Assembly: GCA_009837885.1 (NCBI GenBank)
Contig: VXSP01000045.1
Span: 325,526 to 389,525, forward strand
Direction: 5' to 3'
Length of the DNA stretch: 64,000 bases
Source of the DNA: Holophagales bacterium
GTDB lineage: Bacteria; Acidobacteriota; Thermoanaerobaculia; Multivoradales; Multivoraceae
Shown: positions 1 through 64,000 of the stretch, one piece after another
How positions within the stretch are numbered: the stretch's first letter is position 1
How the letters are laid out: each line of letters starts with the position of its first letter
Notes under the pieces: model-generated
What the model was told of the DNA's origin: nothing
Database searches by the model: none
The model's input: only the letters and a program-made list of their open reading frames with translations
Made by a program: the position numbers and the translations under genes

Positions 1-764
1 ACGAAGCGGCGCGCCGCTTCGAACGCGCCCTGGGACTCCGGCCGTCGTACTGGGCGGCGCGCGTCCGGCTCGGCAACGCCCTGCTAGCCGCGGGTAACGC
101 GAGTGGCGCCGAGGCGGCGTTCCGCGCGGTGCGGGCCGCGTCTCCCGGCACGCCCTGGGGCGAACTCGGATTGGGCAAGACGGCCCGCCGCCAAGGCGAG
201 CCCGAGACCGCGGCTCAACATCTGCGCACGGCGCTGGCGCTCGATCCGGCCCATCGCGAGACCCGCTATCTGCTGGCGATGACGGAGCGGCAGCTCGGCA
301 ACTCCGAGCGCGCCGGAGAACTGTTGGCCGGCCTGGAGGCCGCGGAAGTCTCCAGCCTCGACGATCCGATGCTGGAGGCCGTGTTCGAACTCGTCCGGGA
401 CACGCAGACCATGATCCGGACCGCGAACCAGCGGTTGGCCGAAGGGAACCACGTCGCCGCGGGGCGCCTCTACCGCGAGGTGCTGCGGCTCGATCCGGAT
501 TCCTACGACGCGCACCTCAACCTGGGCGTGCTCCACGGTCTGGCCGACCGCAACCAGGAGGCCGCCGCGGCGCTGGAGAGGGCGCTCGAGATCGATCCGG
601 ACCGGGCCGACGCCTACGCGCTTCTCACGATCGCCTACATCAGGACCGGACGTGCCGAAGAAGGCTTGCGTCAGTTGGAAAAGGCGCTCGAGTTGGACCC
701 CGATCATCCTCGTGCGCGAGAGATTCTCCGCAGCCTGGGCGGCAGTTTGGAACAGTTGCGCTAA
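1..764 (+). CDS. TPR-repeat protein, C-terminal part (5' end outside window)
   Basis: Open frame runs from base 3 in-frame into ORF 129..764. The translation has tandem 34-aa TPR-like units (AxxxLxxALxLDPxxxxA). Codon third positions are GC-rich. Confidence 0.7.
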   Translation, partial: EAARRFERALGLRPSYWAARVRLGNALLAAGNASGAEAAFRAVRAASPGTPWGELGLGKTARRQGEPETAAQHLRTALALDPAHRETRYLLAMTERQLGNSERAGELLAGLEAAEVSSLDDPMLEAVFELVRDTQTMIRTANQRLAEGNHVAAGRLYREVLRLDPDSYDAHLNLGVLHGLADRNQEAAAALERALEIDPDRADAYALLTIAYIRTGRAEEGLRQLEKALELDPDHPRAREILRSLGGSLEQLR

Positions 765-1102
765 CATCTGATGTTTGGCCCCACTGGGACGGCTCTTGCG
801 CCGCCTGGTCAACGGCGCGCCGGAGTTGTCCTGGTGAGACTCCAGGTCGGTTCCCCGGCGTGAAGCAACGTCCGAGGCTCCGACCCGGAGTTGAACGGGC
901 AGCCGGGAATCACGAAGCGTGGTGATTCCCTCGGCTCACAGGGGTCTTCTCCAGCAGACGGGAGAATGCCTCAGGCGGCCGGAAGTGGCCGGTACGAGAT
1001 CGGAGATGGCCGGTCTGTCCGGCTGGAGAGTCAATTGTCTCTCCGCCCCTCGCTGCCCGTCGGGTCGCGATTCAGCGAAGGTCGACCGAGAGGGGGGTTC
1101 AG

Positions 1103-4100
1103 ATGGATACGAGAGTCTTGTGCGCGGCGCGGCGTTTCGCCGCGGGCTGCGTGTTGTCCATGGGTGGCGTTGGGGCTGGTTACGGACAGATCGTGATCAA
1201 CGAGATCATGCAGAACCCCAGTGCTGTCAACGACAACCAGGGCGAGTGGTTCGAGCTCTACAACGCGGGGAGTGAGACGGTCGACCTGAACACCTGGACG
1301 ATCAAGGACGATGGCAGCAACACGTTCACCATCTCCAGCAGCACGGAAATCACTGCGGGCGGTTACCTCGTCTTCGGAATCAACGCGACGACATCGTCCA
1401 ACGGGGGCGTCACGGTCGACTACGACTATCCGAACGGCTTCTCTCTGAGCAACGGCGACGACGAACTCGTGCTTCTGGATGGCACAAGCACGGAGCAGGA
1501 CCGCGTCAACTGGGACGGCGGACCGAACTTTCCCGACCCGAACGGAGCCTCGATGGCGCTCAAGGCGACCGACCTCGACAACAACGTCGGTTCCAACTGG
1601 TGCGAGGCGACGACCAGCTACGGCGACGGCGACAAGGGCACGCCCGGCGCCGCGAACGACTGTCCGACGGCGCCGGTGGACTTCACGGGCGCCATCTATG
1701 ACATTCAGGGGAGCGGTGCCGAAAGCCCCCACGTTGGCGCCAAAGTCACGACGAACGACAACGTAGTGACCGCGGTAGGCGCGGGCGGCTTCTTCATCCA
1801 GACCCCAACCGCGGCCAGCGACAGCGACGCCGACACCTCGGACGGGATCTTCGTTCTCTACGACGGAACGACGACGATCAACGCAGGCGACCAGGTCGAC
1901 GTGGTGGGCGAAGCCGAGGAGTTCTTCGGTTTCACCCGGATCAACGCCACGATGTCCATTACCGATGCGTCGGTCACCGTCGACGCCAGCAACCAGACGT
2001 TGCCCGATCCGGTGGCTTTCGGCGCGACGGTGCCTTCGGGTGACCCAGCGAGTCCCAGTTGCGCGATCGAGTACGAGTGCTATGAGGGCATGCGGATCCG
2101 GATCGCGTCGGGCACGGTGAGCAGCGGCAGCCAGTTCTTTCGTAGCGACCCGGTTGCCGAGATGTACATCACTCCCACTTCGTCGCGCGCGTTTCGGGAG
2201 AAGGGTCTCGAGTATCCGGGCGACACGACGAACACGAACATCCCCGTTTGGGACACGAATCCCGAGCTCTTCGAACTCGACCCGAACAAGCTGCGTGACG
2301 AGAACGAGTCCTGGGTGCCCGGGACGGCGTTTTCGGCAACGGGTGTCCTCGGTTACGAGTTCGGTGGCTATGAACTCTGGCCGACCGAGTTGACGCGCCT
2401 CACCGCAGCCACCGCTCTGCCACGACCGGTCCGGCAGCGAAGGGCGGGCGAGGTGTCGGTCGCGTCACTGAACCTGCTGAACCTGAACGCTTCGGCCGGG
2501 GACTACGACACGAAGCTGGTCAAGCTGTCCCGCTACATACGTGAGGTCTTGCGATCTCCGGACGTCATCGGCATCCAGGAGGTCTTCACGATCGAAGCAC
2601 TGACCGCGCTGGGCAACAAGATTCGAACCGATGGCGGTCCTACGTACACGGCGTACGTCGAAGTGGGCAACCAGCCGACCGGGGCGAACGTCGGCTTCCT
2701 TGTGCGCTCGGGAGTCACGGTCGACGCGGTTACCCAGCACAACAAGAGCGAGACGTTCGTCAACCCGACAACGACCAACAACGACATCCTGCACGACCGG
2801 CCGCCGCTGCAGCTCGATGCGTCCGTCACCGGCATCGAGTTCTCGGTGATCGTCATTCACAACCGCTCGTTCATCGATGTCGACACCGATCGGGTGCAGG
2901 TTAAGCGCCTGGAACAGGCCGAGTCCGTAGCAGCCCTGGCTCAGGCGCGCCAGGACTCGAAGCTGATCATCGTCGGCGACTTCAACGCGTATCAGTTCAC
3001 CGACGGCTACTCCGACATCGTCGGCGTGATTTCGGGCGACTTCACGGCCAGTGAGAGTAAACGTCCCGGAATGGACCTGGTGAATCCGAACCTCAAGAAC
3101 CTGGTCGCGGATCTGGAAGCAGCGGAACAGTACTCCTACGTGTTCCGGGGCAACGCCCAGGCGCTTGATCATGCTCTGGTCAATGCAGAGATGCAGCCGA
3201 GCGTGGTCGAGATGGTCTACGCGCGGGGCAACGCGGATGCGGCGGAAGGCGAGGAGGAAAACGCGGGCTCAGCTCTCTACGCCTCCGACCACGACGGTTT
3301 CGTGGTGTTCCTGTCGGCGCCGGGTCGTGCGGCTCCGCAAGCGCCGGGCGATCCGGGTGGCGGCACACCGCAGACAGCGGATCTGGACCTCGGCGCCGAA
3401 AGCCAGATCGTCTCGAACAGCATGGTTCGCTACGACGTCAGTGTCGAAAACGAGGGTCCCGGCATCGCTCGTGACGTCGTTGTCATGAGTTCCTTCTCGG
3501 GCGGCGTCGCCCCAGTGGAGGCGAGGACCTCCGGCTGCGAGGAGGATCCGGGTGGCGTACCGGAGTGCAGTCTCGGCGACATCCGGGTCGGAGAGTCCGC
3601 CTCGTTCAGGATCAACGTAGACACCGGCGGCGCCAGTGAGGCGTCGCTCCGGTACAGCGGCTCCATCGTCAGCGACACGTCGGATCCGACGCCGGAGGAT
3701 GACGATATCGACATCTCCCAGCCGCTCGGTCCGCCGAACATTCCCAGCGATCTCGTGGCGACGGCGATCAGTTCGACCGAGATCGAACTCCGCTGGAAGG
3801 ACAACTCGAGCGTCGAGACCGGCTTCGAGGTCTTCCTTCAGGGTCCAGGCGACTCGAGGCTGCGGCTGATCGGGTCGGTGCCCCGGAACACGACCTCCAT
3901 GATCGTCGCCGATCTGGTGCCCGACATCAGGTACAACTTTGCTGTCGAAGCACACAATGGCCCGCTGCGCTCGGGACAGACGCCGAAGGCAACCGCGACG
4001 ACATGGTTCTCGGACGCAGCCGGCTGTGCTGATGATTCCGTGCTCTGCGTCGGGAGCTTTGAGGTCGAGGTCGAGTGGACAGCGGCCGACGGCAGGACGG

Positions 4101-4834
4101 GGCGCGGCGTCGCCGAGCGGTTGACCGCGGAGACCGGGGACTTCTGGTTCTTCCATCCGGCGAACATCGAGATGGTGATCAAGGTACTGGACGGTTGCCG
4201 GATCAACGGTCACTACTGGGTCTTTGCCGCCGGTCTGACCGACGTCCAGGTGACGACGACCGTTCGCGACCTCCGCAGTGGCCTGGAGATGAGCTGGACC
4301 AACCCGCAGGGCACCCTGTTCGAGCCAATCGCGGATTCGGAGGCGTTCGCCACCTGCGGAAGTGCGTCGAGCGTGGCCGTCGCGAGCCGGGTACGGCTCA
4401 GCGGCGCTCCGCGGGAACGCGCTGTCGACCTCTATCAGGCGAGTCTGGCCGAGAGTGATCGACTCGATCTGGCCAGCACGGCCTGTGCGGCGAGCGAGAC
4501 AGCGCTGTGCCTGCAGAGTGCCCGCTACGAGGTGCGTGCGAACTGGCAGGCCGGTGAGCAGGAGGGCGAGGCGATGGGCATGCCACGCACTCCCGACACC
4601 GGCATGTTCTGGTTCTTCAACCCGGACAACGTCGAACTGATCGTCAAGGTGCTCGATGGTTGCGCCCTCAATGGCCACCGCTGGGTGCTGATGGGCGGTC
4701 TGACGGATGTCGGCGTCGATATCTTCGTGACGGACAGCGAAACCGGCGAAGCGAGGATCTACGGGAGTCCGGGCGCTTCGGCTTTCCAGACGATGTTCGA
4801 CACAACGGCGTTCTCATGTGGCGCTGGGAAGTAG
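1103..4834 (+). CDS. Secreted ExeM/NucH-family extracellular nuclease-like multidomain protein (LTD + endonuclease/exonuclease/phosphatase domain + FN3 + DUF11-like + duplicated C-terminal module)
   Basis: - N-terminal signal-like segment.
- Lamin-tail-domain motif IVINEIMQNP...GEWFELYN.
- EEP-fold motifs (VASLNLLN, DRPPL, SDHDG).
- FN3-like segment (ISSTEIELRWKDNS).
- DUF11-like segment (VSVENEGPGIARDVVV).
- Two C-terminal ~120-aa repeats (FWFF.P.N.E.IVKVLDGC..NGH.WV..GLTDV).
- Purine-rich ribosome-binding site (RBS) gagagggggg upstream of the ATG. Confidence 0.75.
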   Translation: MDTRVLCAARRFAAGCVLSMGGVGAGYGQIVINEIMQNPSAVNDNQGEWFELYNAGSETVDLNTWTIKDDGSNTFTISSSTEITAGGYLVFGINATTSSNGGVTVDYDYPNGFSLSNGDDELVLLDGTSTEQDRVNWDGGPNFPDPNGASMALKATDLDNNVGSNWCEATTSYGDGDKGTPGAANDCPTAPVDFTGAIYDIQGSGAESPHVGAKVTTNDNVVTAVGAGGFFIQTPTAASDSDADTSDGIFVLYDGTTTINAGDQVDVVGEAEEFFGFTRINATMSITDASVTVDASNQTLPDPVAFGATVPSGDPASPSCAIEYECYEGMRIRIASGTVSSGSQFFRSDPVAEMYITPTSSRAFREKGLEYPGDTTNTNIPVWDTNPELFELDPNKLRDENESWVPGTAFSATGVLGYEFGGYELWPTELTRLTAATALPRPVRQRRAGEVSVASLNLLNLNASAGDYDTKLVKLSRYIREVLRSPDVIGIQEVFTIEALTALGNKIRTDGGPTYTAYVEVGNQPTGANVGFLVRSGVTVDAVTQHNKSETFVNPTTTNNDILHDRPPLQLDASVTGIEFSVIVIHNRSFIDVDTDRVQVKRLEQAESVAALAQARQDSKLIIVGDFNAYQFTDGYSDIVGVISGDFTASESKRPGMDLVNPNLKNLVADLEAAEQYSYVFRGNAQALDHALVNAEMQPSVVEMVYARGNADAAEGEEENAGSALYASDHDGFVVFLSAPGRAAPQAPGDPGGGTPQTADLDLGAESQIVSNSMVRYDVSVENEGPGIARDVVVMSSFSGGVAPVEARTSGCEEDPGGVPECSLGDIRVGESASFRINVDTGGASEASLRYSGSIVSDTSDPTPEDDDIDISQPLGPPNIPSDLVATAISSTEIELRWKDNSSVETGFEVFLQGPGDSRLRLIGSVPRNTTSMIVADLVPDIRYNFAVEAHNGPLRSGQTPKATATTWFSDAAGCADDSVLCVGSFEVEVEWTAADGRTGRGVAERLTAETGDFWFFHPANIEMVIKVLDGCRINGHYWVFAAGLTDVQVTTTVRDLRSGLEMSWTNPQGTLFEPIADSEAFATCGSASSVAVASRVRLSGAPRERAVDLYQASLAESDRLDLASTACAASETALCLQSARYEVRANWQAGEQEGEAMGMPRTPDTGMFWFFNPDNVELIVKVLDGCALNGHRWVLMGGLTDVGVDIFVTDSETGEARIYGSPGASAFQTMFDTTAFSCGAGK

Positions 4835-5011
4835 GTCCGCCGGCAGATCCTCAACGCCGAGATACTTCGCGTCGTAGGCGGTCCCCCAGAACACCTGCGT
4901 GGGGTGGTCCACGGCGGCTGCGGGCGAGTAAGTGCCGCGGTCCTGGGCGGGTAGGGCGCCGGTCAGCGACACGGCTGCCACGGTGCCGAGCAACGCGGTG
5001 TTCGGCTTCAT
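4814..5011 (-). CDS. Small secreted hypothetical protein (about 65 aa)
   Basis: The ATG at 5011 is preceded by a GGAGG RBS about 11 nt upstream. The N-terminus looks like a signal peptide (MKPNTALLGTVAAVSLTGALPAQD). Third positions are GC-rich, but no family was recognised. Confidence 0.3.
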   Translation of the reverse strand: MKPNTALLGTVAAVSLTGALPAQDRGTYSPAAAVDHPTQVFWGTAYDAKYLGVEDLPADLLPSAT

Positions 5012-5094
5012 CCCCTGGCTACCTCCGGAAGTAGGGTCGGCGGCGTAGCCGCCGGTCGCTATCATCGCGCGCTTGGACGGAAGGAGGCGGCGAC

Positions 5095-6126
5095 GTGTTG
5101 AAGGCGGTTCAGTTGGGTCAGAAGTGCGGACTCCGGGTGTCGGAGCTGTGCCTGGGAACGATGAACTTCGGAGAGCCGGGCAGGGGTCACCAGGGCGACT
5201 GGACGCTCGATATCGACGCCTCTCGGCCGATCTTCCAGGCCGCCATTGAGCGTGGACTCTTCTACTTCGACTGCGCGGACATCTATGGCATCGGCGCCTG
5301 CGAGCGGGTGGTCGGGGCGCTCCTGCGCGAGCTGCTGCCGCGCGACGAGTACGTGATCTCGACCAAGGTGTCCATGCCGATGGGCCGGTCGCCGAACCAG
5401 GGCGGGCTGTCCCGCAAGCACATCATGGAGGGGGTCGACGGTTGTTTGCAGCGGCTGGGCCTGGACTACATCGACCAGTTGATCATCCATCGCCACCCGC
5501 ACGGCATTCCCGGCCAGGTCCAGGCGCCGATCGAGGAGACGCTGGAGGCCCTGCACGACGTGGTCAAGGCCGGCAAGGCCCTCTACCTTGGCGCGTCGTC
5601 CATGTTCGCGTGGCAGTTCACCGAGCTCCAGATGACGGCGCAGCGGAACGGCTGGACCGAGTTCGTGTCGATGCAGAACCACTACAACCTCGTCTACCGG
5701 GAGGAGGAGCGTGAGATGAACCCGTACTGCGCCCGGACCGGCGTGGCGCTGACTCCGTGGTCGCCGCTGGCACGCGGCATTCTCACGGGCTCGTACAAGG
5801 GCAGCTTCGACGAGGGCGGAACGGACCGCTCGAAGGGCGGCGACCGGGTCCGCACCGAGATGCTCTACGGCGGCGCCGCCACCTTCGACATCGCCGACCG
5901 GGTGGTCGAAGTGGCCGGGAAGTACGGCCGCACGCCGGCGCAGATCTCGCTGGCCTGGCTGGTGAACAAGCCCGAGGTCACATCGCCCGTCGTCGGCGTG
6001 TCGAAGATCTCCCAGATCGAGCAGCTCGTCGAGGCGACGACGATCGACCTCGATGCGGAGGACGTCGCCTACCTGGAGGAGCTGTACCAGCCGGTCGAGA
6101 ACCTGCTGTCGCGCGGTCACTCCTGA
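5095..6126 (+). CDS. Aldo/keto reductase family oxidoreductase
   Basis: GTG start with a strong RBS (ggaaggagg). Typical AKR N-terminus (LGTMNFGE...) and full length of 343 aa. Confidence 0.9.
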   Translation: MLKAVQLGQKCGLRVSELCLGTMNFGEPGRGHQGDWTLDIDASRPIFQAAIERGLFYFDCADIYGIGACERVVGALLRELLPRDEYVISTKVSMPMGRSPNQGGLSRKHIMEGVDGCLQRLGLDYIDQLIIHRHPHGIPGQVQAPIEETLEALHDVVKAGKALYLGASSMFAWQFTELQMTAQRNGWTEFVSMQNHYNLVYREEEREMNPYCARTGVALTPWSPLARGILTGSYKGSFDEGGTDRSKGGDRVRTEMLYGGAATFDIADRVVEVAGKYGRTPAQISLAWLVNKPEVTSPVVGVSKISQIEQLVEATTIDLDAEDVAYLEELYQPVENLLSRGHS

Positions 6127-6176
6127 GCGTTCCCGGCCTGCCGTCGGGCGCCCAGCCGCTATCATCGGCGGCGACC

Positions 6177-8015
6177 TTGAAGCATCGCGTTCATCCGGGA
6201 GGCTGCGCGGCGGTGGCGATCGCCTGCTGCATCGCCCTGCCTGTAGCTGCCATCGGCGCGCCGGTCGATACGGCCGGCCACGCCTGGGTCGGCGACCTGG
6301 CGCCGCTGGCCGAGTCGGACTTCGGTTACGAGCAGGCGGCGCACCTGCTGGAACGGGCCGGCTTCGGCGGTACGCCGGCGGAGATCGAGGAACTCGTTTC
6401 GCTCGGGCTGGAAGGCGCCGTCGCCCGGCTCGTGGACTACGAGACGATCGACGACTCGGCGCTCACGCCGTTCGACGAATCCGGGATCTGGGATCCGGGC
6501 ATGGACCCGTTCCCGCCCAGCCGGGCGGCGGCGGTGCGGCGAGCGCGGCGGCACGGCCGGTCGCTCGGCGTGGACGTCCTACCCGAGGGTTCGTCGCGGC
6601 CGATCCAGCCGGTGGTCGACAAGTTCTTCTACGGGCTGCGCAGCAACGTGCTGGAGACGCGGCGGCTGGCGCTGTGGTGGGCCGATCGGATGGTGGTGAC
6701 GCCGCGGCCGCTGGAAGAGAAGATGACCCTCTTCTGGCACGACCACTTCGCGACCTCGGAAGTCAAGGTCCGCGACGCGCGCAAGATGCACCTCCAGAAC
6801 CGGACGTTGCGTACTCATGCCACGGCGGACTTCAAGAGCCTGGTGCTCGCGGTAATGCGCGATCCGGCGATGCTGGTTTACCTCGACAACCGGGAGAACG
6901 TGAAGGACCACCCGAACGAGAACTTCGGCCGCGAGCTGCTCGAGCTGTTCACGATGGGGGTCGGCAACTACACCGAGCAGGACATTCGCGAGGCGTCGCG
7001 GGCGTTCACCGGCTGGACGAACGACGTCCTCGACTTCCGGTTCGACGCCGATCTCCATGACGGTGGCCCGAAGACCTTCCTGGGGCGCGAGGGGAACCTG
7101 GGCGGCGAGGAAGTGCTCGACATCATCCTCGAGCAGCCGGCGACCGGCGAGTTCATCGCCGGCAAGGTTTACCGCTACCTGGTGCGGGAGGAACTCGACC
7201 CGGCGCTCCAGGTCGAACTGGGCCGGCGCCTGCGCGAATCGGGATACGAACTGAAGGCGCTGCTGCGAACGATCCTGTCGTCGCGGGACTTCTACAGTCC
7301 GCCGTCGGTCGCCACCCAGATCAAGAGCCCGGTCGCTCTCTTTGTCTCGACGTACCGCAAGTTCGGCGTGCCGACGGCGCCCACGGTACCCGACATGAAC
7401 AGCCTCGCGGGTCGCCTGGGCCAGCAACTGCTCTACCCGCCGAACGTGGCCGGCTGGGCGGGCGGGCGCACCTGGATCACGCCGGCGACGTTGCTCGAGC
7501 GCGGCAACGCGATGCGTTCCGTCCTCTTTCCGCCGGCGCTCGAGGAGTTCGGCCATCCGGACCGGCGGATGCCCGGGATCTATCGCCAGGTCGGCGAGCG
7601 TCTGGCGCGGGGCATGACGATCACGGCGGCGACGAAGCAGGGCGACGCCGCGTCGAACACGCTGGCCGACGCGGATGAGGAGTACAACACCCGCTACGGC
7701 GGCTATCGCGGCTACGTGGTGGCCTACGAGCGGGTCAAGCTCGTGCCGCGCCACGTCCTCGACGTCGACGTGCGAGGCATGGTGTTGGCGGCCGGCGCCA
7801 CCGACGCCGGGGGAGCGGTCGACCACCTCCTCCACCGGTTCCTGCGTGTTCCGCTGACCGAGCAGGGACGCGCGGCGCTGGTGCGGCACCTGGAGCGCGA
7901 ACTCGAGTCGACCGGCCTGGAGGCACAGGCACCGGGCGCGACCGGGAAAGTCGAGGAAGCGCTACGCTCGACCCTCTACCTCGTCTTCAGTTCGCCCGAG
8001 TATCAGTTGGGCTGA
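6177..8015 (+). CDS. DUF1800 family protein
   Basis: DUF1800 signature block (LFWHDHFATS...RDPAMLVYLDN...FTMGVGNYTEQDIRE..FTGW). The track start at 5757 overlaps the AKR. The likely start is the TTG at 6177, just before a signal-like segment (VAIACCIALPVAAIGAP). It lies directly upstream of its usual partner DUF1501. Confidence 0.75.
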   Translation: MKHRVHPGGCAAVAIACCIALPVAAIGAPVDTAGHAWVGDLAPLAESDFGYEQAAHLLERAGFGGTPAEIEELVSLGLEGAVARLVDYETIDDSALTPFDESGIWDPGMDPFPPSRAAAVRRARRHGRSLGVDVLPEGSSRPIQPVVDKFFYGLRSNVLETRRLALWWADRMVVTPRPLEEKMTLFWHDHFATSEVKVRDARKMHLQNRTLRTHATADFKSLVLAVMRDPAMLVYLDNRENVKDHPNENFGRELLELFTMGVGNYTEQDIREASRAFTGWTNDVLDFRFDADLHDGGPKTFLGREGNLGGEEVLDIILEQPATGEFIAGKVYRYLVREELDPALQVELGRRLRESGYELKALLRTILSSRDFYSPPSVATQIKSPVALFVSTYRKFGVPTAPTVPDMNSLAGRLGQQLLYPPNVAGWAGGRTWITPATLLERGNAMRSVLFPPALEEFGHPDRRMPGIYRQVGERLARGMTITAATKQGDAASNTLADADEEYNTRYGGYRGYVVAYERVKLVPRHVLDVDVRGMVLAAGATDAGGAVDHLLHRFLRVPLTEQGRAALVRHLERELESTGLEAQAPGATGKVEEALRSTLYLVFSSPEYQLG

Positions 8016-8025
8016 GGAGTTCCCG

Positions 8026-9282
8026 ATGGCTGAACGACTTCCCTGCGGCTGTTCGCGGCGCGACTTCCTGCACCGTGGCCTCCTTGGACTTGGCGTCGCC
8101 GCCGGTCTTCCGGCGGTTCTCGGACGTACGTCCGCGGCGCTCGCGCTCGAGGAACTGCGGTCCGGGATCTCGGACGCGTCGGGGCGCATCCTGGTCGTGG
8201 TCGAGCTCTCTGGCGGCAACGACGGGCTGAACACCGTCATCCCGTTCCGCAACGACGAGTACTACCGGGTGCGCCCGAACCTGGGCATCCGCCCGAAGCG
8301 GGCGATCGCCGTCACCGAGGAGGCCGGGTTCCACCCGTCGCTCGTCGGCATGGAGGGCCTCTACAAGGACGGGAACCTGGCGGTCGTCGAGGGCTGCGGC
8401 TACCCGAACCCGAGTCTGTCCCACTTCTCGTCGATGGGCTTCTGGCACACCGGCGTGCCGAACGGCGGCGAGGCGCTTGGCTGGCTGGGCCGTCTCGCGG
8501 ACGATCACGGCCCGGACGGCACGCCCAACTACATCGTCAACGTGGCCAGCTCGCAGTCCCTGGCGGTGCGCGCGGCCAGGCACTCGCCGCTGGTCTTCGA
8601 CGACCCGGGCCGCCTCCGGCGCCAGGGCACGCCGGGCGAGAAACAGGCGCTCGGCCAGTTCGGCACGGACGAGGCGAGCGGCAACGACGCCCTCGACTTC
8701 CTGCGCGGCACGGCCGCCAACGCCGCTTCCAGTGCGGCGCTCGTGCGCGACGCGTGGTCCGGCTACCGCACGCCAGTCGACTACGGCATCGGCGGCCTCG
8801 GCGCCGACCTGCGCAAGGTCGCGGCCTTGATCGAGGCCGAACTGCCCACGCGCATCTACTACGTCAGCTTCCGCGGCAACTCGTTCGACACCCACGTCCA
8901 CCAGGCCGACACCCACGCCCGGCTGCTGATGTACATGTCCGACGCGGTCGCCGGCTTCCTGCGCGACGTCGACCGGATCGGCCGCGCCGACGATGTGGCG
9001 GTGCTGATGTTCACCGAGTTCGGCCGGCGGGTGGAGGAGAACGCGAGCCTCGGCACTGATCACGGCACCGCGGGCCCGATGTTCGTCGCCGGCAAAGGCG
9101 TCGCCGGCGGCTTCTACGGCGACACGCCGAGCCTCACCGACCTCGACGACGGCAACCTGAAGATGACGACCGACTTCCGGCGCGTCTACGCGTCGATGAT
9201 CGAGGGCTGGATGGGAATGGACGACGCCTCCGCGGTCCTCAAGGGCGAGTTCCCGGCGCTGCCGGTGTTCGGCGCGACGTAG
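8026..9282 (+). CDS. DUF1501 family protein, Tat-secreted
   Basis: Twin-arginine motif SRRDFLH. DUF1501 blocks (VVVELSGGNDGLNT..., FTEFGRR..EN...GTDHG). RBS gaggag upstream. Confidence 0.85.
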   Translation: MAERLPCGCSRRDFLHRGLLGLGVAAGLPAVLGRTSAALALEELRSGISDASGRILVVVELSGGNDGLNTVIPFRNDEYYRVRPNLGIRPKRAIAVTEEAGFHPSLVGMEGLYKDGNLAVVEGCGYPNPSLSHFSSMGFWHTGVPNGGEALGWLGRLADDHGPDGTPNYIVNVASSQSLAVRAARHSPLVFDDPGRLRRQGTPGEKQALGQFGTDEASGNDALDFLRGTAANAASSAALVRDAWSGYRTPVDYGIGGLGADLRKVAALIEAELPTRIYYVSFRGNSFDTHVHQADTHARLLMYMSDAVAGFLRDVDRIGRADDVAVLMFTEFGRRVEENASLGTDHGTAGPMFVAGKGVAGGFYGDTPSLTDLDDGNLKMTTDFRRVYASMIEGWMGMDDASAVLKGEFPALPVFGAT

Positions 9283-9401
9283 GCTTCGGGCTGGCGTTGG
9301 TTGGTGCCGAGATCGCGGCCTGGGAGCGTTCCCTTTCGGCAGTCGACTTCGTTCTCGGTTGACACCGGGAGTCGTCTGTGGTCGGATCCGACATGCGAAA
9401 A

Positions 9402-9421
9402 GACCCGCCGAGAGGCGGGTC
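9402..9421 (-). terminator. Intrinsic-terminator-like hairpin on the minus strand (GACCCGCC-tctc-GGCGGGTC followed by TTTTCG)
   Basis: Perfect 8-bp GC-rich stem with a 4-nt loop. The U-tract is present only when read on the minus strand. It lies upstream of the NYN gene start. Confidence 0.4.
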
Positions 9422-9526
9422 GCAGATAGCCATCCGGCCCGAAGCGCTAAGCAACTACAATGGGCGGCTGGCTTTTCATGGGGGCTCCCTCGGGAGCCCC
9501 TCGTTAGTTTGCGGCGGAGAGGGTCG

Positions 9527-10117
9527 ATGGACTACGTGGCGGTCTTCGTGGATGCTGGCTACCTGTTCGCCCAGGGCTCGCAGGTCCTTACCGGCACGAA
9601 GCTCCAACGTGGCGAGATGCGGCTCAACGTGGACGGCGCGGTGCGGGCGCTGACAGACCTCGCCGTTCGGGCTTCTCGCGAACTTCGGCTCCTCAGGATC
9701 TACTGGTACGACGGCACCTCGGGGGAGCCATCTCACCAGCACCGCACCCTCGCCCGACACGCTCACATCAAGGTGAGACTCGGCATCGTGAACAGGCAGG
9801 GCCAGCAGAAGGGCGTGGACTCACTCTTGGTGACGGACATGATCACGCTGGCACGGAACCGGGCGATGGCAGAGTGCGTTCTGCTCTCCGGTGACGAGGA
9901 CGCGACCAGGTTCAGGACTTCGAGGCGCTCGGCATCGAAGAACAGGTTCTCGTACACGGAAACCAAGCCAGCCGCAACGACCCACTCGTCCTCAAGCGCC
10001 TGGAGCACCTCGCTTCGTTTCGTCAGGCGGTCGGCAGCCTCCTTGACCTCCTCCAGGAGCCCTTCCTCCAGGGTCTCGGTCTCCGGCGACGGGCCGTGGT
10101 CCGTCTCAGTCATTTAG
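9527..10117 (+). CDS. NYN-domain (LabA-like, PIN-like fold) protein; C-terminal about 70 aa atypical
   Basis: NYN-like motifs: MDYVAVFVDAGYL..., KGVDSLLVTDM, LLSGDEDA. After SGDED the frame turns S/R-rich and low-complexity with reduced GC3. The GGAG RBS and a hairpin lie just upstream. Confidence 0.55.
   Translation: MDYVAVFVDAGYLFAQGSQVLTGTKLQRGEMRLNVDGAVRALTDLAVRASRELRLLRIYWYDGTSGEPSHQHRTLARHAHIKVRLGIVNRQGQQKGVDSLLVTDMITLARNRAMAECVLLSGDEDATRFRTSRRSASKNRFSYTETKPAATTHSSSSAWSTSLRFVRRSAASLTSSRSPSSRVSVSGDGPWSVSVI
9763..10113 (-). CDS. Small acidic hypothetical ORF convergent with, and antisense to, the NYN gene 3' region
   Basis: ATG at 10113. The first about 70 codons have GC-rich third positions and a protein-like acidic composition (MTETDHGPSPETETLEEGLLEEVKEAADRLTK...). 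Codon quality drops towards the 3' end, so the true stop is uncertain. Confidence 0.25.
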   Translation of the reverse strand: MTETDHGPSPETETLEEGLLEEVKEAADRLTKRSEVLQALEDEWVVAAGLVSVYENLFFDAERLEVLNLVASSSPESRTHSAIARFRASVIMSVTKSESTPFCWPCLFTMPSLTLM

Positions 10118-10176
10118 CGGCAGAGAGCCTACCCTTCGAGGGTGCTCGCCCTGGCAGGTCGGACAGCTCTCGCGGC

Positions 10177-10425
10177 TTACTGCCGAAGTTGGGGCAGTGA
10201 GCCTTCGGCGCAGGCCTCGATCTGGAAGCGTCGGATCAACGCCTTGACGAAACGGCGCTGGACTTCACCGCGGCCCGACCGCTGCCGGCTGTGCTGGCCG
10301 CTCGGAAGAAAGGCGCTGCTGGCGTCGTAGGTGACGATCCAGTTGTGTTGACCGCGTTTGACGGTGTAACCGGGAGCGCAGACGTCCAGCATGGCGAAGA
10401 CGCTCCGAAGCTGAATCTGCGCCAC
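10177..10425 (-). CDS. hicA: HicA-family toxin (YcfA-like)
   Basis: G-x-H...FLPSGQH...GRGEVQRRFVKALI aligns with the HicA pattern (GSHxxx...PxH...KGTLxxILKQ). It sits 3 nt downstream of the HicB-like gene. Confidence 0.6.
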   Translation of the reverse strand: MAQIQLRSVFAMLDVCAPGYTVKRGQHNWIVTYDASSAFLPSGQHSRQRSGRGEVQRRFVKALIRRFQIEACAEGSLPQLRQ

Positions 10426-10428
10426 GAA

Positions 10429-10917
10429 TCAGGCGGCTTCGGGCAGTCCGGCGAGGACCAGTTCGGATGGCTTGGGGTTGTTGGCGGGTCCGGTCTCGAC
10501 GAACAACGTGACGCTATGGCGAAGGGCGGGATTCGGTCGCACCGGGAGTTCGGACTGGACCTGGCCGGCTGCGACCTTCTCTCGCGCCGCGTCGAACGCG
10601 TGAGCGGCCCATGCGTCCGTGTCCTTGAAGAACCTGGAGACCTTCCGCTCGAACACGTCGAAGTCGGGCGCGTCCGCCGCGATGTCGTACAGCGCGAGTT
10701 CCGTGTTCGCCTTCAGGTCGAGGTAGGCCTCGATCAGGGTGTCGCCCACGCCGGCGACGCCGCCCGGCTTCAGGCCGTGCGCGAGGAAGCCGTCCTCCTC
10801 TTCGGTGACCACGGCGCCCCCACGAAACTCGACTCCGGCGGCGAAGCCCGGGCCTTGTACGGGGATCTGCAATCGGAACACGATCGGGTAGACCGTGTCC
10901 GGCATGGGATCGATCAT
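10429..10917 (-). CDS. hicB: HicB-family antitoxin (N-terminal HicB/UPF0150 domain)
   Basis: N-terminal motif VTEEEDGFLAHGLKPGGVAGVGDTLIEAYLDLKANTELAL matches the HicB fold signature (eeDG.y.a..p.lpG....G.T.eEa). Confidence 0.6.
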   Translation of the reverse strand: MIDPMPDTVYPIVFRLQIPVQGPGFAAGVEFRGGAVVTEEEDGFLAHGLKPGGVAGVGDTLIEAYLDLKANTELALYDIAADAPDFDVFERKVSRFFKDTDAWAAHAFDAAREKVAAGQVQSELPVRPNPALRHSVTLFVETGPANNPKPSELVLAGLPEAA

Positions 10918-11081
10918 GTCGGTCTCCCTCTTCGACGTGGGAGGCGGGAAGGTTTGGATCAGCGGCTTGACCGGCCGGCAGCCGGGTGCTGGAAGGCGAT
11001 GAGTATACCGAGGAGTCCGAGCGGGATCACCGCTCCCGGCGCCAGGGTCGGCATGGCGCCTCCCACGTTGGCGGCTTTCGA

Positions 11082-13229
11082 CTACGGGGCCGCCGCGGCC
11101 TGCTCGTCCGCGAGCATGTTGCGGCGGTGGAGGACGTAGGCCTTGAGCAGGGCGACATCGTCGCGGTCGAGGACGGGGTCGAAGCTGGGCATGCCGACAT
11201 CGACGAGTGCGCCTTCAAGCAGCGCTGCTTCGTAGGAGTCGAAGACGCGCTGTGACGATTGCCGCAGGTCGGGCGTGACGCCGCCGGAGACCGCGCCGTA
11301 GCCGTGGCAGACGAGGCAGTACTGGTTGAACAGCCGGCGCCCGGCATCGATGTCCTCCGCCTCTGCGCCATGGTCCACGCGGGTGACCCGGATCTCGCGG
11401 CGCTCCTGCCGCTCGATCGGCCGGCCGGTGGCGCCGAGGGCGTAGACGACGATCCGGCCTTCGGACTCGACTGCCTGCCGGGCGGAGCGGCTGCCGACGA
11501 TGCCGAAGGCGCCGCCCCAGCCGGACATGACGGCGATGTGCTGGGTGCCGCCGGACTCGAAGGTGATCGGCGGCGCGATGACGCCGCTGCCGGTGTAGCT
11601 CTCCCAGAGCTTCTCGCCGTCATCGGCTCGATACGCGGTCAACTGGCCGAAAGGCGTACCCTGAAAGACGAGGTTGCCGGCCGTGGCAAGCACGCCGCCC
11701 GACCAGGGCATCGTGTACTGCGCCCGCCAGGCCTCCCGCTGGGCGACGGGATCCCAGGCCAGCAGGTGGCCCGAGAGCAGGGCCGGCGGCGCGTCCTCGG
11801 CCAGCATCTGGCCCGAGAGGCCGGTGGCGTCGACGATTGCCTGGGGGATGTCCTCGGGAGCCGCGGCGCGGACACCCAGGTTCCATTGTCCGGGGGTGTA
11901 CTGGTAGTTCGGGTCCGGAACGTAGAAGTTCCCCATCTCCATCGCCGGGATGTAGACGAGGCCGGTCTTCGGACTGAACGCCATCGGATGCCAGTTGTGG
12001 CCGCCGAGTGGGCCCGGCGAGACGTTCACGGTCTGGTCGGTGTAGCGCGCCCCGGCGAGTTCGACGGGCCGGCCGCTGGCCAGATCGACATGGCTGGCCC
12101 AGGTGACGGTGACGAACTCCTCGGCCGAGATCAGTTCGCCGGTGCGGCGGTCGAGGACGTAGAAGAAGCCGTTCTTCGGCGCCTGCATCAGGACCTGGCG
12201 GACGCGGCCGCCGATCGGTAACTCGGCGAGCATGATCGGCTGGGTGGCGGTGTAGTCCCAGGTGTCGCCGGGCGTGGTCTGGTAGTGCCAGACGTACTCG
12301 CCGGTGTCGGGCTTAAGCGCCACGATGGACGACAGGAACAGGTTGTCGCCGCCGCCGGGGCTGCGCAGGTTGCGGTCCCAGGGCGCGCCGTTGCCGACGC
12401 CGATGTAGAGCAGATCGAGTTCCGGGTCGTAGACGATCGAGTCCCAGACCGTGCCGCCGCCGCCGCCGGTCCACCACTCGCCGGTCCAGGTCTCGGCGGC
12501 CATCCGCATCGCCTCGTTCTCGAAGCCGTCGGCCGGGTCCCCCGGCACGGTGTAGAAGCGCCAGGCTCGCTCGCCGGTTTCCGCGTCGTAGGCGTCGACG
12601 TAGCCGCGCACGCCGTACTCGGCGCCGCTGTTGCCGATGATCACCTTGCCCTTGGCGATCCGGGGCGCGCCGGTGATCGTGTACATCGAGTCCTCGGGCA
12701 CGGTCATCGTCGACCAGGCGAGTTCTCCGGTCTCGGCGTCGATGGCGATCAGCCGTCCGTCGAGCGTGGCGGAGATCACCTTGCCGCGGTAGAGGGCGGC
12801 GCCGCGGTTCACCGCGTCGCAGCAGGTCTTGTTCGCGATCGAACGCGGAACCTCCGGGTCGTAGGTCCACAGCGGTTCGCCAGTCACCGCGTCGAGGGCG
12901 TAGATGACGTTCCAGGCGCCGGTCGCGTACATCACGCCGTCGACGATCAGGGGCGTGGCCTCGAGACCCCGCTTCGTGTTCGTCTCCTGGACCCAGGCGA
13001 TGCCGAGCTGATCCACGTTGCCATCGTTGATCTGGTCCAGCACGCTGTAGCGCTGCTCCTTGTAGGTGCCGCCGTAGGTCAGCCAGTCGGCGGTGCGGCC
13101 GGCGGCGCCGACCAGCGCGGCGTCGTCGACTCCGTATGCGGCCTCGGCCCGCCGCGGCGGCGGTTGGGAGGCCGCGGCAGTGGCCAGCAGGAGCGCCACG
13201 AGCGTGGCGATCGGAGTGTGGATCTTCAT
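11082..13229 (-). CDS. PQQ-dependent quinohemoprotein alcohol dehydrogenase (type II ADH: PQQ propeller + C-terminal cytochrome c)
   Basis: - ATG at 13229 with a GAGGAA RBS, followed by a signal peptide.
- PQQ-ADH blocks including the vicinal CC pair (ANKTCCDAVNRG).
- C-terminal CxxCH (CLVCHGYG).
- Its start overlaps the stop of the upstream gene as ATGA.
- The 1062-aa track ORF is a spurious N-terminal extension. Confidence 0.85.
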   Translation of the reverse strand: MKIHTPIATLVALLLATAAASQPPPRRAEAAYGVDDAALVGAAGRTADWLTYGGTYKEQRYSVLDQINDGNVDQLGIAWVQETNTKRGLEATPLIVDGVMYATGAWNVIYALDAVTGEPLWTYDPEVPRSIANKTCCDAVNRGAALYRGKVISATLDGRLIAIDAETGELAWSTMTVPEDSMYTITGAPRIAKGKVIIGNSGAEYGVRGYVDAYDAETGERAWRFYTVPGDPADGFENEAMRMAAETWTGEWWTGGGGGTVWDSIVYDPELDLLYIGVGNGAPWDRNLRSPGGGDNLFLSSIVALKPDTGEYVWHYQTTPGDTWDYTATQPIMLAELPIGGRVRQVLMQAPKNGFFYVLDRRTGELISAEEFVTVTWASHVDLASGRPVELAGARYTDQTVNVSPGPLGGHNWHPMAFSPKTGLVYIPAMEMGNFYVPDPNYQYTPGQWNLGVRAAAPEDIPQAIVDATGLSGQMLAEDAPPALLSGHLLAWDPVAQREAWRAQYTMPWSGGVLATAGNLVFQGTPFGQLTAYRADDGEKLWESYTGSGVIAPPITFESGGTQHIAVMSGWGGAFGIVGSRSARQAVESEGRIVVYALGATGRPIERQERREIRVTRVDHGAEAEDIDAGRRLFNQYCLVCHGYGAVSGGVTPDLRQSSQRVFDSYEAALLEGALVDVGMPSFDPVLDRDDVALLKAYVLHRRNMLADEQAAAAP

Positions 13230-15217
13230 GACTTCGGTTCCTCTAAGGCTGCAGGCAGGGCAAGCGCGACGAGTTCGGGGGGCGTGCCGCCGCCGCCGAT
13301 GCCGAAGCGGCCGCCGCCGGTGGCGACGGCCAGGTACTGCCGGCCGTCGTGTTCGTAGATGATGGGGTTCGAGTTCGGGGTGCCCGGTAACTCGATTCCA
13401 CCGAGGTACTCGCCGGTCTTCTTGTCGTAGACGCTGATCTCCGGCGGCACGTCGGGTTCGTCGGCCTCGGGATCGGCGGTGCGTTCCGGGGCGGCCGTGA
13501 CGAAGAGCAGGGTGGGCGTGACCAGGGGAGCCGCGGTGTGATTGGCGACCCCGAGCCGTCCGAGTTCGAGGTCGGCGATGGCTGGATGGTTCACCGGACC
13601 GACGCCGTGCGGGACCATCCACAGGTGCTCGCCGGTGTTCAGATCGATCGCCGTGATTCGCCCGTATGGTGGCTTGACCAGGGGCAATCCACGGGGTCCC
13701 TCGACGGTCCGGTACCAACGATCCGGCACGAAGTTCAGGTCGGAGCGGTTCGGATCGGGCCTGGTCAGGGAGACGCTGGCCGAACGGGTGTGGGAGACGA
13801 CGTAGAGGATTCCGGTTTCGGGATCGACCGCGGCGCCGGTCCAGTTCGCGCCGCCGCCGTCGGCCGGCAACTGGATCGTCGGCTTTCCCGCCTCCTCGAA
13901 GCGCGGCGGCGTATAGAGCGGCACCAGGTCGTAGTCGGCTGCGATCTCGATCGCCTCGGCGCGGAGTTCGGGAGTCCAGTCGATCAGGTCGTCTTCGGTG
14001 ATGCCCTGGCGATCGAAGGCGGCCGGCCGGGTGGGGAAGGGCTGGGTTGGCGCGGCACGCTCGCCCGGCACGTCGCTTGGCGGCACCTCGCGTTCCTCGA
14101 TCTCCCACACCGGCTTGCCGGTCACACGGTCGAAGACGAAGGCGAAGGCCTGCTTGGTGACCTGGACCACGCCGCGCACCCGCTCGCCCTCCACCGTCGC
14201 CTCGAACAGGTTGGGGGCGGTCGGCGGGTCGTAGTCCCAGAGGCCGTGGTGGACGAACTGGTAGTGCCACTGGCGCTGGCCCGTTTCGCAGTCGACCGCG
14301 ACGATGCTCTCGGCGTAGAGGTTGTCACCGAGCCGGTGGCCGCCGTAGAGATCGTTGGTCGGCGTGCCGACCGGCAGATAGGCGGTGCCGGTCTCCTCGT
14401 CGACCGCGATCATGGACCAGACGTTCGTGTTACCGCTGTAGCGCCACGACTCGTCCTCCCAGGTTTCGACGCCGAGTTCGTCGTTCTGCGGGATGGTGTG
14501 GAAGACCCAGGCGAGATCGCCGGTCGGGATGTCATAGGCGCGCACGAACCCGGGCGGCGCTTCCTTGTGGGTGGCGAAGTCCGCCACGATCGAGCCAACG
14601 ATCACGGTGTTGCCGCAGACTGCCGGCGGCGAACTGTGCGTCGTCAGGCGCTCCATCACCTCGCGACCCAGGTGCGGCGTCATCTCGACCGCGCCGCCGT
14701 TGCCGAAGTCCGGATCAGGCTCTCCGGTTGCGGCGTCCAGGGAGATCAGCCGCCGGTCGTGGGTGGGGATCAGCACCCGCTCCTGCTGGCCGTCCGTCCA
14801 CCAGGCGACTCCGCGGTGGTGGAAGCCGAGGTTGGCCGGCCGGCCGGCGCGCCAGCTTTCCGGGTCGTAGGCCCAGAGCGTCTCGCCCGTCCCGGCGTCG
14901 ATCGCGGCGACCTGGCTGAGCGAGGTAGCGACGAAGATCCGGCCGCCGACCTCGAGCGGAATCGCCTTGAACTGGCCTCGTCGCACGCTGCTCGGGACTT
15001 CGGTGTCCGCGGCGATCGAGCGCCAGCGCCAGACGACCTCCACGTCCTGGAAGTTGGAGCGGTCGATCTCGTCGAGCGTCGAGTACTTGCTGTTGCCGGG
15101 ATCGCCACCGAAAGCCGGCCAGTCGCCGGAGGTTCCGGCCTGGGCCGTGAGCGGCGAACTCGCGAGTGAGCTGGCGAGCGCCGCGAGAGCGACGGCGAGG
15201 CTGGAATGGGTACTCAG
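13226..15217 (-). CDS. PQQ-dependent dehydrogenase (8-bladed propeller family, periplasmic)
   Basis: Signal-peptide-like segment (STHSSLAVALAALASSLASSPLTAQA) followed by PQQ propeller W-motif repeats. There is no ATG/GTG/TTG in frame near the N-terminus. The only candidate start is CTG at 15217, overlapping the upstream stop as CTGA. Confidence 0.75.
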   Translation of the reverse strand: MSTHSSLAVALAALASSLASSPLTAQAGTSGDWPAFGGDPGNSKYSTLDEIDRSNFQDVEVVWRWRSIAADTEVPSSVRRGQFKAIPLEVGGRIFVATSLSQVAAIDAGTGETLWAYDPESWRAGRPANLGFHHRGVAWWTDGQQERVLIPTHDRRLISLDAATGEPDPDFGNGGAVEMTPHLGREVMERLTTHSSPPAVCGNTVIVGSIVADFATHKEAPPGFVRAYDIPTGDLAWVFHTIPQNDELGVETWEDESWRYSGNTNVWSMIAVDEETGTAYLPVGTPTNDLYGGHRLGDNLYAESIVAVDCETGQRQWHYQFVHHGLWDYDPPTAPNLFEATVEGERVRGVVQVTKQAFAFVFDRVTGKPVWEIEEREVPPSDVPGERAAPTQPFPTRPAAFDRQGITEDDLIDWTPELRAEAIEIAADYDLVPLYTPPRFEEAGKPTIQLPADGGGANWTGAAVDPETGILYVVSHTRSASVSLTRPDPNRSDLNFVPDRWYRTVEGPRGLPLVKPPYGRITAIDLNTGEHLWMVPHGVGPVNHPAIADLELGRLGVANHTAAPLVTPTLLFVTAAPERTADPEADEPDVPPEISVYDKKTGEYLGGIELPGTPNSNPIIYEHDGRQYLAVATGGGRFGIGGGGTPPELVALALPAALEEPKS

Positions 15218-15687
15218 GACAGCAGCCCGATCAGGCGGGCGTAGACCGAAACGCTGGTCCAGATGCCGATCGAGAGAAAGCCGACCACCTTGGGCCAGTG
15301 TCCGAGCGTTCCTTCCTCGGCGAAGGCGACCCGGCGGCGGATCGTGAAGTTGAAGAGCAGCCCGATGACGATGATCTGAATCTTCCACCAGAAGAACGGG
15401 CTGTAGTACTGCTTGAGCGCCGTGGACAGGACCTGGGGCGCGCCGGTCACGAACAGGGCGACGAAGCTCCAGATCATCCACCGGTCCATCTCTCGGGCGA
15501 GCTGGTTGAGAGGCGTCTTGATCAGGCCGCGTCCAAGCAGGCGCATGTCGACGACCAGGACGGCGCCGGCGAAGCCGACCAGCGCCACCAGGTGAGCGCA
15601 CTGGATGATCGGCGACGCCCAGGTCTCCTCCAGCATCCAGGCGCTGAAGGGCAGGCCCTGCATCCACTCGAAGAAGGACTGCAACAT
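15214..15687 (-). CDS. 4-TM membrane protein; paralog of the next gene
   Basis: Four hydrophobic helices. Shares an N-terminal block with 15712..16236 (M.S.FEW...LP.S, conserved His in TM1, DMRL.G..L.K.P). Confidence 0.6.
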   Translation of the reverse strand: MLQSFFEWMQGLPFSAWMLEETWASPIIQCAHLVALVGFAGAVLVVDMRLLGRGLIKTPLNQLAREMDRWMIWSFVALFVTGAPQVLSTALKQYYSPFFWWKIQIIVIGLLFNFTIRRRVAFAEEGTLGHWPKVVGFLSIGIWTSVSVYARLIGLLS

Positions 15688-15711
15688 GTGGACGTTTCCT
15701 CCGCGGCCTCT

Positions 15712-16236
15712 TCAGGCGCCGATGTTCAGGTTGTTCCACCAGCCGGGCATCAGGCCGCTGTAGGCCATCATCCGTCCGGTGACCACGACCGCCGCCCACA
15801 ACACGAGGGACACGACCCCGGCGAGTCGGGCGTTCAGCGGAATCTCGCGGCCCTGGTCCCACGCCTGGACCGACTTGTAGGTCGCGTAGTGGAACCAGAA
15901 CATGTTGATGCCGGCGACAAGCATCAGCGCCATCTTGGCCCAGAAGTAGAAGTTGCCGTAGTACCGCATCGGCTGGCTGTAAAGCAGCAATGCCCCGGTG
16001 ATCAGGTTGATGCCGTAGCCGGTCAGCGCCCACGGGAAGAGGCGGGTCGGGATGTTCGATACCGGCACCTTCTTGAGCGTGAACCCGATCAGGCGCATGT
16101 CCCAGTACGCGATCAACCCGGCGAACAGGCACATGCTGACGACGTGGATCGTCAGCATGGTCGGGTAGGCGTTCAGCGACTCCCGCAGCGCGATGCTGCT
16201 GGGAAGCGCATCGACCCACTCGAAGAGGCTACGCAT
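15712..16236 (-). CDS. 4-TM membrane protein; paralog of the previous gene
   Basis: Same architecture and N-terminal block as 15214..15687. Lies in the same operon. Confidence 0.6.
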   Translation of the reverse strand: MRSLFEWVDALPSSIALRESLNAYPTMLTIHVVSMCLFAGLIAYWDMRLIGFTLKKVPVSNIPTRLFPWALTGYGINLITGALLLYSQPMRYYGNFYFWAKMALMLVAGINMFWFHYATYKSVQAWDQGREIPLNARLAGVVSLVLWAAVVVTGRMMAYSGLMPGWWNNLNIGA

Positions 16237-16292
16237 GAGCTATGTAGGGGAGGGTTCAGCGGCTCCCGGCCTGCGCCGGGGCGAATGCGGGC

Positions 16293-16822
16293 TCAGTCGT
16301 CGCAGCGGTCCTGGTACTTGCGGTAGACGAAGTGGCAGTCCTCGCAGGCGCCGGCAAGCTCGTTGGTGAGGTCGCTGACCTTGTCGCGGTCCTTCTCGTG
16401 GGCGGCGGTGTAGATCTTCTTGGCGACCTCGGTGAGCTTGCGCGCATACTCCTGATAGTCGTCTTTCTGGACCGGCGCCGGCTTGCCGTTCTCGCACATC
16501 CGGTCCGGGTTCAGGATCTGCGGTTCGACCTCGGCCAGGGCAAGCGCCGCCTGCTGGGGAACCTGCCAACCCGTGTAGATACTGGCGAAGCGGGCCGAAG
16601 CGGAACCGTCGCCGCTGTCGGACGCTTCGGGCGGCGCCTCCGGATCGTAGGACTGGACATCGAACAGGTGGTTCGAGTTCGGGAACAGGATGGCGCGCAT
16701 CAGTTCGGCCAGGTTGCCTACCGGCTCCTCGTGCTCGGAGGCTGCGACGGACGGCGCCACAATCGCCATACACGCTGCGAGGGCCACCGCGGCGGTGAGA
16801 ATCGGCGCGAGTCTGGTCAGGC
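16293..16822 (-). CDS. Class II cytochrome c (cytochrome c-prime-like), secreted
   Basis: ATG at 16822 with an AAGGAG RBS, followed by a signal peptide. A single CxxCH (CEDCH) lies about 15 aa from the C-terminus, as in class II cytochromes c. Confidence 0.6.
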
Positions 16823-16965
16823 GCATTGTGCGGTTCTCCTTCCCCCGGAACAAGGGGATTGACGTTGGTTTCGGTTGGCTGGCGGAATCGCGAGCCGGGA
16901 GTGTAACTCAGAAACGGAGGCCTTCACGGGGGAAGCGGGTGCCGCCCGCGACGGCCTGGAGCTGC

Positions 16966-17466
16966 TCAGTCGTCGGACTCTTCTCCGGACGAACCCGTGA
17001 CGGGTTCAGCCATCGTTGTCGTCGCGATCAGCCACTGCATGTCGAGCCCCGCGGTGCGGTGGACCGAGTACTCGGCGACGCGCGGGTCGCCGATGATGCG
17101 GAGGAACTCGGCCCGCGAGGGGTACTCCATCAGGGCGATCGCGTGGAAGTACTCGTCCGTGTCGCCGATCACCATCGAATCGACCCGGCCGGACCAGATC
17201 AGACGGGCGCCCTGAGAGGTGACCCACTGGACCATCTGGGCGCCATACCTGCCGTACGCCTCCTCGCCCGTGAGGCCCTCGTCGGGGGCGTCGGCCTCCT
17301 TCTTGAAGCGCAGCAGGTTGACCATGACGACCGGCTCCTCGGCCGGGCCTTCCATGAGTTCCTGGATCTGTTCGGGTTCGGGTGCGATCTGGGCCATGGC
17401 GCCTCCAGCGGCCAGCAAGGCCACGGAAAAGGTGATGAAGGTAGCGGCGGAAAGGGGGCGGATCAT
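16966..17466 (-). CDS. DUF1330 domain protein (secreted)
   Basis: ATG at 17466, signal peptide, then a DUF1330-like core (VVMVNLLRFK...YFHAIALMEYPSRAEFL). Confidence 0.65.
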   Translation of the reverse strand: MIRPLSAATFITFSVALLAAGGAMAQIAPEPEQIQELMEGPAEEPVVMVNLLRFKKEADAPDEGLTGEEAYGRYGAQMVQWVTSQGARLIWSGRVDSMVIGDTDEYFHAIALMEYPSRAEFLRIIGDPRVAEYSVHRTAGLDMQWLIATTTMAEPVTGSSGEESDD

Positions 17467-17489
17467 GACAGGCTCCTTTCGAGTGGACG

Positions 17490-18748
17490 TCAGGCGGGCG
17501 AGCGAACCGCCATCGGTTGGAACTTCATGTAGGTGAGGGAACGCCACAGCCACTCCAGCGGTCCGAAGCGGAAGCGGGCCAGCCACCACGGCGACCAGAT
17601 CAGTTGCGCTGCCCAGATCGCGACGACGATGCCGAACTGGCCGAGGCGGCCGACCTGCTCGAACTGGCCGAGGCCGTGGCCGTAGAAGATAAGCGTGCAG
17701 ATGACGCTCTGGCTGATGTAGTTCGACAGCGCCATCCGGCCGGCCGCCTGGAGCCGGTGCTGCAAGCCGGGCAGCCAGCCGCGCAGAACGGCCAGCATGA
17801 CGAGCGCGACGTAGCCAAGAAAGACGATCGTGGCTCCAACGAGGTTGAAGACCATCCCCTGGAACATGGAGTGCTCGAAGGCGAAGCCGTGCCGTGTGTT
17901 GAACACCGCGCCGAGGATGACGATCGGCAGGCCGACGCCGAAGCTCGCGGCCAGAAGGCGCCGGTAGAAGGTTGGCGAGCGGCGGGCGGAAAACACACCG
18001 AGCTTGTAGAGGCCCATGCCCACGAGCATCAGGCCGCCGCTGCGCCAGAAGAACAGCACGAGGAAGACGAAGGTCTCCGCGCCCAGGGCCGTGGCGCTCC
18101 GGTGCGGAAGCTGGGTGAGCCAGCTCCCCCGATAGGTGGCGATCTCGGCCTCGATGGCGGCCGCCGCCGGCGCCCAGTCGCCGGCGAACTGGGCTTGGGC
18201 TTCGGCCGGCATGGACGGTAATGCCGTGCCGGTCAGCAGAAAGAACCCCGCCGGCACGACCGTCATCGCGAAGCCGCCGATCAGCAGCTTCTTCGGGCTC
18301 AGGTTGCGCAGGCTGTAGAGCAGGAAGCCGCACAGGGCATAGGGGACCAGGATGTCGCCGTACCAGATCAGGTGGGCGTGGGCGAGGCCGATGAGCAGCA
18401 GCCAGAACTGCCGGCGGTAGTGAACGCCCGTCGCCGAGCCTCCTCGGGCGGCGGCCCGCTCGGCCATCAGCGCCATTCCGGCGCCGAACAGGGCGGAGAA
18501 GATGGAGATGAACTTCATGTCGAAGAACACGTGCGCGACGAGCCAGGCCCAGTAGCCGGCGCCGACGCCCCAGTCGTTGGCGGCCGGGTTCAGATACGCC
18601 GCTTCGATCATCGAGTAGCTCTGCACGTTCATCGCCAGGATGCCGAGCACGGCGAAGCCGCGCAGGACATCGAGCGCCGCGATGCGCTCGCCGGAGCGGA
18701 CGGGCACCGCCCTGGGCGGGGCGGCGGATTCGGTGGGTGAGTCGGCGG
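17490..18748 (-). CDS. DUF418/DUF1624 family (YeiB-like) membrane protein
   Basis: Motif RIAALDVLRGFAVLGILAMN and a multi-TM profile. The GTG at 18748 is the first plausible start. The upstream part of the track ORF is Arg-rich junk. Confidence 0.7.
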
Positions 18749-18772
18749 TCGTCACGGGGCTCGGCTCTTGCG

Positions 18773-19678
18773 TCAGTCGGCGAGAAACGCCCGCGCCACG
18801 GCGACGAACTCGTCGAGCTGGTCGTGATGGACCCAGTGGCCGGCGCCTTCGAAGTTGCGAAGCTCCGCGCTTTGGAACGCTTCGATGCGGCCGTCCTCGA
18901 CCGGGTCGCTGGCCCAGCTCTCCGTGCCCCGAACCAGCAACGTGGGGCAGGTGATCCGGCCCCAGATGCTCCGCAGTTCCTCCTCGTCGTAGCGGTAGGG
19001 CGGGAAGGAGCGCACGTAGTTGTCGAACTTCCAGGTGTAGGTGCCGTCCTCGTTGCGCGCCATGCCGTTGACGGTGAGGTGGCGGGCCTGTTCGGGGCTC
19101 AGGAAGCTGTTCACCTCCTGCATCCGCTCGGCTGCGGCGCCGAGCGACGGGTAGCGCCGGGGCTGCCGCCCCGCGAGCTTCTGCATGTTGCCGACCCAGC
19201 CTCGCATACGCTCGTCGACCGCCGCGTTGACCCGGTCGGCGAGGATGCGGGGAGGCGGTCCCATCCCTTCGATCGCCACCAGCTTGTGGACGTTCCCGGG
19301 GTAGAAGCCCGTGTAGTGCAGCGCGATGTTCGCGCCCAGCGAGTGGGCGACGATGCGCACCGGGAAGCGGTCCAGTGCTTCCAGCAGCTGCGCGATGTCG
19401 AGGACGAAGTCGGTGATCGCGTACATGCCGCCGATCGCCCATTCGCTGTCGCCGTGACCGCGCAGGTCCGGCGCCACGATGTGGTAGTCGTGACGGAGCG
19501 CGTTCGCCACCCAGTCCCAGTTGTGGGCGTGGTCGCGACCGCCGTGGATCAGCACCAGGGGCGGTTTGTCCTCGTTGCCCCAGTTCAGGTAGTGAAGCCG
19601 CAGCCGCTGGGAGATGTAGAACTGGGACGACGGGCCGACGATGTCCCGGAAGCGACTGTCGCTGAAGGCGGTGCTCAC
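18773..19678 (-). CDS. Alpha/beta-fold hydrolase
   Basis: LVLIHGGRDHAHNWD..., nucleophile elbow (AHSLG), full length. Confidence 0.85.
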   Translation of the reverse strand: MSTAFSDSRFRDIVGPSSQFYISQRLRLHYLNWGNEDKPPLVLIHGGRDHAHNWDWVANALRHDYHIVAPDLRGHGDSEWAIGGMYAITDFVLDIAQLLEALDRFPVRIVAHSLGANIALHYTGFYPGNVHKLVAIEGMGPPPRILADRVNAAVDERMRGWVGNMQKLAGRQPRRYPSLGAAAERMQEVNSFLSPEQARHLTVNGMARNEDGTYTWKFDNYVRSFPPYRYDEEELRSIWGRITCPTLLVRGTESWASDPVEDGRIEAFQSAELRNFEGAGHWVHHDQLDEFVAVARAFLAD

Positions 19679-19763
19679 CGGTTGGCGTCGGATCGCGGGC
19701 CGGAGGTTGCTGCGATCATGACGTGCGCGCGGGCGCTCTCCCGTTGCTGCGAATCGAGGTTTG

Positions 19764-20378
19764 TCATTGGCCGCTGGCGTCGGGGCGAGGGGGATTGATC
19801 ATGATGTGCGCACCCGCGGTGCCGGGGAACATCAGCCAGGGCGCGCCGGGCACCGGCCGGGTCGTCAGTCCGGTCGACTCGGGCGTTGCGTACGGCGTGT
19901 AGATCACCCAGCGCAGGTAGGCGTCACTCACTTCACCGGTCGCGGCGTCGAAGCCGCTACCGTGGAGCACGTACAAGGTGCGCGGCTCCCGCGGCATCGG
20001 CAGCTTGCCTTCCGCGATCTCCCGTTCACGAATCTCGATTCGTTCCTGGCCCTCGATGCCCTGGGCCGTCAGTTCGCGGCCGCGGGCCATGAACGGCTCC
20101 AGCGACTCGTGGTAACAGGCGACGCTCCACTGCGCGTCGCCAGGCCGGGCCGCCAGGCAGACGAGGTCGTTGCTGCCGGTCCGGAGTTCCACCACCTTGC
20201 CATCGGCGGTCCAGCCAAGCACGCGCGCGCCGTCCCGCCGGTCTTCCGGCGCCGCCTGGATTGCGGCGGCGAGCTGAGCTTCGGCATCGCCCGGTTCCGC
20301 CGCCGGTGAGGCTGCAGCCAGACAACCCAGCGCGAGCGCGGCGATCACTGCTTTCGATGTCCTCGTCCTGACGTGCAC
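19764..20378 (-). CDS. Secreted hypothetical protein
   Basis: Signal-peptide-like N-terminus (KAVIAALALGCLAAASPAAEP). Coding-like composition, but no family recognised. Confidence 0.45.
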   Translation of the reverse strand: MHVRTRTSKAVIAALALGCLAAASPAAEPGDAEAQLAAAIQAAPEDRRDGARVLGWTADGKVVELRTGSNDLVCLAARPGDAQWSVACYHESLEPFMARGRELTAQGIEGQERIEIREREIAEGKLPMPREPRTLYVLHGSGFDAATGEVSDAYLRWVIYTPYATPESTGLTTRPVPGAPWLMFPGTAGAHIMINPPRPDASGQ

Positions 20379-20491
20379 TTCGTTCCTCCTGTCTCGCCCG
20401 CTACCTGGCGCACGGGCGCGGAGAGCGTATCGCGGGCGGGTCGGCGAGTCCGCTAACCTCCGGGCGTTTTCATCTCAGGGGGAGCATCGCG

Positions 20492-21226
20492 ATGATCGAT
20501 CTGCACTACTGGCCGACGCCGAACGGCAAGAAAGTCACGATCCTGCTCGAGGAGTGCGGGTTGCCCTACCGCATCGTGCCCTGCCGGATCGGCTTCGGTG
20601 ACCAGTTCAAGGAAGAGTTCCTGGCCATCTCGCCGAACAACCGGATGCCGGCGATGGTCGATCACGAGCCGGCCGACGGCGGTGAACCGATCGCGCTCTT
20701 CGAGTCCGGCGCGATCATGATGTACATCGCCGAGAAGGCCGGCCGGTTCTACCCTCAGGATCTCCGTGCCCGCCACGAGGTGAACCAGTGGCTCATCTGG
20801 CAGATGGCGAACCAGGGGCCGAAGTCCGGCGAGTGCGGTCATTTCCGTCGCCTGCGCGACACGGAAGGCGACCAGAGCTACGCGGTGCGCCGCTTCACCG
20901 ACGAAGTGAACCGCCTCTACGGCGTGATGAACAACCGCCTCTACGACCGGCGTTACCTGATCGGCGACGAGTACACGATCGCCGACATGATCTGCTATCC
21001 GTGGACGGTTCGCTGGGAGGACCAGCAGCAGGACATCGAGGAGTTTCCGTACTTCAAGCGCTGGTTCGAGGAAGTCGGTGCCCGTCCGGCGGTCCAGCGG
21101 GGCATGGACGTCTCGAGCGGCGAGGCGATCGACTACGCGAACCTCTCCGACGAAGAACGCGAACGCCTGAAGAAGCTGCTCTACAACCAGCGCGCCCGGC
21201 CGGCGCCCGAGGGCGGGCTGCTGTAG
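20492..21226 (+). CDS. Glutathione S-transferase, YfcG/Nu-class-like
   Basis: MIDLHYWPTPNGKKVTILLEECGLPYRIV...FLAISPNNRMPAMVDH..DGGEPIALFESGAIMMYIAEK is a close YfcG-like pattern. Confidence 0.9.
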   Translation: MIDLHYWPTPNGKKVTILLEECGLPYRIVPCRIGFGDQFKEEFLAISPNNRMPAMVDHEPADGGEPIALFESGAIMMYIAEKAGRFYPQDLRARHEVNQWLIWQMANQGPKSGECGHFRRLRDTEGDQSYAVRRFTDEVNRLYGVMNNRLYDRRYLIGDEYTIADMICYPWTVRWEDQQQDIEEFPYFKRWFEEVGARPAVQRGMDVSSGEAIDYANLSDEERERLKKLLYNQRARPAPEGGLL

Positions 21227-21247
21227 CGGGGCGCCGTCGGACGCACC

Positions 21248-21425
21248 CGCCCGCGTCGCGGCCCGAGGGGTCAGCTCCCAGGTGACGCTCGCGCTTGAGA
21301 GGAGATGGAAGGGGTTGCGCTCGCTCCGCTTCACTCGCTCCGGTTGGGCGTCGGTTGGTGGAGTGTCGTCGGGCGTCGCTCGTTCAGAGGCACCTGGGAG
21401 CTGACCCCTCGGGCCGCGACGCGGG
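21248..21425. repeat. 35-bp perfect inverted repeat flanking a ~108-bp core, possibly a miniature inverted-repeat transposable element (MITE) or a large terminator palindrome
   Basis: Left arm cccgcgtcgcggcccgaggggtcagctcccaggtg at about 21248-21282. Its exact reverse complement lies at about 21391-21425. The element sits in the convergent gap between the GST and sulfotransferase genes. Confidence 0.8.
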
Positions 21426-21505
21426 CTGGACATCGGTGGACCGCACTGCGCTTCAGACTGGGTGCGCCGGCGTCCTCGCCGGCCTCTTGAGGATCGTGCG
21501 AGGCG

Positions 21506-22366
21506 CTAGCCTCGCTCCTTTGCGAATGCGACTGTGCCGCGCAGCTCTTCGTAGGAACTGTGACCCGTCGCCGGTTTCACGATCCGCTGCCACTCTCGAT
21601 CCCAGACCTCGAGGACTTCGCGCGGTACTTCACGGGAGCCTTCTCCCGACTTTCCCTTGCGGACCTTTGTTGTGGTGCCGGAGGCGGGGAGGCCGCAGGG
21701 GGCGTTTCGGGCGTTGCGGACCAGGTGGTCGTCGAACTTCGAGCTGTGTTCGCGCATGAAGCCGATTGACGCTTGCCGGGTCGCGATCTCGATGTTGGGG
21801 TGCTCCGGGTCGAGCTTGAGGAACGCCGCGACGCGGGCGGTGGCGGCGGGGAGGTCGGCGACGATGTCCTCGAAGCAGAGCCAGAGGGTCTCCGGGTCCA
21901 GGCGCTCCGGCCACCAGGACACGAGGTGTTCCCAGTAGCGGCCGCTACGGGTGCCGTGGAAGATGAAGTCGAGGGCGAAGTCGCGGATCGAGACGGTCCC
22001 GGGCTCGAACACCCAGCCGCTGAAGAAGTGGAAGAAGGAGACGAGCGAATCGACCGGGTCGCGGACGACGAAGATGTTGCGCCCACCTTTCGGTGCCAGT
22101 TCCCGGCTCAGGTGGGTCTTGAACGCTCTGGGCTCGGCCCGCTGGTGTGCGTCGAGGTCGAGGCCGATGTCGTGGGCGACTTCGAGCCAGGGGACGACTT
22201 CCGTGATCTCGTCGAAGTCCATGTCGCCGCCGGTGCGGAGCCCGTGGACGATCTGCTGCATCAGGGTCGTGCCGGCCTTGGGATAGGTGGCGATCAGGAT
22301 GTCGCTGGGCCGCAGACTGAAGTCGAGACCGCGCCGTACTCCTTCTCGTGTGGCGAAGCCGGCCAT
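21506..22366 (-). CDS. Sulfotransferase family protein
   Basis: ATG at 22366. PAPS-binding P-loop-like motif (YPKAGTT) and sulfotransferase 3'-PB-like block (VVRDPVDSLVSFFHF). Confidence 0.8.
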   Translation of the reverse strand: MAGFATREGVRRGLDFSLRPSDILIATYPKAGTTLMQQIVHGLRTGGDMDFDEITEVVPWLEVAHDIGLDLDAHQRAEPRAFKTHLSRELAPKGGRNIFVVRDPVDSLVSFFHFFSGWVFEPGTVSIRDFALDFIFHGTRSGRYWEHLVSWWPERLDPETLWLCFEDIVADLPAATARVAAFLKLDPEHPNIEIATRQASIGFMREHSSKFDDHLVRNARNAPCGLPASGTTTKVRKGKSGEGSREVPREVLEVWDREWQRIVKPATGHSSYEELRGTVAFAKERG

Positions 22367-22422
22367 GCGCCGCCTGATGCCCTCGACCGTAGTGGCCCGG
22401 TGAGGCGTCACGGCGCTGTCGC

Positions 22423-23232
22423 TCACCCGAGTACCTCGGCCGAAAGGTCGACGCCGACCGGGCAGTGGTCCGAGCCGGTCACGTGCGTCAGGATGAACGC
22501 CCGCTCGACGAAACGCATCGCGGCCTCCGAGGCGAGCACGAGGTCGATCCGCCAGCCGACGTTGCGCTCGCGGGCCTGGAAGGCCTGCTTCCACCAGCTA
22601 TAGCGCACCGTGTCGGGGTGCAGGGTCCGGAAGGTGTCGATCCAGCCGGCGTCGAGCCAGCGCTGGACCTCGTCGCGTTCCTCCGGCAGGAAGCCGGAGT
22701 TCCTCGCGTTGTCCTTCGGGCGCGCCAGGTCGATCGGCTGCGGCGCCGTGTTGAAGTCGCCGATGACCAGGACGCGATAGCCGGCGGCGCGGGCCTGGTC
22801 GAGCTGGGCGAACAGGGCGCGGTAGAAGCCCAGCTTGTAGGGCACGCGGCTGTTGTCTCGCTTGCTGCCGCTGCCCTTCGGGAAGTAGACGTTCGCCACC
22901 AGCAGTTGGCCGAAGAGAGCCAGTTGCAGACGGCCCTCGGCGTCGAAGCGCGGTTCGCCGAGCGAGGTGCGGACCCAGGCCGGCTCCAGGCGGGAGTAGA
23001 GGCCGACGCCGGAGTAGCCTGGGCGCTCGGCGCTCGAGAAGGAGGTGTGCCAGCGCGTGGGCCGGCGAAGCTCCGGCGCCAGTTGCCCGGCGCGGGCCTT
23101 CGTTTCCTGCAGGCCGACGATCTGAGCCCGGCTCTTTCCCAGCCAGTCGAGGAAGCCCTTGCGCCCGGCGGCGCGCAAGCCGTTCACGTTCCAGGAGACG
23201 ACGCGGATGCGACGGCGCTTCCGGGGGCTCAG
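22423..23232 (-). CDS. xth: Exodeoxyribonuclease III (AP endonuclease, xth family)
   Basis: Motifs VVSWNVNGLRA, GLQETK and SDHCPV. The conserved SWNVNG lies upstream of the first ATG/GTG. The likely start is CTG at 23232, overlapping the GNAT stop as CTGA. Confidence 0.8.
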   Translation of the reverse strand: MSPRKRRRIRVVSWNVNGLRAAGRKGFLDWLGKSRAQIVGLQETKARAGQLAPELRRPTRWHTSFSSAERPGYSGVGLYSRLEPAWVRTSLGEPRFDAEGRLQLALFGQLLVANVYFPKGSGSKRDNSRVPYKLGFYRALFAQLDQARAAGYRVLVIGDFNTAPQPIDLARPKDNARNSGFLPEERDEVQRWLDAGWIDTFRTLHPDTVRYSWWKQAFQARERNVGWRIDLVLASEAAMRFVERAFILTHVTGSDHCPVGVDLSAEVLG

Positions 23233-23870
23233 GTGCGGCTCCGCTTCCCGGCGCCCAGGTCGTAGGACATGATCATCATGTCGCGGGTGCGCCCGGAGCG
23301 GTCGATGACCCAGTCGGTGAGCAGCGCCTCGGGCGAGAACCCGAGGCGCTCGAACACCCGGCGTGCTCCAATCTGCTCACGCGTCATCTGCGCTACCAGC
23401 TTGAGCAGACCCAGCTCTCTGGCCGTCTCGAACACCCGCTCGGTCAGCACGTGGCCGAGCCCGCAGCGGCGATGGGCCTCGGCGATGATCACGCGGATCT
23501 CGCCGAGGTGACTCATCCAGTGCAGGCCTCGAAGGTTCAGGCTGCCGTAGCCCACCAGCTCGCCTTCGTAGTGGGCCAGGGTAGTGAAGCGGCTGCCGGT
23601 GTCGGCGTCGTGGATCCATCCCTCCACCACGTCCGGATCGGTCAGGTCCGAGCGCAGGAACTGGAGGTCGATCTCGGGCAGGGCGCTGGCGAGCGAGACG
23701 ATGTCGTCCCGGTCGGCAGGGCGCAGGCGGCGCAGGTCGTAGGTGCGATCGCCGCACTGGACCTGGTCGACGGATTGGGTGCTCACGGGCCGCTCGGTCG
23801 TGCCCGGGTGGCGCGGCCGCGCCACCCGTGCCCCAGTCCGCGCGCCCGTCATTGGGTGCGCGGATGGCAA
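23229..23870 (-). CDS. GNAT family N-acetyltransferase
   Basis: Acetyl-CoA-binding motif block (VIIAEAHRRCGLGHVL...LVAQMTREQIGARRVFERLGF). The choice between ATG 23870 and ATG 23852 is open. Confidence 0.7.
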   Translation of the reverse strand: MPSAHPMTGARTGARVARPRHPGTTERPVSTQSVDQVQCGDRTYDLRRLRPADRDDIVSLASALPEIDLQFLRSDLTDPDVVEGWIHDADTGSRFTTLAHYEGELVGYGSLNLRGLHWMSHLGEIRVIIAEAHRRCGLGHVLTERVFETARELGLLKLVAQMTREQIGARRVFERLGFSPEALLTDWVIDRSGRTRDMMIMSYDLGAGKRSRT

Positions 23871-23938
23871 CCTGCAAAGCTAGCAGGTTCGCCGTCGGGT
23901 ATCGTCGCGCGCGAACGGAATCAGGGAGGGCGGGAGAA

Positions 23939-25018
23939 ATGGCTCCGATACCGAAGGGCGGGACGGTCGCGGTGACGGGTAGCGCCGGCTTTGTCGGCGG
24001 CTGGGCGGTTCGGCTGCTACTGGACAAGGGCTACCGGGTGCGTGCATGCGTGCGCGACGCCAACGACCCCGGGAAGACGACCTTCCTGCGGGAGATGCCG
24101 GGTTACGCCTCCGGGCGCTTGACGATCCACTCGGCGAACCTGGACGAGCCGGGCTGCTTCGACGAGATCTTCGCCGGTTGCCACGGCGTGGCTCACATCG
24201 CCCACGTCAGCGACTACAACGACTTCGACTACGTGAAGAACGTGTGCGACCACATCGTCGAGAGCGTCGAGAAGTCGGGTTCGGTGACCCGCGTGGTCGT
24301 TACCTCGAGCATCGCCGCCGTGATCATGGAGGCCGACATCTACGAGTTCGTTCGGCGGCCGGTCCTGTACGAGGACCGCTACCCGGACGAGTCCAACCCG
24401 AAGCGGACGCCCGAGCGCGGTCACGGCTATTCGATGAGCAAGATCTACGCTCAGCAGGCGTTCACCAGGGCCGCGGAGAAGAGCGGGCGCTGGGACGCGA
24501 TCACCTGCTGCCCGGGCGACAATGTCGGCCCCATCCTGTCGGCGCACCAGAAGGAGAAGGGGCCCTGGCAGCACAACATCGAACTGATGCTGCTGGGCGA
24601 GTGCAAGCAAAACCAGGCCTACCGGCCGTGGATGACGGTCGATGTGCGTGATGATGCGGAGTGCCACATCCGGTTGCTTGAGAGCATCAGTGTCCGGAAC
24701 GGCGAGCGGTTCATCGCGTGGTCCGCGGACGCGGTGCCGGTGGAGGAGATCAACGCCGGCATCGATCGCCTGCTGCCCGAGCTCCGCCATGACACGCCCG
24801 CGATCACGGAAATCCACCCCGACCACATACAGAAGCGCGAAGAGGAACTGCGAGGCATCTGGGCCGGTGTCGAACTGCGCAACGACCGGATGCGGGCGGC
24901 TACGGGCGTCAGGTTCCGGCCGTTCGACGAGTCCCTGCGTGACTGCGTCGAATCGCTGATCTCAGTTGCCGGGGTCGAACCGCAACGGCGGCCCGAGGTG
25001 GACGCCAGCGACGGCTAG
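23939..25018 (+). CDS. NAD(P)-dependent epimerase/dehydratase (extended SDR; cinnamoyl-CoA-reductase-like)
   Basis: ATG with a GGAGGG RBS, followed by the Rossmann motif VAVTGSAGFVGGWAV. Catalytic YxxxK region present. Confidence 0.85.
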   Translation: MAPIPKGGTVAVTGSAGFVGGWAVRLLLDKGYRVRACVRDANDPGKTTFLREMPGYASGRLTIHSANLDEPGCFDEIFAGCHGVAHIAHVSDYNDFDYVKNVCDHIVESVEKSGSVTRVVVTSSIAAVIMEADIYEFVRRPVLYEDRYPDESNPKRTPERGHGYSMSKIYAQQAFTRAAEKSGRWDAITCCPGDNVGPILSAHQKEKGPWQHNIELMLLGECKQNQAYRPWMTVDVRDDAECHIRLLESISVRNGERFIAWSADAVPVEEINAGIDRLLPELRHDTPAITEIHPDHIQKREEELRGIWAGVELRNDRMRAATGVRFRPFDESLRDCVESLISVAGVEPQRRPEVDASDG

Positions 25019-25071
25019 ACGCCCTACAGACGAGAAGGTCGCCGTCGACCGCTTTCTGATGTCCCGCGCGG

Positions 25072-27418
25072 TCAATCTTCGTTCCCGCTCTCGATCTCGT
25101 TGTCGCCACCGTTCTCCTTCTGCTTCACGGTAAGCGGCCAGCCGTCGAACTGAGTACTGGCGGCGCCTTCTGAAGCAGGGAAGCGGAAGGCCTCGAGCAA
25201 GTAGGTCTTCGCCGTCGTGTCGATCGTGACCAGACCGAAGCCGCTGCCCCTGTTGCGCGCTGTGACGTAGCGGTCCGTCGCCTCCAGCTCGGTCCCCGGA
25301 TTGGCGACGGCATAGACGTACATGTAGTTGCCGAAACCGTCTCGGTACTCGCCGGTGTTGGCCCGCTCGTGACTCGGCCGGTTGGCCACCGTGAACCAGT
25401 TCGTGTGCTCGTCCGGCCGCCACCAGCGCACCCAGCCGGTGCTGATCGCAGGCGTGCAGAACGCCCAGCAACTGTCGCGTTGCGCGTCGGCGCCGTACTG
25501 GATCAGGGACGGCAGGTGCAGATCGCCGCACACATGCAGGCACTTCGCCGTCTTCAGGATGCGCACGAGGCGGTTCCGCGGCGTCTGGGGCCAACTGCTG
25601 CTGTCGGATGGCCCGGATGAAGTTGTGGCGGGCCCCGTGGTGCGTCGCCGCCGCGGCGAACAGCGTCTGGCTGAGGAGGACTTTCATCGCGTGGCCGTTT
25701 CGGTCGGTGGACCAGGCGGCCAGGAAGTCCTCCTGCCGCCGGCCGAGCAGGTGGAGGCCAGGCGCGTCCAGCGTGGCCGTGTCGATGCTGTCGTCGTACA
25801 CGTGGTCTCGCGGGCCGACACCGGTGTTCACGCGCTCGGGGCCGCTCTTGAACTGGCGGTCGCCGACGATCGCAAAGCTGACGTTCCCGTAGACGAGGTC
25901 GCCGTAGTAGACGCTGATGCCCCGATTGGCCGGCCTCGAGTCGTAGGGGTCGGGATGATGAGATGTATGCGTGTGGTGGACCACGTTGACCATCCGTACC
26001 GGCTCGATGTAGCCGCCGTTCGAGGACGGGTTCTTGCCGGCGCCCATCGCGTTGCCGCTCTCGCCCCAGAGGTTTCCCTGGAAGACGTCGTGGTCGTCCG
26101 GGATGCACACCGTCGGCCGGTCCCGCATCGCCTCGCGAAAGGCCCACCCGAACATGTAGAACTTGCGCAGGTAGCTCAGGATCGCCAGCGACGCCGGGTT
26201 CCGAACGATGCCGTAGCCGCCGTTGTCCTCGTAGACCTGATCGCCCGAGAAGAACAGGAGATCGGGGTCCTTCTCCGCGACCTCCCTGGCGAGCGGGACG
26301 TAGGGGAAGGAGTAATCCTTCTGGCAGGTGAGCGCGGCGAGTTTCATCGACCCGCCCGTCGGATTCGCCCGGATCGTGCCTTGCCACTCGTGGATCGTCT
26401 CGGAGCCGTCCGCGTGGCGCTCCCGGTACGCGAACCGGTACGGCGTTGCCGTCGTTTGGTCCCAGTTCGCCAGTTTGAAGGTGGCCGTGTACGCGTCCGG
26501 GTTGAAGTCGACGAAGCCGTGGGATCGCCAGTTGCCGCTCCGCTGCGTGAGAAGCTCCACGCGCCGGTCGTCCTGAGCGCCCAGTGGAGGCAGGATCGCT
26601 GTCAGCTTGACGACGAAGCCCTCGGCCCCGCGCGTGTCGTCCAGGGTGTACATGGCCCACAGGACCGCCCCGAACCGGCGGTCCATGTTGACTTCGAAGG
26701 CGCTGCCGCTCGCCTTCCAGTCGCTGAAGCGATAGCGGCCGCCCTGTCCCTCCTGGATGGTGCGGTCGAAGTTGCTGACGATGGCGACGTTGCCGGCGAT
26801 GTTGGCCGCGGCCACCGAGTGGGTGACCGTGCCGAGTTCGGTGCCGGCGGCTGACAGCGCCTTCAGTGTGAGATCGGTCATGCTGCCGGTGCCGGGCGCT
26901 CCGCTCAGGATCAGGACGACGCCGTCATTGAAGGGGCCGGCGATCGTCGAAGTGGCCGTCCCCAGCGTCAGGCTCCCGTTGATCAGGCCGGCGATCATTC
27001 CGCCAGCGCGTACGAAGCAGTTGCTCCGATAGTCGTCGATGGCGTGGCGAATGCCGATCCGGAACCCCGCGCCGCCGTCCATCGCGCCGGTCTTCACGCG
27101 CCGGCAGTGGACCGACATCTCGAAGCTCCCGGTCGAGGTCAGCCGATGGGTGAGCAGGTGAACGCTGCGGTCGCCGGAGTCCCTCCGCGTCTCGGCGCCG
27201 CCGTTCACGACGCTCCAGTCCTCCATGGGATTGGCCCAGAAGGACTCGCCCAGCCAGACCCGGTCGCGGGTCTGATGCCACTTGTCGACCCGCGTGGTGT
27301 CGGAAGTGGATTGCTGCTCGCGCTGCTGCCTGGCGTGGGCGGGCCTGATCCGTTTCGGCAGGGAGACGATGGCCGCCAGCAGGCCGAGGAGTCCGCGTCG
27401 ACTGAGGCTGTACTTCAC
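25072..27418 (-). CDS. PhoD-like metallophosphatase (alkaline phosphatase D family) with Tat signal; apparent frameshift near 25566-25600
   Basis: - Tat motif SRRGLLGLL.
- PhoD-like metallophos motifs (LLFFSGDQVYEDNG, CIPDDHDVFQGN).
- The N-terminal 818-aa frame is coherent down to ...HNFIRAIRQQ.
- The coherent C-terminus (VRILKTAKCLHVCGDLHLPSL...) continues in the +1 frame (track ORF 25072..25566). Confidence 0.7.
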
Positions 27419-27665
27419 GATGGGCCTCGACTATTCCTTTTCGAACGAGAAGCCACGCCCCAGTCGCCCTTCACGTTACACTATTTCTTGTGAAAATTTG
27501 GTGAGTTGGAGGGGTGCTACGTGATTTTTTGGCGACTTACCGAGTGTACCTGTGGGGTTTTGTCCTCGTCGTCCGCGTCGTGATGGGTAACGTTGTCTTT
27601 GTGTTCGGCCTGGCGGAGGAGTAGGGTCCGGGCAGGTCGGCGCGAACCGGGCGGAGGTTTCGGAG
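27419..27665. promoter_or_regulatory. AT-rich divergent intergenic region between the PhoD-like and TonB-receptor genes (candidate shared promoter/operator region)
   Basis: Locally low GC (ttacactatttcttgtgaaaatttggtgag...gtgattttttggcgac) in an otherwise ~68% GC sequence. It lies between two divergently oriented starts. Confidence 0.3.
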
Positions 27666-30275
27666 ATGGGAGTTCCTTGCTGGCGTCTTTTGGCGCTTGG
27701 GCTGTTGCTCGCCCAGTTCCTGGTTGGTCCGTTGTCCGGCCAGCAGGACGGCGGGGCCGAGGCGGCGGATACCGCGCACGACGAAGCGGAGTCCGACGAG
27801 CCCGCGGCCCACGTCGACGAGGAGATCGTCGTCACCGGCAGCCGGGCGCGGGAGCGTTCGGTGACGAAGTCGATGGTGCCCATCGACGTGATCTCGGCGG
27901 AGCACGTGGCGCATCAGGGGGAGACGAACCTCGACCAGCTTCTGCGCACCGTGGTGCCGTCGCTGAACATCAGTTCGATCAGCGGCGACGCGGCGACCAT
28001 CGTGCGGCCCACGAACCTGCGCGGCCTGGCGCCCGATCACACGCTGGTGCTGGTGAACGGCAAGCGGCGGCATCGCGGGGCCGTGATCCTGTGGTCGCGA
28101 ATCGGCGTCTCCCACGGCGCGCAGGGGCCTGACCTGTCCGCGATTCCGGCGATCGCGCTTCGCCAGGTCGAGGTGCTGAGGGACGGCGCTTCGGCGCAGT
28201 ACGGCTCCGACGCGATCGCGGGGATCATGAACTTCCGGCTCAAGGAGGCACGTGCCGGCGGTTCACTGGAGGTACTGACCGGCCTGTACGACGCGGGCGA
28301 CGGCGAATCCGTGACCGTTGCCGGCAACGTCGGCCTGCCCTGGGGCGAGACCGGTTTCGCGAATCTGAGCCTCGAGGTCGGCGGCGCGAACCCGACGAAT
28401 CGCGCAATCCAGCGAGCCGACGCGGCGGCCCTGGTCGCCGTGGGCAACACCCACGTGGCCGATCCCGCTCAGAGGTGGGGCAAGGCCGAGGTCGACGACG
28501 ACCTGAAGTTCTTCATCAACTTCGGCCGGCCGCTGGGAAGCAGCGGGACGGTGCGGTTCTACGGCTGGGCGAACCACGCGGACCGCAATGTGACGGCGAG
28601 GAACTTCTTCTTTCGGAACCCCAACACCCGGGACGCGGTCTACAGCGGCGACGGCGGCGCGACGCTGCTGATCGGCGACGCCCTGGACGCGGCGGACGGG
28701 GCGCCGGACGGCTCGGCCGGATGTCCCGTCGTCGCGGTGACGGATGCGTTGCCGGATCAGGACGCGCTCGCCCGGGTACTTGACGATCCGAACTGCTTCA
28801 GCTTCCAGGAGCTCTTTCCGGGCGGCTTCCAGCCGGTGTTCGGCGGCGACCGCGTGGACTCTTCGCTCGTCCTCGGAGTTCGCGGGTTCACCGCCTCCGG
28901 CACCGTATGGGACGTGAGCGTCAGCACCGGCCGGAACGAGATCGACTTCCTGCTGTTCGACAGCGTGAACGCCTCGCTCGGGCCGCTCAGCCCGACATCC
29001 TTCGAGCCCGGCCTCTACGGCCAGCGCGATGTGAGCGCGAACGTCGATCTGTTGCGTCAGTTCGGCGAACGGCTCTACCTGGCCGGCGGCCTGGAGTGGC
29101 GGGAGGAGCGGTTCGAGATCGGCCTCGGCGACCCCGCCTCCTGGCAGATCGGCCCCTACGCCCGGCAGGGATTCAGTTCCGGCTCGAACGGCTTTCCCGG
29201 GTTCAGCCCGGTCGCTGCGGGAGACTGGAGCCGTGCCAACGCGGCGGTCTACGGCGACCTGGAGTACGGGCCGCCGGACGAGTCCTGGAACCTGGGCCTG
29301 GCGCTGCGCTTCGAGGACTACGAGGACTTCGGCTCGACGCTCAACGGCAAGGTCGCTGGCCGCCGTCAGGTGTCCGAGGCGCTCGCCCTGCGCGCGAGTG
29401 CGTCGACGGGCTTCCGGGCGCCGACGCCCGGCCAGCAGAACGCGTTCAACGTCTCCACGCAGTGGGACGCGGAGCGGTTCGAACTGGTGAACAACGGCAC
29501 GATCCCGCCGGCCTCCAGGGTGGCGGAGCTACGGGGAGGCAAGGCGCTCGACGCGGAGAAGTCGGTCAACCTGGCCGCCGGCGCGGTCCTCGAGCGCGGT
29601 CCGTTGACGCTCACGGCGGACGTGTTCCGCGTCGACGTGAGCGATCGCCTGGGGGTCACCGGCCTGTTCGCTCTTCAGCCCTTCGAGGTCGAGCAACTGC
29701 TGGCGGAAGGCATCACGAGCGCCGCCAACATCACGAACTTCCGTTTCTTCGCCAACGACTTCGAGACCCGCACCGAGGGCCTGGACCTGGTCGTCACCTG
29801 GCGGCCGCCCCAGGCCGGCGGGCACACGACGCTCGACCTCGCGCTCAACGTGACCTCGACCGAGGTCGTGGACTTCAACCCGCTGACCCTGGACCGGCAG
29901 CGCATCCGCGAGCTGGAGGAGGCCCTGCCGGGCGTGCGCTGGAATGCGACGCTGCACCACGAACTGGGCCGTCACACCGCGACCCGGCGGCCGGTCGAGT
30001 TGCTCGCCCGGCTCGGCTACTACGACGGCTGGTACGACCCGTTCATCTCCGTCGACTTCAGCGGCGTGTACCTGCTCGATGCCGAGGTTGGCTTTCCTTT
30101 GCGCGACGGAGCCCGGCTGGCGATCGGCGCTCGCAACGTCCTGGGCGAGACCGGCACGGGCAATCCGACGCCGACGCGGCTGGGCAACCTGCACAGCACC
30201 CGCGCGCCGTTCGACGTCAGCGGCGGTTACTACTACGCCCGGTTGCAGTATGGCTGGGGCGGCGCGGCCCCCTGA
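27666..30275 (+). CDS. TonB-dependent outer-membrane receptor
   Basis: GGAGG RBS, signal peptide, plug-domain motifs (EEIVVTGSR..., DVISAE...LDQLLRTVPSLN, NLRGL), and a C-terminal aromatic beta-barrel terminus (YYYARLQYGW). Confidence 0.9.
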   Translation: MGVPCWRLLALGLLLAQFLVGPLSGQQDGGAEAADTAHDEAESDEPAAHVDEEIVVTGSRARERSVTKSMVPIDVISAEHVAHQGETNLDQLLRTVVPSLNISSISGDAATIVRPTNLRGLAPDHTLVLVNGKRRHRGAVILWSRIGVSHGAQGPDLSAIPAIALRQVEVLRDGASAQYGSDAIAGIMNFRLKEARAGGSLEVLTGLYDAGDGESVTVAGNVGLPWGETGFANLSLEVGGANPTNRAIQRADAAALVAVGNTHVADPAQRWGKAEVDDDLKFFINFGRPLGSSGTVRFYGWANHADRNVTARNFFFRNPNTRDAVYSGDGGATLLIGDALDAADGAPDGSAGCPVVAVTDALPDQDALARVLDDPNCFSFQELFPGGFQPVFGGDRVDSSLVLGVRGFTASGTVWDVSVSTGRNEIDFLLFDSVNASLGPLSPTSFEPGLYGQRDVSANVDLLRQFGERLYLAGGLEWREERFEIGLGDPASWQIGPYARQGFSSGSNGFPGFSPVAAGDWSRANAAVYGDLEYGPPDESWNLGLALRFEDYEDFGSTLNGKVAGRRQVSEALALRASASTGFRAPTPGQQNAFNVSTQWDAERFELVNNGTIPPASRVAELRGGKALDAEKSVNLAAGAVLERGPLTLTADVFRVDVSDRLGVTGLFALQPFEVEQLLAEGITSAANITNFRFFANDFETRTEGLDLVVTWRPPQAGGHTTLDLALNVTSTEVVDFNPLTLDRQRIRELEEALPGVRWNATLHHELGRHTATRRPVELLARLGYYDGWYDPFISVDFSGVYLLDAEVGFPLRDGARLAIGARNVLGETGTGNPTPTRLGNLHSTRAPFDVSGGYYYARLQYGWGGAAP

Positions 30276-30341
30276 GCTACGGCTACTGCTGCCGCTTGGC
30301 GGGTTGTGGCTCGGGCGGCGACGGGTGAGTCGGTCTCGCGT

Positions 30342-33300
30342 TCAGGCCTGAACCCGGGAGCGCTGCATCGCGGGGGCGCCCTGCGGGAGGTGCATGCCGG
30401 CCTGCCGCGCCGCCTTCCGACGGCCGCGAATGGCGCGCCGCCGTTCCCGCCCGCGCTCGACCAGGAGATAGAGCGAGGGCACGAAGATCAGGGTGATCAG
30501 CGTCGAGGCGAGCAGGCCACCGACGACCACGCGGGCCAGCGGCGCCTGGAGTTCGGAGCCCTCGCCGATCCCGAGGGTCAGCGGCAGCAGGCCGAGGGCG
30601 GTGGTCAGCGTCGTCATCAGGATCGGCCGCAGGCGGCGTCTGGAGCCGCGGATCAGCGCCTCGTGGAGGGTGCAGCCGACGTCCCGGCGCATGCGGTTCA
30701 CGTTGTCCACGAGCACGATCGCGTTGTTGACCACGATGCCGACCAGGACGACCAGGCCGAGGAAGGAGTTCATGTTCAGGGTCGTGCCCGTAACCGCCAG
30801 GGTCAGCAGCACGCCGAGCAGCGAGAACGGCACCGCGGTCATGATGACCAGGGGCTGGACCAGGGACTCGAACTGGACTGCCATCACCGTGTAGACGAGG
30901 AAGACCGCGAGCAGCACGCCGATCAGGAGCTCCACGAAGACCTGGCGCTGCTCTTCCAACTCGCCGCCCATGTCGATCGTGAAGCCGTAGGGTGTTTCGA
31001 TCCGCGCCAGGGCCGCCTCGACGTCGTTCGCCGCATCGCTGAACCTTCGTCCGTCGATGCCGGCGAGGACCTGCATGTAGCGCTCCTGGTTCTCACGGTT
31101 GATGGACAGGGGCCCCTCGCCGGGATTGATGCTGGCGACCGAGCCCAGGGGCACGATGTCGCCGCGCGGAGTGACGATGGGTAGTTGCGGCAGCTGCTCG
31201 ATGCGCAACCGATCCTCGGGCTGGAGCTGGACCCGGATGTCGAACTCGTCGCCCTGGTCGCGGAACTTGGTCGCCACCCGTCCGAGGACGTAGTGCTCGA
31301 CGGCATCGGCGACCTGGCTGCCATTGAGGCCGAGTTCGGCGAGGCGGGCGCGATCGACTCGCAGGGTCCGCTCGAGCTGGCCGGATTCACGGTCGAGGCG
31401 CGGGTGGACGACCCCGGGGACCGCGGCCATCGCATCGATCACGCGCTGGGCGAGCTCGTTGCCCTGGTCCAGGTCGTGGCCGCGGATCTCGACGACGAGA
31501 CGGGCGTCCTGGCCGCCGCGCATCATCCTCATCATCATGTTGTTGGACGAGGCGTAGAGCTGCACCTGGGCGGCCGGCACGTCGGCGATGGCGTGGCGGA
31601 TCGACGCGAGGACTTCCTCCTGGCCGCGAGTTCGTTCGGTCAGCGGGGTGAGCAGGATCTCCATCGTGCCCTGGTTGGACTGGGCGGGCCGCCACCAGCT
31701 CTCGGGACCGGCGGTGGTGATCAGGCTGTCGAGTTCGTCGGGTCTGAGCGCGCCGCGGACCCGGGCTTCGATCTCCTCCATCGTGCCGGTGGTCTCATCA
31801 AGGGGAGCGCCCACGGGCATCTCGACCCGCATGTTGAGCCGGCCCTCGTCGCTCTCGGGCATCAACTCGAGGCCGATGATGGGCACCAGGGCGAAGGAAC
31901 CGAGCAGGAGCACGACCGCCGTGGCCATCACGCGGCCGGGCCTGCCGAGGGCCCACTCGATCATCCGGCCGTAGGCCATGTCGACCGGCCCGAGGGCGGC
32001 GACGCACTCGTCCGTCACCTGGCGGCTCTTCGGGACTTCCCGCAGCCAGCGGGCGGCGGCGGCCGGAATCAGCGTCAGGGCGACGAACAGCGCGCAGAGC
32101 AGGGCGAAACTGACCGTGATCGCCAACTGGTTGAAGAAGATGCCGGCGAAGCCGGAGATGAAGACGACCGGCAGGAAGACGGCCACCGTGGTCAGCGTGC
32201 CGGCCGCGATCGCCATCGCCACCTCGTTGCTGCCGGCGACCGCCGCGGCGGTGGGGCGTTCGCCCTCGTGGAGCCGGCGGTAGATGCTCTCGAGCACCAC
32301 GATCGAGCCGTCGACCAGCATGCCGACGCCGAGCGCGATGCCGGCCAGGGAGATCACGTTCAGCGTGAAGCCGTTGAAGTACATCAGGGCGATCGTCGCC
32401 AGCACCGAGATCGGAATTGCGGCGCCGACGATCAGGGTCGCCCGCATGTCGCGGAGGAAGAACATCAGCACGAGCACCGCCAGCGCGGCGCCGAACATGG
32501 CTCCCAACTGGACGTTGTTCACGGCCTGCCGGATGAAGGCGGCGCCGTCCATGAGGATCGTGATCTCGGCGCGACCGGCGTAGTCGCGGTTGATCGCGTC
32601 GATCTCGCGCTTCAGGCGATCCACGACCTCGACCGTGTTCGAGCCGGACTGCTTCATCACGAACATCCGCATGCCTTCGGCGCCGTTGATCCACAGCTCG
32701 TTCGTCATTTCGCGGATGCCGTCGTCGACCCGACCGACATCCCGCACCAGGATCGGCCGGCCGTCGCGGATCGCGACGATCGTGTTCTCGACGTCGACCT
32801 TGCGCTCGAACTCGCCGATCGCGCGGATCAGGACCTCCCGCCCCGTCTCCAGCATGTCTCCGGCGGAGACGTTGCGGTTTTCGCGGGACAGGGCGTTGGT
32901 GACCTCGCTCGGCGTGATTCCGAGGGCGGCCATCCGGTCGGCGGCGAGCTGGACCTGGATCTCCCGCACGCGGCCGCCCTGGATGTCCACCGAGGCAACG
33001 CCGGGCAGGCGTTCCAGCCGCCGGCTGATCGTCTGTTCGGCCATGTGGCGGACCTGGCGCGCGTCGCCCGTGCCCGACAGGCCCAGGAAGACGACCGGCA
33101 TGTCGGAGAGGTTGAACTTGAACAGGGTCGGTTCGGAGGCGTCCTCGGGCAGCATGCCGCGCACGAAGTCGAGCTGCTCCCGGATGTCGTTGACCACTTC
33201 GTTCAGGTCGACGCCCCAGTCGAACTGTGCCTGGATGCTGCTCATGCCCTCCGCGGACATGGAGTTCAACTGGTCGAGACCGGTGACGGTGGACAGGGCC

Positions 33301-33506
33301 TGCTCGACCGGCCGGGTGATCAGGCTCTCCATCTCCTCCGGCGCCACGCCTTCGTAGGTCGTCGTGATCGAGATCCGGGGCATGTCGACTTCGGGCATCA
33401 GGTCGACGGCGAGCTGGCGCACGGCGACCAGACCGATCACGACGACGCAAACGTAGAGCATGGTCACGCCCACCGGGCGGTTGGCGGAAAGGCGGGGGAG
33501 GTTCAT
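30342..33506 (-). CDS. Efflux RND transporter permease (AcrB/HAE1-like)
   Basis: ATG at 33506 with a GAGG RBS. 12-TM RND architecture with two large periplasmic loops and characteristic AcrB-like blocks. The 1410-aa track ORF is a spurious N-terminal extension. Confidence 0.9.
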   Translation of the reverse strand: MNLPRLSANRPVGVTMLYVCVVVIGLVAVRQLAVDLMPEVDMPRISITTTYEGVAPEEMESLITRPVEQALSTVTGLDQLNSMSAEGMSSIQAQFDWGVDLNEVVNDIREQLDFVRGMLPEDASEPTLFKFNLSDMPVVFLGLSGTGDARQVRHMAEQTISRRLERLPGVASVDIQGGRVREIQVQLAADRMAALGITPSEVTNALSRENRNVSAGDMLETGREVLIRAIGEFERKVDVENTIVAIRDGRPILVRDVGRVDDGIREMTNELWINGAEGMRMFVMKQSGSNTVEVVDRLKREIDAINRDYAGRAEITILMDGAAFIRQAVNNVQLGAMFGAALAVLVLMFFLRDMRATLIVGAAIPISVLATIALMYFNGFTLNVISLAGIALGVGMLVDGSIVVLESIYRRLHEGERPTAAAVAGSNEVAMAIAAGTLTTVAVFLPVVFISGFAGIFFNQLAITVSFALLCALFVALTLIPAAAARWLREVPKSRQVTDECVAALGPVDMAYGRMIEWALGRPGRVMATAVVLLLGSFALVPIIGLELMPESDEGRLNMRVEMPVGAPLDETTGTMEEIEARVRGALRPDELDSLITTAGPESWWRPAQSNQGTMEILLTPLTERTRGQEEVLASIRHAIADVPAAQVQLYASSNNMMMRMMRGGQDARLVVEIRGHDLDQGNELAQRVIDAMAAVPGVVHPRLDRESGQLERTLRVDRARLAELGLNGSQVADAVEHYVLGRVATKFRDQGDEFDIRVQLQPEDRLRIEQLPQLPIVTPRGDIVPLGSVASINPGEGPLSINRENQERYMQVLAGIDGRRFSDAANDVEAALARIETPYGFTIDMGGELEEQRQVFVELLIGVLLAVFLVYTVMAVQFESLVQPLVIMTAVPFSLLGVLLTLAVTGTTLNMNSFLGLVVLVGIVVNNAIVLVDNVNRMRRDVGCTLHEALIRGSRRRLRPILMTTLTTALGLLPLTLGIGEGSELQAPLARVVVGGLLASTLITLIFVPSLYLLVERGRERRRAIRGRRKAARQAGMHLPQGAPAMQRSRVQA

Positions 33507-33514
33507 CGTCGGCC

Positions 33515-34807
33515 TCAGAGTCCGGCGGCGCCAGTGGGCGAGGGCTGTGCTTCTGATGGTTGGGGCTCGTTGCGGACGACCCGAACGGGCGCGCCGTGTC
33601 CCAACTGGTTGTGGCCCATCGTCAGGACGAGCTCGCCGGCTTCGACGGGACCGGCGATCGCGCTGTACTCCCCGGAGCGGCCCGCGACCGTGACCGCGCG
33701 CCACTGGGCGAGGCCGTCGACCGGCACCATGACTCCCGTGGAGCGCGCGCCGTCCATCGCCACCCGTTCGAGCAGGGCGGTACCCGGTACGATCAGTGCG
33801 TTTTCGAGATCCCGCAGGCTGACGGAGACGTCGGCGTACATGCCCGGCAGGAGCAGGTCGTCCGTTTCGGCCAACTCGCCCTCGACGAGCACGGTGCGGT
33901 CGTTGCGGCGCACCTCGCCGGCGACCCGGCGCACGATGCCGCCGAAAGTCCGGTCGCCCGTGGCTTCGGTGACCACGTCGAAGGCGGCGCCGGTCTGGAC
34001 CGCCGAAAGATCGCGTTCCGGAACCCGAAACTGGACCAGAAGCGGCGCCTCCTCGACCAGGCGCAGAATCGGCGTGCCCGGCTGGACCAGGGCGCCGCGG
34101 TCCAGGTAACGATCCGAGACGACGGCGTCGAACGGCGCCCGCACGCGGGTGTTCGCGAACTGCTCGGCGAGCAGCGCCTCGCGGGCCGCGGACTGCTGGA
34201 CCTGGGCCTCGCCGGCGGCCAGGTTCGCCTTCGTCGTCGCGTACTGGGAACTGACCTGCTGCTGCTCCTGCTCGGAGAGGAGACCCTGGTCGTAGAGCTC
34301 CATCGCCCGCTGGTAGTCGGCTTCGACGCCGACGAGCTCGGCGGCGGCGCGATCGCGGTTGGCCTCCGCGACGCCGAGTTGACCGCGCGCCTCCTGGAGC
34401 TGGTTCCTCACTTCGACGTCGGCGATCACCGCGATCACCGTGCCGGCCGCGACCCGCTGGCCGATTCGTGCCGGGACGTCGATCAGGAGCCCGGAGACCT
34501 GGGGTGAGATGTCGGAGACCTCCCCCACGAGTTCTCCCGAATAGGCGGTGCGCACGGAGAGGAATCCGCGCCACGCGGCGACGGCGCGCACGGGTACTGC
34601 CTGGGTCATCTGCGCGTCCGCCGCCTGGCCGCCTGCACGCGCCTGGGACCCGCGGCCGAAGGCGAACACGGCGGCCGCGACGAGCACGAGGGCCGCGACG
34701 GCAAGCCCCGCGATCTGCGGGCGGCTGATCCGGCGGCCGGGTTTCGGAGCGGCTCTCGGGGAGCGCGGCATTGCGCCGCCTCCATTGGGTTGCTGAGCTA
34801 TAGCCAT
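33515..34807 (-). CDS. Efflux RND periplasmic adaptor (membrane fusion protein, HlyD-like)
   Basis: N-terminal TM/signal segment, coiled-coil, then beta-barrel MFP blocks. Ends 8 nt upstream of the RND start. Confidence 0.85.
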   Translation of the reverse strand: MAIAQQPNGGGAMPRSPRAAPKPGRRISRPQIAGLAVAALVLVAAAVFAFGRGSQARAGGQAADAQMTQAVPVRAVAAWRGFLSVRTAYSGELVGEVSDISPQVSGLLIDVPARIGQRVAAGTVIAVIADVEVRNQLQEARGQLGVAEANRDRAAAELVGVEADYQRAMELYDQGLLSEQEQQQVSSQYATTKANLAAGEAQVQQSAAREALLAEQFANTRVRAPFDAVVSDRYLDRGALVQPGTPILRLVEEAPLLVQFRVPERDLSAVQTGAAFDVVTEATGDRTFGGIVRRVAGEVRRNDRTVLVEGELAETDDLLLPGMYADVSVSLRDLENALIVPGTALLERVAMDGARSTGVMVPVDGLAQWRAVTVAGRSGEYSAIAGPVEAGELVLTMGHNQLGHGAPVRVVRNEPQPSEAQPSPTGAAGL

Positions 34808-34850
34808 GAGATCGTCGTTTCTTTCTGGTCTGACGGTTCTTCCGCGTCGT

Positions 34851-35393
34851 CTACGCGGTGCCGGGTCGGGAGTTGCCGTCGTCGCCCGCCATCGCCGCGA
34901 GCACGGAGTTCAGGCTGTCGGCGAGGATCGAGTAGAAGCGGATGAACCGATCCAGCCGCTCGGCGACGACGCCGCCGGCGCCGGACTCGGGAAGGAGCGC
35001 CTGCTTCATCTCCTCGGCGCTGGCTTGCCGCGCCCGGTAGCGATCGACGATCCGCAGCAGGAGGCCCGGCTCCTCGTTGATCTTGAAGTAGTCGCGGCGG
35101 TCGCCCGGACGGGTCACGCGCTGGATGACGCCCATGTTCTCCAGCAGGCGCGTGTTCGTGCTGATGCTGCCGCGGCTGACCCGAAGGCGCTCGGTGAGAT
35201 GGTCGAACCGGACGGGTTCGGGCGAGAGGATGAGCAGGCCGACGAGGCGGCCGGCGATCCGGGGCAGGCGGTCCTCTTCGTGCGCGAGCCCCATCGCTTC
35301 GATGAAGCGCTCCTCCGCGACGCGCAGGCTGAAGTCGGCGGCGGAGGACTCGGCGGCTGGATCCGGAACGGGAATCGGTTCGGAGACGGTCAT
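34851..35393 (-). CDS. MarR-family transcriptional regulator
   Basis: wHTH pattern (LTERLRVSRGSISTNTRLLENMGVIQRV..PGDRRDYF). Directly upstream of, and on the same strand as, the MFP-RND genes. Confidence 0.8.
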   Translation of the reverse strand: MTVSEPIPVPDPAAESSAADFSLRVAEERFIEAMGLAHEEDRLPRIAGRLVGLLILSPEPVRFDHLTERLRVSRGSISTNTRLLENMGVIQRVTRPGDRRDYFKINEEPGLLLRIVDRYRARQASAEEMKQALLPESGAGGVVAERLDRFIRFYSILADSLNSVLAAMAGDDGNSRPGTA

Positions 35394-35498
35394 GAGTCAG
35401 GGATGTTGGATCATCCGGTTTGTTTTGTCAAGACTGAACAGGATGAAACTGATGAACGAAGTGGGCTTTCCTGAGCGCCAGCTACTAGGCTCGCGAGA

Positions 35499-35882
35499 AT
35501 GCGGTCTTCGCGGCCTCGCTCAAGCCCCCGATTCCTGCCCCTGCTGCTCGGCCTGGCGATGCTGGTCTTCGCCCTGCTGCAGATCAACGACCCGGATCCG
35601 CTGATCTGGGTGACCTACTACGCCGCGATCGCCTGCGCCTGCACGATCGCCGCCTACCGGCCGCTGCCCCTTGTCGTCTTTCTGGCGCTCGCCGCGGTCA
35701 CGGCGGCGGGCGTCGTGCTGACGCTGCCCGGGTTCATCGACTGGCTGCTGAACCGTCCGACCAGCGACCTGTGGGCGCCCATGTCGGCCGGCCGGATGTA
35801 CATCGAGCACAGCCGCGAGCTACTCGGACTGCTGATTGCCGGCGGTTTTCTCGTGATGGCGGACCGGCTGTCGCGGAGTTAA
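35499..35882 (+). CDS. Small hydrophobic membrane protein (hypothetical)
   Basis: Three or four predicted TM helices. No family recognised and start uncertain. Confidence 0.4.
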   Translation: MRSSRPRSSPRFLPLLLGLAMLVFALLQINDPDPLIWVTYYAAIACACTIAAYRPLPLVVFLALAAVTAAGVVLTLPGFIDWLLNRPTSDLWAPMSAGRMYIEHSRELLGLLIAGGFLVMADRLSRS

Positions 35883-35885
35883 CTG

Positions 35886-37187
35886 CTACTCCTCCGGGAC
35901 CGCGGCGCTCATCATGAAGCCCATCATCATCTCGTCGGTGGAGGGCTGGCCGAAGCGGACCTCGCGGTTCGAGTCGAAGCCGTAGCGAGCGGCCTTTTCG
36001 GGCGAGTTGTCGTACCAGGCGGTGTACTCGATTCGCGTGCCCTTGGGGATGCGCTTCATCTGGTCGTAGTAGTAGACCGTCTGCCAGGAGAAGTCGAACT
36101 CGGGCACGTCGAGCAGCACTTCACTCGTGCCGTCGGGGTAGAAGGCCTCGAAGCGCGCTGCCTTGCCGCGCATGTGCATGTGCGGCATGAGCGCGATGAT
36201 GTCCGAGTCCCTCCGGGCGACGGTGGAGTAGGGGCCCACCTGGTGGTTGCCGTCGTTCGGCGGTATCGCGAAGGTGAAGTCCATGATCGGCCGCAGACCC
36301 GACCCGAGCGAGCGGGTGACCGGCTCGTCGGCGAAGATGAAGCCGATCGACGACTGGTCCCACACGCCCGTGCCGGCGCCGGGCTCCTTGTGGTAGTGGA
36401 TGTCGAACGTCACCCGCGAGCCCTTCCTGAGCAGGAAGCCGTAGCCCTCCGGGTAGCGGTTCGCGTCGCTGCCGGAGGAGACGCCGCCCATGTAGTTGCC
36501 CGCGTTCTCCGGTGACGGGGCGATCTGATCCTGGTTGGGGAACGCGGGTGGAGGCGGCAGCTCGCCGTTCTCGTCCGGCGCCAGCAGGTGAAGGTTGAAG
36601 TGGTGGATGATCTCGCTGTCCGGCTTGCACTGGAAGGCGACCACCCAGCGGTCCTCCGGCAGGTCTTCTTCGGTCAGAACGTAGGAGAACGCTGCGTAGA
36701 GGTCTTCGACATCGTCCTCGACGAAGTAGGGCTCGGGCATCGTCACGACCAGGTCGGGTTCGCCCACGACCCAGCCGCCCGTGCTTGGGAACTCGCGCGG
36801 CGGCGGGGCGTCGGCGGCCTCGCCGGGAGCGGCGCCGCTGCCGGCCCAGTTGACCAGGGTCTCGATCTCGGCCGCGTCCAGCACCCGTTCGTTCGCGAAC
36901 GTGCCGTCGTGTTGCGGATGAGCGTCCCAGGGCGGCATCTCGCGGGCGGCGACCGTACGGGCGATCGACCGGGCCCAGGGGCGCACCTCGGCGTAGGTGG
37001 TGAGCGCCATCGGCGCCCTCATCCCGCCATAGTTGGCTCCGGCCGGGCGGTGACAGTCCTGGCAGTGCATCTGGAGCACCGGCAGCACGTCGGCGTAGAA
37101 AGTCGGCGCGTCGCGATCGGCGGCCGTCGCGGGCGCGGCAGCGACCGCGAGCAGAAGGGCGAGGCAAAGGAGGACTGAACGCTTCAT
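35886..37187 (-). CDS. Secreted fusion protein: N-terminal c-type heme-binding domain (CxxCH) + DBH/PHM-like copper type-II monooxygenase domains
   Basis: - Signal peptide.
- CQDCHRP heme-c motif in a Planctomycete-cytochrome-c-like context (FYADVLPVLQMHCQDCHRP).
- CuH-like His cluster (IIHHFNLH ... IHYH).
- CuM-like HMHMRG plus a Met-rich segment (DEMMMGFMM). Confidence 0.6.
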   Translation of the reverse strand: MKRSVLLCLALLLAVAAAPATAADRDAPTFYADVLPVLQMHCQDCHRPAGANYGGMRAPMALTTYAEVRPWARSIARTVAAREMPPWDAHPQHDGTFANERVLDAAEIETLVNWAGSGAAPGEAADAPPPREFPSTGGWVVGEPDLVVTMPEPYFVEDDVEDLYAAFSYVLTEEDLPEDRWVVAFQCKPDSEIIHHFNLHLLAPDENGELPPPPAFPNQDQIAPSPENAGNYMGGVSSGSDANRYPEGYGFLLRKGSRVTFDIHYHKEPGAGTGVWDQSSIGFIFADEPVTRSLGSGLRPIMDFTFAIPPNDGNHQVGPYSTVARRDSDIIALMPHMHMRGKAARFEAFYPDGTSEVLLDVPEFDFSWQTVYYYDQMKRIPKGTRIEYTAWYDNSPEKAARYGFDSNREVRFGQPSTDEMMMGFMMSAAVPEE

Positions 37188-37207
37188 CGCGTTCAGATTA
37201 CCAGCAC

Positions 37208-40200
37208 TCAGGCGGTCGCCAACTGGCGCTCGGGGTGCATCTCGTCGACGTCGACGCCGACGATCTTCGAGACCCCGCGTTCCTCCATCGTGACCCCGTA
37301 GAGCGTGCTCGCGACCTGCATCGTCAGCTTGTTGTGGGTGATGACGAGGAACTGGGTCTCCGCCGACATCCGCTCCAGCATGTCGACGAAGCGCAGGATG
37401 TTCGCGTCGTCGAGCGGCGCGTCGACTTCGTCGAGGATGCAGAAGGGCGAGGGCTTGGTCTGGAAGAGGGCGAACAGCAGGGCGATCGCGGCCAGAGCCT
37501 TCTCGCCGCCTGAGAGCAGCATGATGTTCTGGGCCCGCTTTCCCGGCGGCCGGGCGGTGATCTCGATGCCGCAGTCAAGCGGATCCTCCTCGTCCATCAG
37601 GCGCATTTCCGCGTCTCCTCCGCGGAAAAGCTCCGTGAAGGTCCGCCCGAAGTTCTCGTTGACCTCGCTGAAGGTGGCGACGAAACGCTCGGAGGAGGTC
37701 CTGTCGATGTCGCGAATCGTGCGTTTCAGGCTCTCGACAGAGGACGCCACGTCGGCCCGCTGTCCGGCCAGGAAGGTGTGGCGCTCCTGCTGCTCGTCGT
37801 ACTCGTCGGCCGCCAGGACGTTGACCGGCCCCATCCGCTCCAGCAGGGTGCGCCGGCGTTCGAGCTCCTCGGTCATGGTCTCGAGGTCGGCGGCCTCGCC
37901 GTCCTGCGTTGCCGGCGCCTCCCGGGTGGCCAGCTCGCGCCGGAACTCCTCGCGGTACTCCCGTTCCAGGTGTTCGGCGTCCTGACGCAGGCCCGCCTGC
38001 CGCACGCGCAACTCCTCGATCCGGTCACGCAGTTCGTCGCGCCGGGTGCCGAGGTCGCGCATCCGGGCATCCAGTTCGCGTCCGCGGTCCCTCTCAGCCT
38101 CGAGAGCCTCCTGGGCGCCGGTCGCTTCGTCTCTGGCGCTCGTCCGCTCGGCCAGGGCGTCGTCGAGTTCCCGCCTCGCCCGGGTGGATGAGTCCTCGAG
38201 TTCGACAAGACGCCCGCGCAGCCGCTCCTGCTCGACCAGCCATTCCTCGTCGGCCTCGCGCAGACCCGCGATTCGTCCCTCGAGCCGCTCGGTTTCGTTC
38301 CGTTCGGTGGCGGAGCGCTCCTCGATCAACTCGAGTTGGCCCTGGCGGCCGGCGCCCGCGGTGACGTGCTCCTCCCGTTCTTCCCGAGCCCGCTCGACGG
38401 CGGCCGCCGCTTCCTGCACTGCCCGTTCCAGACTGCGGTGAACCGTCTCCCGGGCCTCGATGTCGGTCTGGATCCGGGCCTGCCGACTCTCCGTCTCGGC
38501 GATTCCGCGGATCAGTTCGTCGCGCTCGGTCTCGGCCGCCGCGCTCTCGCGGGCCTGCACGTCGCGTCGTTCGGTGATGTCCTGGAGCCGGGCCTTGGCG
38601 ACCGCGAGCTGTTCCCGTAGCCCGGCCGCGGCCTGCTCGATCCGTCGACCTTCCAGAGCGGCGTCGCGGACGCTCTCAGCGGCGGCATCGATGTCCCGAC
38701 CCAGTGCCGTGCAGCGCGCCTCGAGTTCGTCAGACCGTCGAACGAGGTCGTCGAGTTCGCGCTGGCGGCCCAGGGCGCCGGGCGCCGCGCCCTCGCCGCG
38801 GACGGTGACACGGCCGGCCTCGATCCAGAGCCGGTCGCGGCACAGGAAGGCGACACCCGGGTTGTCCGCCGCCAGGCGTTCCGCCGCTTCGGGGCTCTCC
38901 ACGAGACAGCCGGGCTGAAGCGAGCCCCGCAGATCCTCGGGGAGGCCCAGCGCGGTCCACACGTCGCCGACGATCTCCGGATCGTCGAGTTCCCCGAGTG
39001 CCGTGAGTTCCGACAGGGGCTGCGGCGGATCAGCCGGCCGGAGAAGTGTGACCTGGTGGTCGAAGCCGGCGAGAGCTCGGGCAATGGCGACCGCGTCTTC
39101 GTCGCCGGGGGCCAGGATCGCATTGCGCAGCGGACCGAGGAAGAGGTCCAGGCTGTCCTCCCAGCCCGCCGGGACGTTCACTTCGTCGCCGAGAAAGCGG
39201 GGCTCGGAGAGTTCCAGCTCGATCAGCGCGTCCCGGATTCCGGCCCGCAGTTCCTCGTCTCGCCGACCGAGCTCTCGGAGAACAGCCGCCCGCTTCTGGG
39301 CTTCGACCAGCTCCTCGCGGCGCGTTTCCAGTTCGGCCTGGGCGGTTTGCCGTCGGTCCCGGCTCGCTTCCAGGGCCACGGCCGCCCGCCGGGCGGCCTG
39401 GGTTTCGGTCGTCAGGGCGAGTTCCAGCGTTTCCACCTTGGCGCCCACGTCTCTGACGTCGACGTCGATCGAGCGGAGGGCTTCCTGGCTGCGTTCGAGG
39501 GTCTTTTCGGCGCGGTCGCGGCGGTCGACCGCCTTTTCGCTGACGATGCGCTCCGCGACCAGACTGCTTCGCAGTTCGTCGATGCCGACCCGCGATGCCG
39601 CCTGTTCCTCGAGCAGATCCCGGTGTCGTCTGCGCGCATCCTCGATCGCGGTATCGGCCTCGTCGATCCGCCGGCGGTCCTCGTGGACCTTCGCCAGCGC
39701 CTCTTCGCGCTCCGAGAGGAACATCTGGCGGCGTCCGGCGAGAACGGCGAGCGCCTCTTCGGCCGTTGCCAGTTCGCGGCGCCGCGTCTCCCCATCGCGG
39801 GCGCCTGCCTCGAGCCTCTCGGCGATCTCCGCTCGGGTGGCGCCGGCTCCCTTGATCAGTTCGCTCCGCCCCTCGATCGTCGCCAGCAGGGTGGCCTGAC
39901 GTTCGTGCGAGCGAACGGCCTCCTCTGTGCGCGCGTCGATGACGTGACGGGATTCGGCGAGTGCCGCGTTGCCGCGGGCGATCTCGGCCAGGAGTTCCGC
40001 CTCGCGGTCGGCCTCCCGTGCGAGAGCCGACCCGAGTTCCTCGAGCTCGCCACGGAGCTTCGCCCAGCGCGCCAGGAGCACGGCGTCGAGCAGTTCACGA
40101 TAGGCGTCCCTGCGCTCACGGTGGCGCCGGGCGGCGTTCGCCTGACGCTTGAGGGAGCGAAGACGGCGCTCGACCTCGGAGATGATGTCGTCGAGCCGGA

Positions 40201-40768
40201 GCAGATCGGCGGTCGCGTCCTCGAGCTTCAGGCTGGCCAGCCGCTTGCGGTTCTTGTAGCGGGTGATCCCGGCCGCTTCCTCGATCAGCTTGCGGCGTTC
40301 CTGGGGCTTGCCGGAGAGGATCATCCCGATCCGCCCCTGCTCGATCACGGAGTAGGCGCGAATGCCCAGACCCGTGTCCATCAGGATGTCGCGGATGTCC
40401 TTGAGCCGGGCCACCCGGTCATTCAACCGGTACTGGCCCTCGCCGCCCCGGAAGATTCGCCGCCCGATCGTGATGCGGCCATCCTCGGCGTTTTCGACGC
40501 TGCCGTCGGTGAGGAAGGTGAGGCTGACCTCGGCCATCCCCAGGGGCTTGCGTTGGCCGCTCCCGTTGAATATGACTTCCTCCATGGAGCTGCCGCGGAG
40601 CGACTTCGGGCTCTGTTCGCCGAGCACCCAGGTGATGGCCTCCGCCAGGTTGCTCTTGCCGCAGCCGTTGGGTCCGACGATCGCCGTGATGCCGCGGGCG
40701 AACCGGCTCGTTACCGGGTCGACGAAGGTCTTGAAGCCGTTGACTTCAAGGCTCTCGAGTTTGAGCAT
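37208..40768 (-). CDS. smc: Chromosome segregation protein SMC
   Basis: ATG at 40768. N-terminal Walker A (IVGPNGCGKSNL), long coiled coils, hinge, and C-terminal signature LSGGEKALAAIALLFA...ILDEVDAPLDD. The upstream part of the 1389-aa track ORF is junk. Confidence 0.9.
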   Translation of the reverse strand: MLKLESLEVNGFKTFVDPVTSRFARGITAIVGPNGCGKSNLAEAITWVLGEQSPKSLRGSSMEEVIFNGSGQRKPLGMAEVSLTFLTDGSVENAEDGRITIGRRIFRGGEGQYRLNDRVARLKDIRDILMDTGLGIRAYSVIEQGRIGMILSGKPQERRKLIEEAAGITRYKNRKRLASLKLEDATADLLRLDDIISEVERRLRSLKRQANAARRHRERRDAYRELLDAVLLARWAKLRGELEELGSALAREADREAELLAEIARGNAALAESRHVIDARTEEAVRSHERQATLLATIEGRSELIKGAGATRAEIAERLEAGARDGETRRRELATAEEALAVLAGRRQMFLSEREEALAKVHEDRRRIDEADTAIEDARRRHRDLLEEQAASRVGIDELRSSLVAERIVSEKAVDRRDRAEKTLERSQEALRSIDVDVRDVGAKVETLELALTTETQAARRAAVALEASRDRRQTAQAELETRREELVEAQKRAAVLRELGRRDEELRAGIRDALIELELSEPRFLGDEVNVPAGWEDSLDLFLGPLRNAILAPGDEDAVAIARALAGFDHQVTLLRPADPPQPLSELTALGELDDPEIVGDVWTALGLPEDLRGSLQPGCLVESPEAAERLAADNPGVAFLCRDRLWIEAGRVTVRGEGAAPGALGRQRELDDLVRRSDELEARCTALGRDIDAAAESVRDAALEGRRIEQAAAGLREQLAVAKARLQDITERRDVQARESAAAETERDELIRGIAETESRQARIQTDIEARETVHRSLERAVQEAAAAVERAREEREEHVTAGAGRQGQLELIEERSATERNETERLEGRIAGLREADEEWLVEQERLRGRLVELEDSSTRARRELDDALAERTSARDEATGAQEALEAERDRGRELDARMRDLGTRRDELRDRIEELRVRQAGLRQDAEHLEREYREEFRRELATREAPATQDGEAADLETMTEELERRRTLLERMGPVNVLAADEYDEQQERHTFLAGQRADVASSVESLKRTIRDIDRTSSERFVATFSEVNENFGRTFTELFRGGDAEMRLMDEEDPLDCGIEITARPPGKRAQNIMLLSGGEKALAAIALLFALFQTKPSPFCILDEVDAPLDDANILRFVDMLERMSAETQFLVITHNKLTMQVASTLYGVTMEERGVSKIVGVDVDEMHPERQLATA

Positions 40769-40912
40769 CGTGCGTGTGGTGGCCAATCGGGCTGGTTGAG
40801 CTTCGGGGAACATAACAGGGTTCATGCATAAGTCACAAGTGGTTGTGCCGGCGACGGACCGCGTCCACAACATGTGGCGTCGCGAGCGCGCCGCTGATAC
40901 GCTGCCGCGGCC

Positions 40913-41466
40913 GTGAGTGCGCTGACTGTCAAGCGGATGCTGTTCGACGCGCCGCAGATGGCGCGGATGATGCGCCGGATGGCGTTGGAGGTGGTCGAGC
41001 GGGCGGGGGGCACCGATTCGCTGATGCTGGTCGGCGTGCGCACGCGCGGCGTGCCCCTGGCCGACTTCGTCGCCGCCGAGATCAAGCGCACCGAAGGCGT
41101 CGCCGTGCCAGTGGGCGTGCTCGACATCACGCTCTACCGGGACGATCTCTCGACCATCGCGCCGCAGCCCGTGGTCAAGGAGAGCGTGATGCCGGTGCCG
41201 ATCGACGACCGAATCGTCGTGCTCTGCGACGACGTCCTCTACAGCGGCCGCACGATCCGGGCGGCGATGGACGCTCTGATCATGGACTACGGCCGGCCGC
41301 GGGCGATCCGCCTGGCGGTGCTGATCGACCGTGGCCACCGGGAACTGCCGATCCACGCCGACTGCGTCGGTGAACACGTGCAGACGACCGACACCGAGGT
41401 GATCAAGGTCTCTTACGCCGCCACCGACGGCGGCAAGGAGATGGTCGAGCTCCTGGAACGCGAGGG

Positions 41467-41470
<4 letters not shown>
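40913..41470 (+). CDS. pyrR: Bifunctional pyrimidine operon regulator / uracil phosphoribosyltransferase PyrR
   Basis: PRTase motif [20 protein letters not shown] and PyrR N-terminal block. GTG start. Its stop overlaps the pyrB start as GTGA. Confidence 0.85.
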
Positions 41471-42416
<946 letters not shown>

Positions 42417-42420
<4 letters not shown>

Positions 42421-43706
42421 GCGGATCGCTGGTGATTCGGGGGGGCCGGGTTGTCGATCCGACCCAGGAACTCGACGGCGCGGCGGACGTCCTGATCGAG
42501 GGCGGCAGGGTGACGGCCTGCGGACCCGGTCTCGCGGCGCCGGAGAACGTGCGCGAGTTCGACGCCGCGGGGTTGGTGGTCGTACCCGGCCTGATCGACA
42601 TGCACGTCCACCTGCGCGAGCCGGGCCAGGAGTACAAGGAGACGATCGAGACCGGCACCCGCGCGGCGGCGTCGGGCGGGTTCACCGCCGTCGCCTGCAT
42701 GCCGAACACGGACCCGGTGAACGACGATCCGTCACTGACCGAGTTCATGCTCAAGCAGGCGGAGCGGGCGGGCTGGACTCGTGTGTACCCGATCTCGGCG
42801 GTCAGCCGGGGGCTGGAGGGCCGCGAGTTGACGGAGTTCGGGGCGCAGCGGCGGGCCGGCGCGGTAGCGGTCTCGGACGACGGCCATCCGGTCTGGAGCG
42901 CCGCCCTGATGCGCCAGGCGCTGCGATACGCCCGGCACTTCGACCTGCCGGTCATCCAGCACGCCGAGGAACTCGCACTCTCGGGCGACGGGGTCATGCA
43001 CGAGGGACGCTTCTCGACGCGGCTCGGCGTCGAGGGGATCCCCGGCGCCGCGGATGACGTGATGGTCTCCCGCGATCTGCTCCTGACCGCTGATACGGGG
43101 GGCCGCTACCACCTGGCGCACATGTCGACCGCGCGCAGCCTGGACCTGATCCGGGCCGCCAGGGCCGATGGCCACCGGGTCACCTGCGAGGTCTCGGCCC
43201 ATCACCTGCTGCTGACGGACGAGGACGTCTTCGACTCGGGGCTGGACCCGAACTTCAAGATGCATCCGCCGCTCAGAACCGCCGGCGACCGCGACGCCCT
43301 GGTCGGGGGCCTCGCCGATGGTTCGATCGACGCGATCGCGAGCGATCACGCCCCCCACCATCCGGACGAGAAGGAGCTCGACTTCGTCGCCTCGCCGAAC
43401 GGCATCGTCGGGCTCGAGACGACGCTCAGCCTCTGCCTGGACCGGCTGGTGAGGAAGGGCGTGATCGACATGGCGCGCCTCGTCGACCTGCTGTCGACGG
43501 CGCCCGCGAGGATCCTCGGCGTGCCTGGGGGCAGCCTCGCGCCCGGTTCGCCCGGCGACGTGACCCTGATCGACGTGGAGCGCGAGGTCGAAGTCGATCC
43601 GGCGACGTTCCGGAGCAGGTCGCGGAACACGCCGTTCGCGGGCTGGGAGCTTCGCGGCGCGCCGGCCGGCACCGTCGTCGGCGGTCGCGTGATCGAGCTG
43701 CCGTAG
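42417..43706 (+). CDS. pyrC: Dihydroorotase (multimeric/allantoinase-like type)
   Basis: Amidohydrolase metal-binding [10 protein letters not shown] and downstream His/Asp ligands. Third gene of the pyrR-pyrB-pyrC operon. Confidence 0.85.
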
Positions 43707-43784
43707 CCGGGAACCGCCCACTGGGCGCGCCGGCGTCCCCGCCGGCATCCGGAGCGAAGCGACGGGCTCTGGGTGTCCGCTGAA

Positions 43785-44591
43785 CTACCCGATACTCCGC
43801 CCGCCGTCGATGTCGAGGCAGACGCCGGTGAGAAAGGCCGCGTCGTCGGAGGCGAGGTAGGCGACGGCGGCGGCCACGTCGGCCGGTTCGGCGAGTCGGC
43901 CCAGCGGGATCGTCTTCTGAAGGACATCGCGTCCCGATGCGTCCAGCTTCCGTCCCCCCGAGGGGCCCTTCATGAAGTCGGTGTCGGCGGCGACGGGGTT
44001 GACCGCGTTGACGCGGATGCCATGAGGCGCGAGTTCAGTCGCCAGTCCCCGGGTCAGTGTGATGACCGCCCCCTTCGTCGCGTTGTAGGCGGTGATCAGC
44101 GGTCGCGGGCGGACGGCGCCGATCGACGCCGTGTTCACGATCACCCCGCCTCCGCGCTCGAGCAGCCGCGGCACGCCGTGCACCACGCCCAGATAGACGC
44201 TCTTCGTGTTCACCTCGAAGACCCGGTCGTAGTCGGCCTCGGCGAGCTTCCAGAGGGGCCGGGCCCGGTGGCAGTAGCCCGCGTTGTTGACGAGGATGTC
44301 GATGCCGCCGAACGCGCCGCAGGTCCGCTCCATCAGCCGCCGCACGTCGTCGCCCTTCGATACGTCGACCGTCTCGAAGAGGACCCTGGCGCCGCGCTTT
44401 GCGAGCTGGGCCGTGGTCCTCTTCCCCTTGCCTGAATCGATGTCCGCGAGCGCGACGGCCGCGCCTTCTTCGGTGAGCCTTCGTGCGATGGCGCGGCCGA
44501 AACCGCCGGCCGCGCCGGTCACGACCGCGACCTTTCTCGCGAACCGGGAAGTGGCTGTCGCGCTGTCGTTCTTGCTGTTCGAGTCGTTCAT
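43785..44591 (-). CDS. SDR-family short-chain dehydrogenase/reductase
   Basis: VAVVTGAAGGFGRAIA Rossmann motif, NNAG, and YxxxK catalytic motif. Confidence 0.85.
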   Translation of the reverse strand: MNDSNSKNDSATATSRFARKVAVVTGAAGGFGRAIARRLTEEGAAVALADIDSGKGKRTTAQLAKRGARVLFETVDVSKGDDVRRLMERTCGAFGGIDILVNNAGYCHRARPLWKLAEADYDRVFEVNTKSVYLGVVHGVPRLLERGGGVIVNTASIGAVRPRPLITAYNATKGAVITLTRGLATELAPHGIRVNAVNPVAADTDFMKGPSGGRKLDASGRDVLQKTIPLGRLAEPADVAAAVAYLASDDAAFLTGVCLDIDGGRSIG

Positions 44592-44675
44592 GGTGAGTAT
44601 CTCCCCGGGTTTCGGGCGGCTACGCTACCTTGCCATCCGCGCGCCCCACGAAGGGGCGCACGGAGTGGGACGCGG

Positions 44676-46214
44676 GTGGCGCGAAACGCGCCACCCGGGT
44701 TCAGCGCGGGAGGCAAGATGATGGGAGAGCCAGCAGCAGGTAAGCGGCGCGTGGTCGTCGTCGGCGCCGGCAACGCGGCGTTGTGCGCCGCCCTCGCGGC
44801 CCGGGAGGAGGGCGCGTCGGTAACCGTGCTGGAGCGTGCGCCGCGCGCGGAACGGGGAGGGAACAGCCGCTTCACGATGGCGGCGATGCGCTTCGCCTAT
44901 GACGGCCTGGACGATCTGCGCGAGGTGGCCGCTGGTCTGGGCGAGGAGGAGATCGAGGCCAGCGATTTCGGAACGTATCCGGCGCGGCGATTCGCCGAGG
45001 ACCTCGAACGGACCGGTGGCGGTCGCGCCGACTCCAAGCTGGTCGGAACCCTGGTGGGGGAGAGCCTCCGGACGCTGCGCTGGATGCGTGGCCAGGGGGT
45101 CGAGTTCGTTCCGCTCTACGCGGGTCAGGCGTTCGAAGTCGACGGCAAGCGCCGGTTCTGGGGCGGCTTGACATTGCAGGCGCGGGGAGGCGGCCCCGGC
45201 CTGGTGGCGGCCCTCGAGCGGGCGGCGGAGAGTGCAGGAATCGAGACGCGCTACGGCTGCCGGGCTTTGAGCCTGCGGTTGGAAGAGGACGCCGTGTGCG
45301 GCGTCGAGGTCGAGGAGGAGTCGGTTCGGCGCGTCCTCGAGGCCGACAGCGTGGTTCTCGCCAGCGGCGGCTTCGAGGCGAATCGTGAGTGGCGCCGCCG
45401 CTACCTCGGCGAAGGTTGGGAGGAGGCCAGGGTCCGGGGCAGCCGCTACAACGAGGGCTGTGGCATCCGCATGGCCCTCGAAATCGGCGCCGGACGGGCC
45501 GGACAGTGGTCCGGCTGCCACGCCGTGGCGTGGGATCTGAACGCGCCTGAGGTCGGCAACCTCGAGGTCCGCCACCGCTACCAGAAGCACAGCTATCCGC
45601 TTGGCATCGTCGTCAACGCGAGGGGAGAGCGGTTTCTCGACGAGGGCGCGGACTTTCGGAACTACACCTACGCCAGGTACGGCCGCGAGGTGCTGGAGCA
45701 GCCGGGCCGTTTCGCCTGGCAGGTGTTCGATGCGCGGGTCGCTCACCTGCTGCGGGACGAGTACCGGAAGCGGCACGCGACGCGGGTCGAAGCCGACTCG
45801 CTCCCGGGACTCGCCGACCGTCTCGAGGGTGTGGACGGCGAGACGTTCCTGCGGACGGTCGGCGACTTCAACGCCGCCGTGCGCCGGGAGGTGCCTTTCG
45901 ATCCCAGCGTCCTTGATGGCCGCTCGACCCGCGGTCTGGTCCCGAACAAGTCGAACTGGGCCAACCCGATCGAGGAGCCGCCGTTCGAGGCCTTCGCCGT
46001 GACCTGCGGCATCACGTTCACGTTCGGGGGCCTGTCGGTTGACCGGCGCGCCAGGGTGCTCGACGACGGCGGACGGCCGATTCCGCACCTGTTCGCGGCG
46101 GGCGAGCTCGTCGGCGGCCTGTTCTACGACAACTACCCGGGCGGTTCCGGGCTGACGGCGGGCGCGGTGTTCGGCCGTCTGGCCGGCCGGGGGGCGGGCC
46201 GGTTCGATGGCTGA
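44676..46214 (+). CDS. FAD-binding dehydrogenase (TcuA / fumarate-reductase-flavoprotein-like)
   Basis: FAD dinucleotide-binding motif VVVVGAGNAALCAALAA, and a C-terminal FAD-binding region (AAGELVGGLFYDNYPGGSGL). Start may be the ATG at 44718. Confidence 0.75.
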   Translation: MARNAPPGFSAGGKMMGEPAAGKRRVVVVGAGNAALCAALAAREEGASVTVLERAPRAERGGNSRFTMAAMRFAYDGLDDLREVAAGLGEEEIEASDFGTYPARRFAEDLERTGGGRADSKLVGTLVGESLRTLRWMRGQGVEFVPLYAGQAFEVDGKRRFWGGLTLQARGGGPGLVAALERAAESAGIETRYGCRALSLRLEEDAVCGVEVEEESVRRVLEADSVVLASGGFEANREWRRRYLGEGWEEARVRGSRYNEGCGIRMALEIGAGRAGQWSGCHAVAWDLNAPEVGNLEVRHRYQKHSYPLGIVVNARGERFLDEGADFRNYTYARYGREVLEQPGRFAWQVFDARVAHLLRDEYRKRHATRVEADSLPGLADRLEGVDGETFLRTVGDFNAAVRREVPFDPSVLDGRSTRGLVPNKSNWANPIEEPPFEAFAVTCGITFTFGGLSVDRRARVLDDGGRPIPHLFAAGELVGGLFYDNYPGGSGLTAGAVFGRLAGRGAGRFDG

Positions 46215-47250
46215 GCCTTCGGCCGATGCCAGCGTTCCCCTCGGGAACCTCCAGATCCACAGCCCGCGCGGGCGCGTGCGCTACCTCAAGGTAACCGCCG
46301 CGAAACTCCAGCTTGGGCTGGCGGCGCTGATTCTCGTTGGTTCCCTCGTGGTCAATGCCGCTCTGATCGCTCCCGTCGTCGTACGCTCCCAGTTCTCGAG
46401 GGCCGAGCAGGTCGAGGTGTTCGGGGAACACAGGCGGCTGGCGGCCCGTTTCGAGGCACTGGCCGAACGCTACTCGGAGGTCCGCCAACTGGCGTCGGAG
46501 CTCGATAGTCGACTGTGCAAGATCGTCCTTGCCTACGGTGTCGGGGCGCCAGCGAACGAAGGATGCGGCGAGGCCGTCGACGTCCTGGAGGAACCCGCCC
46601 TCACCTTGCGGCAGGGCGAGGTGGTGCTGATCGAGTCAGGCGTCGAGGAAGACGTGGAACGGGTGACGGGGCGCATCGAGGGCCGGCTGCAGGCGGCCCT
46701 CGAGGTCGAACGGGCCGAGCCCGAGCTCGTCGAGTCGACGCCGTCCGCGGTTCCGCTTCGCGGCGACGACTTCGTCCTCGTCGGCCCGTTCGGACAGACG
46801 AGAAACCGGGTGACGGACGTTGAAGAGTTCCACCAGGGCATCGATCTCGCGGCGTCCGCCGGGGCGCCGGTGCTGGCCACTGCGGCCGGTCGCGTGACGT
46901 ATGCGGGACGGGGCGCAGCTTTGGGCCGTTCCTGGGTTCGCTACGGGCGGATCGTGGGAATCCGGCATGGTGACCGCTTCATCACCCTGTTCGGCCACCT
47001 GGATACGACGGAGGTGCGAGCGGGGCAATCGGTCAGCCGCGGACAACGCATCGGCACCGTCGGCGCGACCGGATGGAGCGTGGAACCGAATCTCCACTAC
47101 GGCGTGCTGCGGCGGCGCGGCGACGGAGGCTACTTCGCCGTCGATCCCCGCATCCACATCCTGGACTACCGGTGGAACGAGGAAGGCTTCATCGCCTCCG
47201 ATCGGACACCGGCGGATCCCCTGACCCTGCCGGCCACGTTGCGGCGATAA
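46207..47250 (+). CDS. M23 family metallopeptidase (membrane-anchored)
   Basis: N-terminal TM helix. LytM-type motifs HQGIDLAAS.GAPV.A and GxxxHLHYG-like (RHGDRFITLFGHLD...GATGWSVEPNLHYG). Confidence 0.8.
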   Translation: MAEPSADASVPLGNLQIHSPRGRVRYLKVTAAKLQLGLAALILVGSLVVNAALIAPVVVRSQFSRAEQVEVFGEHRRLAARFEALAERYSEVRQLASELDSRLCKIVLAYGVGAPANEGCGEAVDVLEEPALTLRQGEVVLIESGVEEDVERVTGRIEGRLQAALEVERAEPELVESTPSAVPLRGDDFVLVGPFGQTRNRVTDVEEFHQGIDLAASAGAPVLATAAGRVTYAGRGAALGRSWVRYGRIVGIRHGDRFITLFGHLDTTEVRAGQSVSRGQRIGTVGATGWSVEPNLHYGVLRRRGDGGYFAVDPRIHILDYRWNEEGFIASDRTPADPLTLPATLRR

Positions 47251-47260
47251 CGGGAGAAAC

Positions 47261-47950
47261 GTGTTCATGAGCTATCGAGCAGTCATCTTCGACCTGGGCG
47301 GAGTCGTCTTCGGCTCCCCGCTGCACGCCATCCGGCGCTACGAACAGGCGAACGGCATCGAGGAGAATTTCGTCAACCGCCTGGTCGTGGCGGCCGGGCC
47401 GGGAGGCTCCTGGCAGCGGATGGAGCGCGGCGAGCTGGTCATGGGGCCGGGCTTCTTCGCCGCCTTCGACGACGATGTGAGGGCGGCCGATCCCTCGGTG
47501 GCCGAGCGTTTCTCGGCCGAGGAGATGATGGCGGCGATCGCGGAGGAGTCAAAGCCCAGGCCGCAGATGATCGACGCGCTGCGGCGGTTACGCGCCGGCG
47601 GCTACACCGTGACGGCGTTGACGAACAACTGGGTCAGCGAGGAGGAACGGGAACCCGCGGATGCCGAGGAGGCCGCGATGCGGGCCGAGGTCCGTGCCCT
47701 GTTCGACGACTACGTCGAGTCGAGCGTCGTCGGCCTGCGCAAGCCCGATCCCGCGATCTACCGACTGGCCTGCGGCCGGATCGGCGTCGAACCGCGCGAG
47801 GCGGTGTTCCTGGACGACATCGGTTCGAACCTGAAGAGCGCGCGGGCACTCGGCATGACGACGATCAAGGTCGACGACGCCGACGACGCCCTCGCGGAAC
47901 TCTGGCGGACGCTGGCCAGGAGGCGGCGCGACAGAAACGACATGGAGTGA
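47261..47950 (+). CDS. HAD-superfamily hydrolase (epoxide-hydrolase N-terminal-domain-like)
   Basis: HAD motif I (VIFDLGGVV), plus motif III/IV regions. Confidence 0.8.
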   Translation: MFMSYRAVIFDLGGVVFGSPLHAIRRYEQANGIEENFVNRLVVAAGPGGSWQRMERGELVMGPGFFAAFDDDVRAADPSVAERFSAEEMMAAIAEESKPRPQMIDALRRLRAGGYTVTALTNNWVSEEEREPADAEEAAMRAEVRALFDDYVESSVVGLRKPDPAIYRLACGRIGVEPREAVFLDDIGSNLKSARALGMTTIKVDDADDALAELWRTLARRRRDRNDME

Positions 47951-48021
47951 GTTCTGTCGCGAAGCCTCCTGGCGAGGTGGGGGCTGGGGGCCAAACAGCG
48001 AGCCTGCGAGCGGTTTGGCGG

Positions 48022-48816
48022 CTACTCCGGAAGGGTGAACGTGAGATCGAGCGTCGCGGCGAGCCCGTCGAGCAGCGTCACGCCGGACCGCATCGTGCCG
48101 AGACGTTCGTGCCACGCCTCGATCGTGTAGGTGCCGGCCGGGAGCCCGGGAATCTCGAACGAGCCGTCCGGCCCGGAGACGGCGAAGTAGGGGTGGCTGA
48201 AGACCCCGACATAGCTCGACATCCACGGGTGGACGTCGCACTTGATCCGGAACGCCGGCTCCTCGTCGGTGAACGAGAACGTGGCCTGCTTGATGGCCGC
48301 CGGCATGGCCCGGTTGAAGGGGCGGTTGACCTCGGACAGCGAGTGGACGTTGTGGAGCAACTCGTCCGAGTTCAGCACCTTGAGCTCCTGGCCCACCATG
48401 ATGCCTGCGACGCGGGGCGTGTAGCGGCAGCCCTGCTGGTCGATCACGGGCGGTTCCGCCGGCGGGTAGGGCCCCTGTGGAACGTTGTCGGCGACGTAGA
48501 CGAGGACGTTGGCCAGGCCGGCCTGATCGTCGACCGCGAGGATCTCCGGATAGACCGGCTCCGTGTGCTTGGCGGCGCAGGCGGGATCGGCATGCATGTT
48601 GAGCGGCCGGAGTTCCGGCACCTCGCCGTCGAAGCGAACGACGCCGGCGATCGAACTGTTGCCGAGGGGTTCGGTGGGTGTGGCTTCGGGGGCTGAGGGA
48701 GTGTCGCCGCCGGAGTGCTCCGGGGCATCGCCGGCGCAGCCGGCCAGGAGGAAGGCGAAGGGAAGAAGGGCCGTGGAGAGGGCCAGCGGAAGCGTAGTTC
48801 TCGATGCGCAGATCAT
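48022..48816 (-). CDS. Cupredoxin-domain lipoprotein (amicyanin-like type-1 copper site); paralog A
   Basis: Lipobox LLAGC. Type-1 Cu ligand pattern LLHNVHSL ... CDVHPWM (His ... Cys-x2-His-x2-Met, as in amicyanin MPHNVHF/CTPHPFM). Shares about 50% identity with 52397..53113. Confidence 0.6.
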   Translation of the reverse strand: MICASRTTLPLALSTALLPFAFLLAGCAGDAPEHSGGDTPSAPEATPTEPLGNSSIAGVVRFDGEVPELRPLNMHADPACAAKHTEPVYPEILAVDDQAGLANVLVYVADNVPQGPYPPAEPPVIDQQGCRYTPRVAGIMVGQELKVLNSDELLHNVHSLSEVNRPFNRAMPAAIKQATFSFTDEEPAFRIKCDVHPWMSSYVGVFSHPYFAVSGPDGSFEIPGLPAGTYTIEAWHERLGTMRSGVTLLDGLAATLDLTFTLPE

Positions 48817-48971
48817 GCGCCTATTCTAATGGGCCGCAGGACGGTTGCACCGGGGTTCTTCTCGCCGTACGGCCCGTTTCCTTGACCGCGATAGGGGCGG
48901 GTGTTAGCTTCCGCGCGATTCGTGGCCCGGCCGGCCCTTGAGGGCACAGCCGCCCTATCTCCAGGCCCTCG

Positions 48972-50432
48972 ATGGCACAGAGTCAGGACAACACTCAGGA
49001 ACCCGTCGCCGGGCGTGCGCCGCTGATCGTCGGCGGTTACGACTTCCGTTCCCTGACGGAAGCGGTCGCGGTGCCGGTCGAGCGCAAGACGCCGATCGGC
49101 TGGTGGTTCTTCTTCCTGCCGTCGCTGGCGATGCTGGGCCTGTTCGGCGTTTCGATCGGCTGGCTGTTCTGGGAGGGCACCGGCATCTGGGGCCTGAACA
49201 ACCCGGTCAACTGGGGCTTCGCGATCGTCAACTTCGTCTTCTGGGTCGGCATCGGCCATGCCGGCACGTTGATCTCCGCGATCCTCTTCCTGTTTCGGCA
49301 GAAGTGGCGCACGTCGATCAACCGCGCGGCGGAGGCGATGACGATCTTCGCGGTCATGTGCGCCCTGGTCTTCCCGGGAATCCACGTCGGCCGCGTGTGG
49401 GTCGCCTACTGGATGTTCCCGCTGCCGAATCAGATGGACATGTGGCCGAACTTCCGCAGCCCGCTGATCTGGGACGTGTTTGCGGTGTCGATCTACGGCA
49501 CGGTGTCCCTGATGTTCTGGTACGTGGGCCTGATCCCGGATCTCGCGACGATCCGCGACCGCGCCAAGACGCGGATCAAGCAGATCGCCTACGGCATCTT
49601 CGCTCTCGGCTGGCGCGGTTCGCACCGGAACTGGCTCCACTACGAGCGGGCCTACCTGATGCTGGCCGGTCTGGCGACGCCGCTGGTTCTCTCCGTCCAC
49701 TCGGTCGTGTCGATGGACTTCGCCACCGCCCAGTTGCCGGGCTGGCACACGACGATCTTCCCGCCGTACTTCGTCGCCGGGGCGATCTTCTCAGGCTTCG
49801 CCATGGTCATGACCCTGATGCTGATCTGCCGGGTCCTGTTCAAGATGGAGGACATCATCACGATGCGCCACCTCGAGAACATGGCCAAGATCATGCTGCT
49901 GACGGGGTGCATGGTCGGTTACGCCTACGGCATCGAGATGTTCATCGCCTGGTACAGCGGCAACCCGTACGAGCAGTTCGCCTTCGCCAACCGGGCCCTC
50001 GGGCCCTACGCCTGGGCCTACTGGATCATGGTGAGCTGCAACGTGCTCACGCCGCAGTTGTTCTGGTTCAAGAAGATGCGCAACCACATCGGCTGGCTGT
50101 TCATCTCCTCGATCCTGATCAACATCGGCATGTGGTTCGAGCGTTTCGTCATCGTCACCTCGTCGCTGCACCGCGACTTCCTGCCCGCGAACTGGGACTA
50201 CTACCAGGCGACCTTCTGGGACTTCGCTTCGCTGATCGGCAGCTTCGGCCTGTTCTTCACGATGTTCTGCCTGTTCGCCCGGTTCCTGCCGCTGGTGGCG
50301 ACGGCGGAGGTCAAGACCGTGCTGCCGGAGGCCGACCCGCACCAGGGCGAGGAACTGGTGCGCGTGGTGCCAGCCGGCTCCGGAGTGGAACCCGCGCCGC
50401 AGGCGGCGCCGGCCGGCGGGGGAGGGTCCTGA
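48972..50432 (+). CDS. actC: NrfD/PsrC-family membrane subunit, Alternative Complex III ActC-like
   Basis: 486 aa, about 10 TM, NrfD-type. Immediately followed (2-nt gap) by a DUF3341/ActD-like gene and a second NrfD-like gene. This order is diagnostic of the ACIII membrane arm. Confidence 0.7.
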
Positions 50433-50433
50433 C

Positions 50434-51042
50434 ATGGGCCTGATGACCCTGGACGTGCCGGAAGCGTCGGCGGGTTACAGCCACTACGGTGTGCTGGCCC
50501 GCTTCGAAACCGCGAAGGCGCTCTACCGGGCCTGTGAGGCGGTCCGGGACGCCGGCTACTCGAAGTGGGACGCGCTGACGCCGTTTCCGGTTCATGGTCT
50601 CGAGAAGGCGATGGGGCTGAAGCCGTCCAGGCTGCCGTTCCTCGTGCTGGCCACGGGACTTTCCGGCGCCGGGCTCGGCTTCGCCCTGCAGAGCTGGGTC
50701 CACATCAAGGGCTACCCGCTGATCATCAGCGGCAAGCCGCTGTTCACCTGGCCCGCCTTCGTGCCGGTCACCTTCGAGCTCGGAGTGCTCGGCGCTGCGC
50801 TGGGGGCGGTGCTCGGCATGTTCGCCTTCAACAAGTTGCCCACCTACCACCATCCGCTCTTCCGGTCGAAGAACTTCGCGCGCGTGACGGACGACGGTCT
50901 GTTCATCGCCATCGAGGCCTGGGATCCGAAGTACGACGACCAGGACACCGCGGAGTTCCTGAGCAGGCTCGGCGCGGTCGAGGTGGAGCACGTGCCGATC
51001 GACGATCCCGCGGACGACGGTGACGGGGGAGGCGCCGCCTGA
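50434..51042 (+). CDS. actD: ACIII ActD-like membrane protein (DUF3341)
   Basis: Blocks RDAGYSKWDALTPFPVHGL..AMGLKPSRLP, YPLIISGKP..WPAFVPVTFELGVL, and GMFAFNKLPTYHHPLFRSKNF match the DUF3341/ActD signature. Confidence 0.7.
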   Translation: MGLMTLDVPEASAGYSHYGVLARFETAKALYRACEAVRDAGYSKWDALTPFPVHGLEKAMGLKPSRLPFLVLATGLSGAGLGFALQSWVHIKGYPLIISGKPLFTWPAFVPVTFELGVLGAALGAVLGMFAFNKLPTYHHPLFRSKNFARVTDDGLFIAIEAWDPKYDDQDTAEFLSRLGAVEVEHVPIDDPADDGDGGGAA

Positions 51043-52277
51043 TGGCCCACGGACCGCGCATCGTTCATCTCGATCAATTGGTCATCCGGCCGGGCAGCGG
51101 CTGGGCGCGCCTGCCTTTGATCGCGGGCGCGGTCGGCGTCGTCTTCACGGTCGTGTCGATCGTGCTGGCGATGGGGTCAAAAGAGAGCACCAAGCAGTTC
51201 TTCCACTCCTGGCTCGTCGCCGTCGTCTTCTTCCTCTGCATCGGTCTCGGCTGCCTGTTCTTCGTGCTGATTCACCACGCGACGAAGGCCGGCTGGGGCG
51301 TCGTGGTGCGCCGTCTGGCCGAGAACCTGGCCTGCACGGTGCCTGTGCTGGCCGTCCTGTTCATTCCGGTCGTGGCCCTGGGCATGTACGACCTGTTCCA
51401 CTGGACCCACGCCGACGCCGTGGCGCACGACCGGTTGCTGCAGGTCAAGGAACCGTGGCTCAACGAGACCGGCTTCTGGATTCGGACCGTCATCTACTTC
51501 GTGATCTGGAGTGGGCTGGCCCTCTACTTCCGGAACGCGTCGCGGCGCCAGGATGACAGCGGAGACGAGGCCCTTTCCCACCGGATGGCGCGATTCAGCC
51601 CCGTCGCGGTCGCCATGTTTGCCGTGACGCTGACGTTCGCCGGTTTCGACTGGCTGATGTCGCTGGAGCCGCACTGGTACTCGACGATGTTCGGCGTCTA
51701 CTTCTTCGCCGGTACGGTCGTCTCGGCGTTCGCGGCGCTTACGGTCCTCACCCTGGCCTTCGAACGGTCGGGCCACTTCCGGGGCGTGATCACCGGCGAG
51801 CACTTCCACGATCTCGGCAAGCTGCTGTTCGCCTTCACGGTCTTCTGGGCCTACATCGCCTTCAGCCAGTTCTTCCTCATCTGGTACGCGAACATCCCGG
51901 AGGAGACGAACTGGTTCCTGAGCCGGCTGCACGGCACGGCCGACAATCCGGCGAACTGGCGCCCGGCGACCCTGCTTCTGGCCATCGGCCACTTCGCCGT
52001 CCCGTTCTTCTTCCTCATGCCCCGGACGATCAAGCGCAACCGCACCCTGCTGCTGATCGGCGCCCTCTGGATGCTGGCCATGCACCTCTGGGACGTGTTC
52101 TGGCTGGTCATGCCGAACCTGCACCGGGAGATGACGTTCTCCCTGCTCGACCTGACCTCGCTGCTCGGCGTGGGCGGCGTGTTCCTGGCAACCGCGGGCT
52201 GGCTGCTGGGCCGCGGCTCGCTGGTGCCGTCCCGCGATCCGCGGCTGGTCGAGTCGCTGGCCTTCGAGAACATCTGA
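51042..52277 (+). CDS. actF: NrfD-like membrane subunit, ACIII ActF-like
   Basis: 411 aa, about 10 TM. Follows ActD with an ATGA overlap. Confidence 0.65.
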   Translation: MAHGPRIVHLDQLVIRPGSGWARLPLIAGAVGVVFTVVSIVLAMGSKESTKQFFHSWLVAVVFFLCIGLGCLFFVLIHHATKAGWGVVVRRLAENLACTVPVLAVLFIPVVALGMYDLFHWTHADAVAHDRLLQVKEPWLNETGFWIRTVIYFVIWSGLALYFRNASRRQDDSGDEALSHRMARFSPVAVAMFAVTLTFAGFDWLMSLEPHWYSTMFGVYFFAGTVVSAFAALTVLTLAFERSGHFRGVITGEHFHDLGKLLFAFTVFWAYIAFSQFFLIWYANIPEETNWFLSRLHGTADNPANWRPATLLLAIGHFAVPFFFLMPRTIKRNRTLLLIGALWMLAMHLWDVFWLVMPNLHREMTFSLLDLTSLLGVGGVFLATAGWLLGRGSLVPSRDPRLVESLAFENI

Positions 52278-52396
52278 GACGTTCAGGGGCCCTCCCAGTC
52301 CGTCAGCCGTTCGCCTTGTTCAGTCCGCCGGTCCTTGCTACGCTGCGCACCGTCTCAGGACCTCTTGCAACACCTCTCCCGTCAAGGAGCATCGAC

Positions 52397-53113
52397 ATGA
52401 TTCCGAAGCAGACGATTCGCGTCTGTGCCGTTCTTCTCGCCTTCGCCCTGGCTTCCTCCTCGGTTGCGCTCGGCGGCACGATTGTCGGCAAAGTCACGTA
52501 CGAAGGCCGGACGCCCCCGCAACGCCCGATGAGGATGGACGCGGACCCCAAGTGCGCCGAGAAGCACAGTGGCACGGTCCTCGACCAGACCTTCATGATC
52601 GGGGATGGCGGCGCCTTCGCCAACGTCTTCCTGGTGATTACCGAGGGCCTGGACGGGAAGTCGTTCGACACGCCTTCGCAGCCGGTGGTCATGGACCAGA
52701 ACGGCTGCATCTACACGCCACGCGTCATGGGCATCCAGGTCGGGCAGCAGTTCAAGGTGAAGAACTCGGACGGCCTGCTGCACAACGTCCACTCCCTGTC
52801 CAAGGACAACCCCCCGTTCAACCGGGCGATGCCGGCCAGCGTGACGGAGGCCGACTACAGCTTCGACAAGACGGAGCGCTTCCGCATCAAGTGCGACGTC
52901 CACCCCTGGATGACGTCCTGGGTGACGGTCGTCGATCATCCGTTCTACGCGGTTTCGGGCGCCGACGGCAGTTTCCGCATCGAGAATGTTCCGGCCGGCA
53001 CCTACACGATCGAGGCCCGGCATGAGTTCGAGAGGTTCAGGATCTACTCGGAGACCGTCGAGGTCGGCGACAGTGGCGAAGCGACGGTGAACTTCGTCTT
53101 CAAGCCGGAGTAG
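52397..53113 (+). CDS. Cupredoxin-domain protein (amicyanin-like type-1 copper site); paralog B
   Basis: ATG at 52397 with an AAGGAG RBS, then a signal peptide. Motifs LLHNVHSL and CDVHPWM as in paralog A. Confidence 0.65.
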   Translation: MIPKQTIRVCAVLLAFALASSSVALGGTIVGKVTYEGRTPPQRPMRMDADPKCAEKHSGTVLDQTFMIGDGGAFANVFLVITEGLDGKSFDTPSQPVVMDQNGCIYTPRVMGIQVGQQFKVKNSDGLLHNVHSLSKDNPPFNRAMPASVTEADYSFDKTERFRIKCDVHPWMTSWVTVVDHPFYAVSGADGSFRIENVPAGTYTIEARHEFERFRIYSETVEVGDSGEATVNFVFKPE

Positions 53114-53154
53114 ACGAGGCAACCCCAGAAAGTAGCTAGAAAGGAGCGGCGTCC

Positions 53155-54912
53155 ATGGCGGAGCCCGTTCACGCTTCACCTGCACACGACGAGCATCACC
53201 ACGAGCAGAGCTTCTGGCGGAAGTACATCTTCTCGACCGATCACAAGGTGATCGGCGTCCAGTACTCGGTCACGGGTCTGGCGTTTCTCCTCTTCGGGTT
53301 CGTCCTGATGATGGTGATGCGCTGGAACCTCGCCTACCCGGGCGAGCCGATTCCCTTCATCGGCTCGCTCCTCGGCGAGAACCGGGCGCCCGGCGGCATC
53401 ATGCTGCCGGACTTCTACAACGAGCTCGGCGCCATGCACGGCACGATCATGGTGTTCCTGGGGGTCGTGCCGCTGGCGGTCGGCGGCTTCGGCAACTTCG
53501 TCATGCCGCTGCAGCTCGGCGCCCCGGACATGGCCTTCCCGCGGATCAACATGATCAGCTACTGGTGCCTGTTCCTGGGCGGCGTGACGATGTTCGCCAG
53601 CTTCTTCCTGCCGAACGGCGCCGCGGGCAACGGCTGGACCTCCTACTCGCCGCTGGCCGACATCGCGCTGAACGGCCAGACCGCCTGGCTGATCGGGATG
53701 ATCTTCCTGATCACGTCGTCCCTGCTGGGCGCGGTCAACTTCATCACCACGGCGATCCAGCTCCGGGCTCCGGGCATGACCTGGATGCGACTGCCCTTCT
53801 TCTGCTGGGCGCAGATCGTGACCGCCTTCCTCCTGCTGCTGGCCTTCCCGCCGCTCGAGGCCGCGGGCGTGCTGCAGTTGATGGACCGGGTCGCGAACAC
53901 CAGTTTCTTCATTCCGGAGGGCCTGGTGGTCGGTGGCGAAGTGGTCGACCGGAGCGGAGGCGGCAGCCCGCTGCTCTGGCAGCACCTGTTCTGGTTCCTG
54001 GCCCACCCGGAGGTCTACGTGCTCATCCTGCCGGCGATGGGGATCGTCGCCGAGGTGATCGCGAACAACTCCCGCAAGCCGCTCTGGGGTTACCGCTCGA
54101 TGGTCTACTCCCTGATCTTCCTCGGCTTCATGAGCTTCATCGTCTGGGCGCACCACATGTTCATCACCGGCATGGGCTCGGTGATGTCGACCTTCTTCCA
54201 GACGACGACGATGATCATCTCGATCCCGTCGGTCATCATCCTGAGCGCGCTCTTCATCTCGCTGTGGGGCGGTTCCATCCGCTACAACACGCCGATGCTG
54301 TTCGCGCTCGGCTTCCTGCCGATGTTCGGCATAGGAGGGCTGACCGGGCTGCCGCTCGGTCTCTCGGCGGCGGACATCCCGCTCCACGACACCTACTACG
54401 TGATCGGGCACTTCCACTACGTGGTGGCGCCCGGAACCCTGTTCGCGCTGTTCGCCGGCGTCTACTACTGGTTCCCCAAGGTGACGGGGCGCAAGATGAA
54501 CGAGTTCCTGGGCAAGCTCCACTTCTGGCCCTCGCTCGTCTTCATGAACGGGGTTTTCTTCCCGATGATGATCCAGGGCCTGAACGGCGTATCGCGCCGG
54601 CTCGCCGACGGCGGCATCACTTACGACTTCGCGGGCGAGGTCGCCGGGCTGAACCGGATGATGTCGGTTTCGGCCTGGTGCCTGGCGGTGGCGCAGATTC
54701 CGTTCATCATCAACTTCTTCATGAGCATCCGGAACGGCGAGAAGGCCGGACGCAACCCCTGGAACTCGACCACCGTCGAGTGGCTGGCGCCGTCGCCGGC
54801 TCCGCACGGCAACTTCGATCAGCCGATCGAGGTTGTGCGCGGGCCGTACGAGTACAGCGTCCCGGGTAGCGACAAGGACTACGTCCCACAGGCCGAACCG
54901 GCCTCAACCTGA
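53155..54912 (+). CDS. ctaD: Cytochrome c oxidase subunit I (A-type heme-copper oxidase)
   Basis: Canonical HCO-I blocks (WFFGHPEVY-type region LFWFLAHPEVYVLILP, HHMF, and His ligands of heme a/a3-CuB). Confidence 0.95.
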   Translation: MAEPVHASPAHDEHHHEQSFWRKYIFSTDHKVIGVQYSVTGLAFLLFGFVLMMVMRWNLAYPGEPIPFIGSLLGENRAPGGIMLPDFYNELGAMHGTIMVFLGVVPLAVGGFGNFVMPLQLGAPDMAFPRINMISYWCLFLGGVTMFASFFLPNGAAGNGWTSYSPLADIALNGQTAWLIGMIFLITSSLLGAVNFITTAIQLRAPGMTWMRLPFFCWAQIVTAFLLLLAFPPLEAAGVLQLMDRVANTSFFIPEGLVVGGEVVDRSGGGSPLLWQHLFWFLAHPEVYVLILPAMGIVAEVIANNSRKPLWGYRSMVYSLIFLGFMSFIVWAHHMFITGMGSVMSTFFQTTTMIISIPSVIILSALFISLWGGSIRYNTPMLFALGFLPMFGIGGLTGLPLGLSAADIPLHDTYYVIGHFHYVVAPGTLFALFAGVYYWFPKVTGRKMNEFLGKLHFWPSLVFMNGVFFPMMIQGLNGVSRRLADGGITYDFAGEVAGLNRMMSVSAWCLAVAQIPFIINFFMSIRNGEKAGRNPWNSTTVEWLAPSPAPHGNFDQPIEVVRGPYEYSVPGSDKDYVPQAEPAST

Positions 54913-54932
54913 CCGTTCGAGGACCTCAAGAG

Positions 54933-55532
54933 ATGGAAATCCCCTACACGGTAGAGGCCCACCCCGAAACCGGCCTCAACAACGGGAAGATCGGGATCTG
55001 GCTGTTCCTGACCTCGGAGGTCATGCTGTTCGGGGCGTTGTTCGCCACGTTCATCATGCTGCGCCTGGGATCGGACGGCAACTGGGCCGCGATGCAGGCG
55101 GAAGCGGAGCTCAACATTCCGCTGGCGACGCTCAACACGGCCGTGCTGATCGCCTCCAGTCTGACGATGGTCATGGCCTGGGCGTCGCTGATGCGCGGGC
55201 AACTGGGCCGGTTCAAGCTGTTCGGCTGGCTGACCGTCGCCTGCGGCGGCGTCTTCTTGGTCATCAAGTACTTCGAGTACACGGCGAAGTTCGAGCACCA
55301 CCACTACCCGGAGTCGAGCACCTTCCTCGCCATCTACTTCGCGATGACGGGCCTCCACGCCCTGCACGTGATCGGCGGCATGGCCTGGAACGCCTACTTC
55401 ACCGGGCCGGGGTCGAAGCTTTTCCACACGAACCGGCAGTGGCTGACCGACCGGGTCGAGCACTCCGGTCTGTTCTGGCACTTCGTCGACCTGGTCTGGA
55501 TCTTCCTCTTCCCCGTCTTCTACCTGCTGTAG
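54933..55532 (+). CDS. ctaE: Cytochrome c oxidase subunit III
   Basis: Typical CoxIII 5-7 TM pattern and conserved blocks (WLFLTSEVMLFGALF..., FWHFVDLVWIFLF). Confidence 0.9.
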   Translation: MEIPYTVEAHPETGLNNGKIGIWLFLTSEVMLFGALFATFIMLRLGSDGNWAAMQAEAELNIPLATLNTAVLIASSLTMVMAWASLMRGQLGRFKLFGWLTVACGGVFLVIKYFEYTAKFEHHHYPESSTFLAIYFAMTGLHALHVIGGMAWNAYFTGPGSKLFHTNRQWLTDRVEHSGLFWHFVDLVWIFLFPVFYLL

Positions 55533-55584
55533 CGGACATCTGCCGCCCTGAATCCCTGGTCTACCCTGGAGCGAGTCGCATTCC

Positions 55585-55914
55585 ATGAGTGAACACGTCG
55601 ATATCGACAAGCAGGTCCGCGTCTACTTCCTGGTTTTCGGCGCCCTGATGGTGGGTACGCTCGTCACGGTTCTTGCGGCGGAACTCGATGTTTCGGTGCC
55701 GGTGGCCCTCACCATCGGCCTGTTCATCGCCACCGCCAAGGCGTCGCTGGTCGCCTGCTTCTTCATGCACCTGATCGACGAGAAGAAGATCATCTACTGG
55801 ACGCTGGCCCTGACCGTCGCGTTCTTCATCGCCCTGATGGCGTTGCCGCTCCTGACCTCGGTAGCGGACCAGGTAGGGGAGTTCGCCGAAGTCGAGGCGC
55901 ACGAGCCGCACTGA
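55585..55914 (+). CDS. Prokaryotic cytochrome c oxidase subunit IV-like small membrane protein
   Basis: About 109 aa with 3 TM helices (FLVFGALMVGTLVTV..., KASLVACFFMHL) and correct operon position after coxIII. Confidence 0.65.
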   Translation: MSEHVDIDKQVRVYFLVFGALMVGTLVTVLAAELDVSVPVALTIGLFIATAKASLVACFFMHLIDEKKIIYWTLALTVAFFIALMALPLLTSVADQVGEFAEVEAHEPH

Positions 55915-55933
55915 CGATCCCGCTGAACGCGTC

Positions 55934-56407
55934 ATGAACCTGAAGGTCATTCACATCGTCTTCGTCGGCAGCGCCATTCTCCTGGCGCTGTTCTTCGGCG
56001 GCTGGTGTCTGGCGCAGGGGAGCGCGTTCGCGGTGGGCGCCGTTCTTTCCTTCGCGGTCGCGGCTGCGCTCGTCTGGTACGGCATCTGGTTCTGGCGCAA
56101 GATCACGACGCCCGAAGAGGAGTGGGCTCGCCGGCGCAAGCTGTTCCGCACGATTCCCGTTGCCGTGGTCGTCTGGCTCTTCGCCTCCGAGCCGGCGGCC
56201 TGGGCCTGCTCGGTCTGCTACGGGGCCGCTGAAGGGTCGATGATCGACGCGGCCCGGGCCGGGGTGTGGTTCCTGCTGGCGGCCGTGTTCGTGATGCAGG
56301 GGGCCTTCGTTCTCTTCTTTCTCTATCTCCGGCGCCGTGCCCGGCGTCTGCGAACCGACCCGGTGCCGCCCTGGTGGAGCACCGTTGAGGAGCCTGTCAA
56401 GTCATGA
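55934..56407 (+). CDS. Hypothetical 4-TM membrane protein with CxxC in TM3, embedded in the cox operon
   Basis: Four hydrophobic helices. CSVCYG motif. Its stop overlaps the coxII start as ATGA. Confidence 0.5.
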   Translation: MNLKVIHIVFVGSAILLALFFGGWCLAQGSAFAVGAVLSFAVAAALVWYGIWFWRKITTPEEEWARRRKLFRTIPVAVVVWLFASEPAAWACSVCYGAAEGSMIDAARAGVWFLLAAVFVMQGAFVLFFLYLRRRARRLRTDPVPPWWSTVEEPVKS

Positions 56408-57207
56408 TGGATGCCATGTTCCCGGCCGCGGCGTCGGAGCACGCCGGCCGGATCGACAACATGATCGACGCGGTGCACTACCTGATGCTCGCGCTCTTCA
56501 TCGTCTGGGGCGTGTTCTTCGTGTACGTGCTGATGCGCTTCCGCGCCAGCCGCAACCCGAAGGCGGACTACGTCGGCGTCAAGAGCAAGATGAGCACTTA
56601 TGGTGAAGTCGCCGTGGCGATCGCGGAAGGGATTCTCCTGCTCGGCTTCTCGATTCCCATGTGGGCGGAACGGGTGGACGAAGTGCCGCCGGAGTCCGAG
56701 GCGACGGTCGTGCGGGTCGTGGCGCAGCAGTTCGCGTGGAACGTCTGGTATCCGGGGGCCGACGGCGAGTTCGGCGCGCAGGACCTGTCACTGATAGACG
56801 AGGCGACCAATCCGATCGGCCTCGACCGCGACAGCGAGGCCGGCGCCGACGACATCTGGACGGTGAACCAGTTGCACCTCCCGGTCGACAAGGCGGCGAT
56901 CATCCACCTGACGTCCAAGGACGTGATCCACAGCTTCAACCTGCCGAACATGCGGATCAAGCAGGACACGATCCCGGGCATTTCGATTCCGGTCTGGTTC
57001 GTTCCCACCAAGACCACCGCCCAGATCCGCGAAGAGACCGGAAACCCGGACTACGTCTACGAGATCGCCTGCGCCCAACTCTGCGGCAACAGCCACTACT
57101 CGATGCGCGGCTTCCTGACCGTGCACACCGAGGAGGAGTTCCAGGCCTGGCTCGACGAGGAGGCGTCCTACCTCACCGGCAGCGACGACGACTTCTTCGA
57201 CTTCTAG
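56404..57207 (+). CDS. ctaC: Cytochrome c oxidase subunit II (CuA domain, no fused cytochrome c domain)
   Basis: Two N-terminal TM helices. CuA ligand pattern HSFNLP ... IACAQLCGNSHYSM. The protein ends about 25 aa after the CuA motif with an acidic tail and no CxxCH. Confidence 0.9.
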   Translation: MMDAMFPAAASEHAGRIDNMIDAVHYLMLALFIVWGVFFVYVLMRFRASRNPKADYVGVKSKMSTYGEVAVAIAEGILLLGFSIPMWAERVDEVPPESEATVVRVVAQQFAWNVWYPGADGEFGAQDLSLIDEATNPIGLDRDSEAGADDIWTVNQLHLPVDKAAIIHLTSKDVIHSFNLPNMRIKQDTIPGISIPVWFVPTKTTAQIREETGNPDYVYEIACAQLCGNSHYSMRGFLTVHTEEEFQAWLDEEASYLTGSDDDFFDF

Positions 57208-57213
57208 GAGCCT

Positions 57214-57312
57214 GGCCGCGAGGCCGGTTCCTTCACTGGGTGCGCCGGCGTCCCCGCCGGCTGCCGCCGGAGGCGGTGAGGAAACGTACCGGCCGCAAGG
57301 CCGGTTCCCTAT
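57214..57312 (+). terminator. Two tandem GC-rich hairpins with GNRA loops after coxII (terminator-like)
   Basis: cTGGCC-GCGA-GGCCgG and ACCGGCC-GCAA-GGCCGGT, each followed by ttcc. The two ~30-bp units are direct repeats (ggccgcRaggccggttcc...ctgggtg). Confidence 0.3.
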
Positions 57313-57335
57313 GCTCTGGGTGTACGCTCTGAAGA

Positions 57336-58730
57336 ATGAGCGGTTGCACACCCCTCTGGGGCCGCCGCGAGCTGTTGAAGGCGGCCTGGGTAGGGCCTTC
57401 GGCGGCGGCCGCCGCGTTTAGCGCCCACGCCGCGGCGAGTCAGGAAGCTGACGAAGACGACGCCGCGGGGCAGCCGGCCGAAGAGGCGCTCAAGGCATAC
57501 CGGGCGGGCTTCGCCGCTCCGCCGCTCGAGCGGGTGCGGATCGGTTTCGTCGGCGTCGGCCTTCAGGGCGGCGGCCACGTCCGGAACTTCCTCCGCATCG
57601 AGGGGGTCGATCTCGTGGCGGTCTGCGACATCGACGAGCGTCGCGCCGAGGAGGTGGCCTCGTGGATCGTCGACGCGGACAACGAGCCGCCCGAGCTCTA
57701 CACCCGGGGCGAGACGGACTTCAAGCGTCTCTGCGAGCGCGACGATATCGACCTCGTCTTCAACTCGACCCCCTGGCGGTGGCACGTTCCCGTCTGCGTC
57801 GAGGCGATGGAAACCGGGAAGCACACCGCGGTCGAGGTGCCGGCCGCGATCACGCTCGAGGGCTGCTGGCGTCTGGTCGAGACCGCCGAACGCACCGCGC
57901 GGCACTGCGTGATGATGGAGAACTGCAACTACGGCCGCAGCGAGATGATGGTCCTGAACATGGTGCGCCAGGGCCTGCTGGGAGACCTTCTTCACGGCGA
58001 GGCGGCCTACATTCATGACCTGCGGTCGATCAAGTTCTCCGATCGCAACGAGGGACTGTGGCGCCTGCAGCACTCGGTGGAACGGAACGCGAACCTCTAC
58101 CCGACCCATGGCCTTGGGCCAGTAGCCCAGTGCATGGACATCAACCGGGGCGACTGCTTCGACTACCTCGTCTCGCTGTCGAGCCCGGCCAAGGGGCTGG
58201 CGCTCTACGCGGCGGAACGGTTCGGCGCCGACGATCCGCGGGCCAGGGTCCGCTACGCCCTGGGTGACATGAACTCGAGCCTGATCCGGACGCGGCGCGG
58301 GCGCAGCATCCTGCTGCAGCACGACACGACGACGCCCAGACCGTACAGCCGGCTCAACCTGGTGCAGGGTACCCGCGGCGTGTTCGCGGGGTTTCCGGAC
58401 CGGATCTTCATCGAAGGCGAGGCCGAGGGGCACGAGTGGAGCGATGTCGAGCCCTACCGGGAGCGCTTCGAGCATCCGTTGTGGGCGGAGCGGTCCGGCG
58501 ATGCCGAGGGCGCCGGCCACGGCGGCATGGACTACCTCGAGGACTACCGGCTGGTCCGCTGTCTGCTCGAGGGCACGCCCACCGACATGGACGTCTACGA
58601 CGCGGCGGCGCTGTCGGCGCCGGTCGAGTTGAGCGAACTCTCGGTCGCCCGGGGCAGCGAGCCGGTCGAGTTCCCCGACTTCACCCGCGGCGCCTACCGG
58701 ACGCGGCCGCCGCTGGGGATCGTCGCCTGA
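57336..58730 (+). CDS. Gfo/Idh/MocA-family oxidoreductase with Tat signal (GH109-like)
   Basis: Tat-like RRELLKAA. Rossmann motif RIGFVGVGLQGGGHVRNF and a Gfo/Idh/MocA C-terminal domain. Confidence 0.85.
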   Translation: MSGCTPLWGRRELLKAAWVGPSAAAAAFSAHAAASQEADEDDAAGQPAEEALKAYRAGFAAPPLERVRIGFVGVGLQGGGHVRNFLRIEGVDLVAVCDIDERRAEEVASWIVDADNEPPELYTRGETDFKRLCERDDIDLVFNSTPWRWHVPVCVEAMETGKHTAVEVPAAITLEGCWRLVETAERTARHCVMMENCNYGRSEMMVLNMVRQGLLGDLLHGEAAYIHDLRSIKFSDRNEGLWRLQHSVERNANLYPTHGLGPVAQCMDINRGDCFDYLVSLSSPAKGLALYAAERFGADDPRARVRYALGDMNSSLIRTRRGRSILLQHDTTTPRPYSRLNLVQGTRGVFAGFPDRIFIEGEAEGHEWSDVEPYRERFEHPLWAERSGDAEGAGHGGMDYLEDYRLVRCLLEGTPTDMDVYDAAALSAPVELSELSVARGSEPVEFPDFTRGAYRTRPPLGIVA

Positions 58731-59776
58731 GAGTCGCCTACCTTCTGCCCGGCGCCGCCCTCTACGGCGGCGTCAAGGTGGTCTTGCAGCACGCCCGGGC
58801 GCTCCGCAGCCTCGGAGTCGACGCGACCGTCCACTCGCCGGATCCGTGCCCGGCCTGGTTCGACGGGGCGGACGCCTTCTACCGGCAGGTTCGGGCCCTC
58901 GACCGGCGATCGCTGCCGCGGGTCGAGGTGGCGGTGGGGACGCTGGCGCCGACGGTCGCTCCGGCGATCGAGGTCGCCGAGTACCTGGCGTGCCACCTGT
59001 GCCAGGGCTACGAGCCGGCCCACGAGACGCTGTCTCGCGCCGAGCGCGCTGGGATGCTGGCGGCGTACGAGTTGCCGGCCCGGAAGCTGGTCGTGTCGCC
59101 TCACCTCGTCCGCACGGTTCGCGAGCGGCACGGCGTCGAGGCTCACTGGATTCCGCAGCCGTTCGAGCCGGCGCTGTTCCGACCCCCGGAGGAGGAACGA
59201 GAAGACGATGGCCGGCTACGTGTGCTCGTTAGCGGCCACTGGGATCTCGAAGTCAAGGGAGTCGCCTGGTGCCTGCGCGCACTACGGCCGCTCTTCGAAC
59301 GAAGCGGTCGCCGTCTCGACCTGGTGCGCCTGTCGCTCGACGCGGATGCCGAGGAAGTCTCCTTCTGGCCGGAAGCGGAGCGGCATCGTCACGTTCTTCC
59401 CGCCGAGGTTCCGGCATTGATCCGAGGCGTCGACCTGTGCATCGGACCGTCGTCGCCGCTCGAAGGCTTCGGCCTGCTCGCGCTCGAAGCGATGGGCTGC
59501 GCCCGTTCCTGCGTTCTGACGGAGATTCCCTCCCACCGCGACCTCGATCCCGAAGACCGGGCCTCGATCAAGGTGCCGTTCGGCGACGCGGAGGCGCTTC
59601 GAGTTGCGGTGGAATGCCTGTGGCGCGACCGCGACCTGCGGTGGCGGCTCGGCATGGCGGGGCGGGCGATCGCCGAAACGTACACGGAACGCCGCACCGG
59701 CGAAGCGCTGATGCGGGCGTTCGGCGTCGACCCGGTGAGGCGGCAGCCCGCGGCTCAGACGAAGATCGAGACGTAG
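58727..59776 (+). CDS. Glycosyltransferase family 1/4
   Basis: GT-B C-terminal motif EGFGLLALEAMGCARSCV. The N-terminus RVAYLLPGAALYGGVKVV is typical of GT4. There is no in-frame ATG/GTG/TTG before the conserved N-terminus. The only candidate is CTG at 58727, overlapping the upstream stop as CTGA. Confidence 0.65.
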   Translation: MRVAYLLPGAALYGGVKVVLQHARALRSLGVDATVHSPDPCPAWFDGADAFYRQVRALDRRSLPRVEVAVGTLAPTVAPAIEVAEYLACHLCQGYEPAHETLSRAERAGMLAAYELPARKLVVSPHLVRTVRERHGVEAHWIPQPFEPALFRPPEEEREDDGRLRVLVSGHWDLEVKGVAWCLRALRPLFERSGRRLDLVRLSLDADAEEVSFWPEAERHRHVLPAEVPALIRGVDLCIGPSSPLEGFGLLALEAMGCARSCVLTEIPSHRDLDPEDRASIKVPFGDAEALRVAVECLWRDRDLRWRLGMAGRAIAETYTERRTGEALMRAFGVDPVRRQPAAQTKIET

Positions 59777-60864
59777 AAGCCGGCCGTGGCCAGGCTCTCG
59801 CGGTCGGGTGTCATCGACGCGGGAAGCGCGTCGATGCGCTCCGGCAGGGGAGTGGTCTGGGCGTCGATCCGGTAGCGGTCGAAACCGGCCGCGTGGAGCC
59901 AGTCCTCGAGCGTGCGGCGAGTGAAGAAGCGGACGTGGGTAGCGCAGAGCAGACCCATGGGCACATAGTCCCATCGTCCGGCGATCAGGTCCTCGACCAC
60001 CGAGTAGTGGCCGACGTTGGGCACCGAGAAGACCATCCGGCCGCCGGGACGGAGCCAGCCGGCGGCCCGTTCCAGGAACGCCTGACCGTCCGTGAGATGT
60101 TCGAAGAGTTCGAAGGCGACGATGGCGTCGAAGGTCTCTCCGGGTTCCACGGTCTGGACGTCGCCCCGGATCACCCGGTCGAGCCGCCTCTCGGCCGCCA
60201 GTGCCGCTTCAGGATTCAGTTCGATGCCGACAGTGCGGCAGCCGAAACGGTCCTTGATCAGGGCCGCGGTCGCCCCGCGGCCGCAGCCGACCTCCAGAAC
60301 GGAGGATTCGGGCCCGAGGTCTTGGGGCAGGAGCGGCAGGACATCGGCACGTTCGCCGCCGTAGTAGTCGATGAACTCGTAGCAGAGGCCGGCTCGCGGA
60401 CCGGGTATCCGCTCGCCCGCGGCCAACCGTGCAGCGGCCGCGGTCGACAGCAGCGCGGCGGGGGAGGCCGCTTCGCCGGAAAGTGGCCCGGCCGTGTTTG
60501 TGGAGTCGGAGGCGAGCCATGCGGTCTCGGCCTGTTCAAAGTCGGCCAGAGTGAACAGGTCGCTGCTTGCTTCCGGGCCGGTTGTTGTCAGGTCGGTGGC
60601 GTAGAGGGCGCCGTTGCCTCCGTCGCGGCTGTTCGCCGCGAGTTCCTCCCGCATTCTGCGCAGGGACTTGCGGCCGATCAGGACGCGGCAGGACCCCAGG
60701 ACGAGGGTCGCTTCCGTGTCGTCGGGCGGTTCGGCTGGCAGCTCTGAAACAACCTGGACCTCGCCGAACACGGCGCGCGCCTCGCCGACCAGCCAGCGAC
60801 GGAGATACCACCACTCGGCTGACGCCTCGGCCTCGGCGTCCCAGGGCAGGACCAGCAGGAGCAT
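59755..60864 (-). CDS. Class I SAM-dependent methyltransferase (with N-terminal extension domain)
   Basis: SAM motif I VLEVGCGRGATAA, post-I acidic residue (IELN), and motif II/III (AIVAFELFEHL...LRPGGRMVF). Confidence 0.8.
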   Translation of the reverse strand: MLLLVLPWDAEAEASAEWWYLRRWLVGEARAVFGEVQVVSELPAEPPDDTEATLVLGSCRVLIGRKSLRRMREELAANSRDGGNGALYATDLTTTGPEASSDLFTLADFEQAETAWLASDSTNTAGPLSGEAASPAALLSTAAAARLAAGERIPGPRAGLCYEFIDYYGGERADVLPLLPQDLGPESSVLEVGCGRGATAALIKDRFGCRTVGIELNPEAALAAERRLDRVIRGDVQTVEPGETFDAIVAFELFEHLTDGQAFLERAAGWLRPGGRMVFSVPNVGHYSVVEDLIAGRWDYVPMGLLCATHVRFFTRRTLEDWLHAAGFDRYRIDAQTTPLPERIDALPASMTPDRESLATAGFYVSIFV

Positions 60865-60899
60865 GGCGTGATCGTAGCGTTGGCCCGAGGCGCGGGTCC

Positions 60900-61970
60900 C
60901 TACAGTCTCTCCATCACCTCATCGTGGAACTGCTGGATGACCCGTTCCTGGGTCGCCAGCGAAGGCAGGAGCATGAGCTGGTCGAGACCGGCGTCGGCGA
61001 GGGTGCGGACCTGTGCCCGTACCTCCTCGGCCGTACCCGCAAGGCAGGAGGCGCGGATGAGATCAGGGGTGACGAACCTCTCTTCTTCCGGCAGGGAGTA
61101 CGTACAGTGCCCGGCGTGGACGCGCAGGTGGCGCCCTCTCGCCGGCGTCTGCTCGACCAGCGCGCAGTACTCGTCCCAGACCGGCCGCACGTGCGGCGGC
61201 GGCTCGCGGTCGAACTGGTGCTGCTGGTCGTACAGGTAGTGCAGGCCGGAGAGGACGAAGGGCCCGCACTCCTCGATCACCCGCGGCGAGGTCAGGTCCT
61301 CGCCGGGCTCGAGAATCACGGCCGTGGTAAGCGAGCAGGTGTAGAAGCTGTCGGCGTCGAAGTCCCGGCCGGCCGCCTCGGCGCCCCGGCCGCAGTTCTC
61401 GATCGCGCGATCGAACAGCGAGGCGTTCGGCGGAATCGACATGACCAGGCCGTCGCCGACCTCGCCGGCCAGGCCCTGGCTCTTGGGACCGAAGCCGGAG
61501 ACGTACATCGGGATGCGCGGCTCGGTGGCGATGAAGCCCTGTTCCTCCATGAGGAAGCGGAGCGGCTCCGTGCGGCCGCGGAACGTGAAGTCGACCTCCT
61601 GGCCGTCGAGCAGCGCCCGCACCACGCGCAGGTACTCGCCGAACTCCTGGACGCCGACCGGGCGGTGCCCCATCAGTCGGAGCGCCGTGTTGCCGGCGCC
61701 GATGCCGAGGAAGGTGCGTCCCGGAGCGATGCGGTTGATCGTCGCGATGCTGTGCGCCGTGACCGGCGCGATCCGCGTGCCGGTGATCGCGACGCCGGTC
61801 CCGAGCCTGATCCGGCTCGTCCGCTCCGCCGCCAGCGCCAGCACCGCGTAGCAGTCCGACCAGATCATCTGGCTGTCGGCGATCCACGCATGGCTGTACC
61901 CGAGCGCTTCCGCCCTCTCGATGTAGCCGATGTCGTCGATCTTGCTGGCGACGCAGACGCCGAAGTCCAT
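60900..61970 (-). CDS. LLM-class (luciferase-like) flavin-dependent oxidoreductase
   Basis: ATG at 61970 (MDFGVCV...). Typical LLM TIM-barrel N-terminus and length of 356 aa. Confidence 0.85.
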   Translation of the reverse strand: MDFGVCVASKIDDIGYIERAEALGYSHAWIADSQMIWSDCYAVLALAAERTSRIRLGTGVAITGTRIAPVTAHSIATINRIAPGRTFLGIGAGNTALRLMGHRPVGVQEFGEYLRVVRALLDGQEVDFTFRGRTEPLRFLMEEQGFIATEPRIPMYVSGFGPKSQGLAGEVGDGLVMSIPPNASLFDRAIENCGRGAEAAGRDFDADSFYTCSLTTAVILEPGEDLTSPRVIEECGPFVLSGLHYLYDQQHQFDREPPPHVRPVWDEYCALVEQTPARGRHLRVHAGHCTYSLPEEERFVTPDLIRASCLAGTAEEVRAQVRTLADAGLDQLMLLPSLATQERVIQQFHDEVMERL

Positions 61971-62201
61971 GGGGCCGGCAGTGTACCGCCGGAAGCTTCG
62001 GCTGCACCCGCCCGTTCCGGGCCTCAGGGGAGAGGGTCCCAGCGGGCTGGGCGGCGTAGACGTGCGTGCAGGCCCAACAGTGCATCGTCCTGGAGCCTTT
62101 GGCGGCGCAGTCTTGGCGGGTTCTGGTCCTTGTCGACCGTCTAGCCACCGGGAACTCATGCACCGACCTTGTGTTCTAACAGAATACTGTAAATTTAGTG
62201 A

Positions 62202-63260
62202 GTGCTGCTCCTGAGCCAGAGACCCTTGCGAGACAGAGATGGCGATCGGGCGCTCTTCACGGGTCGAGAGCCTGAGCTCGATCGCCTACTGCGAGCGTCC
62301 CGAGTTGGATTCAACGCCATCGTCTTGGGTGATCGAGGTGCAGGTACTAGCTCGTTGCTGGCTCGACACGCTTCCCACCTCGAAGGCCGGGGCGGTCGAG
62401 TGTGCCTCGTGACGGGAACCGCGGTCGACTCGATGCGTGGGCTCGCGGAAGCGATCCGACTCGCTGCCGAGGGAAGGCGGACTGTCGGCCGCGTTCCACC
62501 GGCTCAGGAACGGGGAGAGGACGAGCAGTCGGTACTCGGCAGGTTGATCCACGGTGACCCGCAGTCCTTGGGCCGGCTGCGTGACGTGTGCTTCGAGTTG
62601 GAGGAGTCCAACAACAGTGGGCGGCTGACCGTCATTCTCGACAATGTGCTGCGGCCAGAGATGGTCCACGGGCTCTTCGGCCGGTGCCGGGACGAAGTCT
62701 GGGAGTTACCAACGCGATGGGTGATTGCGGGGCGAGCAGATCGGCGCAGCCAGTATCTGAAGCCGCCGGCCGACTCCTTCTTCGACACTGAGGTGTACGT
62801 CGGAGCTCTTGAACCGGGAGTAGCGCGAGAACTGGTCCTTGCGCGCCTGAAGTCAGCCTTGCCCGAAGAGCGTGTCGACGCGGAACGAATCCGGCGCCGG
62901 CTTGACCAGATCGTGGAGCGCGGCGCGGGGAATCCCCGGCGGCTCTTGTCAGCGGCCAGGGACGTGCTCCTTAGTACCCAGGAGGAAGCGGAGAGCGGCG
63001 ACTCTGCCCTCGCCGCCGCTGCGTCGCTAGGCAAGACGGAGTTTGCTGCACTGCACTACTTGATGGACAGGGGCCCCGCGAGCGCGTCTGACTCGGAGTT
63101 CCAGGCAGACCTTGGAGTGACCCGTTCGCGTGCCACCCAGGTCCTGAAACGACTCGAAGACTCGAATCTCGTCACGGTCTTCGAGACGCGAACCGGCCGC
63201 GGCAGGCCGCGGAAGCTCTATCGTTCGATCGGCAGCGCGAGTGCGGAGGATCCTGCATGA
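62202..63260 (+). CDS. AAA-like ATPase-fold protein with degenerate Walker A (GDRGAGTSS) and C-terminal winged-helix domain
   Basis: - Arch-ATPase/AAA_16-like N-terminus (FTGREPELDRLL...IVLGDRGAGTSSLL).
- C-terminal MarR-like wHTH (LHYLMDRGP...LGVTRSRATQVLKRLEDSNLV).
- Codon usage is atypical for this window (frequent cga, ctt, ttg, act, agt).
- Preceded by an AT-rich spacer. Confidence 0.5.
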   Translation: MLLLSQRPLRDRDGDRALFTGREPELDRLLRASRVGFNAIVLGDRGAGTSSLLARHASHLEGRGGRVCLVTGTAVDSMRGLAEAIRLAAEGRRTVGRVPPAQERGEDEQSVLGRLIHGDPQSLGRLRDVCFELEESNNSGRLTVILDNVLRPEMVHGLFGRCRDEVWELPTRWVIAGRADRRSQYLKPPADSFFDTEVYVGALEPGVARELVLARLKSALPEERVDAERIRRRLDQIVERGAGNPRRLLSAARDVLLSTQEEAESGDSALAAAASLGKTEFAALHYLMDRGPASASDSEFQADLGVTRSRATQVLKRLEDSNLVTVFETRTGRGRPRKLYRSIGSASAEDPA

Positions 63261-63955
63261 GTCGCCACCTCCTCGTGTGGCTGCTCCAGACCCACGCCTT
63301 CGACGATGCTTCGCCACGCCACGACACCCGAGGCTACGAGCTGCCTACGGTACTCGGCGACCAGACTCTTCGGTACGTCCACGGCGGCATGGCTCCTCGT
63401 ACGCTGCCATGGCCGGGGCTGGAAGGAGTCGCTCCCGGCCAGAAGGGGCCAGCCGACTTTGGCCTGTCCTCGGCTTGGCCGCCGCAGCGACCGCTGCGTG
63501 CCGAGCGTCGACCAGTGACGACGACGCGGGAGGAGGTGATGGCGAACGTCTATGCGGCGTTCGGTTGGCGTGGAAGTCGCGAAGAGGGCGACGAACGGGT
63601 CGTTGTCCTGTCTGTGCGGACGCCGCCGGGCCTTCGGGACGTCCGGATCGACCACGGATTCGTGGAGCATGTGGCCAGGCACGCGAATCGCGGTGCCTTC
63701 GCGAACTACGTTTTGCCAACCCTGAAGGAACCCCATGAGGTCTGGTTGACGCACGTAGGTTCCAGTAGGGGTGGGGCCTTTCGGCATCACTTTCTTGCGG
63801 CTTTCGATGATGGAGTGACCGCGGTTGTCGTCGTGGAGCCCGGCGAGGCGCCGGTTGCTTGGAACTTCTTCCCCGTAAGGCGCCGGACGGATGTCCGGAA
63901 ACGGCGAAAGGGCATGCTCCTCTACTCTCGGCGCCAAGAAGGCGGGGAGGGCTGA
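63257..63955 (+). CDS. Hypothetical protein co-transcribed with the AAA-like/wHTH gene (alternative start ATG 63539 with a strong GGAGGAGG RBS)
   Basis: ATGA overlap with the upstream stop. The C-terminal 138 aa (MANVYAAFGWRG...HVARHANRGAFANYVLP...RHHFLAAF) has coding-like composition, but no family was recognised. Confidence 0.4.
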   Translation: MSRHLLVWLLQTHAFDDASPRHDTRGYELPTVLGDQTLRYVHGGMAPRTLPWPGLEGVAPGQKGPADFGLSSAWPPQRPLRAERRPVTTTREEVMANVYAAFGWRGSREEGDERVVVLSVRTPPGLRDVRIDHGFVEHVARHANRGAFANYVLPTLKEPHEVWLTHVGSSRGGAFRHHFLAAFDDGVTAVVVVEPGEAPVAWNFFPVRRRTDVRKRRKGMLLYSRRQEGGEG

Positions 63956-64000
63956 CGGGCGCGCGTCGCGGGTTAGGAGAGGCTGGAGCCTGCCGCCGCC

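Follow-up and report, generated by a model that had tools for sequence, protein, structure and literature searches.

PHM, DBH, and TBM serve as the textbook examples of non-coupled binuclear copper monooxygenases. In animals, enzymes of the PHM class make noradrenaline and amidated hormones, and ascorbate is the electron donor of these PHM/DBH enzymes. Electrons enter PHM at the CuH site; the two coppers lie about 11 Å apart, and their reduction and the crossing of electrons between them have been a long-standing question. Tethered heme domains have precedents in cytochrome-c-fused NirK, cNosZ, and quinohemoprotein dehydrogenases. A review of metalloproteomes places PHM and DBM only under eukaryotes (PMC7435645), and PHM has been called widespread in eukaryotes (PMC8812541).

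We analyzed a gene in a 64-kb stretch of bacterial DNA (the window) whose product shares with PHM, the catalytic core of PAM (PDB 1PHM, 1SDW, and 3MLL), the arrangement of two jelly-roll domains, the His-His...His (CuH) and His-x-His...Met (CuM) sets at aligned positions, equivalents of Y79 and Q272, and an SxDEM sequence around the Met ligand. Unlike PHM, which resides in eukaryotic secretory granules, the window protein is bacterial and predicted to be periplasmic; the two are about 16% identical, and the window protein carries a fused heme-c domain, has no PAL partner, and contains none of the five disulfides of PHM. The same catalytic core and copper ligands are found in DBH, tyramine beta-monooxygenase, and MOXD1 (PDB 4ZEL), with a Foldseek match to DBH at E = 4e-11. 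Like DBH, the window protein has an extra N-terminal domain ahead of the core, which is a DOMON domain in DBH and a c-type cytochrome in the window protein. DBH further differs in its C-terminal dimerization domain and in its use of ascorbate, of which the window family, with a fused heme c present instead, is presumably independent. A tethered heme that would feed an extracytoplasmic copper center recalls three-domain NirK (Ralstonia pickettii NiR), cNosZ, and cellobiose dehydrogenase cytochrome-LPMO, by analogy only: these proteins have unrelated folds (cupredoxin and LPMO) and different copper sites, and homology is not expected.

Identification of the gene and its product

The gene occupies positions 35886..37187 on the − strand of the window, as do, within these limits, all features described below. 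It begins with ATG, ends with a stop codon at 35886-35888, and, as judged from the open reading frame and its homologues, is complete, encoding a 433-residue precursor that comprises a signal peptide, a heme-c domain, and a PHM/DBH-like dicopper module. The translation contains CQDCH (42-46), MPPW with M84, HH (195-196), DIHYHKE with H264, HMH (336-338), and M420 within STDEMMMGF. At least 1440 homologues were found. This is a real gene, and its set of motifs is well beyond chance. The identical protein is deposited under the NCBI entries MXX77061.1/MYF96506.1 with the label 'hypothetical protein [Holophagales bacterium]'. No second copy of the gene was found within the 64-kb window; a weak tblastn match at 50.3-50.5 kb was antisense to the ActC/NrfD gene and was discarded as spurious. 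A promoter and terminator scan around the gene yielded nothing informative.

The first 22 residues (37122..37187) were read as a Sec-type signal peptide on the basis of an initial MKR, a hydrophobic core, and the residues A-T-A followed by A; in the translation, the precursor starts with MKRSVLLCLALLLAVAAAPATA followed by AD. In an alignment of 45 homologues with 55-87% identity (A1), the N-termini were hydrophobic and variable. The initial annotation had described the protein as secreted, and the signal-peptide-like N-terminus that precedes the heme domain agrees with that description as far as the sequence can be read. Covalent heme attachment requires periplasmic export.

The N-terminal domain is a predicted c-type cytochrome domain

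Residues ~27-125 (36813..37109) are predicted to form a mono-heme c-type cytochrome domain, as indicated by Pfam matches in family members, profile matches, and helices in the AF2 model, in which the core helices span residues 30-41, 65-80, and 105-116. The CQDCH motif (37050..37064) provides the putative heme attachment residues C42 and C45 and the proximal ligand H46; it was invariant in A1 and present in 143/143 of the sequences compared in a set of 150 diverse members drawn from 50%-identity clusters (the representatives). M84 in the MPPW motif (36936..36938), likewise invariant in A1 and conserved in 148/148 representatives, is probably the distal heme ligand. Unlike M84, M60 alternates with Phe across the representatives.

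Among the 45 family members, 40-41 matched Pfam Cytochrom_C or Cytochrome_CBB3 (best E = 4.6e-7) and 37 matched Haem_bd, and PF00034/PF13442 matches are precomputed for some relatives. The window protein alone scored 16.6 bits on Cytochrom_C against a gathering score of 21.3, and NCBIfam offered no family for it, the only match being a sub-threshold one to SoxX. When the heme stretch of the family profile was compared with PDB sequences, only c-type cytochromes were matched, including the heme domain of hydrazine synthase alpha (6e-4) and cytochrome c 4rlr (0.006). Heme proteins modeled in the apo state are not reliable; such a model of the isolated heme domain (pLDDT of 79) gave cytochromes c6 on top in Foldseek with a non-significant E of ~1.3 and a TM of ~0.3. 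Taken with the signal peptide and the invariant Met, the Pfam matches of the members and the PDB profile matches suggest that the CxxCH motif lies in a cytochrome context, as had been proposed.

The same proposal had specified a Planctomycete-type (PSCyt1) context, and this part did not hold: PF07635 was absent from the matches of the window protein even at E<=10 and from the families matched by the 45 members, which leaves a resemblance in motif only. The resemblance is to PSCyt1/Haem_bd-type domains such as the C-terminal heme domain of hydrazine synthase alpha (PDB 5C2V), and consists of the motif F-x-x-D-[VI]-x-P-[IL]-L-x-x-x-C-x-x-C-H and the later segment L-x-x-x-E-x-x-x-[IL]-x-x-W-x-x-x-G-A, which the window protein also has. 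The conserved distal candidate of the window family, the Met of MPPW, differs from these domains.

The C-terminal part adopts a PHM/DBH-like fold with both sets of copper ligands

The AF2 model of the window protein had a pLDDT of 83 and a pTM of 0.80, although its heme loop (residues 45-57) was poorly modeled. In a Foldseek search against the PDB, each of the best 31 matches was either PHM or human DBH (E = 5e-12 to 1e-8), with a TM of 0.55-0.66 on the target and about 295 columns that ran across both domains. A profile of the broad family alignment (A3) matched PHM and DBH among PDB sequences in hmmsearch with E values of 8.5e-13 and 2.4e-9, respectively, and hhalign aligned the family to PHM with a probability of 97.4% (E = 1.1e-11) over 252 columns that contained all six copper ligands together with Y79 and Q272. 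Only the broader A3 found PHM; PDB searches with the single sequence or with the narrow alignment A1 did not. Structure search, profile-to-sequence search, and profile-profile alignment thus agree on both halves of the DBH-like fold suggested by the initial annotation.

The N-terminal jelly-roll domain, which was delimited at residues ~138-292 (36312..36776) by Foldseek, hmmsearch, and hhalign, contains the predicted CuH site. By alignment, H195-H196 (36600..36605) correspond to the PHM ligands H107-H108; they were invariant in A1 and conserved in 142/151 and 148/151 representatives, respectively. H264 in DIHYH (36396..36398) corresponds to H172 and was found in 151/152 representatives. Y164 (36696..36698), the hhalign counterpart of PHM Y79 near CuH, was invariant in A1. 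The C-terminal jelly-roll domain, at residues ~293-433 (35889..36311) according to Pfam Cu2_monoox_C, Foldseek, and the profiles, contains the predicted CuM site. Here, H336 and H338 of H336-M-H338 (36174..36182; each in 144/146 representatives) align with PHM H242 and H244, and M420 in STDEM (35928..35930; 142/142) aligns with M314 in the SSDEM of PHM. W368-Q369 (36081..36086) were conserved in 143/145 and 142/145 representatives, respectively, and hhalign placed Q369 at PHM Q272, a position that was confirmed in the rat PHM sequence. The CuH-like His cluster and the CuM-like HxH and Met noticed earlier therefore fall inside a PHM-like fold, with all six ligands aligned by hhalign, and the open reading frame, motifs, and fold bear out a single polypeptide in which CxxCH stands ahead of both PHM/DBH halves.

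The window protein alone matched Pfam Cu2_monoox_C (PF03712) with an E of 0.006 and 16.5 bits against a gathering score of 23, and a scan with Cu2_monooxygen (PF01082) gave no match. As these scores are below the gathering thresholds, the assignment is out of reach of a routine single-sequence Pfam scan. Among the family members, 39/45 matched Cu2_monoox_C; relative P0168 passed the PF01082 cutoff (31.3 bits vs 30), and relative P0151 passed that of PF03712 (25 vs 23). The linker between the heme domain and the CuH domain (residues 111-130) was conserved and was modeled with a pLDDT of 92-94.

The heme-copper fusion is conserved in a large bacterial family

C42, C45, H46, M84, H195, H196, H264, H336, H338, and M420 were invariant in the 45 homologues of A1, and the heme and copper ligands were retained in 94-100% of the 150 representatives. 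All 150 best representatives (150/150) span the heme part as well as the copper part, which shows that the two constitute one conserved module. When clustered at 50% identity, the family comprises at least 3,125 clusters with E<=1e-30 and 17,186 with E<=1e-3, and is found in Acidobacteriota, Nitrospirales, Hydrogenedentota, Sumerlaeota, Gemmatimonadota, and others. The matches from Gemmatimonas, Bryobacteraceae, and Terriglobia all come from MAGs. The heme-copper fusion is not an isolated case: a very large family of bacterial proteins shares it as a conserved core module. Its members are labeled 'hypothetical' or 'cytochrome c family', the homologues include no PDB structure, and our literature search found no paper on a bacterial cytochrome c-PHM fusion or on any studied member of the family. 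Many relatives have an AhpC/TSA (peroxiredoxin-like) domain fused ahead of the same module, and tandem paralogue arrays occur.

Genomic context

Within 'Ca. Multivorans', the order smc, heme-copper gene, TMEM220-like gene, MarR gene, and HlyD-RND genes is conserved. The initial annotation had called for a check of neighborhood conservation in related genomes; conservation was observed inside this lineage, whereas outside it the neighbors differ, and beyond its own lineage this orthologue group showed neither a conserved operon nor a pointer to the substrate. The conserved order thus reflects shared descent only. The smc gene, located 20 nt upstream, was rejected as a functional partner. No PAL-like neighbor was seen. 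The window also encodes ActC and ActD of alternative complex III together with COX1 and COX3, and the alternative complex III genes lie about 12 kb from the heme-copper gene. At the loci of distant paralogues, the gene adjoins PQQ dehydrogenases.

Predicted function and alternative explanations

The reading that we favor, with a probability of roughly 60%, is that the window protein is a periplasmic non-coupled two-copper monooxygenase of the PHM/DBH/TBM type in which the fused heme c takes the role of ascorbate. We infer the binding of heme and copper, the path and direction of electron flow, the monooxygenase chemistry, and the donor as follows. The precursor would be exported by Sec, and heme would be attached at C42 and C45 and coordinated axially by H46 and probably M84. 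Copper would be bound by H195, H196, and H264 at CuH, the electron-transfer site, and by H336, H338, and M420 at CuM, the O2-binding catalytic site. A periplasmic carrier, plausibly from a c-type cytochrome pool fed by alternative complex III, would reduce the heme, and two single electrons per turnover would pass from heme to CuH and on to CuM, which would activate O2 and hydroxylate a C-H bond of the substrate. In the domain order, the CuH domain directly follows the N-terminal heme domain. Coupling to the respiratory chain appears plausible, as it fits both the precedent of tethered hemes and the aerobic chain encoded in the window.

Peptidyl-glycine, the substrate of PHM (EC 1.14.17.3), was rejected as the substrate of the window protein, because the three residues with which PHM holds the carboxylate of the peptide (R240, N316, and Y318) are replaced by M334, M422, and F424, and because no PAL-like neighbor was seen. 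The three positions vary in the wider bacterial family. PHM Q170 corresponds to D262 in the window protein, but most members of the bacterial family have Q there. With the disulfides and substrate-binding residues of PHM absent, the chemistry could have diverged.

One such divergence would keep the cofactors and change the job: the protein could act as a cytochrome-c-dependent reductase or oxidase of O2, H2O2, organic peroxides, or nitrite without any hydroxylation, or, as a related option, as a peroxygenase with H2O2 as co-substrate. The AhpC/TSA domain ahead of the module in many relatives could indicate peroxide or thiol chemistry, the Foldseek matches include structures of PHM crystallized with nitrite and azide at copper, copper nitrite reductases with a fused cytochrome c are known, and no substrate-related neighbor was found for this orthologue group. 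We nevertheless consider this explanation rather unlikely. The window protein lacks an AhpC/TSA domain of its own and retains every ligand of PHM, among them the CuM Met, together with the counterparts of Y79 and Q272, features that in PHM belong to coupled O2 activation; moreover, the conserved cleft residues R340, W368, Q369, N394, and E419 suggest a specific bound substrate. Electrons might also run in the reverse direction, from a substrate oxidized by the copper module through the heme to the respiratory chain, by analogy to quinohemoprotein dehydrogenases. The fused cytochrome c of quinohemoprotein alcohol dehydrogenases is an electron acceptor, and the PQQ dehydrogenases at the distant paralogue loci are compatible with this direction, but could equally be the electron source. 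As is established for PHM, mononuclear His3 and His2Met sites are suited to O2 activation, which requires electron input, and we know of no PHM/DBH-class enzyme that works as a dehydrogenase; reversed flow is thus very improbable.

Two further explanations concern whether the protein is an enzyme and whether it binds heme at all. That it only binds copper or carries electrons in the periplasm, perhaps as part of copper homeostasis, and merely retains the PHM fold, would accord with the lack of a substrate clue and of an operon, and non-redox proteins such as PNGase F share this fold (PMC8812541). Both copper sites and the second-sphere residues are, however, conserved over thousands of clusters, and the tandem paralogue arrays suggest a substrate diversification typical of enzymes, which makes a non-enzymatic role highly improbable. 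A non-heme helical module at the N-terminus, with a Cys pair that is coincidental or binds a metal, is barely credible: the non-significant fold search of the isolated domain and the below-cutoff Pfam cytochrome scores of the window protein would permit it, but the complete conservation of CxxCH and M84 in the representatives (143/143 and 148/148), the relatives that pass the Pfam cytochrome cutoffs, the restriction of the PDB profile matches to c-type cytochromes, and the signal peptide all argue against it.

Extended from the monooxygenase reading to the whole family, the proposal is that these proteins form a very large uncharacterized bacterial radiation of PHM/DBH-type monooxygenases with an obligate fused heme c in place of ascorbate, acting as respiratory-chain-driven periplasmic C-H hydroxylases; we put this at about even odds. 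If it is true, a class seen as a eukaryotic neuroendocrine specialty would be mainly bacterial, and the heme-wired form would possibly represent the ancestral state or an independent answer to the problem of electron supply. Thousands of clusters in several phyla would imply a common and undescribed periplasmic oxidation chemistry. A natural heme wired to CuH and visible by spectroscopy would serve as a built-in, triggerable electron source for studying copper reduction, and hydroxylases that need no ascorbate and are driven by a cytochrome or an electrode would be attractive biocatalysts.

Apart from the Cys residues of the signal peptide and heme motif, the window protein has a single Cys, C187, which does not vary in the close family. 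It was considered as an additional copper or redox ligand and dismissed as a general feature, since most of the wider family has V, I, or F at this position. Several family genomes bear isolate names that we take to be those of sponge- or coral-derived bacteria.

Identification of the heme-PHM gene and its product

The heme-PHM gene was located at 35886–37187 on the minus strand, with an ATG start, a stop codon at 35886–35888, and a product of 433 amino acid residues, exactly as described in the initial annotation. The window consists of high-GC DNA (63–71% in 2-kb windows), and a tblastn comparison of the protein with the 'Candidatus Multivorans' MAG chromosome OZ242353.1 (Thermoanaerobaculia, Acidobacteriota) revealed 99% amino acid identity. 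Identical NCBI entries (MXX77061.1 and MYF96506.1) are labelled 'hypothetical protein [Holophagales bacterium]', and relatives are labelled 'mono/diheme cytochrome c family protein' in JGI. The translation contained a Sec-type N-terminus (MKR, a hydrophobic stretch, and A-T-A/A), the heme attachment motif C42-Q-D-C45-H46, an MPPW motif including M84, H195-H196, H264 within DIHYHKE, H336-M-H338, and M420 within STDEMMMGF. C187 (36627–36629), located in FQCKP eight residues ahead of the HH copper ligands, was the sole cysteine of the mature protein besides the heme motif. This residue was invariant among close homologues, but most members of the wider family had V, I, or F in its place.

Fold and ligands of the copper module

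For the protein alone, the Pfam match to Cu2_monoox_C was below the threshold (E 0.006), the NCBIfam scan yielded no match, and PDB searches with the single sequence or a narrow profile did not find PHM. An AlphaFold2 model was generated from an alignment of 45 homologues (pLDDT 83, pTM 0.80). Its best 31 PDB fold matches were all rat PHM or human DBH (E 5e-12 to 1e-8), with about 295 columns aligned and both jelly-roll domains covered; those ranking after them were unrelated (TM <0.3), and no structure of a bacterial family member was present among the matches. A profile of the broader family alignment, A3 (30–73% identity to the query), found PHM (E 8.5e-13) and DBH (E 2.4e-9) in the PDB from sequence only. 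Alignment with the rat PHM core by hhalign (probability 97.4%, E 1.1e-11, 252 columns), for which the rat sequence was confirmed against PDB 5WM0 and the residue numbering was checked, equated H195/H196 and H264 with the CuH ligands H107/H108 and H172, and H336/H338 and M420 with the CuM ligands H242/H244 and M314, respectively. Y164 corresponded to PHM Y79, near CuH, and Q369 to Q272, a conserved second-sphere residue. Partial alignments to PHM gave the same equivalences. The PHM/DBH-like module proposed earlier was thus borne out by the fold match, the profile search, and the ligand alignment.

The six ligand positions were invariant in the 45 close homologues (55–87% identity). In 150 representatives drawn from clusters at 50% identity, H195 was kept in 142/151, H196 in 148/151, H264 in 151/152, H336 and H338 each in 144/146, and M420 in 142/142. 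By its modelled fold and aligned ligands, the protein is assigned to the PHM/DBH superfamily, and the conservation pattern indicates that both copper sites are intact and under strong purifying selection.

Heme domain

The Pfam match of the protein alone to Cytochrom_C was also below the threshold (E 0.02). Cytochrom_C or Cytochrome_CBB3 matched 40–41 of the 45 members (best E 4.6e-7) and Haem_bd matched 37, and precomputed PF00034 or PF13442 matches were present on some relatives. The A3 profile over the heme region retrieved only c-type cytochromes from the PDB, namely, the C-terminal heme domain of hydrazine synthase alpha (6e-4) and cytochrome c 4rlr (0.006), followed by cytochrome c6 and CcoP. 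At the sequence level, these Pfam and PDB matches support a cytochrome context for CxxCH, and a non-heme role of the motif is highly improbable. Since PSCyt1 (PF07635) was not matched in the Pfam scan of the protein, the description 'Planctomycete-type' holds for the motif layout and not for family membership.

The modelled heme domain had three helices, as expected for a small c-type cytochrome, with CxxCH right behind helix one and an invariant Met behind helix two. CxxCH was present in every representative compared (143/143), as was M84 (148/148); because the M60 position alternates with Phe, M84 appears to be the better candidate for the distal ligand. When the isolated domain was used for a fold search, no match reached significance, with cytochromes c6 at the top of the ranking; the lack of significance was attributed to the apo state of the model. 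In the AlphaFold2 model of the whole protein, pLDDT was <50 across the heme loop (residues 45–57).

Proposed function and comparison with known enzymes

These results support the fusion of heme c with a PHM/DBH-type copper module, as proposed in the initial annotation, in architecture and cofactor sites: the product is predicted to be exported and combines a cytochrome-like domain, bearing a c-type heme motif, with a PHM/DBH fold. We infer that it functions as a copper monooxygenase. The periplasmic cytochrome pool would supply the heme with single electrons, to be passed on to CuH and then to CuM, which would activate O2 and hydroxylate a C–H bond of the bound substrate. This route is proposed from established PHM chemistry and from cytochrome-c-fused NirK and NosZ, which are precedents for a tethered heme feeding a copper centre. 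The CuH-bearing domain is directly joined to the heme domain by a conserved, confidently modelled linker. To our knowledge, ascorbate is not known from the bacterial periplasm, and a tethered cytochrome would therefore be a sensible substitute. On the plus strand, about 12–18 kb from the gene, the window encodes ActC (NrfD-like) and ActD, both components of alternative complex III, followed by subunits I and III of cytochrome c oxidase (48972–51042 and 53155–55532), and the organism is thus predicted to respire O2 and to maintain a pool of periplasmic cytochrome c. Directly upstream, no multiheme or Fe-S subunit resembling ActA/ActB was apparent, and 47947–48696 contained neither CxxCH nor a Pfam match.

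Set beside the monooxygenase assignment, a cytochrome-c-dependent oxidase, peroxidase, peroxygenase, or nitrite reductase is unlikely but the strongest competitor, and AhpC/TSA fusions among relatives speak for it; the fold and all six ligands are those of PHM. Electron flow in the reverse direction, which would make the protein a dehydrogenase, has a low probability, and a non-catalytic copper or electron-carrier protein, to be weighed against the near-complete retention of both copper sites, a slightly lower one.

PHM R240, N316, and Y318 are replaced by M334, M422, and F424, which distinguishes the protein from peptidylglycine hydroxylase and ruled out peptidyl-glycine as the substrate. A separate set conserved in the family (R340, W368, Q369, N394, and E419) probably shapes the pocket. 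Unlike every characterised PHM/DBH member, the protein has no disulfides; it also differs from them in lacking a DOMON domain, in carrying a fused heme-c domain, and in being bacterial and, by prediction, periplasmic. In a metalloproteome review, PHM and DBM appear as cuproproteins of eukaryotes only (PMC7435645), and Krupovic et al. contrasted PHM, described as widespread among eukaryotes, with the bacterial PNGase F (PMC8812541). No account of a bacterial cytochrome c-PHM fusion was found in full-text searches of the literature available without subscription.

Family size and distribution

When 1.84 billion cluster representatives were searched exhaustively with HMMER, 17,186, 10,852, and 3,125 clusters were matched at E≤1e-3, ≤1e-10, and ≤1e-30, respectively. 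Both the heme and copper parts were covered in 150 of the 150 best matches; therefore, judging from these sequences, the fusion is no oddity of one genome and constitutes the core conserved across a very large family. The module occurred alone (about 430 aa, as in the window), very frequently behind an N-terminal AhpC/TSA-Redoxin domain, or with DUF2911, EF-hand, TPR, GDSL-lipase, or beta-propeller domains; add-ons in other members also included DUF3471 and a PQQ-like propeller. The order AhpC/TSA-Redoxin, heme c, PHM-like was common (proteins P0121, P0168, P0225, P0227, P0229, P0253, and P0256). P0121 contained two heme-PHM units, and one of 12 long multi-domain relatives scanned (P0225) had CxxC in the redoxin domain.

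Carriers comprised at least 584 species genomes, from Acidobacteriota (Thermoanaerobaculia, Holophagae, Vicinamibacteria, Bryobacterales, Blastocatellia, and Terriglobia) and from Sumerlaeota, Nitrospirales, Hydrogenedentota, Rhodothermaeota, Gemmatimonas, and Gammaproteobacteria. Many close-relative MAGs (among loci L004–L038) bear the isolate names SB06xx, COS, RHO1, CO36388, and Plut, which we take to be typical of marine sponge/coral metagenomes. The same lineages additionally encode a 43%-identity paralogue, P0125.

Gene neighbourhoods

The heme-PHM gene shares its strand with smc; only 20 nt separate the smc stop codon from the downstream heme-PHM start, and no Shine-Dalgarno sequence was evident. 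The heme-PHM gene is convergent with a TMEM220-like membrane protein gene (PF15071; 35499–35882, plus strand), which ends 3 nt from the heme-PHM stop codon; MarR and an HlyD/RND efflux pair come next. A site scan found no terminator-like site between the convergent genes. This order was conserved within the 'Ca. Multivorans' lineage only and was absent from the loci examined outside it, and no functional link was therefore drawn. The smc ORF is listed at 37208–41377 (minus strand, 1389 aa, GTG start); counterparts in related genomes are mostly called at 1180–1230 aa and a few at 1300–1450 aa. Its true start is probably further in, and the first ~200 residues look non-coding.

In several phyla, a stand-alone CheY-type receiver gene (PF00072, 124–153 aa) was found directly upstream of 55–60%-identity orthologues on the same strand (loci L002, 7557–7931; L051, 7464–7925; L057, 3869–4306; L059, 338–784; L061, 7419–7826); in L078 (10708–11148), it was downstream. 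No such gene adjoined the heme-PHM gene in the window's own lineage. Around 36–47%-identity paralogues, a recurrent cluster (L071, 3946–12135; L072, 3874–10095; L073, 275–8553; L068; L083, 2020–4688) contained a TPP enzyme, a 159-aa uncharacterised protein, heme-PHM gene(s) in tandem copies, a secreted DUF2911 protein downstream, and a PQQ dehydrogenase. The TPP enzyme carries a twin-arginine motif (SRREFIK) and is presumably periplasmic, and DUF2911 is fused to the heme-copper module in P0131. This cluster may encode an oxidative pathway of the periplasm. Distant paralogues (26–47% identity to the window protein) lay in tandem arrays, each with two or three heme-PHM genes, in Nitrospirales, Hydrogenedentota, Bryobacterales, Terriglobia, and Blastocatellia (L068, 1954–4706; L072, 6570–9296; L076, 4478–9067; L078, 8007–10593; L079, 6217–10654), an arrangement that suggests substrate diversification.

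Follow-up and report, generated by a model that had tools for sequence, protein, structure and literature searches.

Type II toxin-antitoxin modules with BECR-fold toxins (RelE/colicin-like) consist of two overlapping genes, of which the upstream one encodes a DNA-binding protein with a (winged) helix-turn-helix and the downstream one an RNase of BECR fold, controlled by a palindromic operator over the promoter. PARIS (AriA/AriB) is a two-gene defence system of an ATPase and a nuclease with ABC ATPase and TOPRIM folds. STAND/Avs NTPases carry C-terminal sensor repeats and an N-terminal effector in the same protein. Archaeal Orc1/Cdc6 proteins combine an AAA+ alpha/beta core with a helical lid and a C-terminal winged helix. 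MuF polymorphic toxins of temperate phages are normally accompanied by an immunity ORF downstream (Jamet et al. 2017, PMC5576092). The PBECR domains were predicted to be RNases of BECR fold whose N-terminal helix carries a catalytic His; inactive members also exist, such as Mu gp30, for which a role in RNA binding or processing was proposed (Iyer et al. 2017, PMC5512222).

The cassette described here consists of two genes, g1 and g2 (Table 1), and lies at the end of a 64,000-nt stretch of DNA from a Holophagales bacterium (Acidobacteriota), called the window in the following. With type II modules it has in common the bicistronic overlap, the upstream partner with a wHTH, a conserved palindrome at -17 to -20 that lies over a promoter-like element, the downstream gene for a predicted BECR-fold RNase and the scattered occurrence among housekeeping genes; on the plasmid pFiD188, its canonical form is found beside bona fide toxin-antitoxin modules. 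However, the "antitoxin" would be a 352-aa AAA+ protein and the toxin a 232-aa chimera that carries PBECR2 from a phage, the ancestral cassette had an ATPase in place of a toxin, g1 and g2 are paired without co-evolution, and neutralisation is only proposed. From MuF and portal toxins g2 differs by the missing MuF and portal domains, the non-prophage context, the lack of a small immunity ORF downstream and the fusion of the toxin module to the N-terminal part of a cellular gene for an ATPase partner. The logic of PARIS, a P-loop scaffold or sensor that restrains a nuclease effector until a trigger arrives, is proposed here as well, whereas its folds are unrelated to the Orc-like AAA+ and BECR folds of this cassette, PADLOC gave no match and the ATPase of g1 is degenerate. 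Unlike STAND/Avs NTPases, g1 comprises only AAA+, lid and winged helix, without C-terminal sensor repeats or an N-terminal effector.

Table 1. Features of the g1-g2 cassette, in window positions
Feature	Position (nt)	Residues	Strand	Remarks
Putative promoter/operator region	62168..62201		+	-35-like, palindrome and -10-like elements
g1	62202-63260		+	ORF, 352 aa, GTG start
Walker A-like loop GDRGAGTSS of g1	62328-62354	43-51	+	no lysine
wHTH of g1	63027-63230	~276-343	+	weak Pfam matches, AF2 model
g2	63257-63955		+	ORF, 232 aa; TGA stop ends at 63955
N-terminal peptide of g2, MSRHLLVWLLQTHAFDDASPRHDTRGYELPT	63257..63361	1-~35	+	homologous to the ATPase2 N-terminus
PBECR2 module of g2	63407..63940	51-228	+	PF18810, MuF/portal similarity
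Internal SD-like GGAGGAGG and in-frame ATG (Met95, 63539)	63528..63541		+	probably incidental

The cassette, its surroundings and its history

The initial annotation reported two genes overlapping by ATGA, and this arrangement of two same-strand ORFs was borne out. The start of g1 is supported by the family N-terminus MLxLSQRPL, which aligns there, and by relatives with an ATG at the same position. It was also thought that g2 was cut by the window end and that the system ran on past position 64000. Neither is the case, as g2 is complete and is followed after about 130 nt by a convergent pair of an XRE gene and a gene for a 326-aa protein, which is missing from sister genomes. Beyond this pair, outside the window, housekeeping genes with normal codon usage were found, and in the sister genomes L090 and L088 a housekeeping PSCyt gene lies 128–188 nt after g2. 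The slot 3' of g2 varies between genomes and holds IS21 copies, the XRE pair or a CBS protein.

The proposed edge of an atypical island proved to be a real atypical tract, but one restricted to the 1.8-kb cassette and a 1.5-kb lineage-specific insertion, with conserved core genes on both sides. A search of the flanks, as the initial annotation had suggested, revealed neither tRNA nor integrase genes around the cassette and no convincing direct or inverted repeats, and no phage genes adjoin g1 and g2. In a census of 120 flanking proteins, the neighbours were heterogeneous housekeeping genes with no enrichment of defence islands or mobile elements (integrases 3/120). On these grounds, the possibility that the cassette belongs to a larger multi-gene system was dismissed; besides the slot-2 partner, there is no conserved neighbour.

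Both genes show the atypical codon usage that had been noticed earlier. GC3 is 0.719 for g1 and 0.724 for g2, compared with 0.883±0.052 across the 29 window ORFs that served as reference (z -3.2 and -3.1), the z values of the codon adaptation index are -3.5 and -3.3, and the codons singled out at the time (CGA, CTT, TTG, AGT and ACT) are enriched 2.6–4.1 times in the cassette. The accompanying proposal of horizontal acquisition is supported by this foreign composition and by the g1 tree, in which the Acidobacteriota lineage nests among Acidimicrobiia homologues of similar GC3. The cassette was apparently transferred from Actinomycetota to Acidobacteriota. However, the acquisition was not recent, since about a dozen related genomes carry the cassette at the same, syntenic locus. 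Recent transfer was also rejected as the cause of the codon bias, because every syntenic relative has the same low GC3, although dS of g1 exceeds 2 between sublineages. With dN/dS values of 0.17–0.30, g1 is under purifying selection. Several of the related metagenome-assembled genomes are named Spongiisocius or Poriferisodalis, and these names suggest an association with sponges.

The Orc1/Cdc6-like protein g1, its putative operator and its usual partner

The description of g1 as ORC- or archaeal-ATPase-like, with a degenerate P-loop and a winged helix at the C-terminus, agrees with structure prediction. In the AF2 model (pLDDT 86), g1 takes the Orc1/Cdc6 fold, with an AAA+ core, a lid and a winged helix (H-H-H-strand-strand) at residues 278–342, and the best Foldseek matches of this model were the archaeal Orc1/Cdc6 structures 2v1u, 1w5t, 2qby and 1fnn (probability 1.00, E 1e-7 to 3e-7). 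Sequence-based scores remained below the cut-offs, both for the N-terminal part (AAA_16 23.1 vs 32.6 bits; nSTAND1 17.4 vs 27.1) and for the wHTH (MarR 24.2 vs 24.6; TrmB 22.0 vs 25.6). The NCBIfam model for orc1/cdc6 (TIGR02928) was not reached, and a sequence search of solved structures returned only P-loop or wHTH fragments for g1.

Neither an intact Walker A motif (GxxGxGK[ST]) nor a Walker B motif (hhhhDE) is present in g1. A T stands at the Walker A lysine position, where K is found in 45/81 homologues, and Walker B reads TVILDN with no acidic residue after the D. A sensor-2-like motif, GNPRRLL, is present. The protein thus resembles archaeal Orc1/Cdc6 (2v1u, 2qby, 1fnn) in its core, lid and winged helix, in the sensor-2-like PR motif and in the palindromic DNA site that adjoins the gene. 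It differs in that it is bacterial, is only 12–20% identical, has neither the Walker A lysine nor the catalytic Glu of Walker B, falls under every curated family cut-off and has a toxin-like gene coupled to it.

Upstream of g1, the AT-rich spacer ctaacagaatactgtaaatttag (62176–62198) pointed out in the initial annotation is present and unique in the 64-kb window. It contains an imperfect palindrome (CTAAC-AGAA-TACTGTA-AAT-TTAG) and can be assigned to the conserved palindrome of the g1 family, which overlaps a promoter-like element. A -35-like element (CTTGTG/TTGTGT) and a -10-like element (TAAATT, 62190–62195) accompany it. Between the end of the latter and the GTG start there are 6 nt, a spacing that suggests an mRNA with no leader or nearly none. 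A sigma-70 consensus scan yielded no promoter-like site at the stringency of the scan (interval 8600–12400). Among the relatives, a near-perfect palindrome of 29–31 nt was found at the same position; its core TTACNGTAA occurs once per locus, 17–20 nt before the g1 start, in 47/91 loci, against a background of 3 matches in 890 kb. In three clades the operator core covaries with the recognition helix of g1. Promoter function and binding of g1 to the palindrome are inferred.

A total of 65 homologues of g1 were found, and at least 201 species genomes, most of them from Actinomycetota, contain the cassette. The canonical partner, here called ATPase2, is a P-loop ATPase of ~350 aa that is translationally coupled to the g1 homologue. 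It follows g1 in full or nearly full length in 58/81 loci, and most other loci hold ATPase2 fragments. The gene is often pseudogenised. Apart from ATPase2, no conserved neighbour was seen among the cassette loci, and in L084 an NYN RNase adjoins the g1 homologue. The g1 and ATPase2 proteins are paralogues (hhalign 97.3%, E 2e-11), and the 4-nt gene overlap was retained in 50/75 loci. In the plasmid collection, the linear plasmid pFiD188 was the only match, with the canonical pair, A3L23_RS24210/RS24215, beside Phd/RelE and RES toxin modules. In Nakamurella lactea DSM 19367, the canonical pair is found on scaffold NZ_AUFT01000012; tblastn of g2 and of the Rhodococcus g1 homologue against the phage collection gave no match.

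The initial annotation proposed that an NTPase-like regulator with a small partner is typical of defence or toxin-antitoxin modules. The coupled pair does have the anatomy of a conflict module, but the PADLOC search suggested at the time found no significant component match. In PADLOC-DB v2, g1 matched only Csa3 (E 0.009, on the wHTH), g2 matched nothing, and ATPase2 matched mad3, PifA and mad8 only at P-loop level. Neither PADLOC nor PHROGs or NCBIfam holds a family for g1, g2, ATPase2 or the 326-aa protein.

Domain make-up of g2

In the initial annotation g2 had no recognisable family. This has to be revised, as residues 127–223 (nt 63635–63925) match PF18810 PBECR2 with an E value of 6.1e-14 and 52.7 bits (cut-off 27.1), and the domain is carried by 13/13 close homologues. 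The C-terminal ~180 residues share 57% identity (E 1e-62) with the C-terminal end of a protein with Phage_Mu_F and PBECR2 domains, P0079, and P0080 (Portal_Mu and PBECR2) is similar to the module as well. This points to an origin of the module from phage MuF or portal toxin fusions, and a relative of it (L092) sits in a degraded prophage. Neither a Phage_Mu_F nor a Portal_Mu domain was matched in g2 itself, and phage genes are missing from its neighbourhood.

Given its family, the module is predicted to be a metal-independent endoRNase of BECR fold. The family-wide conserved residues H138, R145, E161, R176, R217 and G219 are all kept, with His at the position of H138 in 87% of 136 PBECR2 representatives. 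E146, found in 80% of the family, is replaced by Gly in the g2 clade, and position 203, a candidate for the C-terminal Thr/Ser active site, is occupied by Asn (family T 54%, N 41%). The AF2 model of g2, built on a 12-sequence alignment, reached a pLDDT of 36 and gives no reliable structure in which to place these residues; a sequence search of solved structures returned nothing for g2. Selection on the module is purifying, with dN/dS ~0.25 (~0.25–0.33 for g2 overall).

The N-terminal end of g2 has a different source. An alignment of the g2 and ATPase2 families by hhalign gave a probability of 79.6% (E 1.5e-5), and an HMM of the ATPase2 N-terminus matched residues 1–23 of g2 with an E value of 0.021 in a search of 10,349 ORFs, and the L013 orthologue with 2.9e-4. 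The dN/dS of this peptide is ~0.5. Judged from these alignments, g2 is a chimera of an ATPase2-derived part, comprising residues 1–~35 and the 4-nt overlap, and a phage-like PBECR2 module. In this Acidobacteriota lineage, the phage RNase has replaced the body of ATPase2, with the overlap and the N-terminal peptide kept. At least 9 genomes have retained the combination of g1 with the PBECR2 chimera, at a single syntenic locus. The peptide is proposed to serve for docking to g1.

A strong ribosome-binding site inside g2 had also been reported. The sequence GGAGGAGG followed by an ATG does exist, but Met95 is found in only 6/12 aligned sequences of the g2 family. A functional second start was rejected, as Met95 is not conserved among the orthologues, and the site is most likely a by-product of the Glu-Glu-Val codons. 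The gaps given above (128–188 nt in L090 and L088, about 130 nt here) leave no room for an immunity ORF 3' of g2. A 70-aa ORF after the Portal_Mu-PBECR2 relative in L092 is uninformative on immunity, because it is of low complexity and homologues of it are missing around the cassette.

Proposed function of the cassette

The favoured explanation, held with somewhat less than even confidence, is an autoregulated toxin/keeper cassette of the toxin-antitoxin or abortive-defence type, derived from a cassette of an Orc-like AAA+-winged-helix protein and a paralogous AAA+ ATPase. Dimers of g1 would bind the palindrome via the winged helix and, as the palindrome overlaps the -10 region, would repress the probably leaderless g1-g2 transcript. 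The same protein would hold g2 by its N-terminal peptide and keep the RNase inactive; a separate immunity gene would not fit in. With neither a Walker A lysine in g1 nor an ATPase as its partner, the RNase variant probably works without ATP hydrolysis and would at most use nucleotide binding as a switch. Titration, degradation or triggering of g1, for instance through infection or lost expression, would free g2 to cleave cellular RNA and arrest growth. Several observations speak against a keeper. Near-identical g2 genes (L088, L090; dN 0.03–0.06) have g1 partners of only 55% identity, which argues against a tightly co-evolving antitoxin-toxin interface. In addition, the g2 clade has E146G and Asn203, and RNase activity of PBECR2 is a prediction. 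With 352 aa, g1 is far above the size of classical antitoxins, and neither enrichment of defence islands or mobile elements nor a phage match was found.

Instead of a keeper, g1 might be a sensor of the STAND/Avs or PARIS type that perceives a phage cue and releases or activates the slot-2 effector, leading to abortive infection. This is rather unlikely, although its weak nSTAND1 and AAA_16 matches and the match of the Rhodococcus homologue to the STAND part of FxSxx_TPR fit such a role, and so do an effector slot that is exchangeable (ATPase2 or PBECR2, and the NYN RNase in L084), the frequent pseudogenisation of ATPase2, the independent recombination of g1 and g2 and the fast evolution of the cassette (g1 ~55% identical where flanking genes are 77–94% identical). 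No sensor repeat or other extra domain was found in g1, no association with defence islands was seen among the 120 flanking proteins, PADLOC gave no match, and the lost Walker A lysine makes an ATP-driven switch unlikely. Less probable still is a purely transcriptional role of g1 without any protein-level keeper, with g2 as a non-toxic RNA-binding or RNA-processing protein or with its toxicity set by expression level. The conserved operator over a promoter-like element, the missing co-evolution, the changes E146G and T203N and the reported inactive PBECR domains (Iyer et al. 2017, PMC5512222) would all be consistent with it, whereas g2 keeps H138, R145, E161, R176 and R217, and the peptide and the exact overlap, both under purifying selection, would be difficult to account for if no link to g1 existed at the protein level.

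The Orc1/Cdc6 fold, the paralogy of the two AAA+ proteins, the palindromic site next to g1 and the occurrence on a linear plasmid could also indicate a DNA-transaction module, for example one in which Orc-like paralogues initiate replication or act as loaders on a mobile element, with the RNase variant as a side-branch unrelated to conflict. This is improbable, as most loci are chromosomal and lie between housekeeping genes without mobile-element genes, only one plasmid and no phage in the collections carry the cassette, the Walker A lysine is dispensable (lost or R in about 36/81 loci), and replacement of an ATPase by an RNase is not expected in a replication machine. The idea that g2 is the decaying leftover of a prophage MuF or portal toxin gene, placed beside g1 by chance and without joint function, draws on the phage head-protein fusions as nearest relatives of the module, the degraded prophage in L092 and the variable region 3' of g2. 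It is largely refuted by conservation and selection and has only a very slight probability, since the chimera persists at its syntenic locus with the dN/dS given above, g2 is fused in frame to the partner N-terminus with the ancestral 4-nt overlap kept, and no other phage genes adjoin.

Beyond the toxin/keeper cassette in this lineage, Orc-like AAA+-winged-helix proteins and their slot-2 partners may form an undescribed family of autoregulated conflict systems, in which exchangeable effectors dock by a short N-terminal peptide and into which a phage-derived RNase was swapped here; this generalisation is doubtful as yet. If true, an Orc1/Cdc6-fold protein acting without ATP hydrolysis would be a nucleotide-independent toxin keeper and autorepressor. 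The swap of ATPase2 for a predicted RNase, with the docking end kept, would be guilt-by-substitution evidence that connects the cassette to conflict biology and marks slot 2 as the effector, and it documents the capture of a phage MuF or portal toxin module by a regulatory cassette of the cell. The palindrome centred on TTACNGTAA, with its precise placement and its covariation with the recognition helix, offers a direct experimental handle. In Actinomycetota the canonical pair is common, with Rhodococcus fascians (pFiD188) and Nakamurella lactea among its hosts. Its members have so far been annotated only by the general terms "ATPase AAA" and "ATP-binding protein", and they may belong to such a conflict system there as well.

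The gene pair and its surroundings

The initial annotation described two genes overlapping by ATGA, and these are present on the same strand: g1, encoding an Orc1/Cdc6-fold AAA+ winged-helix protein, and its downstream partner g2. The stop codon of g2 lies inside the window, and the gene is thus not cut by the window end, as had been assumed. Compared with a reference set of 29 long ORFs of the window, GC3 was clearly atypical (0.719 in g1 and 0.724 in g2 versus 0.883±0.052; z about -3.2), as was CAI (z about -3.4), and the atypical codons named earlier were 2.6-4.1 times over-represented. An exact match to the g2 protein was found in a 568-kb ENA scaffold extending the window (L001) and in the NCBI MAG GCA_009842435.1, whose annotation calls it a hypothetical protein (Holophagales bacterium).

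On the 5' side, the cassette is preceded by housekeeping genes for cytochrome oxidase, a GFO/IDH oxidoreductase, a glycosyltransferase, a methyltransferase and a luciferase-like monooxygenase (LLM). About 130 nt past g2 follows a convergent pair, a gene for a 326-aa familyless protein and the XRE-type HTH gene preceding it; nested GC-rich inverted repeats in the gap could be a bidirectional terminator. Extension of the contig added one new gene pair adjoining the cassette and then led into housekeeping genes with normal codon usage (PSCyt/PSD1, DUF1501, ammonium transporter, amidohydrolase). No tRNA, integrase or flanking repeats were found around the cassette. Instead of a generic island edge, the finding, which is real, is a complete two-gene cassette, and its interest rests on other grounds.

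The intergenic slot that separates g2 from PSCyt is a variation hotspot in related genomes, and the XRE and 326-aa pair occupies it in this genome only. The 326-aa protein belongs to no family in Pfam, PADLOC or NCBIfam. At least 7,524 homologue clusters (90% identity) exist, with 60-70% identity across distant phyla (Aminicenantes, Gammaproteobacteria, Caldilineaceae), and judged from such identities its conservation is unusually strong for an unnamed protein. In two Acidimicrobiia loci, further homologues lie 3.4-5.6 kb upstream of the g1 homologue, by coincidence or perhaps through a loose association.

Features of the cassette, its site and related loci (plain positions refer to the window, L handles to loci or scaffolds with their own coordinates; ATPase2, the usual second gene after g1 in relatives)
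Feature	Position	Strand	Remarks
g1	62202-63260	+	352 aa, GTG start, ORF
g2	63257-63955	+	232 aa, ORF
Palindrome before g1	62176-62198
Inverted repeats, g2/326-aa gap	L001 10703-10716/10798-10811 and 10738-10754/10790-10806		region 10703-10811 starts at window 63959, runs just past window end
XRE + 326-aa pair in slot	L001 10700-12313
326-aa protein	L001 10829-11809	-	about 85-1065 nt past window end
XRE-type HTH gene	L001 11827-12195	-
311-aa protein in slot	L014 7614-8549		CBS-like tail
IS21-type IstA/IstB copies in slot	L012 8170-12062
Slot of L013	L013 7775-8287		deletion extending into DUF1501
326-aa homologues near g1 homologues	L018 1-366, L020 1721-2626	-	ATPase2 missing/truncated in both
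ATPase2 frameshifted/truncated	L006 7050-7890, L007 7111-7545, L009 7114-7655		also L018, L023, L026, L029, L037, L038
NYN-domain RNase in place of ATPase2	L084 6992-7666	+	PF01936, E 1e-10; Acidimicrobiaceae MAG
Canonical pair, linear virulence plasmid pFiD188	L086, NZ_CP015236.1 37795-42592
Cassettes compared for recombination	L088 4024-5747, L090 7001-9096
Portal_Mu-PBECR2 relative, apparent degraded prophage, ThsB-like TIR genes	L092 983-2180 and 5243-7512

Family relationships of the two proteins

Pfam matches of g1 (AAA_16, nSTAND1, MarR, TrmB) were all sub-threshold. A confident AlphaFold2 model (pLDDT 86, 38 homologues as input) gave archaeal Orc1/Cdc6, eukaryotic ORC/Cdc6 subunits and then RuvB as best PDB matches, bearing out the proposed ORC-like N-terminus and C-terminal winged helix; in the model, an AAA+ core is followed by a lid and a C-terminal winged helix. 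The Walker A-like loop is indeed GDRGAGTSS with T at the lysine position, which in 81 loci is K in 45, R in 12 and otherwise in 24 (a gap in three, the rest non-basic V, I, L, M, S or T). Walker B in the family is hhhhD plus a variable residue, and a sensor-2-like PR motif is nearly invariant among homologues (81 loci).

Gene 2 had been thought to have no recognisable family, whereas residues 127-223 of g2 match PBECR2 (PF18810, E 6e-14, above the Pfam cut-off), a known family of predicted RNases that originates from phages. Iyer et al. 2017 (PMC5512222) predict that PBECR domains, which occur in polyvalent and MuF proteins of phages, are metal-independent RNases with the BECR fold. A profile search identified 190 relatives among 1.84 billion representative proteins, with homology beginning at residue ~50. 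The best matches were Phage_Mu_F + PBECR2 and Portal_Mu + PBECR2 fusions; of these, P0079 shares 57% identity with g2 across residues 51-223 (E 1e-62), and P0080 comes close to this. The family-conserved H138, R145, E161, R176, R217 and G219 are kept, E146 (80% of the family) is replaced by Gly, and position 203 is Asn (family T 54%, N 41%). The closest Portal_Mu-PBECR2 relative lies in an apparent degraded prophage (truncated portal, DUF1799 gene), a few kb from two ThsB-like TIR genes.

The first ~35 residues of g2 are homologous to the N-terminus of ATPase2, the most conserved part of that protein (consensus MSRELLLRLRAAHAFDPTPRFDDLGVYHVPFDEL versus MSRHLLVWLLQTHAFDDASPRHDTRGYELPT in g2; hhalign E 1.5e-5), and the ATPase2 N-terminal HMM matches g2 exactly at residues 1-23. 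With an ATPase2-like N-terminus and a phage-like rest, g2 is therefore a chimera in which the ATPase2 body was swapped in frame for a phage toxin module, a swap that kept translational coupling and the N-terminal peptide. The fused form is limited to a small clade, which amounts to 13 clusters and collapses to one representative at 50% identity.

Patterns from a g1 alignment identified relatives in 201 species genomes. In the best 80 of these 201, which were analysed, relatives came mostly from Actinomycetota (Acidimicrobiia, Solirubrobacterales, Rhodococcus, Nakamurella), and the remainder included the Candidatus Multivorans MAG group (Acidobacteriota, Thermoanaerobaculia). ATPase2 (~350 aa, GxSGSGKSS and VLVFDDTD motifs, AAA_16 E 1.6e-8) follows g1 on the same strand, full-length or nearly so, in 58 of 81 loci, and most of the others carry fragments of it. 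The overlap between g1 and ATPase2 measures 4 nt (A/GTGA) in 50/75 loci and 1 nt in 9/75, and the two products are paralogues (hhalign 97.3%, E 2e-11). Slot 2 is often lost, with ATPase2 frameshifted or truncated and g1 intact. An NYN gene without the conserved N-terminal peptide follows the g1 homologue in one locus; it could be a separate second case of effector replacement or a mere neighbour.

Besides the pair, no conserved gene was found around the loci. Immediate neighbours at 120 sampled positions represented 128 Pfam families, mostly housekeeping, with integrases in only 3, and this census revealed no defence-island context. The pair was absent from the phage collection searched and, among 72,556 plasmid records, was found only on Rhodococcus fascians pFiD188, annotated as 'ATPase AAA' and 'ATP-binding protein'. 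There the pair is immediately preceded by two other modules, Phd/YefM-RelE/ParE and a RES-family NAD+ phosphorylase gene plus the partner gene upstream of it, and the three make up a small addiction-module cluster. Neither protein of the pair is recognised by PADLOC, NCBIfam or PHROGs. Among the described defence and toxin-antitoxin families tested, the cassette falls into none.

The element upstream of g1

The AT-rich stretch noted before g1 is present, yet it is no mere spacer but a conserved cis-element. Of 91 loci, 47 (pFiD188 among them) have exactly one copy of the motif TTACNGTAA, placed 17-20 nt ahead of the g1 start; the background is 3 matches in 890 kb. The motif forms the core of a more extended palindrome, for example CCTAACGAAACTTACTGTAAGTTTCGTTAGG in locus L027; Multivorans relatives carry TTCACCAAAGTTAC-T-GTAAGTTTGGTGAA, and the window has a degenerate copy, CTAACAGAATACTGTAAATTTAG, unique in 64 kb. 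The right arm contains a TAnnnT hexamer ending 6-9 nt before the start codon, with a TTG-containing hexamer ~16-17 nt further upstream. No Shine-Dalgarno sequence is evident before g1, and a strict sigma-70 scan of this region found nothing; the hexamers and the missing Shine-Dalgarno sequence suggest a leaderless g1 transcript. The core GTAGC-T-GCTAC pairs with the g1 recognition helix SRQRAQQAL and TTCCGAA...TTCGGAA with TRERA(G/S)QV, the majority helix being TRxRAxQVL. This covariation supports g1 as the putative binder of the palindrome, although phylogeny confounds the signal.

Locus history and proposed function

The cassette occupies one site, between LLM and PSCyt, in about a dozen related genomes, either in the PBECR2 version (L012-L014, L088, L090, L091) or the ATPase2 version (intact in L008; fragmented in L006, L007, L009). 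Flanking proteins are 77-94% identical versus only ~55% for g1 between sublineages. In a neighbour-joining g1 tree, the two PBECR2-linked clades lie together, adjoining the ATPase2-linked Multivorans clade, and all are nested in Acidimicrobiia homologues, a pattern that fits one transfer from Actinomycetota and then one effector swap. Cassette GC3 (window 62202-63955 and orthologous cassettes in L006-L014 and L087-L091) is 0.64-0.77 in every relative versus 0.85-0.93 in the flanks, and resembles that of Acidimicrobiia homologues (0.62-0.69). Because g1 dS is saturated between sublineages (>2), the missing amelioration cannot simply be read as evidence of recent transfer; possible causes are continuing exchange from a pool or selection that favours poor codons.

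Both genes are under purifying selection (dN/dS 0.17-0.33 overall; in g2, ~0.5 at the N-terminus and ~0.25 at the C-terminus). Between L088 and L090, g2 is almost identical (dN 0.03-0.06) but the g1 proteins share only 55% identity. This mismatch shows that the two genes recombine independently and indicates a recombination breakpoint at or near their junction. The two do not co-evolve.

In the proposed mechanism, g1 would repress its own promoter and check the predicted RNase g2 via the retained N-terminal peptide; with g1 lost or triggered, g2 would cut RNA. The absence of co-evolution between g1 and g2 and of a defence-island context are caveats to this reading. MuF toxins usually come with an immunity gene (PMC5576092), whereas there is no space for a separate one after g2. 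With no Walker A lysine in g1 and no ATPase partner left, the window variant is probably independent of ATP hydrolysis. The key result is the family context, namely the g1 and ATPase2 pair. Of this widespread but uncharacterised Orc-like/ATPase pair, which carries its own conserved putative operator, the g1/g2 cassette is a lineage-specific variant produced by an effector swap.
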